Part shown: in pieces, positions 1 through 45,757 of the stretch | Numbering within the stretch: the first letter of the stretch is position 1 | How the letters are laid out: the number at the start of each line of letters is the position of its first letter | Assembly (NCBI GenBank): GCA_040220235.1 | Contig: JAVJTO010000115.1 | Origin: Coleofasciculus sp. B1-GNL1-01 | Lineage (GTDB): Bacteria > Cyanobacteriota > Cyanobacteriia > Cyanobacteriales > Coleofasciculaceae | DNA length: 45,757 nucleotides | Direction: 5' to 3' (one strand) | Program-made: the position numbers and the translations under genes | The notes under the pieces: generated by a model | What the model saw: the letters and a program-made list of their open reading frames with translations, nothing else | Told to the model about the DNA's origin: nothing | The model's database searches: none

Positions 1-216
1 GGGGCTGCTGAATAAGTCTTGTGGTGGGGAGAGGCAATAGGGAATAGGCTTTCTTGCAATGGTTTTAACCCTCTGTCGAGGTAAAATTTGGTGCTGTTGT
101 CGGCGAAAATTCCAGGATGCAAGACGGTTATAGTGTAAAAACCTTGCACTTGTTGGGTCGAAAAATGGCTGGAAACCCTTATCTGGTCTAACTTACACGC
201 TTATGCAGCAAGCCCT
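1..216. mobile_element. MITE-like element (~216 bp), family shared with 38541-38757
   Basis: Starts GGGGCTGCTGAATAAG and ends CTTATGCAGCAAGCCCT (imperfect inverted termini, 13/16 match). The 5' ~35 nt and internal AAAACCTTGCACTT are shared with 38541-38757. Confidence 0.6.
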
Positions 217-222
217 ACTTAT

Positions 223-1353
223 TTAGAACGTCTGCCCTGTGTAAACAGAGCGAACTTCTCCATTCCGTCGAATAATCGCTTCTCCGTTGTTCACTTCAAC
301 TAACATCCAGCCACTTGTGCCAATGGCTTCGCCAATGTTAATCCGCTGAGTAATCCCATCAATTTCAAATAAGGCAGCAGAAAGTTGGTCTGACTCTAGC
401 ACACCCACCAGAGTATGGTTTACAGGAGGCGGGGGTGGCGGTGCTGGTGGCGTTGGCGATGCTGATGCTGTAGGTGAAGTCGGAGCAACCGTTGGGGGTG
501 GTGCTGGCGGTGTTTGAGCCGTGACTTGAGGAGGTGGTGGTGTGGGTGCAGGTGGATTAGCAGCAGGTGAAGGCGCTGGGGCTGGCGGCGGTGCGACTGA
601 GGAATTGGCAGGGGGTACAGGGGGTATCCAGGAACTCTGAGGTGGATAAACTGGATAGTAGATTCGTTCCAAAATTGTACCCGCTGGATTAGCACCCATG
701 ACACGATTGATCGCACCGGAAGAGTTGGTCGCACCTGGAGGTAGATTAGGATTACCTGTTCCACCACCTGCAATTCCAGCTTGTTGTCTGGCTTCAGCTT
801 TACGGTCAATGGCTTCTAGCGCCTCCAAGGCATACTCTCCAAACTCGTAATCGGCTTCTGAGGGAAGTTGGGTGTCAGCAGACGGTGAGGCAATAAAATT
901 GGGCAACCAGGGTGCAAACCGTTGTTTCTGAGTAATTAGGAGCAACAGTGCGGTTAGACCTACTGAAATTAGAGCCATTACCCATAAAAATTTATCCACA
1001 GACCAACCTGATTTTTTGGCATGGGAATCACTACTCTTTGTTCCTTTCGTTTCTGAAGACTGGGTTTCAGACGATTCTTGGTTCGTCTCAGAGGGCTGTT
1101 CCACCAAGTCTTGAGTTGGTATCACAGCAGGTGGCGCGGTGATGGAAGGCATCACAAGTGACTTTAAGGATACATAATCGGGTTTAGCCGGTTCAGTTGG
1201 TAATTTGCTACTCCCTTCCAAAATACGGTCAAGATCTGCAAATAAATCATCCATTAACTTATCCGCATCGGCTTCGGCTGACCAAGACTGGATAGCAGTG
1301 GAAGTGGTTGATGGCTTGTTTGCCTTGTCGTGAGTATTGATATCCTGAGACAT
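223..1353 (-). CDS. Pro-rich membrane-anchored protein with C-terminal GspC/PilP-like (T2SS/T4P accessory) beta domain
   Basis: One TM helix (FLWVMALISVGLTALLLLI), long Pro/Ala linker, C-terminal LVGVLE...AALFEIDG...IGEAIG..GW.LVEV motif typical of this conserved cyanobacterial family. Confidence 0.6.
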   Translation of the reverse strand: MSQDINTHDKANKPSTTSTAIQSWSAEADADKLMDDLFADLDRILEGSSKLPTEPAKPDYVSLKSLVMPSITAPPAVIPTQDLVEQPSETNQESSETQSSETKGTKSSDSHAKKSGWSVDKFLWVMALISVGLTALLLLITQKQRFAPWLPNFIASPSADTQLPSEADYEFGEYALEALEAIDRKAEARQQAGIAGGGTGNPNLPPGATNSSGAINRVMGANPAGTILERIYYPVYPPQSSWIPPVPPANSSVAPPPAPAPSPAANPPAPTPPPPQVTAQTPPAPPPTVAPTSPTASASPTPPAPPPPPPVNHTLVGVLESDQLSAALFEIDGITQRINIGEAIGTSGWMLVEVNNGEAIIRRNGEVRSVYTGQTF

Positions 1354-1511
1354 AATGGCTCGCTCTTATGGCTATAGAATTCTCTATATTAAGATGCTCT
1401 AAAGCATTTCCTATCGCTTAGATTAGCAATCAAATTACCGATCTGAGAAAAAATTCTCATCTTTTTATCGAAATTCTGTACAATTTTAAGTCCAATGGCG
1501 ATATTGTGGGT

Positions 1512-2444
1512 CTACTTCTGTTGATTGGCTTTGGCATTGCGTCGCCACATCTGAGGTTTGATGCGTCGCAACGCTGATGCCGGAAATCGTTGATGCCATT
1601 GGTGATCTGAAAGTGTCGCCAGTTCCGCTAACGTGGGAGCGACATTCCCCGGATAGGGTTCAAAGTCGGCTACATCTGTTGGTTGAGCAAAGCGTTGGTT
1701 CCAAGGACAAACATCCTGGCAGATATCACACCCAGCCACCCAACCCTCTAAATGGGGGGTGATGGATGAGGGAAGTTCCTCGGCTCGATTTTCAATTGTA
1801 TGATAAGCAATACAACGATTAGCATCTACGACAAAAGGTTTAACAATTGCTCCGGTCGGACAAGCCTCCAGGCAACGGGTACAGGTTCCGCAATGCTGGG
1901 TATGGGGAGTATCGGGTGTGAGTGATAAGTTGGTTAAAATTTCCCCTAAAAACACCCAACTCCCATACTCTCGCGTAATTAGATTACCATTTTTAGCGAT
2001 CCAACCAATTCCAGCACGTTCTGCCCACACTTTATCCTGCACCGGACCGGTGTCTACGTAGTAACGAGCTTCGATTCCTTCTGCTTGGGCTTGTAGCCAG
2101 TGGGTCAAGGCTTTGAGTTTTTTGTGCATCACCTTATGATAATCTCGTCCCCAAGCATAACGGGATATCTTGGCGTACTCGTTTCCTTGAGGACGTTGGT
2201 GAGGGGTATAGTAGTTGAGGGCAACGGAAATAACGGATTTAACCCCTGGCATACAGGCATGGATATCTAGACGGCGAGGATTCTGCATCCAGTCCATGTC
2301 AGCATGATAGCCCTGAGCTAACCACGTTTTCAGATGTTGAGTGGCTTCCTCGTCAGCATTCCCTTCGACGGCTGCAATACCACAGTGATGAAATCCGAGC
2401 GATCGCGCTTTTTGCTTAATTTGATTACTTTGGTCATTGGTCAT
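1512..2444 (-). CDS. queG: tRNA epoxyqueuosine(34) reductase
   Basis: [28 protein letters not shown], 4Fe-4S motifs [13 protein letters not shown] and [12 protein letters not shown]. Confidence 0.95.
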
Positions 2445-2494
2445 TGGTCATTGGTCATTGGTCATTGGTCATTTGTCCTTTGTCCTTGGTCATT
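2430..2494. repeat. Heptamer tandem repeat (TTGGTCA)n, STRR-type
   Basis: About 9 units read directly; overlaps the queG start codon. Confidence 0.9.
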
Positions 2495-2554
2495 AGCACA
2501 TACTTTGACCAGTTTCTCTATTATGAAGGCAATACCGTTACTAACAACCCTGAA

Positions 2555-2935
2555 ATGACTATAGAGGGCATTACCCAGTCCGTTATTTTACGCTACTTTG
2601 AAACGATGAATGCTGGGGATTATGACGCAACTGCCGCATTGTTTATAGATAACGGTGTGATGCAGCCACCGTTTGAGGAACCCATCCAAGGACAAGAGGC
2701 GATCGCAACCTACCTTAAGGCTGAAGCTATTGACATGCAGCTTTCACCAAAAACGGGAACTGTGGAACCCCAAGAAAACGGGGATACTCAAATTCAAGTC
2801 AAGGGCAGAGTACAGACACCACTATTTAGTGTCAATGTGGGCTGGATATTTATTCTCAATTCCGAACAAGAGATTAGTTTCGTCAGAATTAAGCTGTTAG
2901 CATCACCTCAAGAACTCCTCAGCTTAAGACGATGA
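2555..2935 (+). CDS. NTF2-like orange carotenoid protein C-terminal domain homolog (CTDH)
   Basis: IEGITQSVILRYFETMNAGDYDATAALF..GVMQPPFEEPIQG...VQTPLFSVNVGW.F...IKLLASPQELL matches the OCP-CTD/CTDH pattern. ATG 2555 is preferred because the longer ORF start is translated repeat. Confidence 0.85.
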   Translation: MTIEGITQSVILRYFETMNAGDYDATAALFIDNGVMQPPFEEPIQGQEAIATYLKAEAIDMQLSPKTGTVEPQENGDTQIQVKGRVQTPLFSVNVGWIFILNSEQEISFVRIKLLASPQELLSLRR

Positions 2936-3012
2936 CAAATGACGTAGCTTGCTTCTCGATGAAAGCGAGTATGACCAATGACCAATGACAAATGACAAAT
3001 GACAAATGACAA
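2932..3012. repeat. Heptamer repeats (ATGACAA/ATGACCA)n between convergent genes
   Basis: Read directly; includes the CTDH TGA stop. Confidence 0.85.
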
Positions 3013-3462
3013 CTAAGCCGCCACTTGCTCCCAGGAACGAGCGAGCAACTGACGCCCCAACTCAATATCTCTAGGCGCACAAAGCCAATCGGGATGAGCG
3101 GTCATTAACAAACTCTCTAATGCTTCTTGGTCAAACAAATGCCAGACAGCCGCGCCGTCAATCGTGGTAGCGATCGCGTAGCAATTGGCGCTGATACACT
3201 GAATGGTTGAGGTGTTGGCAATTCGCCGCAGTTCCATGCGATCGCCCGCTTGAAGATTTCGGAACCGCCATACTATTTGCTTCCATTCCTTGAGTGATGA
3301 CACCGTTAATCCTGGAATCGCGACCTGGATATCCGGATCTCCATTGACGGCAATCCAATAGTGGCGTGATGGATCAATTCCTTCCAACCATGGAGAATCG
3401 TCATCCAATCGGTAGCGGGGAGACAAGATAAACGGCTGTGTCATAGGAATGATGGGTTGCAC
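3013..3462 (-). CDS. Conserved cyanobacterial hypothetical protein (probable start MTQPF)
   Basis: Globular 143-149 aa ORF with normal composition (SPRYRLDD..WLEGIDPSRHYW...LFDQEALESLLMTAHPDW). Confidence 0.7.
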   Translation of the reverse strand: MQPIIPMTQPFILSPRYRLDDDSPWLEGIDPSRHYWIAVNGDPDIQVAIPGLTVSSLKEWKQIVWRFRNLQAGDRMELRRIANTSTIQCISANCYAIATTIDGAAVWHLFDQEALESLLMTAHPDWLCAPRDIELGRQLLARSWEQVAA

Positions 3463-3643
3463 TAAACTTAACAGCTAACTCTTGGTTTCAGAGGCTCACC
3501 AGTCCTCGAAACAAGGGTATCTTAACAGACAGTCAAGTCGCTCTTTAGGCTTGGGCTTGACTTATTTAAAATCCTATAGATTCAGATATCTATATCAAGT
3601 AAATTTAACAAAGCTTATAGATTTAATTAGGAATAGCGGTATT

Positions 3644-3661
3644 TTCGTAAGATTTTGTAAC
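3644..3661 (-). promoter_or_regulatory. Possible HLR1 (RpaB) direct-repeat site
   Basis: Minus strand GTTACAAA-AT-CTTACGAA versus consensus (G/T)TTACA(T/A)(T/A)-N2 x2; the second half-site has 2 mismatches. Confidence 0.35.
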
Positions 3662-3721
3662 AATTGCTGTCTTCGCAGGAATTATACCACGGTTTTTCAG
3701 TAAATGGGGTAAAATCATCAA

Positions 3722-4147
3722 TTATTCGTCAGCCTTAGGTAAGCTCGTCTCCATCTTCAGACAATTACGACCATTGATCTGCAAGCGATACTCAACTCGA
3801 TCCATCAGCCTTTGCATAATCAGCCAACCATATCCGCTTTCCTGTTTCGCCTCTGGAGAGGGTTGATTATAGTTGGTGATGTCATACCCTTTGCCGTGAT
3901 CCCAAATTTCCAAAGCAATGTCTCGCTCTTTGAGTTCCAAGCGAATCAAGATAGGTAAATTGGGTTGATCTCGATGAGCATGACGCACCACATTGGAATA
4001 GGCTTCAACTAACGCCAGTCTTAACCGACTCGATTGACGTTGCCAATCCACTGAATCTCCTAACGCTACTTCCAAACTTCCCAGTAACCAGCTTTCGACA
4101 ATCGTCAAAAACTTCAAGTCACTTGGTACATGCAGCTCCGTTTTCAT
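3722..4147 (-). CDS. Anti-sigma factor / Ser kinase, RsbW/SpoIIAB-like (HATPase_c_2)
   Basis: LALVEAYSNVVRHAH (N box), WDHGKG (G1), ESGYGW (G2); directly downstream of the SpoIIE phosphatase. Confidence 0.88.
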   Translation of the reverse strand: MKTELHVPSDLKFLTIVESWLLGSLEVALGDSVDWQRQSSRLRLALVEAYSNVVRHAHRDQPNLPILIRLELKERDIALEIWDHGKGYDITNYNQPSPEAKQESGYGWLIMQRLMDRVEYRLQINGRNCLKMETSLPKADE

Positions 4148-4150
4148 CAA

Positions 4151-5854
4151 CTATAAAACCTCCATCGAGAGAATTGTTTGGTCATCTTCCTGAACATTAT
4201 TCGTCTCCTCACGGATGCGAACTAATAAATGGGGCAAATTAAAGGGAGCTGGTTCCTGAAGCAGAAGCTGCCAAAGACCCGATGTTCCCAGCATTGAATT
4301 CGTCAGGGATTTACTCTGTTTATTATTTTGAGGATTGCGGCAATGTTTAACCTCCTTAACCGTTGCTTCTGTAATCCCATCGCTGATCAGTAGCACAACA
4401 TCCCCTGAATGTAACGTCAACGTTCCGGCTTTGGCTTGCCACTCCGGAAGAATACCTAGCGGAATCCCCCGAGTTTTCAGGTAATCCGGTTCTACGGTGA
4501 CAGAGGATTCCGGTGCAGATTGCTGTTGGACAACTAAATGATGCGCCCAAACCAACGGATAGATGTGACCCGCATTCGCATAGACAAGCTGTCGCGAGGT
4601 TGGTGTATATCGCGCTAATACCATCGTGATAAAGCAGTTGGTACTGAACAGATCATCTGACATAATGCTGTTCAGGTTTCGCATCACTACCTCCGGTTCG
4701 GGAGAGATTTCTTGAGCCAATTCTCGGCGCAAGATAGAAATCGCACTTGCCATAAATAAAGCCGCAGGCACTCCCTTCCCCGAAACATCACCAACCGCCA
4801 GCCAAACATCGCCTTGAGGATGCACGTAGACTTCAAAAAAATCACCGCCAACTTCTCGTGCGGGATAACAGTGGGCTTGAACTCTAACCCCGTCCACTTC
4901 GGGTAAACTTTGGCGCAATAAATTATTTTGAATCTGGCGAGCCACCTCCAATTCAGCCCGCATCTGTTCAGCTTGTAACTGGGTGCGTTGGTAGAGTTTT
5001 GCCTGAGAAATGGCTAACGCTGCCTGTTCAGCGACAGCTTCGATGAGTTTAATATCCTCTGACATCCAAGGCTGATCACACTGTTGTTTATAAAGGGATA
5101 ACACTCCCAATAGCTGTTGTTGCCAGATCAGAGGAACAACTAGATGCACCGAATGATTACCATCACTGAGCTGTTGAATAAGCTGGGGTTTCCAGTTTTC
5201 CAGCACATTTTGCACAATCGGTTCAACATCAGGTAACGATTCAGAATCTTTTGTGGACTCAGCTTGGTAAGAAAATGAGTCTGAAATCAGGTGATTACCA
5301 TCGACAGGTTGCAGGATACGATTTGTCGCCTCGAAGGTTTGACCAATCGTGGTGACAACGGTTTGCAACATACTGCCATAGTCTAGCGACTCACGAATGG
5401 CTGTTGTCACGACATTAAAGAGTTCTTCGCGGCGTAAAGCGCGGCTCAGTTCATTGGTTCGTTGTTTGAGAACTCGGTACGTATCGGCTGCTTGTTGAAC
5501 GATGACTTTCAGACTTTCTGGATTCCACGGTTTGGTAATATACTTAAAAACTTTGCCGGAGTTAATGGCTTCGACTAAATCTTCAACATCGGTATAGCCC
5601 GTTAACAGAATCCGAATTGTATCGGGGAAGCGATCAACGGTTTTCCCTAATAATTCTGTACCATTCATCACGGGCATTCGTTGATCAGAGATAATGATCG
5701 CCATTTCTCCCTGTTCATCCAAAATGCTCAGAGCGCCCATCGCTCCATCAGCTTTATAAACCCGAAACTCTCGTCGGAACGTTCTATATAATAAATCTAA
5801 ATTGTCAGGCTCATCGTCCACTATCAATAATTTGAGTTTATCTGCCTGACTCAT
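4151..5854 (-). CDS. REC-GAF-PP2C (SpoIIE/RsbU-type) Ser phosphatase
   Basis: N-terminal receiver (LLIVDDE, ISDQRMP, KPW), GAF, then VGGDFF, GDVSGKG, NAGH, SDG and DDQT PP2C motifs. ATG 5854 preferred over TTG 5890. Confidence 0.9.
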   Translation of the reverse strand: MSQADKLKLLIVDDEPDNLDLLYRTFRREFRVYKADGAMGALSILDEQGEMAIIISDQRMPVMNGTELLGKTVDRFPDTIRILLTGYTDVEDLVEAINSGKVFKYITKPWNPESLKVIVQQAADTYRVLKQRTNELSRALRREELFNVVTTAIRESLDYGSMLQTVVTTIGQTFEATNRILQPVDGNHLISDSFSYQAESTKDSESLPDVEPIVQNVLENWKPQLIQQLSDGNHSVHLVVPLIWQQQLLGVLSLYKQQCDQPWMSEDIKLIEAVAEQAALAISQAKLYQRTQLQAEQMRAELEVARQIQNNLLRQSLPEVDGVRVQAHCYPAREVGGDFFEVYVHPQGDVWLAVGDVSGKGVPAALFMASAISILRRELAQEISPEPEVVMRNLNSIMSDDLFSTNCFITMVLARYTPTSRQLVYANAGHIYPLVWAHHLVVQQQSAPESSVTVEPDYLKTRGIPLGILPEWQAKAGTLTLHSGDVVLLISDGITEATVKEVKHCRNPQNNKQSKSLTNSMLGTSGLWQLLLQEPAPFNLPHLLVRIREETNNVQEDDQTILSMEVL

Positions 5855-6340
5855 TCTGTGTACTCCGGTCTCTGCTTGAGTTAGAAACAATAAGTTAAGG
5901 GGATTGCAATTCGTTGCCTTTTGATCTCAAAGCTGGCTGAGCATTGTTTTCAGCTATCCTTTTTTCTTTCGGTATATTGCCAATTCCCCAATTTCTAAAC
6001 TTATTTTCGTTAATAAAATTTATTATCATACCATATAGATTTGGTTAGGGGAATTAATCAGCCTTTTATTTTATCAAGATCCGACGATATGCACCCAGTC
6101 GGTTATAGAGATTACCTTTTTTCCTCTAGCTTAACCTTCTTTTGGGGCAATGTGGCTTCCACTCAGATTATACTTTCTCGTCCAAGAGCTGGGATGCAGG
6201 GGGAGCCATTGGTGTCAACTTAAGGTGAAAAGCAGGGGAAGCAGGGGAAGCAGGGGGAGCAGAGATACTTTTGTTACCATGATTCATTCCAGCGTTCAAT
6301 GACCAATGACCAATGACCAATGACTAATGACTAATAACCT

Positions 6341-9316
6341 TTACCGAGTTACTCCCTGCACAACTGGACGAATAGCAGAACCATCAAACAGTCCTGGGTT
6401 TCCAGTCCAATTAAAATCATTAATTCGTAAGCTAATCGACCCTAACTCCTGAACTGGATTGTAGCGTAGGAGAATACTATACGTGCGACGGCTGTACTCT
6501 ACAAACAAATCCGTACTGATTTCCTCACCCGTGTCCAAATTGAAAGAGGTCTGAAAACCAGCCAGAAACGGACCGTAGATTTGTTGGGTGATGCCAGCAG
6601 AAAGAACGATTCTATCAGCCACTCGGTCAAACCGAAATGGGGATAAGTTCCCGCGTGCAACCTGGGTGTAGCTGAGGTTAAATCGAGTGTAGTCGAGATA
6701 GGGTTGGGAAAAATGCCCAAGCTGACCGACAAGCCCAATCGTACCACTAAGGGATTCCTGGGTATCGCCGCTACTATAGGCACTAGCCACCCCTGTGGCA
6801 ACTCCCCGCAGTGCCAAGAAAGGAACTACAGGTCTTGGTGTATATCGTAATCCTTCGGTGGGGGTTAAGGGCAAAGCCTCACCTCGCCAGAGTGTGAAAC
6901 TGCGGCTCAACGATGCACTGGCTTGATAGCGCGTCAAGTCGATGCGGTTATTCTCTCGTGGAGGGGGAGGTAGCAAGTCTTGTCTGTCTGTCGTGGCGTT
7001 AATCGCCTGAATCCCTGCTTGATAAGTGAGATTGATACCCGTGTCCCCTAAACGAATCACTGGGGATGTGATTACCGCTCCCAGACTCTGCTGCACCGTT
7101 TGAAAGCCCAAGGAACCGTTAAACAGGCGATCGCGAAAACTATATTCCAGATTCAAGTTATGGGGTAAACCGGTACCGATAACCTGTTGGAGTCGTACAC
7201 TGGCTCTGAGTTCTTCCTCAAAATCATTGGGATCAAGGCTGGTGAAAATGGCTGAAGCCCGTAGGGTGGTTCGGGGAGTAAACGTGGCATCCAGTCGGGC
7301 TTTGAGACCGAAGGACGAGGGGTCTAAAAGACCACCATCATCTTTTTCTGGAGCATTAGGATTATTTTCACCAAAGACGGCTCTCTGGACAAAGTATTGG
7401 GGAGTCACTTTAAATCGTACCCCTGGAGTATTGACAATATTAAACGATCGCTCAATAAATAAACCGCCCCGATCATCATCATCGAAGCCAAACTGAAGTA
7501 AACCCGGTTCCCGTTCTCGACGATCAATTACTACCCGATTCCGAAATGTGGGTACAGATAACCCTTGGTCAAATACCAGTCGTGGGCGAGTGGCAACGAT
7601 TTCATCCACTAAGGGCGAAATCCGGCGAAATCGAGCCGTTTCTGCTCGTAATTCTAGTTCAGGTGGGGAAAAGGGGTCATTGGTGATCCGCACATTTTGA
7701 GCGATCGCTTCTGATCCTTCAAAGTCAATGCGCTCGGCTTCGTAGCGGAATCGGTTGATGGTTCCTGTCGCCTGGGGCGCACCGGAAACGACATTTGAGA
7801 GATTTCCGGTAGTCGTTGTGCCAAAGCCTCCTCCGATAAAGAAGGAGTAAAAGCCTGGATTGGTTATGTCTTGCAGGGGTTGATTGCTGAGAACGCGATC
7901 GCTAATGGGCCGTTGTTCTTCGGGAGCATTTGGATCAGCCGGAGAGGGTAAGATGGTCAGATCAGTACCGGATGTGGGGACGTATAATTCTCCACTGGCA
8001 TCAAAAATCACGCCGCTATCCTGGACAAAGGAATACTCAAAGCGTTCACCTCGTAACACTTGTTCCCCTCGTGTCAAGGCGACGTTATCCTCCGCCACTA
8101 AAATCCGATTCGGTAGGTTAACTTGGACGCGATCCGCTTCCAGCAAAGCGCCACGAAACCGCAACAGGACATCGCCTTGAGCAGTAATTACCTGTCGTTG
8201 TTGATCATATTCCTGTTGATCGGCGGTGAGTTCCAGCACCCCTGTGATCGGACCGGGAGCCGCAGGTTCAGTATCTTCTGAGGTTGACGGCTCAGGGGTT
8301 GGCTCGGAGGTTTGCGATCGCGGCTGTCGCTGATGAAGATCCGGTGCAGGAACTATCGCTGGGTTCGGTAATACTAGGCGATCGGATGGGGGAGGTGTAA
8401 ATTCAAACTCTCTGATCTCACCTCCCCGCTCTTGAGTGATGATACGTTCAACGTTTGAGAGTTCCAGGGTTACGGCGGAGAAACCTACTGGGTTCGCATT
8501 CGTTGTCTCAGAGGTTAAGTTCGTGCTGAAAGTATCGGAATCAATCCCTTCTGCCTTATAACTCTCTTCTGCCTTTCTTTGGTCATTAGTCCTTGGTTGT
8601 TGACCTATAGTCAATGACGGATCTAGTGTAGTTGAGATTGGGTCAGACTGGGCATTTGCCGTTTGACTCGTGCAGCATGGTAGCAAATCCTTAGCTGTTC
8701 CCATCTCCTCTGCTAGCCTGCTCTCAGACTCGCCATGGCACGTCTCTACATTGCTCCTCTGCTCACCTGCTTGTCCGCAGGTGGTTACAAACGTTTGCTG
8801 AGGTGAATTAGCTGCATTGATTGAACGGTGAGCAGGTATCTTATCCTGTGCGTCTAAAAAGTCCTCATGTCCTTTTACCTCATTTCCTTGAAGCCTTTGA
8901 CTGGGAGCCTCTGCATTGTTTCCAGCCAAGGGTAAGGATTCCACAGGACTGGATATCGAGGATTGCGGCGTGCGATCGCGGGAGTCTCCGGTGCGGTTTG
9001 ACGGCAAATCATGACCCGCTACACTCGTCTTGGCATCTCTGCTCTGTGACACCTCGGTTCCTTGGTTCTCTGTCGGTGAATAACGGGCAGAAATCGACCG
9101 TCCTAGCAGAGCAGCCTGTGAAGATGTTATGTCTGATGAAAACTCTGGGGCTAACGTTTCGGGTGGGGTTGGTGTCGCCAGTCCCTTTGGAGTTGGCTGG
9201 CGAAGGCGAGTCGGTACTGAACTCACAGGTGAGGACGAAAGGGGAGCAACAGCCTCCTCAGTCGTTAACGATTGAATAATGGCAGGAGTTTCAGGCGGCT
9301 GAACGGGTTGGGGCAT
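6341..9316 (-). CDS. DUF3769 / LptD(OstA)-like outer-membrane protein with long disordered N-terminus
   Basis: LELTADQQEYD..ITAQGDVLLRF..L.ADR OstA-like domain, ITNDPFSPPELELRAE, C-terminal beta-barrel ending LRYNPVQELGSISLRINDFNW. Confidence 0.82.
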   Translation of the reverse strand: MPQPVQPPETPAIIQSLTTEEAVAPLSSSPVSSVPTRLRQPTPKGLATPTPPETLAPEFSSDITSSQAALLGRSISARYSPTENQGTEVSQSRDAKTSVAGHDLPSNRTGDSRDRTPQSSISSPVESLPLAGNNAEAPSQRLQGNEVKGHEDFLDAQDKIPAHRSINAANSPQQTFVTTCGQAGEQRSNVETCHGESESRLAEEMGTAKDLLPCCTSQTANAQSDPISTTLDPSLTIGQQPRTNDQRKAEESYKAEGIDSDTFSTNLTSETTNANPVGFSAVTLELSNVERIITQERGGEIREFEFTPPPSDRLVLPNPAIVPAPDLHQRQPRSQTSEPTPEPSTSEDTEPAAPGPITGVLELTADQQEYDQQRQVITAQGDVLLRFRGALLEADRVQVNLPNRILVAEDNVALTRGEQVLRGERFEYSFVQDSGVIFDASGELYVPTSGTDLTILPSPADPNAPEEQRPISDRVLSNQPLQDITNPGFYSFFIGGGFGTTTTGNLSNVVSGAPQATGTINRFRYEAERIDFEGSEAIAQNVRITNDPFSPPELELRAETARFRRISPLVDEIVATRPRLVFDQGLSVPTFRNRVVIDRREREPGLLQFGFDDDDRGGLFIERSFNIVNTPGVRFKVTPQYFVQRAVFGENNPNAPEKDDGGLLDPSSFGLKARLDATFTPRTTLRASAIFTSLDPNDFEEELRASVRLQQVIGTGLPHNLNLEYSFRDRLFNGSLGFQTVQQSLGAVITSPVIRLGDTGINLTYQAGIQAINATTDRQDLLPPPPRENNRIDLTRYQASASLSRSFTLWRGEALPLTPTEGLRYTPRPVVPFLALRGVATGVASAYSSGDTQESLSGTIGLVGQLGHFSQPYLDYTRFNLSYTQVARGNLSPFRFDRVADRIVLSAGITQQIYGPFLAGFQTSFNLDTGEEISTDLFVEYSRRTYSILLRYNPVQELGSISLRINDFNWTGNPGLFDGSAIRPVVQGVTR

Positions 9317-9957
9317 TTTTCAACAATAACGGTCGAAGGAACAAATCCGAAGCGTACCGCCTTACCGCGCCTAATCACAGCGGGGCGAGATACGCCTCGC
9401 CCCTTTGAAAAACTCAGGGATGAAGCAAAGTATAATTTACTCCAAATCCCGTCGCTTGGGGTTACGAGCCGGATCGTTTGACAGGAAGCCAAACACGAAT
9501 AAGGCAACGAAAATACTAACAACGATATAGACCACAATCTTGAGTGTCAGCATCTTGAATATCTCCCAGAGGTATGAATCATCGAATTGGCGATTATGTT
9601 GCGTTTTGCAACAACTTTTCTAATCATACCCAATCGTGGTCTCCATGTTGATAGGCAAAGTCTACTGGCGCTCAGGATGAAGGTACAATACCCAACCGGG
9701 TTTGATCCGATGTCCTCATACACATCAGACTTTTTTCGTCAAGAGCGAGTTCCATGACTTATAGGTTTCCTCTTGCTCCCCCACCTCCCTCATCTTCCCC
9801 TGCTCCTGATAACTGATAACTGATAACTGATCACTGATAACTCCCCCAGCTTAAATAGACCCTGAAAAAACCCTGTACCGATGGGATTTTAGCCTGAAGC
9901 TGACATCGATAAACCCAAGTCTGTTACGAAAACAGTATTAAAAGTCTCATCCTTTGT

Positions 9958-9999
9958 GTAAAAGTATGTACACAATGTTATCCGTGTAAGATTTAGAAT
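9958..9999 (+). promoter_or_regulatory. Canonical NtcA-activated promoter upstream of glgP
   Basis: GTA-AAAGTATG-TAC (9958-9971, within the palindrome TGTGTA..TACACA), 22-nt spacer, then TAGAAT -10 box (9994-9999). Confidence 0.7.
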
Positions 10000-10010
10000 T
10001 TTGTCGCTCT

Positions 10011-12581
10011 ATGCAGCCTATTCGCACTTTTAACGTTTCTCCCGCTTTGCCAGCAGCCCTGGAACCCTTACGCAAGCTGGCATACAACCTGCATTGGGAC
10101 TGGAATGTGGAAACAAAAGACTTGTTCCGACGCCTAGACCGTCAACTCTGGGAATCCACTCGCCATAATCCCGTTTTGATGTTGGGGATGATTAGCCAAG
10201 CCCGTCTGGAAGAAGTGGCTGAAGATGATGGGTTTCTAGCGCAAATGGAACGGGCATCTCGACAGTTAGACGACTACCTCAAGGAACGGACATGGTATCG
10301 TAAACATCGTGGCAACAGCGATGAAAAGGAATGCTATGCCTACTTCTGTGCCGAGTATGGGTTAGTCGATTGTCTGCCCATATATTCCGGTGGTTTGGGT
10401 GTTCTGGCGGGCGATCATCTCAAATCTGCCTCTGACCTGGGTTTGCCTTTAGTGGCAGTCGGTTTACTCTATCAAGAAGGATACTGCGCCCAATACCTGA
10501 ATGCGGATGGTTGGCAACAAGAGCGCTATCCGATTAATGATTTTTACAATATGCCGCTGCACTTAGAGCGCCATGAGGATGGTTCAGAAGTGCGGGTTGC
10601 CGTCGAATATCCAGGTCGTACTGTTTATGCTCGCGTCTGGCGCGTGCAAGTGGGAACGGTTTCCTTGTATCTGCTTGATACCAACATTGAACCCAATAAT
10701 CCCTACGACCAAGATATCACCGATAGACTTTATGGGGGTGATCTGGATATGCGGATTCACCAAGAGATGATGTTAGGGATTGGTGGGATTAGAGCCTTAA
10801 AAGCCTTGGGATACAAGGTCAACGTTTATCACCTCAACGAAGGTCACTCCGCGTTTTTAATTCTGGAACGCATCCGTCGATATATCGAGGAAGAAGGGTT
10901 AAGCTTTACCGAAGCCAAACAATTGGCTCAGTCAACCCAACTCTTCACCACCCATACGCCTGTCTCGGCGGGATTTGACCTATTTCCTCCCGATAAGGCA
11001 ATGTACTATGTGGGTCATTATGCGAATATCTTTGGCTTGTCGCGGGAAGAATTTCTGGGGTTGGGACGAGAAGATACAGGAAATTTGGAATCCCCCTTTA
11101 GCATGGCAGCATTAGCCATTAAAACCTCTAGCTTTATTAATGGTGTCAGCCGATTGCATGGGGACGTGTCGCGGAAGATGTTCCATGGACTGTGGTCTGA
11201 TCTGCCTCTCGATGAAGTCCCGATTACCTCGATTACTAATGGTGTCCATGCTCGCAGCGTCGTGGCAAAGGCAAACCAAGAACTGTATGATCGCTACCTG
11301 GGTCCAAACTGGTCAAGCCGCAAGGCAGACGATCCGCTGTGGGATCGGGTGGCTTCGATTCCGGATGAGGAGTTGTGGCGCAATCACCAAGCTTGTCGGT
11401 CTCAAATGGTTATGTCTGTACGGGAACGCTTACAGTACCATTTGCGCGATCGCGGCGCTACCCCTGCCGAAATTGATCGGGCGCGTGAGGTTTTAGATCC
11501 CAGCATTTTGACGATTGGCTTTGCCCGTCGGTTTGCCACTTATAAGCGGGCAAACTTATTCCTACGAGATCTGGATCGAATTAAAAAAATTATCCAAGGT
11601 GATAAAGAACGAAAACGAAAAGTTCAGTTTGTCATTTCGGGTAAAGCCCATCCCAAAGACATGCCAGGGAAAGATTTCATCCGCAAGATTATTCATACGA
11701 TTCGCGAAGCGGGATTGGATAACTCTATTGTCTTTGTTCCCAACTATGACATTCACATCGCCCGACTGATGGTATCAGGGTGTGATATCTGGTTAAATAC
11801 CCCCCGTCGCCCCCGTGAGGCATCGGGAACCTCTGGGATGAAGGGTTCAATGAATGGTCTGATGAATGTCAGTATCCTGGATGGATGGTGGGACGAAGCC
11901 GATTACGTGCGAACCGGTTGGCCCATCGGTCATGGGGAAGAATACGATAATCCTGAGTACGAAGATGAGGTAGAAGCCAACGCCCTTTATGACCTACTCG
12001 AACAGGAAATAGTCCCTCTGTTCTACGATCGCGACGATGAAGGATTACCCCGTGGGTGGATTGCCAAGATGAAAGATACAATCCGACTCAACTGTCCTAC
12101 CTTTAATACCGCTCGTATGCTCAGAGACTATGCGATGCGTGGGTATTTCCCCGCTAGCGAACGGTACAAGGCGATGACTAGCGAGGGCTACCAACCCGTG
12201 AAGGAACTCGCTCAGTGGAAGCAACACTTATTTGAACAGTGGTACAGCATTAAAATTGAAGACATTGACATTGCTGCTCCCAGCGATCTCATGGTCAATC
12301 AATCGGTTGCTGTGAAAAGCCGCATCAATCTAGCTGGACTAACGGATAATGATGTACAGGTCGAACTCTACCAAGGTTCAGTTAATGCCGATGGACAAAT
12401 TGTGAATGGCGTACCCGTGGTGATGGATTACCAGGGAACTGACGAACACAATATCAGTATCTACACGGCAGATATCAGTTATGATGCCAGTGGCTTACAA
12501 GGTTTGTCTCTCCGGGTATTTCCCAAACACAAACATCTTTCTAGTCTCTATGAACCTGGTTTAGTTCTCTGGGCTTCTTAG
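10011..12581 (+). CDS. glgP: Alpha-glucan (glycogen) phosphorylase
   Basis: YSGGLGVLAGD, HLNEGH, FARRFATYKR, PLP-lysine motif EASGTSGMK. Confidence 0.96.
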   Translation: MQPIRTFNVSPALPAALEPLRKLAYNLHWDWNVETKDLFRRLDRQLWESTRHNPVLMLGMISQARLEEVAEDDGFLAQMERASRQLDDYLKERTWYRKHRGNSDEKECYAYFCAEYGLVDCLPIYSGGLGVLAGDHLKSASDLGLPLVAVGLLYQEGYCAQYLNADGWQQERYPINDFYNMPLHLERHEDGSEVRVAVEYPGRTVYARVWRVQVGTVSLYLLDTNIEPNNPYDQDITDRLYGGDLDMRIHQEMMLGIGGIRALKALGYKVNVYHLNEGHSAFLILERIRRYIEEEGLSFTEAKQLAQSTQLFTTHTPVSAGFDLFPPDKAMYYVGHYANIFGLSREEFLGLGREDTGNLESPFSMAALAIKTSSFINGVSRLHGDVSRKMFHGLWSDLPLDEVPITSITNGVHARSVVAKANQELYDRYLGPNWSSRKADDPLWDRVASIPDEELWRNHQACRSQMVMSVRERLQYHLRDRGATPAEIDRAREVLDPSILTIGFARRFATYKRANLFLRDLDRIKKIIQGDKERKRKVQFVISGKAHPKDMPGKDFIRKIIHTIREAGLDNSIVFVPNYDIHIARLMVSGCDIWLNTPRRPREASGTSGMKGSMNGLMNVSILDGWWDEADYVRTGWPIGHGEEYDNPEYEDEVEANALYDLLEQEIVPLFYDRDDEGLPRGWIAKMKDTIRLNCPTFNTARMLRDYAMRGYFPASERYKAMTSEGYQPVKELAQWKQHLFEQWYSIKIEDIDIAAPSDLMVNQSVAVKSRINLAGLTDNDVQVELYQGSVNADGQIVNGVPVVMDYQGTDEHNISIYTADISYDASGLQGLSLRVFPKHKHLSSLYEPGLVLWAS

Positions 12582-12799
12582 TATGTCATTTGTAAGGGTT
12601 TGAGGCTGATTAACATCACTTCATCCTAATCCACCTCTGTAGGGGCGCCCAACCTGCGCCCCGACAAACAACGGATAGAAACCGTGATTAATCCCGATCA
12701 TCGGGGTACATTGAACATACATAATGGATGTGCGATCGCATTGGCGATAATCCACCAGCCAAACGGCACAATCACAAAAGAGTTATCCCCATCAGCATA

Positions 12800-13219
12800 A
12801 TGGCTGTTCATCAAGATTACATTCAACTTGACACCGACAAAAATGGTGATATGCATGACTTGACCGATAAAGTCAATGCCATTGTCAAAAACTCTGGTAT
12901 CCAAACGGGAATGGTTCATGTCTTTAATATTGGCAGTACCGCCTCCATTGGCACAATCGAGTTTGAACCGGGATTGGAACGGGATTTACCGGAACTGTTA
13001 AATAAGCTGATTCCACCTAGTCGGGATTACGGACATGAGCAAACCTGGCATGATGGGAACGGACATTCTCACCTGCAAGCTACTTGGTTAGGACCCTCTC
13101 TCACTGTACCCCTTAAAAATGGCAGGTTAGAATTAGGCACTTGGCAGCAAATTTTTCACCTAGAATGCGATGTGAAACCGCGTCGCCGTCAAATTATTGT
13201 AACGATTTATGGCGAATAA
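12800..13219 (+). CDS. yjbQ: YjbQ/UPF0047 family protein
   Basis: GNGHSHL, LELGTWQQIF motifs; ATG 12800 preferred. Confidence 0.88.
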   Translation: MAVHQDYIQLDTDKNGDMHDLTDKVNAIVKNSGIQTGMVHVFNIGSTASIGTIEFEPGLERDLPELLNKLIPPSRDYGHEQTWHDGNGHSHLQATWLGPSLTVPLKNGRLELGTWQQIFHLECDVKPRRRQIIVTIYGE

Positions 13220-13269
13220 GTAGTCGGACAAAAGAAAACAACACTGTATTAAGTTTAATGGCACGCTCA

Positions 13270-13541
13270 ATAAGCATTAGGGAATCGCCGAAACCTTTGA
13301 TATACCGTAGGGTGGGTTTCGACTTCGCTCAACCCACCGACTTCGCTCAACCCACCAGGTTTAAGTCGAATGACACTGACTTTAGAGTTTGTAGTAAGCG
13401 CTTAAGCGCTTCTGGCACGCTTCGTGCCTACTACGAACCCAGCTTAAGTCAGCAACATTCAGGTTTAAGTCAGTGACATTTGTATTAAGTTTTGTAAATA
13501 CCCCTTAAACCCTTACCAATGACAAATGACGAATGACAAAT
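13270..13541. repeat. Composite repeat patch (GAAACCTTTGATATACCGTAGG element, GTAG-REP with tandem CGACTTCGCTCAACCCAC, TTAAGTC units, TGACAAA heptamers)
   Basis: Sub-motifs recur at 31273-31362, and inverted at 15716-15766 and 15858-15888. Confidence 0.65.
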
Positions 13542-14298
13542 GACGATTATGACACCAATTTTTCCAGGTATGAACCCTTATTTGGAAAATCCAGCTTTGT
13601 GGTCAGAGGTTCACTCCTGGCTGATTTTTCAACTGGCACGTTATCTCAATCCCTCATTAGTACCAAAATATCGAGCAGCGATTGAGAAACGGGTTTATTT
13701 GGATGCTTTACTCGTCGGTATTCCCGATGTAACGGTTTTCCAAAAGACCCCTGAAACAGCACCCAACGCCGCTGTAACAGCAACTGAGGTTGTAACTAAA
13801 CCCATTCGGGTGACGATACCCTTAACCGAAGAAATCACTGAACGTTATTTGGAAATTCGGGAAGTCAAAACAGGACGGGTGATAACGGTTGTAGAAATCC
13901 TCTCACCTAAAAATAAACGAGGTGGTGAAGGGAGAGAGAAGTATTTGCAGAAACGACAAAAAGTATTAAATAGTGCTACTCACTTGGTTGAAATTGATCT
14001 GTTGAGGACGGGAAAATTTATGCCAATGGCAGAGGCAGTTCCATCAGATTACCGCATTTTGGTCAGTCGCACGAATCTCCGTCCCGAAGCTGAACTCTAC
14101 CCGTTTAATCTGCGTGAATCCATTCCCCAATTTTTGCTTCCATTGCAGCCACCAGACCCAGAACCTGTTGTCAATTTAGCTGAGGTCTTGAAACAAGTGT
14201 ACCAGGAAGCTGCTTTAGACCTAGCGATTGATTCTTTTTACAGCAGACTGTTCCACCTCTGAGGGAGAGGGATTTTCAGTGGGTGCAGTCGTTGATAA
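13540..14298 (+). CDS. DUF4058 family (PD-(D/E)xK-like) protein; 3' end frameshifted and IS-interrupted
   Basis: PIFPGMNPYLE, IPDV, YLEIRE, VEILSPKNK, HLVEIDLLR motifs. The ORF stops at 14262, but a family-like tail QQTVPPL..DFQWVQSLI continues in another frame up to the IS end. Confidence 0.8.
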
Positions 14299-15678
14299 TT
14301 GACACTCACCCGGCTTAAAGCGCGGGTGATTCTTCCGTCGTAGGGATTCCAATGAATTTACCCTCAGAAAGCATCTTGACCGTGTGTCCCACGGCTGCAA
14401 GTCCACGAATGCAGACTACTTGAGCGGCGGCAACGTCTCTATCAGTTGTGTAGCCGCAATGACCACATGAATGAATGCGCTGGGATAGCAGCTTTTTACC
14501 CGTTTCTGTTAGGCAGTTGGGGCATATCTGACTCGTTTTCCTAGCATCAGTTTTGAGGAAAAACACACCACGCTTAAAGCAACACTGCTCTAGTATCTGG
14601 AGGAACTGCCCCCACCCAGCATCCAGGCAGTGTTTACCTAACATTCCTTTGGCTAATGCTTTGAGGTTGAGCGATTCGGCGAATATCATACCCGCCCAAT
14701 CACAAAGGTTATGGGCTAGCTCCCAGTGGTAATTCTTCCTGATGTTGGCTATCCGTTCATGCAATCGACTTACTTTGAAGAGTGCTTTTTGGCGGTTGTT
14801 ACTCCCTAAGCGCTTCCTACTTACCCTTTGTTGCAGCAATTTAAGCTTGCGTTCGAGTTTCCGGAAGGGCTTGGGGTTAGGGAATAACCTACCGTTTGAC
14901 ACAGCGACAAAATGACTGATTCCTACATCTATGCCTATGGCTTCACCGTGGGGCATTGGCTGAGGTACATCTAGATTCCACTGTAGGGTTAACATGATGT
15001 ACCATCCTGATGCACGTTTAACCACACGGGCTTGTTTGATGGTTGCTCCCTCTGGTATTGGGCGTGATTGGTTGAATTTAACCAACCCAATCATGGGTAG
15101 TTTAACCGCGTTCCCTTGGATTGGTTCAACTCCCAACTGAGGGAACACAAATGACCGCATTGTCCCAACTTTCTTGAACCGTGGGAACCCGTGTCCACCT
15201 TCCCACATGCTGACAAACGCTTTTTCTAAACGCTTGAGTGTCTGTTGGAGTACCTGTGAGTGTACCCGCTTTAGGTTGGGACTTGTTTTCCGGTATGCGG
15301 TTAGTCTCTTGCATTGGTTGGCATACGTGGGTCTAGGTGCATCAGCCGAAATGATGTATTCAGACCGGAGCGAACAGGCGTTAATCTGACAACTACGGGA
15401 CTTAAACCAATCTTTGCGTTCACCTAATGCGTAGTTATACACATGACGGTTTTGGTCTAACCAATCATCAAAGATGGCTACCTGATTTTTTGTGGGCTTA
15501 AGTTTGAATTCGTAGGTCAGATTAAACACATTGATCACCTCCTTACCCTATTGTACACTATTAGTTAGTTATCGTCCGGACGTTTAATAAGAATCCCAGC
15601 TAAAGCGGCTATGCTGGACGCCTCGCTCGGTTTCATCCCTCGGTTAAAACACGAGGGAACCTGCACCATCGCTATCAT
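14299..15678 (-). mobile_element. IS200/IS605-family element, IS1341/IS891-like, tnpB only (1380 bp)
   Basis: Right end ...GTCAA (minus) next to hairpin TCACCCG..CGGGTGA. Left-end hairpin CCCTCG..CGAGGG at ~15637-15657, with TTAC (minus, 15679-15682) immediately outside. No tnpA. Confidence 0.82.
14315..15529 (-). CDS. tnpB: RNA-guided endonuclease TnpB
   Basis: HTH, RuvC I GIDVG, RuvC II FAESL, Zn finger CPNC..CGHC, RuvC III DRDVAAA. GTG 15529 lies 8 nt after AGGAGG. Confidence 0.93.
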   Translation of the reverse strand: MFNLTYEFKLKPTKNQVAIFDDWLDQNRHVYNYALGERKDWFKSRSCQINACSLRSEYIISADAPRPTYANQCKRLTAYRKTSPNLKRVHSQVLQQTLKRLEKAFVSMWEGGHGFPRFKKVGTMRSFVFPQLGVEPIQGNAVKLPMIGLVKFNQSRPIPEGATIKQARVVKRASGWYIMLTLQWNLDVPQPMPHGEAIGIDVGISHFVAVSNGRLFPNPKPFRKLERKLKLLQQRVSRKRLGSNNRQKALFKVSRLHERIANIRKNYHWELAHNLCDWAGMIFAESLNLKALAKGMLGKHCLDAGWGQFLQILEQCCFKRGVFFLKTDARKTSQICPNCLTETGKKLLSQRIHSCGHCGYTTDRDVAAAQVVCIRGLAAVGHTVKMLSEGKFIGIPTTEESPAL

Positions 15679-15729
15679 GTAACTGGACACAATAAAAGCT
15701 AAGGGAGGAGATTGTCGTCATTTGTCCTT

Positions 15730-15807
15730 TGTCTTTGGTAAGGGTTTGAGGACTATTTACAAAACAAGTGTCTTTGGTAAGGGTTTGAGGACTATTTACA
15801 AAACAAG
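15730..15807. repeat. 39-bp tandem duplication
   Basis: TGTCTTTGGTAAGGGTTTGAGGACTATTTACAAAACAAG x2. Confidence 0.9.
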
Positions 15808-15907
15808 CGTGAGCGTGCCGTTTTCTTTTGTCCGACTACTTAGAATTTGTGATGCTGTTGGGTTGAGCGAAGTCGAAACCCAACCTACTGGCGTAGCTCC
15901 CCCGCTT

Positions 15908-16159
15908 TTACTCTCGCGATGAAGCGGCTTTTGACTCCGCCTCTTCTAACTCGATAATCAAATCAATTAGGTGTCTAGCATAACGAATAGAATCTGTCAA
16001 CCCTCGCTCCGTCACTGGATAGCTATAGCGAGCAAAATTTTCATGAGGGTGTTGCCAACGTAACCACAACCGTCTGTCAATCATCTTCGTGCTAATTAAC
16101 CAATCTCGGTAGCGGATTGGTTTGATGGGCAAGCCGGTGTTGGGATTGTCTGAAGTCAC
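15908..16159 (-). CDS. Small conserved hypothetical protein downstream of purQ
   Basis: 83 aa with plausible composition (LWLRWQHP.E.F.RYSYPV), co-oriented with purSQ. Confidence 0.6.
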   Translation of the reverse strand: MTSDNPNTGLPIKPIRYRDWLISTKMIDRRLWLRWQHPHENFARYSYPVTERGLTDSIRYARHLIDLIIELEEAESKAASSRE

Positions 16160-16218
16160 TGGCTTTCTTAGGAGTATTGAATTTAATTTACGATTTCACA
16201 GAGCATAAAGAAACGTGG

Positions 16219-16929
16219 TTAGACGGGTTGGAGTCGCTGTTCACTCATGAACGCTAATAATCCGTGAAATAATTTGATGCCATCAGCACTGCCCAACAAG
16301 GGGTCAGATGCCCGTTCTGGATGAGGCATCATGCCCAATATTTTACCCGTGCGATCGCATATTCCGGCTATGTTGTTGACGGAACCGTTGGGATTGCTGG
16401 TTTCGTTGATTTCACCCTGAGAATTGGCGTAACGAAAGATTACCTGATTTCCATCTTCTAGGGCTTTCAGGGTATCTGTATGGGCGTAGTAACGTCCTTC
16501 GCCGTGAGCAACGGGCAACGTGATAATATCTCCCGTAGCGTAGGCAGATGTCCAGGGCAAATCCGTGCGTTCGACTTTCAAGGGAGTGCGATCGCAAATA
16601 AAATGGAGATCTCGATTCCGGATTAATGCTCCCGGTAATAATCCAGATTCAGTTAAGACTTGAAAGCCGTTGCAGATACCCAGAACAAACTTGCCCTGTT
16701 TCGCATGGGCAATAACATGGGACATAATCGGCGAAAATTGAGCGATCGCGCCGCAGCGCAGGTAGTCGCCATAACTAAAGCCACCGGGTAAGACAACCAC
16801 ATCCAGATCAGAAATATCCGTTTCTTCATGCCAAACCATCCGAGTCGGACAGTCGAGCAAATCCTGGGCGACATAAGCAACATCGCGATCGCAGTTTGAG
16901 CCAGGAAAAACCACAATACCAAATTTCAT
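16219..16929 (-). CDS. purQ: Phosphoribosylformylglycinamidine synthase subunit PurQ
   Basis: FPGSNCD, PGGFSYGDYLR, GICNGFQ, MMPHPER. Confidence 0.96.
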   Translation of the reverse strand: MKFGIVVFPGSNCDRDVAYVAQDLLDCPTRMVWHEETDISDLDVVVLPGGFSYGDYLRCGAIAQFSPIMSHVIAHAKQGKFVLGICNGFQVLTESGLLPGALIRNRDLHFICDRTPLKVERTDLPWTSAYATGDIITLPVAHGEGRYYAHTDTLKALEDGNQVIFRYANSQGEINETSNPNGSVNNIAGICDRTGKILGMMPHPERASDPLLGSADGIKLFHGLLAFMSEQRLQPV

Positions 16930-17213
16930 GTTGATACCCCTAACTGTACCTGTACTTCATCCAAATCAAATCGATAATTTTCAATCACCGGATTCGCCAA
17001 AAGTTGGTCACAGATGCGATCCAGTTGCTCACTGGCTTGGTTTTCATCAGCCGCCGTCAGCATTAACTCAATATACTTGCCGATGCGTACTTGCTTAACA
17101 TTCGCGATGCCAAGCTGCTCAATCCCGGACTCGACTGCCACGCCAGCCGGATCTAGTACAGAAGGTCGCAGTGTAACATAAATTCGAGCCTTATACTGAT
17201 GATTCACAAGCAC
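16926..17213 (-). CDS. purS: Phosphoribosylformylglycinamidine synthase subunit PurS
   Basis: VLDPAG, VRIGKYIEL, LLANPVIENY; overlaps the purQ start. Confidence 0.95.
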   Translation of the reverse strand: MLVNHQYKARIYVTLRPSVLDPAGVAVESGIEQLGIANVKQVRIGKYIELMLTAADENQASEQLDRICDQLLANPVIENYRFDLDEVQVQLGVST

Positions 17214-17304
17214 CCCCTAGTGGTTTGAGATTACCTTAATTTAAAGTTTGAACTACTAATCCCCAATAGTCCACATCCTTTTTCCTCGATTAACCCCTAA
17301 ATCT

Positions 17305-17739
17305 ATGAAAGCCCAACGCACCCGTTCTCAAGAGCGAATTTTAAAGTTGCTCAAAACCTTAAATCGTGCTGTCTCTGCCCAGGATATTCATATCGAGTTA
17401 CGCAAGCGGCAGCAAGGTATGGGTCTAGCCACAGTTTACCGCTCTCTCGATGCCTTGAAACTTGAAGGAGTGGTACAAATGCGGACTCTAGCGACTGGCG
17501 AATCCCTCTACAGTTTATTGCAGGATCAACACCATCTCACCTGTCTCAATTGCGGGCGATCAATTCCCATCGAGGAATGTCCTGTCCACAATTTAGAGAC
17601 CCAGTTACAAGATAACCACCGCTTTCAGATTTACTATCATACCCTAGAATTTTTTGGACTCTGTGAGGATTGTCAAATAGTTGAAGCTGATCAAAACCGT
17701 CGTTATAGTGCCAAGAGGATGCACAGGGGAGAGTTTTGA
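17305..17739 (+). CDS. zur: Fur-family regulator, cyanobacterial Zur/FurB type
   Basis: RTRSQERIL, SAQD, GLATVYRSL, HHLTCLNCG, HTLEFFGLC..C. Confidence 0.82.
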   Translation: MKAQRTRSQERILKLLKTLNRAVSAQDIHIELRKRQQGMGLATVYRSLDALKLEGVVQMRTLATGESLYSLLQDQHHLTCLNCGRSIPIEECPVHNLETQLQDNHRFQIYYHTLEFFGLCEDCQIVEADQNRRYSAKRMHRGEF

Positions 17740-17805
17740 GTTTTGGATCAAGGGCATAAGCGTGTGACCCTTCGCAACCCTTGATCAAGGGAACCTGGTT
17801 GGTGT

Positions 17806-17858
17806 GTAGGGGCGGGTTTCACTATTATCGTTTATTCTCTGCGACTAAACCCGCCCCG
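17806..17858. repeat. GTAG-type REP-like palindrome (GTAGGGGCGGGTTT...AAACCCGCCCC)
   Basis: Same family at 21239-21300 and 35553-35612 (inverted); related hairpin at 12639-12665. Confidence 0.75.
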
Positions 17859-17919
17859 ATGTTCCAGACGTATCATGCTACGTCTGGAACTCTCTCCCCC
17901 TCAACCTTGTCCCCAATCT

Positions 17920-19509
17920 TTACAATGGACGATAAACCCGATAGTTAATTTTGGGGAAGATGTTATCGATTTCCTCGACTTTTTCCAACCAGCCGCTGTC
18001 GATTTTACCAATCTTGATATCCTCGTAAAGCTTATTAAACCGCATCAAGTGCGATCGCGTCCGCCGGACGGCATACGGTACCATGGTTCCCGTCCGCATA
18101 ATAAACGCCCAGTCCGATGACTGCGCCAGGAGTACCTCTCGCGCCGCCTGGTTTAGGGCTTTCCATTCCAGTTCATCGGCGGGTTCGCGACGCCCCAACT
18201 CAATCATCCGTTCTGCTGCTTTGTGCAGGTGAGGATAAATCCAAGCATTGGTTTCATTAAGCCAATATTCATGAAATCCCTTATACCCCCAACTTGACTG
18301 AGAAGGCTTACAAACTTGCTGGGTGGGATTATCCTGCAAATAGTCCGCCAGGTGGGTCATATCATAAGTCCCCTGGTCATACCAAGACTTGCGGAACAGA
18401 TAATCGATAAACCATGGTCCCTCGTACCACCAATGACCAAACAGTTCCGCATCATAGGGGGACACCACAATCGGCGGACGCTGCATAATTCCCGCCAAAT
18501 GACCCACCTGTTGTTCCCGGTTAAACATAAAGTTAGCCGCATGTTCAGCCACTTTTTCTCGCGCCCAATAGGGGTCATACAACGCCTTATCCCCTAACCC
18601 CAATCCGCGACCTGTGATTCGGTGATATTTAATTCCTGTATTTTTGCGCTGCCCATTGGGCATAATATAGGGCTTAATGTATTCGTATTCGGCTTCCCAG
18701 CCTAAATCCTTGTAAAATTCCCGATATTCGGGTGAACCGGGATACCCTACTTCCGAAGACCACACCTGCTGAGAGGATTCGTGATCTCGCCCAAATGCAG
18801 CGACTCCTGTCTCCGTATAAATTGGAGCATAAGTGCCAAACCGGGGACGAGGACGGGCATACAAGATTCCGTGACCATCGGTGAGGAAATAGCGTAAGCC
18901 TGCATCCGCGAGTAATCGTTCCACCCCTTCGTAATAGGCGCATTCGGGTAACCAAATCCCTTTCGGGGGACGCCCAAAGGTTTGCTCATAATGCTCACAA
19001 GCCACCTGAATTTGCGCCCAAACAGCTTGGGGATACATCTTCATCAGCGGAAAATAGCCGTGAGTCGCGCCGCAAGTGATGATTTCCAGGTTATTGCTGT
19101 CGAGAAATTGTTTAAATGCGCTGATCAAGTCACCCTGGTACTGTTCCCAGGTTTGGCGAATTCGACTGAACTCATTAACGTAATGTTCAGCGAGGTAGCG
19201 AATGTGACCATAATGTTCATTATGCTCGACTTCCTTTTGCGCCAACTCTTCAAGTAGAGCTAAATGTTTGTCGTAGCGCTCTTGTAACAGAGGATCTTTT
19301 AGCATCGACACCAAAGGGGGTGTCATGCTCATGGTGATTTTAAAGTCCACCCCATCCCGCTTTAACCCTTCAAAGACATGCAGGAGGGGGACATAAGTTT
19401 CGGTGATGGCTTCAAAAAGCCATTCTTCTTCCAGAACATAGTCACTTTCTGGATGCCGCACAAAAGGTAGATGGGCATGAAGGACGAGCGCAACGTAGCC
19501 GATAGCCAT
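17920..19509 (-). CDS. Glycoside hydrolase family 57 (DUF1957; GH57 branching-enzyme type)
   Basis: LHAHLPFV, GIWLPECAY (nucleophile), PYDAELFGHWW (acid/base), AQSSDWAF. Confidence 0.92.
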   Translation of the reverse strand: MAIGYVALVLHAHLPFVRHPESDYVLEEEWLFEAITETYVPLLHVFEGLKRDGVDFKITMSMTPPLVSMLKDPLLQERYDKHLALLEELAQKEVEHNEHYGHIRYLAEHYVNEFSRIRQTWEQYQGDLISAFKQFLDSNNLEIITCGATHGYFPLMKMYPQAVWAQIQVACEHYEQTFGRPPKGIWLPECAYYEGVERLLADAGLRYFLTDGHGILYARPRPRFGTYAPIYTETGVAAFGRDHESSQQVWSSEVGYPGSPEYREFYKDLGWEAEYEYIKPYIMPNGQRKNTGIKYHRITGRGLGLGDKALYDPYWAREKVAEHAANFMFNREQQVGHLAGIMQRPPIVVSPYDAELFGHWWYEGPWFIDYLFRKSWYDQGTYDMTHLADYLQDNPTQQVCKPSQSSWGYKGFHEYWLNETNAWIYPHLHKAAERMIELGRREPADELEWKALNQAAREVLLAQSSDWAFIMRTGTMVPYAVRRTRSHLMRFNKLYEDIKIGKIDSGWLEKVEEIDNIFPKINYRVYRPL

Positions 19510-19898
19510 AGTGAATAGAAGTCGTGAATTGCTAATAAAAAGTTTAGGATAGCCCGGGAGGTTTACACACAGCCATATTTAGCTGCTTGATACTTTGACC
19601 CTGAGCGAAGCCGAAGGGTCTACGTCCTAACCGCCTTGACGGTTGCCATACCACACGCCCGAAAGAGAATTCCGGAAAATATCTCGAAATTGCCTGTCAA
19701 TCAGGCTTTAGTTAGCAACAGTCATTTAAGATTTTAGGACGAAAAGGATAGATAAACCTCACAAACCATTCAGTTTTGCAGAAAATCTAAAATAGAGATT
19801 AAATTATAAGGAAGCAAAGACCCCCCAGCCCCTAGGCAGTCAAGTCCAATGTTCTCCTATAATAATTGCCCCAGTTAAGAGTGCTAACACCCAATTTC

Positions 19899-21089
19899 AT
19901 GTCAGTCGCTCATGAGAACTCTCCGGATGGGGAAGCCACCCTACAGCTTGTGCTGTTTGTCGATGAGCGCCCCAGTTCCCGGAAACATATCCATCGCATC
20001 CGCAACTATCTGGAGTCCTTGAAACAGGACTATCCGTTTGAACTGATGATAGTGGAGGTGGGAGAACAGCCCTATTTAGCCGAACATTTTAAAATTGTCG
20101 CGACTCCAGCCCTGCTGAAAATTCATCCCCAACCCCGACAAACCTTGGCGGGAACGGATTTAGTAGGACAATTGAAGAACTGTTGGTCACGGTGGCAACG
20201 CTGTATAGAAGACTATCAAGCCGAGTTAACCCAGGAGGTTATGTCATCGGCTAATGGAGATACTTCCAGTGAGAATGGCTCATCCGCCAAACGATCCATG
20301 GCATCTGCCATCGAAGTGATTCAACTCACGGACGAAATTTTTCGCCTCAATCAAGACAACGCGGCACTGAAGGAAAATATCCATTTTAAAGACCAAATCT
20401 TGTCCATGTTAGCCCATGACATCCGCAACCCTTTAACCGCCGCATCCATTGCCTTAGATACCCTGGAATTAGGTCAAAACAACCCGAATCAATCTCCTCG
20501 CCCTGAACTAACCCCCCGGCTAAAAGCCCGGTTATTGGAACAAGCGCGTATCCAACTCCGTACCATTGATCGCATGATTACGGAAATCCTGCAAGCCGCC
20601 AAAGGCAGCAACGCCGACTTTTACGTTAAACCCCGCAAACTGGCTTTAGGACCCTTGTGTCAAGATATTCTCAATCAAATGCAGGAGTCGTTCCAACTCA
20701 AATCCCAGATTGTGGAAACAGATATTCCCCAGGATTTACCCTCTGTCCATGCCGATAGTGAGTTGGTGCGTCAAGTTATCGTCAATCTGCTAGACAATGC
20801 CAACAAATACACCCCAAAAGGGGGTAAAATTCAGGTTTCTATGCTGCACCGCACCACCCAAAAAGTTCAAGTCTCGGTCTATGATACAGGTCCGGGTATC
20901 CCCGAAGAAAATCGCGATCGCATTTTTGAGAATCATTTCCGACTCAAACGCGATCAAGGCGAGGACGGGTACGGGATTGGTTTATCCTTGTGCCAACGCA
21001 TAATCCGCGCCCATTATGGTCGCATCTGGGTCGATTCCTCGCCCAAAGGTGGTGGCTGTTTCCACTTTACCCTACCCATTTATCGGTAA
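19899..21089 (+). CDS. sasA: Circadian output sensor histidine kinase SasA
   Basis: KaiB-like N-terminus (LFVDERP..VGEQPYLAEHFKIVATPALLK), H-box LAHDIRNPL, HATPase N/G1/G2 boxes. Confidence 0.9.
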   Translation: MSVAHENSPDGEATLQLVLFVDERPSSRKHIHRIRNYLESLKQDYPFELMIVEVGEQPYLAEHFKIVATPALLKIHPQPRQTLAGTDLVGQLKNCWSRWQRCIEDYQAELTQEVMSSANGDTSSENGSSAKRSMASAIEVIQLTDEIFRLNQDNAALKENIHFKDQILSMLAHDIRNPLTAASIALDTLELGQNNPNQSPRPELTPRLKARLLEQARIQLRTIDRMITEILQAAKGSNADFYVKPRKLALGPLCQDILNQMQESFQLKSQIVETDIPQDLPSVHADSELVRQVIVNLLDNANKYTPKGGKIQVSMLHRTTQKVQVSVYDTGPGIPEENRDRIFENHFRLKRDQGEDGYGIGLSLCQRIIRAHYGRIWVDSSPKGGGCFHFTLPIYR

Positions 21090-21098
21090 GCAGGCGTC

Positions 21099-21211
21099 GG
21101 GGAGATGGGGAGCTGGGGGAGATGAGGGAGATGGGGAAGATGGGGAAGATGGGGGAGATGGGGAAGATGGGGGAGATGGGGAAGATGGGGGAGATGGGGG
21201 AGATGGGGAAG
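21099..21211. repeat. 9-mer tandem repeat (GGGGAGATG/GGGAAGATG)n
   Basis: About 12 units read directly; related C-rich 9-mer array at 35617-35738. Confidence 0.9.
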
Positions 21212-21363
21212 CAGAGACGTTCCGATGAAATATCTTTTGTAGGGGCGGGTTTTACCGTTAACCTTTGGTGTTACCCTGATATAACTAAACCCGCCCCGAC
21301 CTAACCATTCAATTATCACAAAGAACGAATGACGAATGACAAATGACAAATGACAAATGACAA

Positions 21364-22935
21364 ATGACCAAAATGCGAACGACCAAAATTGAACGAGTAC
21401 GCGGCGTCAACGATGTTTTGCCCGACGATTACGCCATTACTAAACAACTGGAAGATACCCTGCGTCAATGCTTCCAATCCTTCGGCTATCGTCCAATTGA
21501 CGTGCCACTGATTGAATATACAGAACTGTATTTAAGGAAATCCGGTGAAGAAATCGCCCCCCGTCTCTATGACTTCATCTACCGCAACCGCCGCCTTTGC
21601 TTGCGCCCCGAATTTACCGCCTCTGTTGTCCGCGCTTATGTAGACAACCTGCAAGGCGTTCCCCAACCCATTCGCCTCTACTATGCGGGTTCCGCCTTCC
21701 GCTACGAACGTCCCCAGAAGGAACGCTACCGCCAGTTTAACCAAATGGGGATTGAACTGATTGGCGCGACTGGGGCGATGGCAGATGCCGAAATTATTGC
21801 GATCGCATCCCAAGGGTTAAATCGTTTAGGATTAAGCGGGTATCGCATCGTCTTGGGTCATATTGGTGTAATCTCTAAATTTCTGGATAATCTCCAGATC
21901 GAAAGTCGCCTGCGTAGCTTCCTACTCACCAACATGGAAATTTTACGCAAGGACGGCAAATCCGCCGTCGAACAGCGTTTGTGTGATATTTATCCCGCCT
22001 TTGCCCTCTATACCTCTAACCCCCAACTGAGTCCAGAACAAACGAACCCGGAAACAGTCCACAGCCAACGGTTGAGTCAACTCTTTCAGGGAATGGCAGA
22101 ATCCGACGCCCAAACTACGATTCTGGATCTCCTAGACAGCATGAACATTGAATTGGCGGGTAATCGCGACGCCCAGGAAATTGTTGATCGCCTGCTGACT
22201 AAAATAAAACGCCAAGATCAAACCGAGAGGGTCAGTAAAGCGCTAGAGTTTATGAGTCAACTGGGACAACTTGTAGGAGAACCCACGGAAGTCTTAAAAG
22301 AAGCCCAAACTCTTCTCTCTGCCCATGGCATCGATGATGCTGGACTTGAACAACTGCGTGAGATTATTAACACATTGGAATTCTATGACCTAGACTCCAG
22401 TCAAATTAGTTTAGACTTAGGACTCAGCCGAGGATTACAATACTATACAGGCATGATTTTTGAAATCTATCATGGCGCTGGCAAGCAGGAGCGACAAATC
22501 TGCGGCGGCGGTCGATATGATGATTTAGTGGGAACCTTTGGCGGACGCCAAGATACCCCAGCCACGGGCTTTTCCTACGGGATGGAACGGCTGAGATTAG
22601 CCCTAGAAGCCGAGGGCAAAGTTTGGCAAGTACAGCGACAGGTGGATGCTTTGGTTGTTCCTGTCAGTCAAGATGATGCAGGTTATGCCATTAGCGTTGC
22701 CCAAAAATTGCGACAGATGGGATTAGCTGTAGCCATGGATCTTAGAGGTAAAAGCGTTTCGAGTAACTTCCAATACGCCAACAAACAAGGCATTCCCTAC
22801 ACTATTCTCGTGGGTTCAGAGGAACGACAAGCGTCAAAAGTCGTACTGAAGCAGATGGATTCCGGAGAACAGCAGCAGCTAACCGTAAGCGACGCCGCCA
22901 AACATATTCATGATGAATTAAAACATAAGACATAA
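21364..22935 (+). CDS. Histidyl-tRNA synthetase-like protein (HisS/HisZ family) with large helical insertion and anticodon-binding domain
   Basis: RGVND, LRPEFTA, FRYERPQKERYRQF, RGLQYYTG, GGGRYD, GFSYGMER, C-terminal HGTP-type domain (YANKQGIPYTILVGSEE). Confidence 0.82.
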   Translation: MTKMRTTKIERVRGVNDVLPDDYAITKQLEDTLRQCFQSFGYRPIDVPLIEYTELYLRKSGEEIAPRLYDFIYRNRRLCLRPEFTASVVRAYVDNLQGVPQPIRLYYAGSAFRYERPQKERYRQFNQMGIELIGATGAMADAEIIAIASQGLNRLGLSGYRIVLGHIGVISKFLDNLQIESRLRSFLLTNMEILRKDGKSAVEQRLCDIYPAFALYTSNPQLSPEQTNPETVHSQRLSQLFQGMAESDAQTTILDLLDSMNIELAGNRDAQEIVDRLLTKIKRQDQTERVSKALEFMSQLGQLVGEPTEVLKEAQTLLSAHGIDDAGLEQLREIINTLEFYDLDSSQISLDLGLSRGLQYYTGMIFEIYHGAGKQERQICGGGRYDDLVGTFGGRQDTPATGFSYGMERLRLALEAEGKVWQVQRQVDALVVPVSQDDAGYAISVAQKLRQMGLAVAMDLRGKSVSSNFQYANKQGIPYTILVGSEERQASKVVLKQMDSGEQQQLTVSDAAKHIHDELKHKT

Positions 22936-23012
22936 GACAATAGAATTCACTGTTTACTGTTCACTGTTCACTGTTTACTGTTCCCTGTTCCCTGTTCCCT
23001 GTTCCCTGACCA

Positions 23013-24038
23013 ATGACAAATTACCAATCACCTGTTCGCCTCGCTCTCCCCAGTAAAGGAGCGCTGGAACGCTCGACAAGCAGCCTCCTGTCAGCCTGTG
23101 GGATGAGCGTCTTTAGACCCAGCGATCGCCAATATTTCGGCTCGATTCCTTCACTCCCTCAAATTAATGTACTTTTCCAACGGGCTGCTGATATTTTCAC
23201 CAAAGTTGAAGAAGGTAGCGTTGACCTAGGAATTACGGGCTATGATGTCGTCTGTGAAGAAGGCGTGGGTCATGATAATGTTGTAGTGATTCATGACCGT
23301 TTGGGTTACGGTAAATGTGAACTGGTATTAGCCGTTCCCGAAAGTTGGGTGGATGTCTCCTCGATTGAAGATTTAGCCGAACTCACCCTGCTATTTAAAG
23401 AAAAAGGTAAAACCCTGAGAATTGCCACGAAATACCCCAATTTAACTAGAGATTGGTTGTATGAAAAACTAATTGTCAACTTTTCCCTCGTCTCCGTCCA
23501 AGGCGCGATGGAAGCCGCACCCAGTATGGGGTATGCGGACATGATTGCCGATGTCACCAGTACGGGAACCACCCTGCGAGAAAACCGCTTGAAGCGGATT
23601 ACTGGTGGGACACTGTTAAAGTCCCAAGCCTGTCTGATTGGCAATAAACGCCTCATCCAAGACGATCCCACGAAACTGGAAACGACGAAAACCATCTTAG
23701 AATTAATTGAGGCAAATCTGAATGCCAAAAAATATGTCTCAATCACGGCGAATGTTCGGGGTAAATCAGCCGATGAGATTGGCACTTATTTGGTCAATCA
23801 TAGCGAATTGAGCGGTTTAACTGGGTTACGAGGACCCACGATTGCCAAGGTTTATTCTAAGGAAGACAAGGATTGGTATGCGGTAACGATTGTCGTTGAG
23901 CAAAACATGTTACTTGCGGCGGTTAATCATCTGAGAAAGGCGGGGGGAAGTGATATGACGATTACATCACCCGACTATGTATTTGGTTCCCAGTCTCAGA
24001 ATTATCAGGTATTCTTGGAACGGTTAAAAGAAGATTAA
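23013..24038 (+). CDS. hisG: ATP phosphoribosyltransferase, long form
   Basis: LALPSKG, DLGITGYD, IATKY, EAAP..G.ADMIADVTSTGTTLRENRL, plus C-terminal regulatory domain (GLRGPT...LRKAGG). Confidence 0.93.
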   Translation: MTNYQSPVRLALPSKGALERSTSSLLSACGMSVFRPSDRQYFGSIPSLPQINVLFQRAADIFTKVEEGSVDLGITGYDVVCEEGVGHDNVVVIHDRLGYGKCELVLAVPESWVDVSSIEDLAELTLLFKEKGKTLRIATKYPNLTRDWLYEKLIVNFSLVSVQGAMEAAPSMGYADMIADVTSTGTTLRENRLKRITGGTLLKSQACLIGNKRLIQDDPTKLETTKTILELIEANLNAKKYVSITANVRGKSADEIGTYLVNHSELSGLTGLRGPTIAKVYSKEDKDWYAVTIVVEQNMLLAAVNHLRKAGGSDMTITSPDYVFGSQSQNYQVFLERLKED

Positions 24039-24054
24039 TAAACAGGGACATCCG

Positions 24055-24813
24055 ATGAATACGATTGAAACGCAAGATAGAAAAGTTGCCAAAAGTAAGC
24101 TGAGAGACGTCCTGCAAACTTATGGAGGGGATACTAAACATGAGGCGGTAGCCGCAGCAATTGAACAACTAATATCCCTCAACCCAACAGCCGCACCTAC
24201 TCGCCAGGAAACACTCATCAATGGAAATTGGGTATTAATTAATGCGCCTAACTTTCCTGATGGAGAACGGCGACAGGATGGCAAGTATGCTTACACATTG
24301 GGGCGGCTTGCCTTTAATATGTTTGAACCCAAACAACTCAAATTGGTTATTGATCGAGTTAGCCAACCTGTCATTCCTACAGGAAAAGGGCAACAGCGAA
24401 CTCATGACATTATTGTGGAGTTTACGACTATAGACGAAAATATGACAACCTTACAAGGTATTGTTCAAAATTTAGGAACTTGCGAACCGATTCAGGATAC
24501 GATGCTGCAAGTGCAGTTTACGGGTGGAATTTTGAAGCCAAAGCAGTCTGATGATTTAGAAGCATGGATCAACCAATTTGGCGATCAGTCTCATCGTTCA
24601 AAACCGAGTCTCAAAGACAGGTTAATGTCGAATATCTTTAAAATAATGTTGGGACTTGTTCCTCCTCAAAGCATGGATCATAAAACAGGAGAAGTCTCAT
24701 TCAAAATGAAGCGATCTCCCAAGGGTAAGCTGGAACTGCTTTATCTAGATGAAGAATTACGGATTACACGAGGGGAAAAGGGTACTGTTTTAGTCTGCGA
24801 ACGGCAAAACTGA
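24055..24813 (+). CDS. PAP/fibrillin family protein
   Basis: IEQLISLNPT, GNW.L, C-terminal YLDEELRITRGEKG motif. Confidence 0.85.
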   Translation: MNTIETQDRKVAKSKLRDVLQTYGGDTKHEAVAAAIEQLISLNPTAAPTRQETLINGNWVLINAPNFPDGERRQDGKYAYTLGRLAFNMFEPKQLKLVIDRVSQPVIPTGKGQQRTHDIIVEFTTIDENMTTLQGIVQNLGTCEPIQDTMLQVQFTGGILKPKQSDDLEAWINQFGDQSHRSKPSLKDRLMSNIFKIMLGLVPPQSMDHKTGEVSFKMKRSPKGKLELLYLDEELRITRGEKGTVLVCERQN

Positions 24814-24907
24814 TTTTATTTCCCCATAGATTGTAGAGACGTTGCATGCAACGTCTCTACGGTTTAAAAGAGGCTAGTCAAACATAGTAATACCAAGTTG
24901 CAGCCTA

Positions 24908-25033
24908 ATACCAAATCCCGGTTAGCCACCCCCTTTATAATCTAGTCCGCGCAGGCGGACTTTGTTTATGTAGCTGCGACTTCCAGTCGCCAAGACAAAA
25001 GCAAAAATGGGGTTTCAACGGCGGATTTGGTAT
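24908..25033. mobile_element. MITE-like element (126 bp)
   Basis: 11-bp terminal inverted repeats ATACCAAATCC / GGATTTGGTAT; internal hairpins AGTCCGC..GCGGACT and GCGACT..AGTCGC. Confidence 0.55.
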
Positions 25034-25061
25034 CATCAATTCTCTGGTATCAATCCGCGTT

Positions 25062-26144
25062 CTAGGCTTTACTTTTAGCGCGAATTTTGGCAGGTTCATA
25101 GTAAACCGGAGATCCGTGATCAGCGACAAAATGGCAAGCCCAGTAAGAACGAATAAAACTCTTCCAAATTGACTCATTTGAGCAGCGATAATACTCGCCT
25201 AACACGGGCTTAATTGCTTCAGTTGCTGTCTTCAAGTGATAGTGGGGCATATTCAAGAAAATATGATGCGCCACATGAGTCCCGATATGATGATGAATGG
25301 GATTAATAAAGCCGTAATCCCGATCAATCGTTGATAATGCCCCTTTCAGGAAATACCAATCATCTCCCCGATACCAGGGAATATCCGGTTCGGTATGATG
25401 CATGAACGTGACCAAATCTAGCCAGATGACAAACACAACATAAGGAACCAGGTAGTATTTCACCAGAAATAGCCAACCGAACTGAAACGTCAGTCCCCCT
25501 AAAAAGGCAATCATTAGCACCCAGAGAACCGAACTGGTGACAATATCCCATTTTTCCGAGGGGCGGAATAACGGACTATTGGGCGTAAAATGGGAACCTT
25601 CGCGATCAGGCGATCGCTTAAATAGATAGAGGGGATAAGCTAGCAATGGTAAATTATAGCGGAATAGCTTTTCATACCACGGCATCTGCTTATACTTAGT
25701 CTGAGATACCGGATACCAACTTTCATCGGTTTCCAGGCTACCCGTATTGGCATGGTGAGTTCTGTGACTGATGCGCCACCCGTGGAAGGGAACCAGGATG
25801 GGAATATGACACAGATGTCCAATCAGATTATTCAGCCATTTAATCTTAGAGAAAGAGCCATGACCACAGTCATGACCCACCACAAACAACGCCCAAAACA
25901 TGGTTCCTTGCAGTACCCAAAAGATGGGGAAAAATAACCAAGAATCAAGCTTATAGGCGATGGCATAAAATCCTGCGATGATACCAATATCTAGAAAGAA
26001 ATAACTGAGAGACTTCCAGACAGAGGGTTCAAAACAATAGGCGGGAATTGCCGTTTTCAAGTCTTGGAGAGTAAAGGGTAACTCTTCTTTTTTTGTGGAT
26101 GGGGCTGTAATTGTTGCCGCCTTGAGAACTGTGTTTGATTGCAC
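25062..26144 (-). CDS. desB: Omega-3 (delta-15) acyl-lipid desaturase
   Basis: His boxes HDCGH, HRTHH and HVAHH; QGTMFWALFVVG; GALSTIDRDYG. Confidence 0.93.
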   Translation of the reverse strand: MQSNTVLKAATITAPSTKKEELPFTLQDLKTAIPAYCFEPSVWKSLSYFFLDIGIIAGFYAIAYKLDSWLFFPIFWVLQGTMFWALFVVGHDCGHGSFSKIKWLNNLIGHLCHIPILVPFHGWRISHRTHHANTGSLETDESWYPVSQTKYKQMPWYEKLFRYNLPLLAYPLYLFKRSPDREGSHFTPNSPLFRPSEKWDIVTSSVLWVLMIAFLGGLTFQFGWLFLVKYYLVPYVVFVIWLDLVTFMHHTEPDIPWYRGDDWYFLKGALSTIDRDYGFINPIHHHIGTHVAHHIFLNMPHYHLKTATEAIKPVLGEYYRCSNESIWKSFIRSYWACHFVADHGSPVYYEPAKIRAKSKA

Positions 26145-26796
26145 GAAACTTCTAATTTAATTGAAAAACCTACATTTAATCAACGACCTACCACACACAA
26201 TATGCCAGGTAAACCGGGTAAATATAGGCTTGAATTACACAAGTTTGATTGTAACCTTTTATGACCTTAGTTGTTCAAATAAATCTGAAATTAGTGGATC
26301 AGATGTTTGTCAGCCAATGACTACGCTATCGCTTCGCGGCTCATCCCATTAGCACCAAAATAGCGTTTATGCCAGATGTTGCTTTTGATCCCCATAGCGA
26401 TAACTTATAGTATCAGTCAATGTAAAACATAGTTGACACAATACTATAAATATGTATTCAGTAGTCAATCAGACGTAGCTCTAACACTATAACTAGATGT
26501 GTTGGTTTAGGCAACCTCAACCCAACCTACCATAAGAAAAGGGCGATCGCGTTCATCTTCATCCGGTGAAGCCGATCTAGCTTCTCACTATGAAAAAACT
26601 GATAGCACCCTTTTTCTAGCCATTTCAGTCAAATCGTTTTCGGTATCAATGATTACCTCAACGCACCATCATTCTGGGGACTGCCAAGGATTAGCCCACC
26701 TTGTATGAAGCTGGAAACATAGATGCTTGAGTCAGAGGAACTACAGCAACTTAACTTATAAGGTATAATTTTTGACAATTAAAACCATTCCCTCTA

Positions 26797-27551
26797 ATGC
26801 TAAAGTTCTACTATAATCCAATTTCTGCTAATGCTCGCCGAGTCTGGGTGACATTGCTAGAAAAACAAATTCTATTTGAGCCAATTTTGGTGAATTTAGA
26901 TGGAGATCACCTAAGTGATGATTTCACCGCCATTAACCCGCTTCAGCGAATTCCTGTCGTCATCGATAACGGATTTCGGATCGTTGAGTCGTTAGCAATT
27001 TTGGACTATAGCAATCCTATTTAGGTCGTGGCAATTTTCAAAAATGAAACCCTTGCTATACCTGGGTTTCGAGCATTTCGCTTGTTGCATCCTATTTAGG
27101 ATTGCTATATTTAGAGGCGAAGTATCCAACGCCATCATTGATGCCTAATGAAATTGACGCGATCGCAACGGTTCGCATGGTAGAAATGATAGCAGTTAAT
27201 GAACTTCAGCCGCTGATGATTCCGTTAACGAAACAATTAGTTGGACTAGAAGTCAATCCTGATCAAATTGACAAGGCTCGGCAACGCATAACGACGATCA
27301 TCAAATTTTATGAAAATCTTTTAGCGGGACAGACTTACTTTGTAAACAATCAAATTACCCTAGCGGATATTGTAGCTGGAACATTGGTTCCCTCCTTACC
27401 TCAATTCGGTTTATCTCTAGACAATTACCCATCCATAAAAACATGGTCACAGCAGCTTGAGCAGCGAGAAACTTGGCAACAGACATCTGTGAAACCGGAA
27501 ATGATTGAAGCCGCTATCCCAAATATGCGAGCCATTTTAGAGAAGCGATAA
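26797..27551 (+). pseudogene. Glutathione S-transferase interrupted by a MITE
   Basis: The N-terminal half (NPLQRIP..D.GF.IVESLAILDY) and C-terminal half (LEAKYPTP...ITLADI) rejoin in frame once 27009-27109 is removed. Confidence 0.9.
27009..27107. mobile_element. 99-bp MITE with TA target duplication (IS630/Tc1-mariner-like behaviour)
   Basis: TA|TAGCAATCCTATTTAGG...CCTATTTAGGATTGCTA|TA: 11-bp perfect TIR (15/17 extended); internal hairpin GAAACCC..GGGTTTC. Confidence 0.88.
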
Positions 27552-27577
27552 TCTAGAGGATCTAGACATCCGCCCGG

Positions 27578-27692
27578 AGCCCGGAGTTCAAACTCCGGGC
27601 TAAAAGCTAAAGTCCATTAAAATGGACTAAAATTCTTATCCAGTCAGCTTTAGCTGACTTGAGCTTTGAGCCAGGGATTTGAATCCTTGGCT
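27578..27692. repeat. Four-hairpin REPIN-like palindromic element
   Basis: AGCCCGGAGT..ACTCCGGGCT, AGTCCATT..AATGGACT, AGTCAGCT..AGCTGACT, AGCCAGGGATT..AATCCTTGGCT; a half copy lies at ~36591-36641. Confidence 0.7.
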
Positions 27693-27818
27693 GATTGTTG
27701 CCACTGGTATAAGATGTGAATAAAAAAGGTGGATTGGATATGAGACAATCATAGAGATAAGGCTTCCCGTTCTACAAGCTAGAATAAACAATAAAACTGC
27801 CTAAGAGAGAAAAACGCC

Positions 27819-28424
27819 ATGACTTACACCCCATCTAAACTTCTAACGTTCGATCAATTTATAGCAGAATACGGAGATAATCCCAGGTACGAACTTATTG
27901 ATGAAGAACTACGAGACATGGAACCAACAGGTTCTCATGAAGAAGTTGCTGGGACTATTGCGGGTCGAATCTATGCCGAAATTATTGGTAATCAGTTAAA
28001 CTGGCTAATTCCCAAAAGTTGTTTAATTAAACCCCTAGCGGCTGAAGCGACAGCACTACGCCCTGATGTCATTGTTTTAGACAAAGCCGAACTCAGCAAC
28101 GAACCACTTTGGCAAAAAGAGCCAATTATTTGTAATGCCAAAACCATCAAACTCCTTGCTGAAGTTGTTAGCACCAACTGGCAAGATGACTATGCCAGAA
28201 AAGTAGAAGAGTATGCAGTTATAGGCATTCCCGAATTCTGGATTGTAGACTTTCGGGGATTAGGCGGTTGGCAATTCATTGGCAACCCAAAACAACCCAC
28301 TTTTACAGTATGCCAACTCATTCAGGGGACGTATCAGCAGCAAAAATATCGCTTGGGAGATACAATTACATCTTACCTCTTGCCAAATTTACAACTAAAA
28401 CTCGATGATGTTATGCCCAATTAA
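27819..28424 (+). CDS. Uma2 family (DUF820) putative endonuclease
   Basis: RYELID, PDV, AEVVSTNWQDDY..K.EEY...GIPEFWIVD. Confidence 0.9.
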   Translation: MTYTPSKLLTFDQFIAEYGDNPRYELIDEELRDMEPTGSHEEVAGTIAGRIYAEIIGNQLNWLIPKSCLIKPLAAEATALRPDVIVLDKAELSNEPLWQKEPIICNAKTIKLLAEVVSTNWQDDYARKVEEYAVIGIPEFWIVDFRGLGGWQFIGNPKQPTFTVCQLIQGTYQQQKYRLGDTITSYLLPNLQLKLDDVMPN

Positions 28425-28461
28425 TGGTTTTTGTTTTCCTTATGGTAATCAGTACACAGAC

Positions 28462-28494
28462 AGATCCCCGACTTCTTGAAGAAGTCGGGGATCT
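28462..28494. repeat. Palindrome AGATCCCCGACTTCTT-G-AAGAAGTCGGGGATCT between convergent genes (REP-like or bidirectional terminator)
   Basis: 16-bp perfect arms read directly. Confidence 0.7.
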
Positions 28495-28535
28495 TGCGGA
28501 AGAAGACTGTACCTCATCAACCAGCCAATCTGCTG

Positions 28536-28654
28536 TAACTATCCCAAAAACAGTTTATATGCCGGATTCTGGTTTTCATCCCAATAGCGATAACCCAGAG
28601 TATCCAAAAACCCTTGCAATTCCTCCATCTAATGGGGTGGAACCTGCATTCCCA
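28536..28654 (-). pseudogene. Duplicated 3' end of ilvA (119 bp)
   Basis: 8 mismatches in 119 bp versus 29559-29677 by manual alignment; translates GMQVPPH*MEELQGFLDTLGYRYWDENQNPAYKLFLG. Confidence 0.9.
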
Positions 28655-28670
28655 GGAAAGTTTTTAGGGC

Positions 28671-29162
28671 TTATAATTCTCCTACTATTGCCAAAATTTG
28701 GTTATACAGAACTGGAGACACTTTAAACTGGTATGTAGCAATGAGTTCATCCATTAAAGGTTGAACCGCAGGAATAAACGATCGCTGTTTGGCTTCCACC
28801 AATACACCCAGTAAGCCAGTAATCCGGATACCTAGACGGTTCGCTGCTGTTCTACCACGACGCTCATCAATGAGTAACAAGTCAGCATTGATTTCCAGGG
28901 CTAAAGCAATCGCTTCAGATTCGCCTGGATCGAGTTGCACTGTAATTTGCAATTGCTCAACCATTGCGCGATCGCGAACAGATCGAACCTCAATCCATTG
29001 AAGAGTCTGTATTTCAACCGTTCCAGGAACAGGCGGATCGACCATTAATTCTTGGTAGACGGCTAGTGGAATGAAAATACAATCATAAAGCTGTTTAAGC
29101 AAGTGAAGATGTCCGATCGCCGCCAGGTTTGTTAAGACGGAAGTATCACTAATGACTATCAC
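28671..29162 (-). CDS. DUF3368 PIN-like toxin (copy 1)
   Basis: MIVISDTS..NL, LDPGESEAIALA, LLIDERRGR, GLLGVL; overlaps its antitoxin by 4 nt. Confidence 0.88.
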   Translation of the reverse strand: MIVISDTSVLTNLAAIGHLHLLKQLYDCIFIPLAVYQELMVDPPVPGTVEIQTLQWIEVRSVRDRAMVEQLQITVQLDPGESEAIALALEINADLLLIDERRGRTAANRLGIRITGLLGVLVEAKQRSFIPAVQPLMDELIATYQFKVSPVLYNQILAIVGEL

Positions 29163-29407
29163 AGCCGCCCCAATTCCCGCAGGTTTTTTAGATCTATCTC
29201 AAAGTCTTCAACATCGTAGTTATAGAGGGGTATTTGGCGCTGTTTTAGCAATTCCCGGAAGGCACCATCTGACATCTGGGCTAAGTGACTGGCGTGACCA
29301 ATCGTTAGCCGACCCGCTTGAAATAGCAATAGTGCTATTTCTTGTTTAAATTCGGCAGCTTCCATTTGACAGGCGCGAAGGGTTTCGTCAGAGATAATCA
29401 CACTCAT
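29159..29407 (-). CDS. UPF0175 family antitoxin (copy 1)
   Basis: KQEIALLLFQ..RLTIGHASHLA, YDVEDFE.DL. Confidence 0.88.
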   Translation of the reverse strand: MSVIISDETLRACQMEAAEFKQEIALLLFQAGRLTIGHASHLAQMSDGAFRELLKQRQIPLYNYDVEDFEIDLKNLRELGRL

Positions 29408-29561
29408 AGATAGTTGAAATATAGAAACCACTGCTCTTTTAGTATAACTTCTTCTTTATGGTGTCATCGGCTTTAATATTCACCCCTCTTAACCCCTTAG
29501 TAGAATCGCCTATCCCGATAGGTTGGGTTGACGCGCCGAAACCCAACATCTCTAGTCATAA

Positions 29562-31073
29562 CTATCCCAAAAACAGTTTATACGCCGGATTCTGGTTTTC
29601 ATCCCAATAGCGATAACCCAAAGTATCCAGAAACCCTTGCCATTCCTCCATCTCGTGCGGCGGAACCTGCATTCCCACGACAATGCGCCCATAATCTGCC
29701 CCATTATTCCGGTAGTGAAATAAGCTAATATTCCAATTAGGACTCATGGAACCAACAAACTTCATTAAAGCACCCGGACGTTCAGGAAACTCAAAGCGAT
29801 AAAGTAATTCATTATCCGCTAAGGAAGAATGTCCGCCTACCATGTGCCGTAGGTGCATTTTTGTCAGTTCATCATCGGTTAAATCTAAGGTTTTGAATCC
29901 ACACCCTTCAAACGCTTCTATCATCTTGGCGGCGTCACTGCGGTTGGCAATTTGAACACCGACAAAAATATGTGCCTCGTTTTCAGCAGAAATGCGATAA
30001 TTAAACTCAGTTAGATTCCGTTTACCCAAGCATTCACAAAACTGACGCAAACTCCCCGGTTTTTCGGGAATTGTCACAGCAAAAATAGCTTCGCGACGTT
30101 CACCAAACTCTGCCCGTTCTGCCACAAAGCGGAGACGGTCAAAGTTCATATTAGCACCGCAGGCAACGGCAACTAAGGTTTGTCCCTGAATTTGCTCGCG
30201 TTCAACATAAGTTTTAGCGGCTGCGATCGCTAATGCCCCAGCGGGTTCTAAAATAGAACGTGTATCCTCGAAAACATCTTTAATCGCGGCACAGGTGGCA
30301 TCAGTATCCACCAGAATAATCTCATCCACATATTGTTGACACAGGCGAAAGGTTTCTTCCCCCACTTCTCGCACTGCCACCCCATCAGCAAATAAGCCCA
30401 CCTGGGGTAATCGCACCCGTTTCCCAGCTTTTAGGGATTGATACATAGCATCCGCATCCACGGGTTCAACGCCAATTATCTTAATGTGGGGATACAACCG
30501 TTTTACATACGCGGCAATCCCAGAGATTAATCCACCGCCACCAATTGCCACAAAAATAGCATGGATAGGTTGCTGATATTGGCGGAGAATTTCCATGCCA
30601 ATCGTACCTTGTCCGGCAATCACATCCGGATCATCAAAGGGATGAATAAAGGTTAACCCTTTTTCGGCTTCCAGTTTCCGGGCAAAGGCGTAGGCTTCAT
30701 CGTAGGTTTCTCCCTGCAAAACCACCTCTCCGCCACGGGCTTTAACCGCATTTACCTTAACTTGGGGCGTGGTTACGGGCATAACGATAATCGCTTGGGT
30801 GCCTAGCTGACGCGCAGCTAGGGCGACGCCTTGGGCATGGTTTCCGGCAGATGCGGCAATTACGCCCTGTGCCAGCATATCGGGGGGGAGTTGTGCCATT
30901 TTGTTATACGCCCCGCGCAGTTTGAAGGAAAAGACGGATTGCATATCCTCCCGTTTGAGTAGGAGTTGGTTATTCAAGCGGGCGGATAGGTTGGGGGCGT
31001 ATTCTAGCGGGGTTTCTTGGGCAACATCGTAGACGCGGGCGGTGAGGATTTGTACTAGGTAGTCACAAAGCAT
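29562..31073 (-). CDS. ilvA: Threonine ammonia-lyase, biosynthetic
   Basis: KREDMQSVFSFKLRGA, SAGNHAQG, GGGGL, two C-terminal ACT-like domains (PEKPGS, FPERPGAL). Confidence 0.97.
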   Translation of the reverse strand: MLCDYLVQILTARVYDVAQETPLEYAPNLSARLNNQLLLKREDMQSVFSFKLRGAYNKMAQLPPDMLAQGVIAASAGNHAQGVALAARQLGTQAIIVMPVTTPQVKVNAVKARGGEVVLQGETYDEAYAFARKLEAEKGLTFIHPFDDPDVIAGQGTIGMEILRQYQQPIHAIFVAIGGGGLISGIAAYVKRLYPHIKIIGVEPVDADAMYQSLKAGKRVRLPQVGLFADGVAVREVGEETFRLCQQYVDEIILVDTDATCAAIKDVFEDTRSILEPAGALAIAAAKTYVEREQIQGQTLVAVACGANMNFDRLRFVAERAEFGERREAIFAVTIPEKPGSLRQFCECLGKRNLTEFNYRISAENEAHIFVGVQIANRSDAAKMIEAFEGCGFKTLDLTDDELTKMHLRHMVGGHSSLADNELLYRFEFPERPGALMKFVGSMSPNWNISLFHYRNNGADYGRIVVGMQVPPHEMEEWQGFLDTLGYRYWDENQNPAYKLFLG

Positions 31074-31434
31074 GGGTAAACCGGGTGGCAGATGCAGGAT
31101 GTAACGAAAATTTTACTTTATTGGCGTCGCTAGTTGTGGGGGGGAGGGTGCGATTATGCTTGATGATAGGTCAACGAGTTACGACGAGAGCAAAATTTAG
31201 AAGTCAACTAGCCCAAACTACAACGCTAAGGTTCATTGTGGGGCAGTTTGACTTAAGCCCCATGGCAGTAAAATAAGCATTTTTGGAGCACCGAAACCTT
31301 TGATATACCGTAGGATGGACAATGCCAACCAGCCTTAATTCAGTACCATTCGACTTAAGTCGTTGTTAGATCACGTTAGCTATAATAATGCATGTAATTT
31401 CTTCTTTAGTAGAACATCTCAAGTAAGCAAAGCC

Positions 31435-31653
31435 ATGAAATGTAGTTTCATCTCTCTGTATCAAGAAACAATATCTCAGAAAAAGGTAAGTTCTAAACCT
31501 ACAGATATATTGCTTGGTACTCAAACTAGAACAGATTCTCGTGAGGGAGTTGACCAAGATCCCTGGAATCGGAACACTCAGACTTTTACAACAGTACGAG
31601 GTAATTCTGATTCTGATGACTCACCTATACAATTCGTCATAATTCCGCAATAA
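31435..31653 (+). CDS. Graspetide (omega-ester RiPP) precursor, 72 aa, two core repeats
   Basis: Cores TQTRTDSREGVDQD and TQTFTTVRGNSDSD (TxTxTxxx(E/G)xxDxD); ends 9 nt before an ATP-grasp gene. Confidence 0.78.
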   Translation: MKCSFISLYQETISQKKVSSKPTDILLGTQTRTDSREGVDQDPWNRNTQTFTTVRGNSDSDDSPIQFVIIPQ

Positions 31654-31662
31654 AAAAGTTAG

Positions 31663-32634
31663 ATGATAATAGTTCTCTCGAATTCCTTAGATGTAACATC
31701 AGATTATGTTTGTTCTAGATTAGAACACGAAGGATTGGATTACATCAGATTAAATACTGATCACTTGATTGAAAAAACGGAGTTACTCTATAAATTTAAT
31801 TACCTTTTACTTTCTATAGACAATCAAACGTTGACACCAGATAAGGTTAATTCAGTATGGTACAGGAGACCACAACCCCTGAGATTACCAGAAGGTAAAA
31901 AGTTTGAGAAAGGCGAACAAGCACATGCCCTTAGTGAGTGGAGTGCAGCAATTGAAGGTTTTTTATCTCATATTCCTACTCATTATTGGATTAATCATCC
32001 AAGGAACAATGCTTCAGCATCATCCAAGCTAGAACAACTGAGTCGTGCCAAAAAGTTCGAGCTTACGATTCCACGAACCTTAGTTACTCAATCTTTTGAA
32101 GAAGTTATCCAGTTTTGGACAGAATGCAATGGGAAAATAGTAATTAAGCCAATTTCCCATGGATATATTGAAAGAGATAATCCTCAAGAAGATACAGTAA
32201 TTTTTACGAATGAATTTACGCTGGATAAACTAAAAGAAAATCGTGATATTTTGTGTCTATGTCCCACTCTATTTCAGGAGAAGGTAAAAAAAATATGCGA
32301 TGTTAGAGTCAATGTTATAGACAAAGAAGTAATTGCTACTGCAATTTACGCCTCTGAACGAGATAAATTGCAAACTATTGATATCCGCAGAAACAATATG
32401 CAATACGTGAGATATGAATCCATAAAATTACCCTATTCATTAAAAATAAATCTCTTAGATATTTGCCGTTCTTATCAACTAAGATTTGCAGCTATTGATA
32501 TGGCAATTAATACAGATTATGAATGGTTATTTTTTGAAATAAATCCAAATGGTCAGTGGGCTTGGCTGGACTTGGAAGGCGTAACAGATATTGGGAGTAT
32601 ATTGTTAAACTCAATGCAAAGCCCTTCTCTATAA
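31663..32634 (+). CDS. MvdC/MvdD-type ATP-grasp peptide maturase
   Basis: VWYRRP, SSKLEQL, IPRTLVT, IKP, LFQE, DVRV, FAAIDM, FFEINPNGQWAWL. Confidence 0.9.
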   Translation: MIIVLSNSLDVTSDYVCSRLEHEGLDYIRLNTDHLIEKTELLYKFNYLLLSIDNQTLTPDKVNSVWYRRPQPLRLPEGKKFEKGEQAHALSEWSAAIEGFLSHIPTHYWINHPRNNASASSKLEQLSRAKKFELTIPRTLVTQSFEEVIQFWTECNGKIVIKPISHGYIERDNPQEDTVIFTNEFTLDKLKENRDILCLCPTLFQEKVKKICDVRVNVIDKEVIATAIYASERDKLQTIDIRRNNMQYVRYESIKLPYSLKINLLDICRSYQLRFAAIDMAINTDYEWLFFEINPNGQWAWLDLEGVTDIGSILLNSMQSPSL

Positions 32635-32641
32635 TTTAGAT

Positions 32642-33340
32642 ATGAATTTCTCTGCTTACATTACATGGATATTGATGCGCTGCGCTATAGTCGAATGTAC
32701 TTTATCAGAAGTTCAGCATAGACAATATGAGCCTGAGATAAAGGTTGATACGATTCCTGAAAAATTGCAAGTCACTGACGATAAAATTAATTTTCTCAAA
32801 AATAAAAATGATGAAATAAAAGATCGTAGAGATAGGGTAGATACCAAAGCGCGTACTTTGTTGACCTTAACTTCTATATTACTTGGTTTAATTTCTAGCG
32901 TCACTAGCATTGCATCGGCAAAATATGTCGGCATTTGGGCAATTATTCCTCTTATTTTGCTATTTGTCACTATATTTTTACTTACTGTATATTTGGGAGT
33001 TGATAGGAGTCAAACAGTTGATTATAGCTATATTTTTGCGGAATCAGAATCAGCTAATAGGATGCTATGTAATGATAGGCTTATGTCGCAAAATTACAAT
33101 GGGCGTGTGACGGATTTCATGCTTGATCTATATCGAGCTGCTTTACGATATTTTTCTCTGGCGATACTATGTATTATGATTCTGGGAATTTGGAACATTT
33201 TATCTAATGATAGTAACTGGTTCACCAAAGAGGTTAGAGACTATAAAACACAATCTGCCTTAAAAGACAATACCCTTACTTGCCAAAAATTTATGAATGA
33301 AAGTAAAACTAATAAGGCGACGGTTTCAAAGCCGGATTAA
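32642..33340 (+). CDS. 3-TM membrane protein, possibly Pycsar-effector (DUF5706)/SLATT-like
   Basis: Charged helix ending RVDTKA, two adjacent TM helices, a soluble loop and a third TM; 7 nt after the ATP-grasp stop. Confidence 0.55.
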   Translation: MNFSAYITWILMRCAIVECTLSEVQHRQYEPEIKVDTIPEKLQVTDDKINFLKNKNDEIKDRRDRVDTKARTLLTLTSILLGLISSVTSIASAKYVGIWAIIPLILLFVTIFLLTVYLGVDRSQTVDYSYIFAESESANRMLCNDRLMSQNYNGRVTDFMLDLYRAALRYFSLAILCIMILGIWNILSNDSNWFTKEVRDYKTQSALKDNTLTCQKFMNESKTNKATVSKPD

Positions 33341-33418
33341 GTATCCTCTGTTCATATAATAACAAATTATCCCTCTTTAGCTATCTCAGACGTAACCAAA
33401 TCTATCAGAATAGATCTC

Positions 33419-33910
33419 TCAGAATTCTCCCACTATTGCCAAAATTTGGTTATACAGAGCTGGAGAAACTCTAAACTGGTATGTAGCAATGAGTTCATCC
33501 ATTAAAGGTTGAACTGCAGGAATCAACGATCGCTGTTTGGCTTCCACTAATATCCCTAGTAAGCCAGTAATTCTGATACCTAGACGGTTCGCTGCTGTTC
33601 TACCACGACGCTCATCAATGAGTAACAAGTCAGCATTGATTTCCAGTGCTAAAGCGATCGCTTCAGATTCACCTGGATCGAGTTGCACTGTATTTTGCAA
33701 TTGCTCAACCATTGCGCGATCGCGAACCGATCGAACCTCAATCCATGGAAGAGTCTGTACTTCCACTGTTCCAGGAACAGGCGGCTCGACCGTTAATTCT
33801 TGGTAAACTGCTGTTGGAATGAAAATGCAATCATAAAGCTGTTGAAGCAAGTGAAGATGTCCGATCGCCGCCAGGTTTGTAAAGACGGAAGTATCACTAA
33901 TAACTATCAC
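33419..33910 (-). CDS. DUF3368 PIN-like toxin (copy 2)
   Basis: Same length as, and closely similar to, 28671-29162. Confidence 0.88.
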   Translation of the reverse strand: MIVISDTSVFTNLAAIGHLHLLQQLYDCIFIPTAVYQELTVEPPVPGTVEVQTLPWIEVRSVRDRAMVEQLQNTVQLDPGESEAIALALEINADLLLIDERRGRTAANRLGIRITGLLGILVEAKQRSLIPAVQPLMDELIATYQFRVSPALYNQILAIVGEF

Positions 33911-34155
33911 AGCCGACCCAATTCCCGGAGGTTTTTGAGATCTAGCTCGAAGTCTTCAACATTGTAGTGATAGAGTGGTATTTGACGCTGTTTGAGCAAT
34001 TCCCGGAAGGCACCATCTGACATCTGGGCTAAGTGACTGGCGTGACCAATCGTTAGCCGACCTGCTTGAAATAGCAGTAGTGCAATTTCTTGTTTAAATT
34101 CGGCAGCTTCCATTTGACAGGCGCGAAGGGTTTCGTCAGAGATGATAACACTCAT
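33907..34155 (-). CDS. UPF0175 family antitoxin (copy 2)
   Basis: Differs from copy 1 at 3 of 82 residues. Confidence 0.88.
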   Translation of the reverse strand: MSVIISDETLRACQMEAAEFKQEIALLLFQAGRLTIGHASHLAQMSDGAFRELLKQRQIPLYHYNVEDFELDLKNLRELGRL

Positions 34156-34347
34156 AGTTTAAATATAGAAACCACTACTCTTTTAGGATAACTGCTCCAC
34201 TCCAGCCAGAAAAGAGAGTGATGCTCCAGCAAAGGCAACTATTAATTGAGTGTTTAATAGTTGGTTCATAATTATTTTTCCCAATTCAACAGGTATAAAA
34301 GGGTGATTAGTGGGGTGAGCATTGAACTCATTTTATGATCGGTGATC

Positions 34348-35463
34348 TCAGACATTACTCAAAACCAGGTTATCTCGATGCACAACTGTTTCCGCCCCAC
34401 CATAGCCCAAAATTTCGGGAATGTCGGCTGATTTATGTCCCCGAATTTTCTGTAATTCCAGACTGCTGTAGTTGACCAATCCTCTAGCCATTTCTACGCC
34501 ATGACTATCACAGAGTTGTACCGCATCCGAGGCGTTAAAATTCCCCTCAATTGCGGTAATTCCGGCGGCTAATAGAGACTTACCCCCTTGACAAATTGCC
34601 CTGACTGCACCCTGATCTAAATACAACTTACCCGCCGGAACTAAACTGTGAGCAATCCAACGCTTACGGGCGTTTTCGGTTCGTGGTTGGGGGGCAAATT
34701 GCGTTCCTAATGGTTCTCCCTGTAAGATTTTTTCGATCGCTTCGGGGTGTCGCCCTTGGGTAATCACGGTTCTCACTCCCGCACTTGTGGCAATTCTGGC
34801 GGCGGTAATTTTGGTTACCATTCCTCCTGTTCCCCACTGAGAACCTGCTTTCCCAGTTTGTATCTGAAGTTCGGCTAACTCTTCCATGCTGTTCACCAGG
34901 GTAATCGGTTCAGCATCAGGGACTTGACGCGGATCAGCCGAATAGAGTCGATCAACATCGGTTAATAAGAATAACCAATCGGCTTCGATTAAACTCGCCA
35001 CCATAGCCGAGAGGGTATCGTTATCGCCAAATTTGAGTTCCTCGACAGCGACGGTATCATTTTCATTCACTACGGGAATGACACCAAGCTGCAATAGTTC
35101 TCGAAATGTCGCGTAAGCATTAACATAGCAACTGCGCTGTACCAAGTCTTGGCGGCTTAACAAAATTTGCGCGATCGCTTGCTGAAGACTGGAAAATAAA
35201 TCATCATAGACTCGCATTAACCGTCCCTGACCCACAGCCGCGACAGCTTGCTTGAGTGCGAGGGTTTGAGGACGAGTCTTTAATCCCAATCGTCCACACC
35301 CAACTCCCACTGCACCAGAGGTGACTAAGACTACACCATACCCAGAGGAACGCAACCTAGTCAGCGTTTCCACTAGCATCGCAATCGTTGACAGCGCTAG
35401 CTGACCCGTTTCTGGATGAGTCAGACTGGATGTACCCACTTTGACAACAATTGTTTCGGTCAT
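34348..35463 (-). CDS. proB: Glutamate 5-kinase
   Basis: [39 protein letters not shown]-terminal PUA domain. Confidence 0.97.
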
Positions 35464-35740
35464 TTGTCATTTGTCATTTGTCATTTGTCATTTGTCATTC
35501 GTCATTCGTCATTCGTCATTCGTCATTTGTTGAAGATGACTTGCACTCTAATCGGGGCGGGTTTAGTGATATCAAGGTGACAACCCAACGTTAGTGGTAA
35601 AACCCGCCCCTACAATTCCCCAGCTCCCCCAGCTCCCCCAGCTCCCCCAGCTCCCCCAGCTCCCCCAGCTCCCCCAGCTCCCCCAGCTCCCCCAGCTCCC
35701 CCAGCTCCCTCTGCTTCCCCAGCTCCCTCTGCTTCCCCTC
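35460..35740. repeat. Repeat patch: (TCATTTG/TCATTCG)n, GTAG-REP, (CCCCAGCTC)n
   Basis: Read directly; same order of modules as 21099-21370 on the opposite strand. Confidence 0.88.
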
Positions 35741-35906
35741 TCAACACAATAGAGCGCTACGTCCTCAACTAAGGGATATAGCGCTCGCTATGGAATTATA
35801 ACAGGTGTTTTTATTATGGTTAGGGTCTTTATAATGGCTGACCCCATTTGAACTATTATCAGAATCTCATGATTTTCTGACTGCCTGCTTTTTCATAATC
35901 TTTTCT

Positions 35907-36497
35907 TTATATTTCAGTTTGTCTTGATTTATCTTTTTTTGTAAAGTTATGTTGCTTACTGGGCAATGATACGCCAAGAATTTGAGTGACCCAGACTTCA
36001 AAATCGCGAATGGGAGAAGAATAGGCAGTTTGAGTGGGGTCTATCATGGGTTCGACGAGAATGGTAAACATGCCGAGTCGGTTTCCGGCTAAGACATCTG
36101 TAAATAAGCGATCGCCTACCATGGCTACTTGTTCTACGGGCAAATTCATAGCGGCGGCGGCTTGTTTTAATTTGCGTCGGGATGGTTTACCCGCACCGTG
36201 TAGATAAGGCAGATTCAGGGAGTTGGCAATCCCACCAATCCGTGTCTCACTCAGATTATTACTCACCAGCCACAGGGAGGCGATGGGTCTAATGTCTTCC
36301 ACCCACGCCCTGAGTTCTTCTGAAGCTTGGGAGGCTTTCAGGGGAACCAAGGTTTCATCCACATCCAGTACTAATCCTTTAAGTTGATAGTGTTGCAGGA
36401 TATCTCGAGTCAAACTCAAGATTGGACCTCCCAGAACTAAGTCGGGTTCTAAATTTGATACCCACGCCATCTTTTCTAAGTTTGATACCCAAGACAT
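35907..36497 (-). CDS. yqeG: YqeG family HAD-IIIA phosphatase
   Basis: LVLDVDETL, LVSNN, KP, MVGDRLFTDVLAGNRLG; start at 36497 or 36470. Confidence 0.9.
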   Translation of the reverse strand: MSWVSNLEKMAWVSNLEPDLVLGGPILSLTRDILQHYQLKGLVLDVDETLVPLKASQASEELRAWVEDIRPIASLWLVSNNLSETRIGGIANSLNLPYLHGAGKPSRRKLKQAAAAMNLPVEQVAMVGDRLFTDVLAGNRLGMFTILVEPMIDPTQTAYSSPIRDFEVWVTQILGVSLPSKQHNFTKKDKSRQTEI

Positions 36498-36668
36498 AAG
36501 CCGTGATTTGTCCTCAGCCAATAACTTTATTCCCACCGAATGGTTGTAGCAGCGTTCCTGCTTCATCTAGCGTAGCAGTCTTCGCGATCGCAGCCTAGAA
36601 CTAAAGTTCTGGCTTAAAGCTCAAACCCGTTTAAACGGGTTCAAAAATTTACCCAATAAGCTTCATTC

Positions 36669-37760
36669 TTAAGGTTGTTGAATTTGCTGCGCTTCCCGTT
36701 GTTTACGAATGGCGTCTCTTGCCGCTTCATGGGCTTCTAATGTTTTACTAAATAAGTGAGTGCCATCATAGCGGGCGACAAAAAAGAGATAGTCGGTTTG
36801 TTCGGGATTGAGTGTGGCTTTTAAACTGTCTAATCGGGGACTGCCAATCGGGGTAGGTGGTAATCCTTGATTGAGATAGGTGTTATAAGGCGACGGTGTT
36901 CCCACTTGGGCGTAAGTTAGGGGTTGATCTGCTGTTTGACGAAAGCCTAATCCATATTCAACCGTCGGATCAGATTCTAGTTTCATCCCTCGGCGGAGAC
37001 GGGCAGTAAATACCCCGGCAATCAGGGGGCGTTCATCGGCAACCACTGCCTCTTTTTCTACGATACTGGCTAAGGTTACCCACTCATGTAAACTGAGTTG
37101 AGTTTGTTCTTGTTCCTGTTGATATACGGGTAAAGCCACCTGCTCAAATTGATTGAGCATTTGGTTAATAATTTGTTGGGGGGTGACGCGATCGCTCGGC
37201 AGTTGATAGGTGTCAGGATATAGGTAGCCCTCTAGGTGCGGTAAGTTACTGGGTAACCAGGGAAACTGATCGTCAGGAATCTGACTCGCCGCCGCCAGAA
37301 AGTCTTGGGCTTTAAAATATCCCAGGGATTCAAAATAGGTTGCCATCTGCTGGAGGGACCACCCTTCGGGAATCGTGAAGGAGAGTTGCATCACTTCACC
37401 CGTCCAAATTTTTTGGGCAACGTCGGGTAAGGGTTGACTGGGGGATAGTTTATAGGTTCCAGCTTTAAATCCACCGTCGGGATCTTGCAGTTTTAACCAA
37501 TACCCCCAGAGTCTCCAGGCATTGGCTGAACGAATTAAACCCGCTTCTTCTAAATCAAAACCGATTTGTTGGGCGGCTGTTCCGGTGGGAATCTGGATTT
37601 GTAAGGTATTGGTTGATGCGTCTAAGGATTGATCGACAGGGGGAGACTGTACCCAACTCCACCATGCCCATCCCTGCCATAAACCGATTACCATGGTTAC
37701 CGGGAGTAAGGCAAGATAATAAGACCATTTAGAGAATTGTTGAATTGTTTTATTTGTCAT
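36669..37760 (-). CDS. mltG: Endolytic transglycosylase MltG
   Basis: TIPEG, LEGYLYPDTY, LASIVEKE, LESDPT, SPYNTY..GLPPTPI. Confidence 0.95.
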   Translation of the reverse strand: MTNKTIQQFSKWSYYLALLPVTMVIGLWQGWAWWSWVQSPPVDQSLDASTNTLQIQIPTGTAAQQIGFDLEEAGLIRSANAWRLWGYWLKLQDPDGGFKAGTYKLSPSQPLPDVAQKIWTGEVMQLSFTIPEGWSLQQMATYFESLGYFKAQDFLAAASQIPDDQFPWLPSNLPHLEGYLYPDTYQLPSDRVTPQQIINQMLNQFEQVALPVYQQEQEQTQLSLHEWVTLASIVEKEAVVADERPLIAGVFTARLRRGMKLESDPTVEYGLGFRQTADQPLTYAQVGTPSPYNTYLNQGLPPTPIGSPRLDSLKATLNPEQTDYLFFVARYDGTHLFSKTLEAHEAARDAIRKQREAQQIQQP

Positions 37761-37835
37761 TTGTCATTTGTTATTTGTCATTCGTCATTTGTCATACTCG
37801 CTTGCGCGAGAAGCAAGCTACGCCATTCGTCATTT

Positions 37836-38423
37836 TTAATCTAAGTCTTCAAATAATAACTCTTCTAGCATGGGTTGGACTTTTTGAAATTCTTCGGGCG
37901 ATAAGAGTTCTAATTGACCTTTGGAGTTGCGTTTAGCGAAAAAGAGTAGGGGATCGAGGGGGGTGTAAATTCCATACTCTTGTTCTTCATGGTAAAAATT
38001 CGCCAACAGTTGCAATTGTTCGGGTTCGAGTTCCACATCTTCTTCGGCGAGTTCAATACTGAGAATCTCCTCCTCATCCACGGGCGGAAGTTCACCCGCG
38101 ACGGTTAGCGTAAATGCGGTGCGTTTCAGGATGAGATTTTGTTCGGCGAGAACGGCTTGAGCATCGGAAAAGATTTCATCGATTTCTGTCTCGTCTTCTA
38201 CGAGGGTAGCATCCGCAAGATCGTCAGCCTGATCATCCTCATCCCAGGCGACAATTTCGACGGGGGAATCGATAGGGAGGAGGAGTAAATAGTCGATTCC
38301 TTCCACATTCAGAGAATGCTCGATTGAACAATTTAGCGATCGCCCCGCCTCATCGGTGAGCGTTACATTACTACTACTGTGACCAGATTGTCCATTTTCT
38401 TGGGGAAAGTCAGATGAGAACAT
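37836..38423 (-). CDS. DUF3727 family acidic protein
   Basis: LTDEAGRSL.C.IE, Y.LLLP.D.P, A.AVLAE..L.LK.TA.TLTV.GELP, IYTPLDP; usual neighbour of mltG. Confidence 0.85.
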   Translation of the reverse strand: MFSSDFPQENGQSGHSSSNVTLTDEAGRSLNCSIEHSLNVEGIDYLLLLPIDSPVEIVAWDEDDQADDLADATLVEDETEIDEIFSDAQAVLAEQNLILKRTAFTLTVAGELPPVDEEEILSIELAEEDVELEPEQLQLLANFYHEEQEYGIYTPLDPLLFFAKRNSKGQLELLSPEEFQKVQPMLEELLFEDLD

Positions 38424-38540
38424 GCCGTTTTTGTCAAGGCTTATGGAATATCAAAAACTTGCCGTACTCTGGGGATCAGGTGGCAAAGTCTTAGAATATC
38501 ACGGCGCATGAACTCAAAATCATAATCTTCGATTATAGGT

Positions 38541-38757
38541 AGGGGCTGCTGAATAAGTGTTGTGGTGGGGAGAGGGAACAGGCAACAGGCAACAGGCAAC
38601 AGTTTTATTGCCCCGTCTTCGGCAGATTCTGCATCGCATCTTCCCAAAATGCTCTTGATGTAGAACTTCCTTGGAGCCAAAACCTTGCACTTTCTTCAGC
38701 TTTAATAGCCTTCTAACCCTTGATGGCTAAGGGTTTCCGGCTTGTGCAGCAAATCCT
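38541..38757. mobile_element. MITE-like element, second member of the 1-216 family
   Basis: AGGGGCTGCTGAATAAG ... CTTGTGCAGCAAATCCT; essentially the same length, with shared internal motifs. Confidence 0.6.
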
Positions 38758-38859
38758 CAGTAGATCCTCATCGATAGCACTACGGGGACACGATAGGATA
38801 TCAGTTAATTTCAGAACAGGGAACAGTAACGAATGTTCTAACCCGCCCTAGTACCGCTG

Positions 38860-38986
38860 TATAGCACTATTTACTAAGGTTAGGACAAATTAAGAAAACT
38901 TAAAATCGCTCAATCCCTTGTCAGGTAAGCTTTTTTCTTCACTATTGCCTATTGCCTATTCCCTATTCCCTAGGGCGTAGCGCTAT
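38860..38986. mobile_element. Possible small MITE
   Basis: Termini TATAGCACTA / TAGCGCTATA with internal ATTGCCT/ATTCCCT heptamers. Confidence 0.4.
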
Positions 38987-39098
38987 ACAAACTCCACCTG
39001 ACCCCGACACCCGAAGAGATGGCTTATATGTATAAAATAAAACCTGTTTTTTGTCAACGACCTAAAGGTACTCGAAAAGCATTACCTAATTTGGTAGA

Positions 39099-42000
39099 GT
39101 GGCGGCTGATGCTTTTGAACATGCCCAGGCTGAGGAGTTAGGAATGAATCAGACACTCAAAAATCGGGGGCAATTGCACGATCAGGCATCACCAACTGAG
39201 ACTCAGAACTTGGCTGTGATCCACTCGTTCCTGAACCAATGGGACGTTGATGCTGATTTGGTATCGGAGTTTTGTCAAGGTTTAGAATGGTATGAATTTG
39301 AACTCGGTGATGACCTATTGAGCGATCGCGCCTCCAGCCAATCCCAGAATTCGGCTCAGTCTCAACTGAACCCGAATGACCTTTATTTAGTATGTCAAGG
39401 TCGGGTGCGGCTACTGGGTTACAATCCCAGCCAAAAACGTTATGTATCGGCGGGGGTACTCGAATCCGGTGAGAGTTTTGGCGCGGATACTCTAGTTGGC
39501 GATCGCACTTTACCCTATCAAGTCCGGGCGGTTAGTTCTGGTCTCGTGGCGCGGATGGCTAAAACCCAACTGCTGCAATGGGTTGAGCGGCTGCCTCTGC
39601 TGCAAGACTCCCTCACCTCAACCATTAGTTACCGCCAACGCCTCCTCTTTCTCAAAACCAATACCGAGTTAGCAGACATTCCCAGCCAGGATCTCCAGCA
39701 ACTCCTTCCTTATTTAGATACCGAACAGATTCGGGCCGGAGAACCCCTCATCCAATCCACCCCACCCGACGCAGGTCGTTTCTGGTTGCGTCACGGTGAC
39801 ATTGCTAGTCAAGGGGATGACAGTTCACCCCCAGATATTGGCGACAGTTGGGGATATCCCCAAACCATCCCAGAGGATTGGATAGCCCAGACGGATTTAT
39901 CGGTCTATCGACTCAGTACCGATCATTGGCAAACCGCTCAATCTATCGCCCCCATCCTCTCTCCAGACACCGAGGATGCAGAAAAATCTGAAAACGGACA
40001 TATCCCACCCGCCGCCAAGAAAAAGGCGGTATTACCCGTCCAGAAAACCCGCAAGGTTACGCCGACTAAATCCCCTAAATCCGAACCCCAAGACCAATCA
40101 GAATCCGAATCCATCACCTTTCCCAAACCCAAACGTCGGATACGGCGGGCATTTTGGCGCGGGTATCCCTTTATCCAACAGCAGAGTAGTTCCGATTGCG
40201 GCGCGGCTTGTCTGGCGATGGTGGGACGCTATTGGGGGAAGCGATTTAGCCTCACCTCCCTGCGGAATCTGGCGGGTGTCGGGCGGACGGGTGCATCTCT
40301 ATCCGCTTTAGCCAAAGCTGCTGATAATCTGGGATTTCAAGCCCGACCCGTACGGGCGTCTTTGAGTCGTTTAGCGGAAATCAAACAGCCCTGGATTGCT
40401 CACTGGGGCGGAAATCACTATGTTGTCGTTTACTGGTGTAAAGGCGATCGCATGCTGGTGGCTGATCCGGCGGTGGGAAAGCGCCAACTCTCTCGCCAAG
40501 CGTTTATTGAAGGTTGGACGGGTTATGCGTTACTCATCGAACCAACCGAACGCCTCAAAGAGGTGGAAAGTCAAAAAATCTCCTTCGGTAAATTTATCAG
40601 CGCCCTGTCCCCCTACCGGATGCTGATTGGGCAAATTATCTTAGCCTCTCTATTAATCCAGCTTTTTGGACTCATTACACCCCTATTTACCCAAATTATT
40701 CTCGACCGGGTGGTAATCCACAAAAGCTTTATCACGCTGCATGTTTTTGCCATTGGTTTACTCTTATTTGGCATTTGGCGTATCGGTATTAGAGCCACCC
40801 GACAGTATCTTTTAGATTATTTTGGCAATCGTATTGATCTAACCCTGATTGGTGGCTTTATTAGCCATACCCTAACCTTACCCCTCTCCTTCTTTGAATC
40901 CCGCCATGTCGGGGATATTATCACCCGTGTGCAGGAAAACCAGAAGTTGCAGCGTTTCCTCACCCGCAAAGCGATTACCGCTTGGTTAGATGCGCTGATG
41001 GCGGTGGTTTATATCGGGTTGATGGCGTATTACAACTGGAAGTTAACCTTAGTCGTCCTAGCAATTATTCCGCCCATTGCCCTATTAACCCTATTCGCCA
41101 GTCCCTTCCTGCGCCGGGTGTCGCGCGAAATCTTTAAGGAAGACGCCGGACAAAACTCGTCACTGGTGGAAATGATGAACGGCGTAGCAACAGTGAAAGC
41201 CAACGCCGCCGAACGGGAGTTACGTTGGCGCTGGGAAGACCGCCTGACCAAGATGCTGAATGCTCGATTTCGCGGTCAGAAACTGGCGAATGGGTTGCAA
41301 TCCACCGGGGGTTTATTTCAAACCTTGGGAAATACGGCATTACTGTGGTATGGTGCAACCTTGGTGATCCAAGACCAACTCACCATTGGTCAGTTTGTAG
41401 CATTTAATATGCTGATTGGGAATGTAATCAGTCCAGTTTTGGCATTAGTGGGACTTTGGGATGAGTTGCAAGAAGTCACCGTATCCGTGGAACGCCTGAA
41501 TGATGTCTTTGAGGCGGAACCGGAAGAAAGTCCCCAACATCCCTTATTAGTGCTTCCCCGACTACAGGGAGAGATTAAGTTTGATAATGTGACGTTCCGT
41601 TATTCCGACCAGCAAGAACGTAATACCTTACAGAATATTTCCTTTGAGGTAGAATCGGGGCAAACTGTGGCGCTTGTGGGTCGCAGTGGTTCGGGAAAGA
41701 CGACGCTAGTCAATCTCCTACAAGGACTTTATCATCCCACCAGTGGGAGAATTTGGTTGGATGGGCATGATTTACGCCATGCGTCGCCCCAGTCGTTACG
41801 GGCGCAGCTAGGGGTGGTTCCCCAAGAGTGTTTCTTGTTTTCGGGAACGATTATGGAAAACATCACCCTTTATGCCGAGGATGTGACCTTAGATCAAGTG
41901 GTGGAGGTGGCGAAACTCGCCGAAGCCCATGCGTTTATTGAGGATATGCCCTTGGGATACCATACCCAAGTGGGAGAACGGGGGGCGAGTCTGTCGGGAG

Positions 42001-42299
42001 GACAACGCCAACGGATTGCGATCGCCCGGGCGCTTTTGGGTGATCCGAGGATTCTGGTGTTGGATGAAGCCACCAGTTCTCTAGATACGGATTCGGAACG
42101 GCGTTTCCAGCAAAATCTGACTCGGATTAGCCGCGATCGCACCACGTTAATTATTGCTCACCGTCTATCCACAGTCCGCCATGCCGACTGCATTTTGGTT
42201 TTAGATAAAGGCATTTTGGTTGAACAGGGGAATCACGACCAACTGATCGACCAAGGAGGACTTTATTATCACCTAGCGCAGCAGCAGCTTGATTTGTAA
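39099..42299 (+). CDS. HetC-like peptidase-containing ABC exporter (cNMP-binding-like + C39 + ABC membrane + NBD)
   Basis: QQSSSDCGAAC, HYVVV, ADPA (C39 Cys/His/Asp intact); Walker A GRSGSGKT, LSGGQRQR, LDEATS; N-terminal LYLVCQGRVRLL..GESFG cNMP-like domain. Start uncertain (GTG 39099 or ATG 39144). Confidence 0.92.
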   Translation: MAADAFEHAQAEELGMNQTLKNRGQLHDQASPTETQNLAVIHSFLNQWDVDADLVSEFCQGLEWYEFELGDDLLSDRASSQSQNSAQSQLNPNDLYLVCQGRVRLLGYNPSQKRYVSAGVLESGESFGADTLVGDRTLPYQVRAVSSGLVARMAKTQLLQWVERLPLLQDSLTSTISYRQRLLFLKTNTELADIPSQDLQQLLPYLDTEQIRAGEPLIQSTPPDAGRFWLRHGDIASQGDDSSPPDIGDSWGYPQTIPEDWIAQTDLSVYRLSTDHWQTAQSIAPILSPDTEDAEKSENGHIPPAAKKKAVLPVQKTRKVTPTKSPKSEPQDQSESESITFPKPKRRIRRAFWRGYPFIQQQSSSDCGAACLAMVGRYWGKRFSLTSLRNLAGVGRTGASLSALAKAADNLGFQARPVRASLSRLAEIKQPWIAHWGGNHYVVVYWCKGDRMLVADPAVGKRQLSRQAFIEGWTGYALLIEPTERLKEVESQKISFGKFISALSPYRMLIGQIILASLLIQLFGLITPLFTQIILDRVVIHKSFITLHVFAIGLLLFGIWRIGIRATRQYLLDYFGNRIDLTLIGGFISHTLTLPLSFFESRHVGDIITRVQENQKLQRFLTRKAITAWLDALMAVVYIGLMAYYNWKLTLVVLAIIPPIALLTLFASPFLRRVSREIFKEDAGQNSSLVEMMNGVATVKANAAERELRWRWEDRLTKMLNARFRGQKLANGLQSTGGLFQTLGNTALLWYGATLVIQDQLTIGQFVAFNMLIGNVISPVLALVGLWDELQEVTVSVERLNDVFEAEPEESPQHPLLVLPRLQGEIKFDNVTFRYSDQQERNTLQNISFEVESGQTVALVGRSGSGKTTLVNLLQGLYHPTSGRIWLDGHDLRHASPQSLRAQLGVVPQECFLFSGTIMENITLYAEDVTLDQVVEVAKLAEAHAFIEDMPLGYHTQVGERGASLSGGQRQRIAIARALLGDPRILVLDEATSSLDTDSERRFQQNLTRISRDRTTLIIAHRLSTVRHADCILVLDKGILVEQGNHDQLIDQGGLYYHLAQQQLDL

Positions 42300-42589
42300 G
42301 TGGGTGGATACCTTTTGTAGAGACGTTCCGCTGGAACGTCTGGAAGCTGGGGGAGATGGGGGAGATGGGGGAGGTTAACTCAAAACTCTACCTTACCTAT
42401 TGCCCATTGCCCATTGCCCATTGCCCATTGCCTATTCCCTGTTCCCTGTTCCCTAACAGATGACAAATGACCAAAAAATATATCCCCCTAAAGGTGAATT
42501 CATTTCGACTTCATAGTCACCTAGTATAAAAAGTGACAGAATGCCAGTGTTTCCCAGTTCGGACTAGGCAACTTGAGTAAAGCCAACTC

Positions 42590-42720
42590 TTTTCTAGAGG
42601 AGCAGCCTAGATCGAACCGTTCAATCAATTTTTTTGCCGAATAAGCATCACGTCTTAGTTGGCGCGTGGGCGACGTTTGGCAAAATTGATCAAGTGGGAA
42701 ATGCTAGAGGAAAGTTAATT
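42590..42720 (+). pseudogene. Degenerate remnant of a second HlyD-family gene
   Basis: Encodes AWATFGKIDQVGNARGKL versus AWATFGKIDQVGYARGQL in the intact HlyD, with divergent synonymous codons. Confidence 0.7.
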
Positions 42721-42937
42721 AAAACTAAATGCACAGCCTTTCATTTTACTTTGTTTTGGGTGAAATGGCAAGAGGAAAATGAAGTTTGTATATTTTTATT
42801 ACAAAAACGACTGTTTGCGTAAAAAGGCACGTTGAAAACAGAGAAAGGATCAGTAGTTCAAAGCTAGAAAGTTATACCTTTATGGCTGGGACTAATGAAA
42901 CATCTCAATCAAAAGTTCTGAGACTCTATAAGGGTGG

Positions 42938-44530
42938 TTGACAATGAAGAAAGATATCATACCAATTCGCTCATTGGGCTTTTCTAAGCCGTTTGCCCCT
43001 GTCCCCGATTCGGTTTTTGACTCAAACAGCAATGACATTCAGAATCTCAGTGGAACTGAATCAGCCTGGATCTGGGGGGGTGTAGCTATCCAGGAAAGAG
43101 ATGCCAAATCCCAGACCCCGGCTCATAGCCCAGATACCTCTGACTCAGGAACCTCACCGACAGCTTCTGCCCATCAGGATCATTGGTCTACATCCTTACA
43201 GGCTGTGCTGGATCAGCCCCCCTCTGCACTTCCCCGTTACCTGATATTAGGTGGAGTAATGTTTTCCTTGGCGTTTGTAGCTTGGGCAACATTCGGAAAA
43301 ATAGATCAAGTCGGTTACGCCAGAGGGCAGTTAGTCCCTAAAGGCGATGTCTATAAAATTCATCCGGTTGCTGCGGGGAAAATTGAGGCAATTCACATTG
43401 AAGAAGGTGAGATAGTTAAAACCGATCAGGTATTAGTGGAACTGGATCACCAAATTGCTCTGGCTGAAGTTAAGCGCCTGGAACAAGAGCAAGCATCCTA
43501 CCAAACGGAATTGAGTCAAATCCAAGCCCTGATTGAAAAAACTCATCTGGAAACGCAAACTCGTGCCGCGATTGCCCAAGCTCAAATAAAGGCTCAAGAA
43601 GCCGCGATCACTCAAGCCAAGGCGCAAGCAAAGGCTCAGGAGGTAATGATCGCTCAGAACCAGGTGAATGCAGCCAACCAACAACAGCTACTGAGTGAAT
43701 TGGAGGATGATGCCACTGCCCAAAAAATTAGACTCCAACGGTTAGAACCCTTGCTGGAAGATGGTGCGATCGCGGCTGAAGTGGTGTTTCAACGGGAGCA
43801 AGCTTTGCGCGATCGCCAGCGCACGATTACCCAAACCGAAGGTGAACTCCAGCAAACCTTAGCTGAATCTCAGCGACTCCAAGCCGAGCAACAGCAAGCT
43901 TTAGCCCAAGCTGAGCAACTCCAAGCGGAATTAACCCAGAAGCAAGCCGAAAAGAATACAGCGCTGCTAACCGTTGAGCACAAAATTAAGGAACTTGAGG
44001 TTCAAAAAACCCAGCTACAAGCCAAAATTGATCAGACAACCAATCTGCTCAATAAAGCTAAAACCCAGTTAAAACAACTCTCCCTCACGACTCCCGTCGA
44101 GGGAGTTGTCTTATCCCTTCACGTCTCCAATGCTGGTGAAGTCGTCCAATCGGGACAAACCATTGCTGAAATTGCTCCCCAAGGGATGCCCCTAGTACTT
44201 TCAGCCAGCTTACCTAACCAAGAAGCCGGTGGGATTAAGACAGGAATGCCCGTGAAAATCAAATTCGATGCTTATCCCTATCAAGATTATGGGGTGATCG
44301 GGGGCAAAGTTACTTTTATCTCCCCAGATACCAAGCCAGATGAGCAACTTGGGGAAGTTTATAAAATCGAAGTGACCCTTGATCGCTCCTCGGTCAGCGC
44401 TAACGGTGAAACTATCCGGTTGAAAGCGGGTCAGACGGGTACGGCTGAAATTATTGTCCGTCACCGCCGCATTGCAGACATCTTGCTCGACCCGATCCGG
44501 CAGTTGCAAGAAGATGGCATTAACTTATAG
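42938..44530 (+). CDS. HlyD family membrane fusion protein (type I secretion adaptor)
   Basis: LDQPP, TM helix, ARGQLVP, long coiled coil, TPVEGVV, DAYPYQDYG, G..GTAEI. Start may be ATG 42944 or further downstream. Confidence 0.93.
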   Translation: MTMKKDIIPIRSLGFSKPFAPVPDSVFDSNSNDIQNLSGTESAWIWGGVAIQERDAKSQTPAHSPDTSDSGTSPTASAHQDHWSTSLQAVLDQPPSALPRYLILGGVMFSLAFVAWATFGKIDQVGYARGQLVPKGDVYKIHPVAAGKIEAIHIEEGEIVKTDQVLVELDHQIALAEVKRLEQEQASYQTELSQIQALIEKTHLETQTRAAIAQAQIKAQEAAITQAKAQAKAQEVMIAQNQVNAANQQQLLSELEDDATAQKIRLQRLEPLLEDGAIAAEVVFQREQALRDRQRTITQTEGELQQTLAESQRLQAEQQQALAQAEQLQAELTQKQAEKNTALLTVEHKIKELEVQKTQLQAKIDQTTNLLNKAKTQLKQLSLTTPVEGVVLSLHVSNAGEVVQSGQTIAEIAPQGMPLVLSASLPNQEAGGIKTGMPVKIKFDAYPYQDYGVIGGKVTFISPDTKPDEQLGEVYKIEVTLDRSSVSANGETIRLKAGQTGTAEIIVRHRRIADILLDPIRQLQEDGINL

Positions 44531-44587
44531 AGCTTCACTGAATGAGACCTGCCTTTGCACTCAAAAGATACTCTGATAGTAAGCATC

Positions 44588-45031
44588 ATGGCACAGCCAA
44601 TTTATTCTTCCAAGACCAGTGGTAACAAAGCGATTGAACCCGATCAACTTAACCCTATCATCGATGCAATCCTTGATGGTAAGTATTCTTGGGCTTGTTA
44701 TTTGCTTCTTCGTTATGCGGGTTACAATCCTGTACATTACCTGCCATACCGGACTTACCGCCGATTGGTCAAAGAAAACGAGCAAGCTTCTCAAGAGGAG
44801 AACGATGCAACCCATGCAAGTCACCCAAATCGCCAGTCTTCTGGAATCAAGTTAAATAGTAAATACTCAGGAAAATCCTTGAGCCAGATTAGTGATCTGC
44901 CTTATCTAGAGGATGTCAGCGAAAAACAAGCGCAGATACGAGGTAGCGGGGCAAACCCAGGATTACTATCCAATTCACTCCAGATGGAATGGGTTCGGTC
45001 TAAAATCCAAGGTTTTCTGAGCTTGAACTGA
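44588..45031 (+). CDS. HetP family protein
   Basis: IIDAILDGKYSWACYLLLRYAGYNPVHYLPYRTY.RL.KEN signature. Confidence 0.9.
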   Translation: MAQPIYSSKTSGNKAIEPDQLNPIIDAILDGKYSWACYLLLRYAGYNPVHYLPYRTYRRLVKENEQASQEENDATHASHPNRQSSGIKLNSKYSGKSLSQISDLPYLEDVSEKQAQIRGSGANPGLLSNSLQMEWVRSKIQGFLSLN

Positions 45032-45072
45032 ATCATTAGCATTCCCGTCAAAGCAATACCTGTCTAATTCTT

Positions 45073-45105
45073 GAAGGCAACTCCTTATCCTCGGGAGTTG
45101 CCTTC
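45073..45105 (+). terminator. Stem-loop after the hetP-like gene
   Basis: 12-bp stem GAAGGCAACTCC / GGAGTTGCCTTC; no strong U-tract. Confidence 0.5.
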
Positions 45106-45342
45106 GTCCATAGTACTGTTACTTTCTCTGTTTGCCTTCTCTTCCTTTGCCTGATACGCCGTAACTGGCTATCAGTCTCAGTCTGAGCTACCTCGATAAA
45201 ACTTCATAAAACTTTACACAACTCTGCCAAAATGGCAGCCGCTCACCAGGGATTAACATTACTATTAAATTCACAACCAAAAAAAAGACAGAAAGCTGGT
45301 TGTAAAAATACCATCACTTAGATACTTAAGGAGATCCATCTC

Positions 45343-45570
45343 ATGATTATTTCGGATTTAGAACACTTGGAATTTGTTGGTGAAGCCAACAAGATTGAAG
45401 GTGGAGATGCCTTTAGTGAATCGGATGCTTTTGCTTCGGCATCAGCCTTCGGTCAGTTCTTCTCCGCTACCGACACCTTCACGTCTACATTTACAAGAGC
45501 TAGCTCTTCCTTCTTTGGCTCTACTTCCTCTTCTTCTGCCAGTTATAGCTCAGACAAGGCAGCGTTTTAA
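45343..45570 (+). CDS. Double-glycine-leader secreted peptide precursor 1 (Ser/Ala/Phe/Thr-rich core)
   Basis: Leader MIISDLEHLEFVGEANKIEGG, RBS AAGGAG, located next to the C39 exporter. Confidence 0.82.
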   Translation: MIISDLEHLEFVGEANKIEGGDAFSESDAFASASAFGQFFSATDTFTSTFTRASSSFFGSTSSSSASYSSDKAAF

Positions 45571-45645
45571 TTTCAGCATCTCATCCAAAAGCTAGACTTG
45601 AAAAAGTTCAAAAATATTTGTTCTGAATTGACACAGGGAGTTCCC

Positions 45646-45757
45646 ATGATTATTGCTGATTTAGATTATTTGGCAGACGTTTGTGAAGCCAACAAGATTG
45701 AAGGTGGAGATGCCTTTAGTGAATCGGATGCTTTTGCTTCGGCATTTGCGAACGGTC
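45646..45757 (+). CDS. Double-glycine precursor 2 (truncated by the window end; not in the ORF track)
   Basis: MIIADLDYLADVCEANKIEGG|DAFSESDAFASAFANG..., RBS AGGGAG; 63 bp identical to precursor 1. Confidence 0.82.
   Translation, partial: MIIADLDYLADVCEANKIEGGDAFSESDAFASAFANG

Follow-up and report, generated by a model that had tools for sequence, protein, structure and literature searches.

Graspetides have been studied as secreted protease inhibitors, and the characterised members of the class do inhibit proteases (PMC8939145). An uncharacterised membrane protein specific to the thuringinin branch was described in 2022 and proposed to transport the peptide, its cluster 18 being present where known transporters are absent (Makarova et al., 2022; PMC8939145). 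The gene trio considered here is already on record there as part of the thuringinin branch, its membrane gene being interpreted as a transporter, and the terms "defense", "SLATT" and "DUF5706" do not occur in the main text of that article (PMC8939145). The other described systems of interest are Pycsar-TM and Pucsar-TM, among which EcPucTM is reported to form a hexamer with a 15 Å channel and to give abortive infection (bioRxiv 10.64898/2026.08.12.744502). No link of the trio to PycTM or to defence was found in the literature searched, and subscription papers and bioRxiv supplements (defence-screen tables) could hold one.

The cassette occupies positions 31435-33340 of the window, i.e., the whole stretch of 45,757 nucleotides that was analysed, and consists of three ORFs on the same strand (72, 323 and 232 aa) with intergenic gaps of 9 and 7 nt, as tightly packed as they had appeared to an initial reading of the letters alone, here called the sequence-only reading. 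Similarly to what that reading had stated, no genes for a protease, an ABC or other exporter or an acetyltransferase were found within the cassette. No second copy of the cassette was found in this genome. All three genes are under purifying selection when compared with four orthologues (dN 0.16-0.37, dS 0.7-2.7 or saturated).

The composition of the cassette differs from that of the genome. Its GC content is 0.344 versus the genome mean of 0.455, and only 0.2% of 4,458 same-sized genome windows are as GC-poor, in agreement with the AT-richness noticed earlier. Also the lack of HIP1 sites noticed earlier is real (zero in the cassette, 38 in the whole window), but taken alone it is weak evidence, because 25% of 1.9-kb genome windows have no HIP1 site either. 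Stronger evidence comes from six cyanobacterial relatives, in which one HIP1 site was counted in 11.7 kb of cassette versus 96 in 84.7 kb of flank, and in all of which the GC content of the cassette is 5-12 points under that of the flanks. In this genome the trio occupies a variable slot between ilvA and proB (31121..34193), the similarity to congeners stopping at ~31120 and returning at ~34194-34355. The slot of four congeners, in which both flanks lie on a single contig, is filled by DUF5674 and PIN-type genes or by a TIR-repeat gene, and for 20 relatives there was no match to the trio among the matches listed, unlisted ones being weaker than 1e-45. The horizontal acquisition that had been proposed is supported, as a recent event, by the low GC, by the HIP1 and GC contrast in the relatives and by the variable slot. 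The proposed hotspot of toxin-antitoxin and Uma2 genes stands in part only: a UPF0175 and DUF3368 toxin-antitoxin-like pair (33419..34155, minus strand; PADLOC candidate PDC-S70) lies in the same slot, outside the conserved trio, but the Uma2 gene is not part of the insertion, because it is situated on the other side of ilvA and congeners lacking the trio have it too.

The UPF0175 and DUF3368 pair is found twice in the window (28675-29452 and 33423-34196, 93% identity), the copies flanking ilvA and the trio. Beyond the left pair, the terminal 122 nt of ilvA are duplicated at 93% (28536-28657 versus 29559-29680), and a weaker third copy is seen at 26350-26414. These duplications look like the scar of insertions at the 3' end of ilvA.

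The first gene of the trio (31435..31653, plus strand) encodes a graspetide precursor of 72 aa with a short leader, two cores and a C-terminal hydrophobic-Pro tail. Residues 4-11 (31444..31467, plus strand) fit the cluster-13 leader consensus, F5 and E11 being conserved in the alignment, and are likely to form the ligase-binding helix. There is no double-glycine site in the leader. Based on sequence and conservation, core 1 comprises T29, T31, T33, E37, D40 and D42 (31519..31560, plus strand) and core 2 comprises T48, T50, T52, G56, D59 and D61 (31576..31617, plus strand). The spacing T-x-T-x-T-x-x-x-E-x-x-D-x-D is exact in core 1, and core 2 follows it without the Glu: position 56 is Gly (codon GGT) here and Glu in at least 90% of 39 aligned precursors, in which T31, T33, E37, D40, D42, T50, T52, D59 and D61 are conserved to the same extent. 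Three nested omega-esters, i.e., a three-ester hairpin, are predicted for core 1, because OEP6-1 has three nested cross-links (PMC12291112). Core 2 is predicted to form at most two such esters, since G56 removes one acid donor. The spacing of cores and leader fits the cluster-13 rows labelled group 6 in Fig. S2 of PMC8939145. A different, single-core precursor accompanies the same TM partner family in the trios L026:6726-7007 and L108:1479-1724, where it ends in a Trp/Pro-Gly-Asp-Asp-Asp-Pro-Asp-type core and a terminal Cys-Tyr.

The second gene (31663..32634, plus strand) encodes a putative ATP-grasp peptide macrocyclase of 323 aa and of the thuringinin-branch type, as suggested by profile and structure-family matches and by conserved residues. 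It matches PF21068 (MvdD pre-ATP-grasp domain) above the cut-off and the solved graspetide ligases at E 2e-29 with ~30% identity, so that the earlier assignment to MvdC/D-type ATP-grasp ligases is sound at the level of the fold. K122, K162, Q205, D279, E292 and N294 are invariant in 75 homologues. In a related strain (metatranscriptome runs X1-X3) the cassette has a 197-nt deletion at window positions 31657-31855, and the start of the ligase is gone.

Judged by sequence features, the locus belongs to the thuringinin branch of graspetides, and its cores are of the group-6 type. It shares with the other loci of the branch (cluster 13, Lee groups 3/5/6, cluster 18) the single ligase, the multi-core Thr/Asp precursor, the leader motif and a membrane gene in place of known transporters, and the ligase profile recovers the group-3 ligase of E. 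coli at E 3e-64; the ligase tree was built without an outgroup from other graspetide branches. What sets this sub-branch apart from the other thuringinin-branch loci is the short leader together with the C-terminal hydrophobic-Pro tail (37 of 44 precursors). With microviridin (MvdC/MvdD) the likeness is limited to the ligase fold: there is one ligase here, with no PFFARFL leader, acetyltransferase or ABC transporter. A microviridin cluster was rejected on the absence of that leader and on the equivalog scores, which lie far below the cut-offs (168 of 425 and 159 of 475 bits for the MvdC and MvdD models; the SAV_5884 model was likewise below its cut-off).

The product of the third gene (32642..33340, plus strand) is a 3-TM protein of 232 aa (TM ~72-92, 97-119 and 165-187) with conserved R62, K69 and D162. 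As judged by hydropathy and by an AlphaFold model (pLDDT 90.5), a long helix continues into TM1, TM1 and TM2 form a hairpin, and a cytosolic stretch precedes TM3. DTKA is found at residues 67-70, directly ahead of TM1, in accordance with the sequence-only reading. That reading had also recognised the layout of Pycsar/DUF5706-type effectors, of which the PycTM-like layout and a distant homology hold, but the window's protein has no match to Pfam PF18967 and there is no cyclase. The protein matches PADLOC PycTM at E 6.5e-7; among 141 family members PycTM is the commonest PADLOC match (13 members, the next family having one), and PF18967 is on record in 15 of 44 close homologues as weaker matches. 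HHalign against an alignment of nine PF18967 proteins gave 91% over 47 columns, a local match whose centre is the helix ahead of TM1 together with TM1 itself. When the family alignment was broadened, the probability was 93.5, the match covered 148 columns and the score was 48, versus at most 20 for 30 block-shuffled controls. Over the HHalign runs the probability was 90-96 (148 columns in local and 177-183 in global mode), above the shuffled and reversed controls. In the ESM Atlas the protein matched, at TM 0.70, a cluster of which 11% is PF18967; PDB searches gave no chain of PycTM or PucTM. Taken together, the profile comparisons point to a distant homology with the pJV1-SpdB3/PycTM family.

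The protein was not counted as a member of Pycsar, because there is no cyclase: none was found in or beside the cassette, and no cyclase domain in the 288 neighbouring genes scanned (see below). Membership among the Pycsar/Pucsar TM proteins was rejected on this ground and on the lack of a PF18967 match above the curated cut-off. The likeness comprises the pre-TM1 helix with D-x-K, the 2+1 TM layout, the profile-level homology, the small operon and the defence contexts. Unlike in Pycsar-TM and Pucsar-TM, the partners in the cassette are a peptide and a ligase, and the 3-TM family has an extra conserved N-terminal segment, stays below the Pfam cut-off and in half of its members carries a collagen-like tail. 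PycTM is not known to have such a tail. PycTM-family proteins may occur without a cyclase, since no cyclase-like gene was seen within 1.5 kb of the PF18967 proteins L116-L118. It should also be kept in mind that homology to this family does not imply defence, because the name of the family comes from a protein that spreads plasmids.

The ligase and 3-TM genes are found together in distantly related bacteria. When 12 loci in GTDB genomes were collected by the 3-TM protein, the ligase gene was directly upstream in 11 and the precursor was seen in nine; two contigs are cut, and L012 is a lone fragment. When the search started from the ligase, the best 80 of 510 metagenome loci, six of them too short to inform, had the 3-TM gene directly downstream in all 74 informative cases; the proteins all score at least 27 bits, six of the 74 having been in the scoring profile already. 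Among 11 viral loci the 3-TM gene is present in five, one is too short, and five have another gene, which in four of the five is a PCMT methyltransferase. Trios reside on plasmids of Pseudomonas, Croceicoccus and Sinorhizobium and on Leptospira phage LE1, and they recur across phyla. The coupling of the ligase and 3-TM genes is nearly obligate, and both the recurrence survey called for by the sequence-only reading and the co-occurrence on which that reading depended thus came out in its favour. Trees built for 65 loci from the ligase and from the TM protein are congruent (Mantel r 0.89, with 16 supported splits in common and 3 of 27 TM splits conflicting), as those of any co-inherited operon would be. 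In the database protein P0047 the N-terminal part of the ligase is fused to the C-terminal part of the TM protein, likely owing to a deletion or an assembly chimera.

Two loci listed by Makarova et al., those of the Leptospira LE1-type (group 5) and of E. coli E2348/69 (group 3), have a TM gene that matches the family weakly. In E2348/69 the gene order is ligase-TM-precursor, and the TM protein reaches 17 bits across 144 positions of the profile, a weak score that one background frame equalled. That unrelated frame, which drew level with both the E. coli and the Leptospira partners, was the only one of 7,392 genome frames at ~17 bits (over 59 positions), the remainder being below 9. Makarova cluster 18 is consequently probably, although not certainly, this TM family. 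The top background score on the TM profile was given by a small membrane ORF near the locus on contig C35 of G000; at ~41000-48500 of that contig, genes for a large ATPase and for HTH-nuclease-like and cysteine-desulfurase-like proteins resemble, by eye, a Dnd/Ssp-type system.

The genomic neighbourhoods were scanned over at most three genes per side of 73 loci (288 genes, proteins up to 600 aa), 17 loci being left out as duplicates, broken, short or of another branch. Defence genes make up 28 of the 288 neighbours versus 2 of 137 control genes (odds ratio 7.3, Fisher p 0.001), where the controls come from 20 random regions of this one cyanobacterial genome and are not taxon-matched, and the defence list was compiled after the hits were known and tallied by hand. 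Counted per locus (14 of 73 versus 2 of 20) the difference is not significant (p 0.51), and the enrichment that would fit the proximity to defence islands considered in the sequence-only reading is significant by gene and not by locus. The neighbours include type I RM, Thoeris, TIR+caspase, CBASS-type E2/E1, Pycsar TIR, Mrr, GmrSD and Schlafen. The single cases are telling. One trio is carried as cargo by a P2-like prophage, between its repressor and its tail genes, the E2348/69 copy shares a tRNA-Asn element with Septu-like, NsnA/PD-T4-2-like and DUF4238 genes, and another E. coli copy, 69% identical, is immediately next to Sir2-HerA in an ssrA element. Several cyanobacterial copies lie among housekeeping genes (L003, L006 and L010). 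Because the trio is mobile, spread across many bacteria and often beside defence genes, it is likely to be a phage-defence module and not a secreted-inhibitor factory. Against this it has to be said that, besides defence genes, mobile DNA also transports unrelated cargo.

We give an even chance to the cassette being an abortive-infection system, in which an intracellular cyclised peptide controls a PycTM-like membrane effector. By analogy with the family, the ligase would bind the leader and form Thr-Asp/Glu esters in both cores. The cyclised product would then stay in the cytoplasm, as there is no peptidase, exporter or double-glycine site. The 3-TM protein may form a ring with a central channel, as the PucTM hexamer does, and the peptide might bind the cytosolic helices of the ring, replacing the cyclic nucleotide of Pycsar. 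Two modes of control can be envisaged. In the guard mode the constitutively made peptide would hold the pore shut until infection removes it, either by host shut-off or by capture or cleavage by a phage protease, whereupon the membrane would depolarise and the infected cell would stop; in the other mode the peptide would be an activator made upon infection. The guard mode is slightly favoured, because the ligase has no sensor domain. A weak hint in the same direction comes from a small and unsystematic sample of five broken genome or plasmid copies, in all of which the TM gene is broken (L008 and L163 have only this gene broken, L011 and L013 the ligase as well, and in L012 it is a lone fragment); the metagenome contig L036 presents the opposite case, a split ligase and an intact TM gene. 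In Panoptes a decoy signal restrains a membrane effector. The likeness to the logic of the guard mode is one of analogy only, since Panoptes uses cyclic nucleotides and unrelated proteins.

Should the membrane partner prove to be an effector of the Pycsar type, this branch would act in immunity and use a peptide as its signal. We tentatively extend this, at somewhat less than even chance, to the whole graspetide branch, thuringinin included: an ester-stapled ribosomal peptide would take the place of the cyclic nucleotide, binding a Pycsar-family pore as its ligand, and would guard against phage shut-off or phage proteases. A peptide messenger would be a class of bacterial immune signal not described in the literature searched, and the PycTM scaffold would be able to read a ligand other than a nucleotide. 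The question is directly testable, as the three genes take up ~2 kb and are native to 92 of 5,426 complete E. coli genomes at ≥99% identity.

That the membrane protein instead exports the graspetide as an extracellular protease inhibitor, which is how Makarova et al. read cluster 18, appears unlikely to us. Its presence where known transporters are absent and the activity of the characterised graspetides (PMC8939145) are in keeping with export, and so are the channel of a relative, ~15 Å in width (bioRxiv 10.64898/2026.08.12.744502), and the collagen-like Gly-X-Y tails that end 73 of the 141 TM partners, are predicted on the far side of TM3 and could span the periplasm. Nevertheless, neither an ATPase, an outer-membrane channel, a leader peptidase or peptide exporter nor C39 peptidase, ABC_membrane or HlyD domains were found in the 288 neighbours, and Gly-Gly or Gly-Ala occurs within the first 35 residues of just 5 of 44 precursors. 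The 3-TM protein matched no exporter family or fold, in line with the sequence-only reading, which had set an effector against an exporter or immunity fold. Export would also leave the defence neighbours and the prophage cargo slots unexplained.

The same evidence from context would equally suit a peptide that is itself antiviral, inhibiting or baiting a phage protease or an assembly step, with the membrane protein as an anchor or scaffold for ligase or peptide. The class is known for inhibiting proteases, and a membrane scaffold role in microviridin is indicated by the title of reference 17 in PMC8939145. We consider this reading rather improbable, as it does not explain the PycTM homology or the conserved R62/K69/D162 face, and other graspetide branches do without this partner, four of the five other viral loci having the PCMT methyltransferase in its place. 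About as improbable is a selfish, toxin-antitoxin-like addiction module without a phage role, the TM protein being the toxin and the cyclised peptide the antidote that stabilise mobile elements: the copies on plasmids, prophages and integrative elements and adjoining IS elements, and the TM gene broken in all five degraded copies, would fit it, but that sample is small and unsystematic and L036 runs against it, and the idea overlaps the guard mode of the abortive-infection system, because many toxin-antitoxin-like modules also defend against phage.

A few minor features of the window may be added. A dispersed genome-wide repeat at 31251-31361, just upstream of the precursor gene, stands out in three metatranscriptome runs by its very high summed contig depth and could correspond to a small RNA or to a mobile repeat. 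Upstream of proB there is a 9-nt tandem repeat with 13 in-register copies, as well as a 7-nt repeat (35591-35756 and 35445-35535, respectively). The glutathione S-transferase gene at 26797-27551 is broken by a dispersed inverted-repeat element (~27007-27110), near-identical copies of which are present on many contigs, and the gene is intact in the congeners (217-228 aa).
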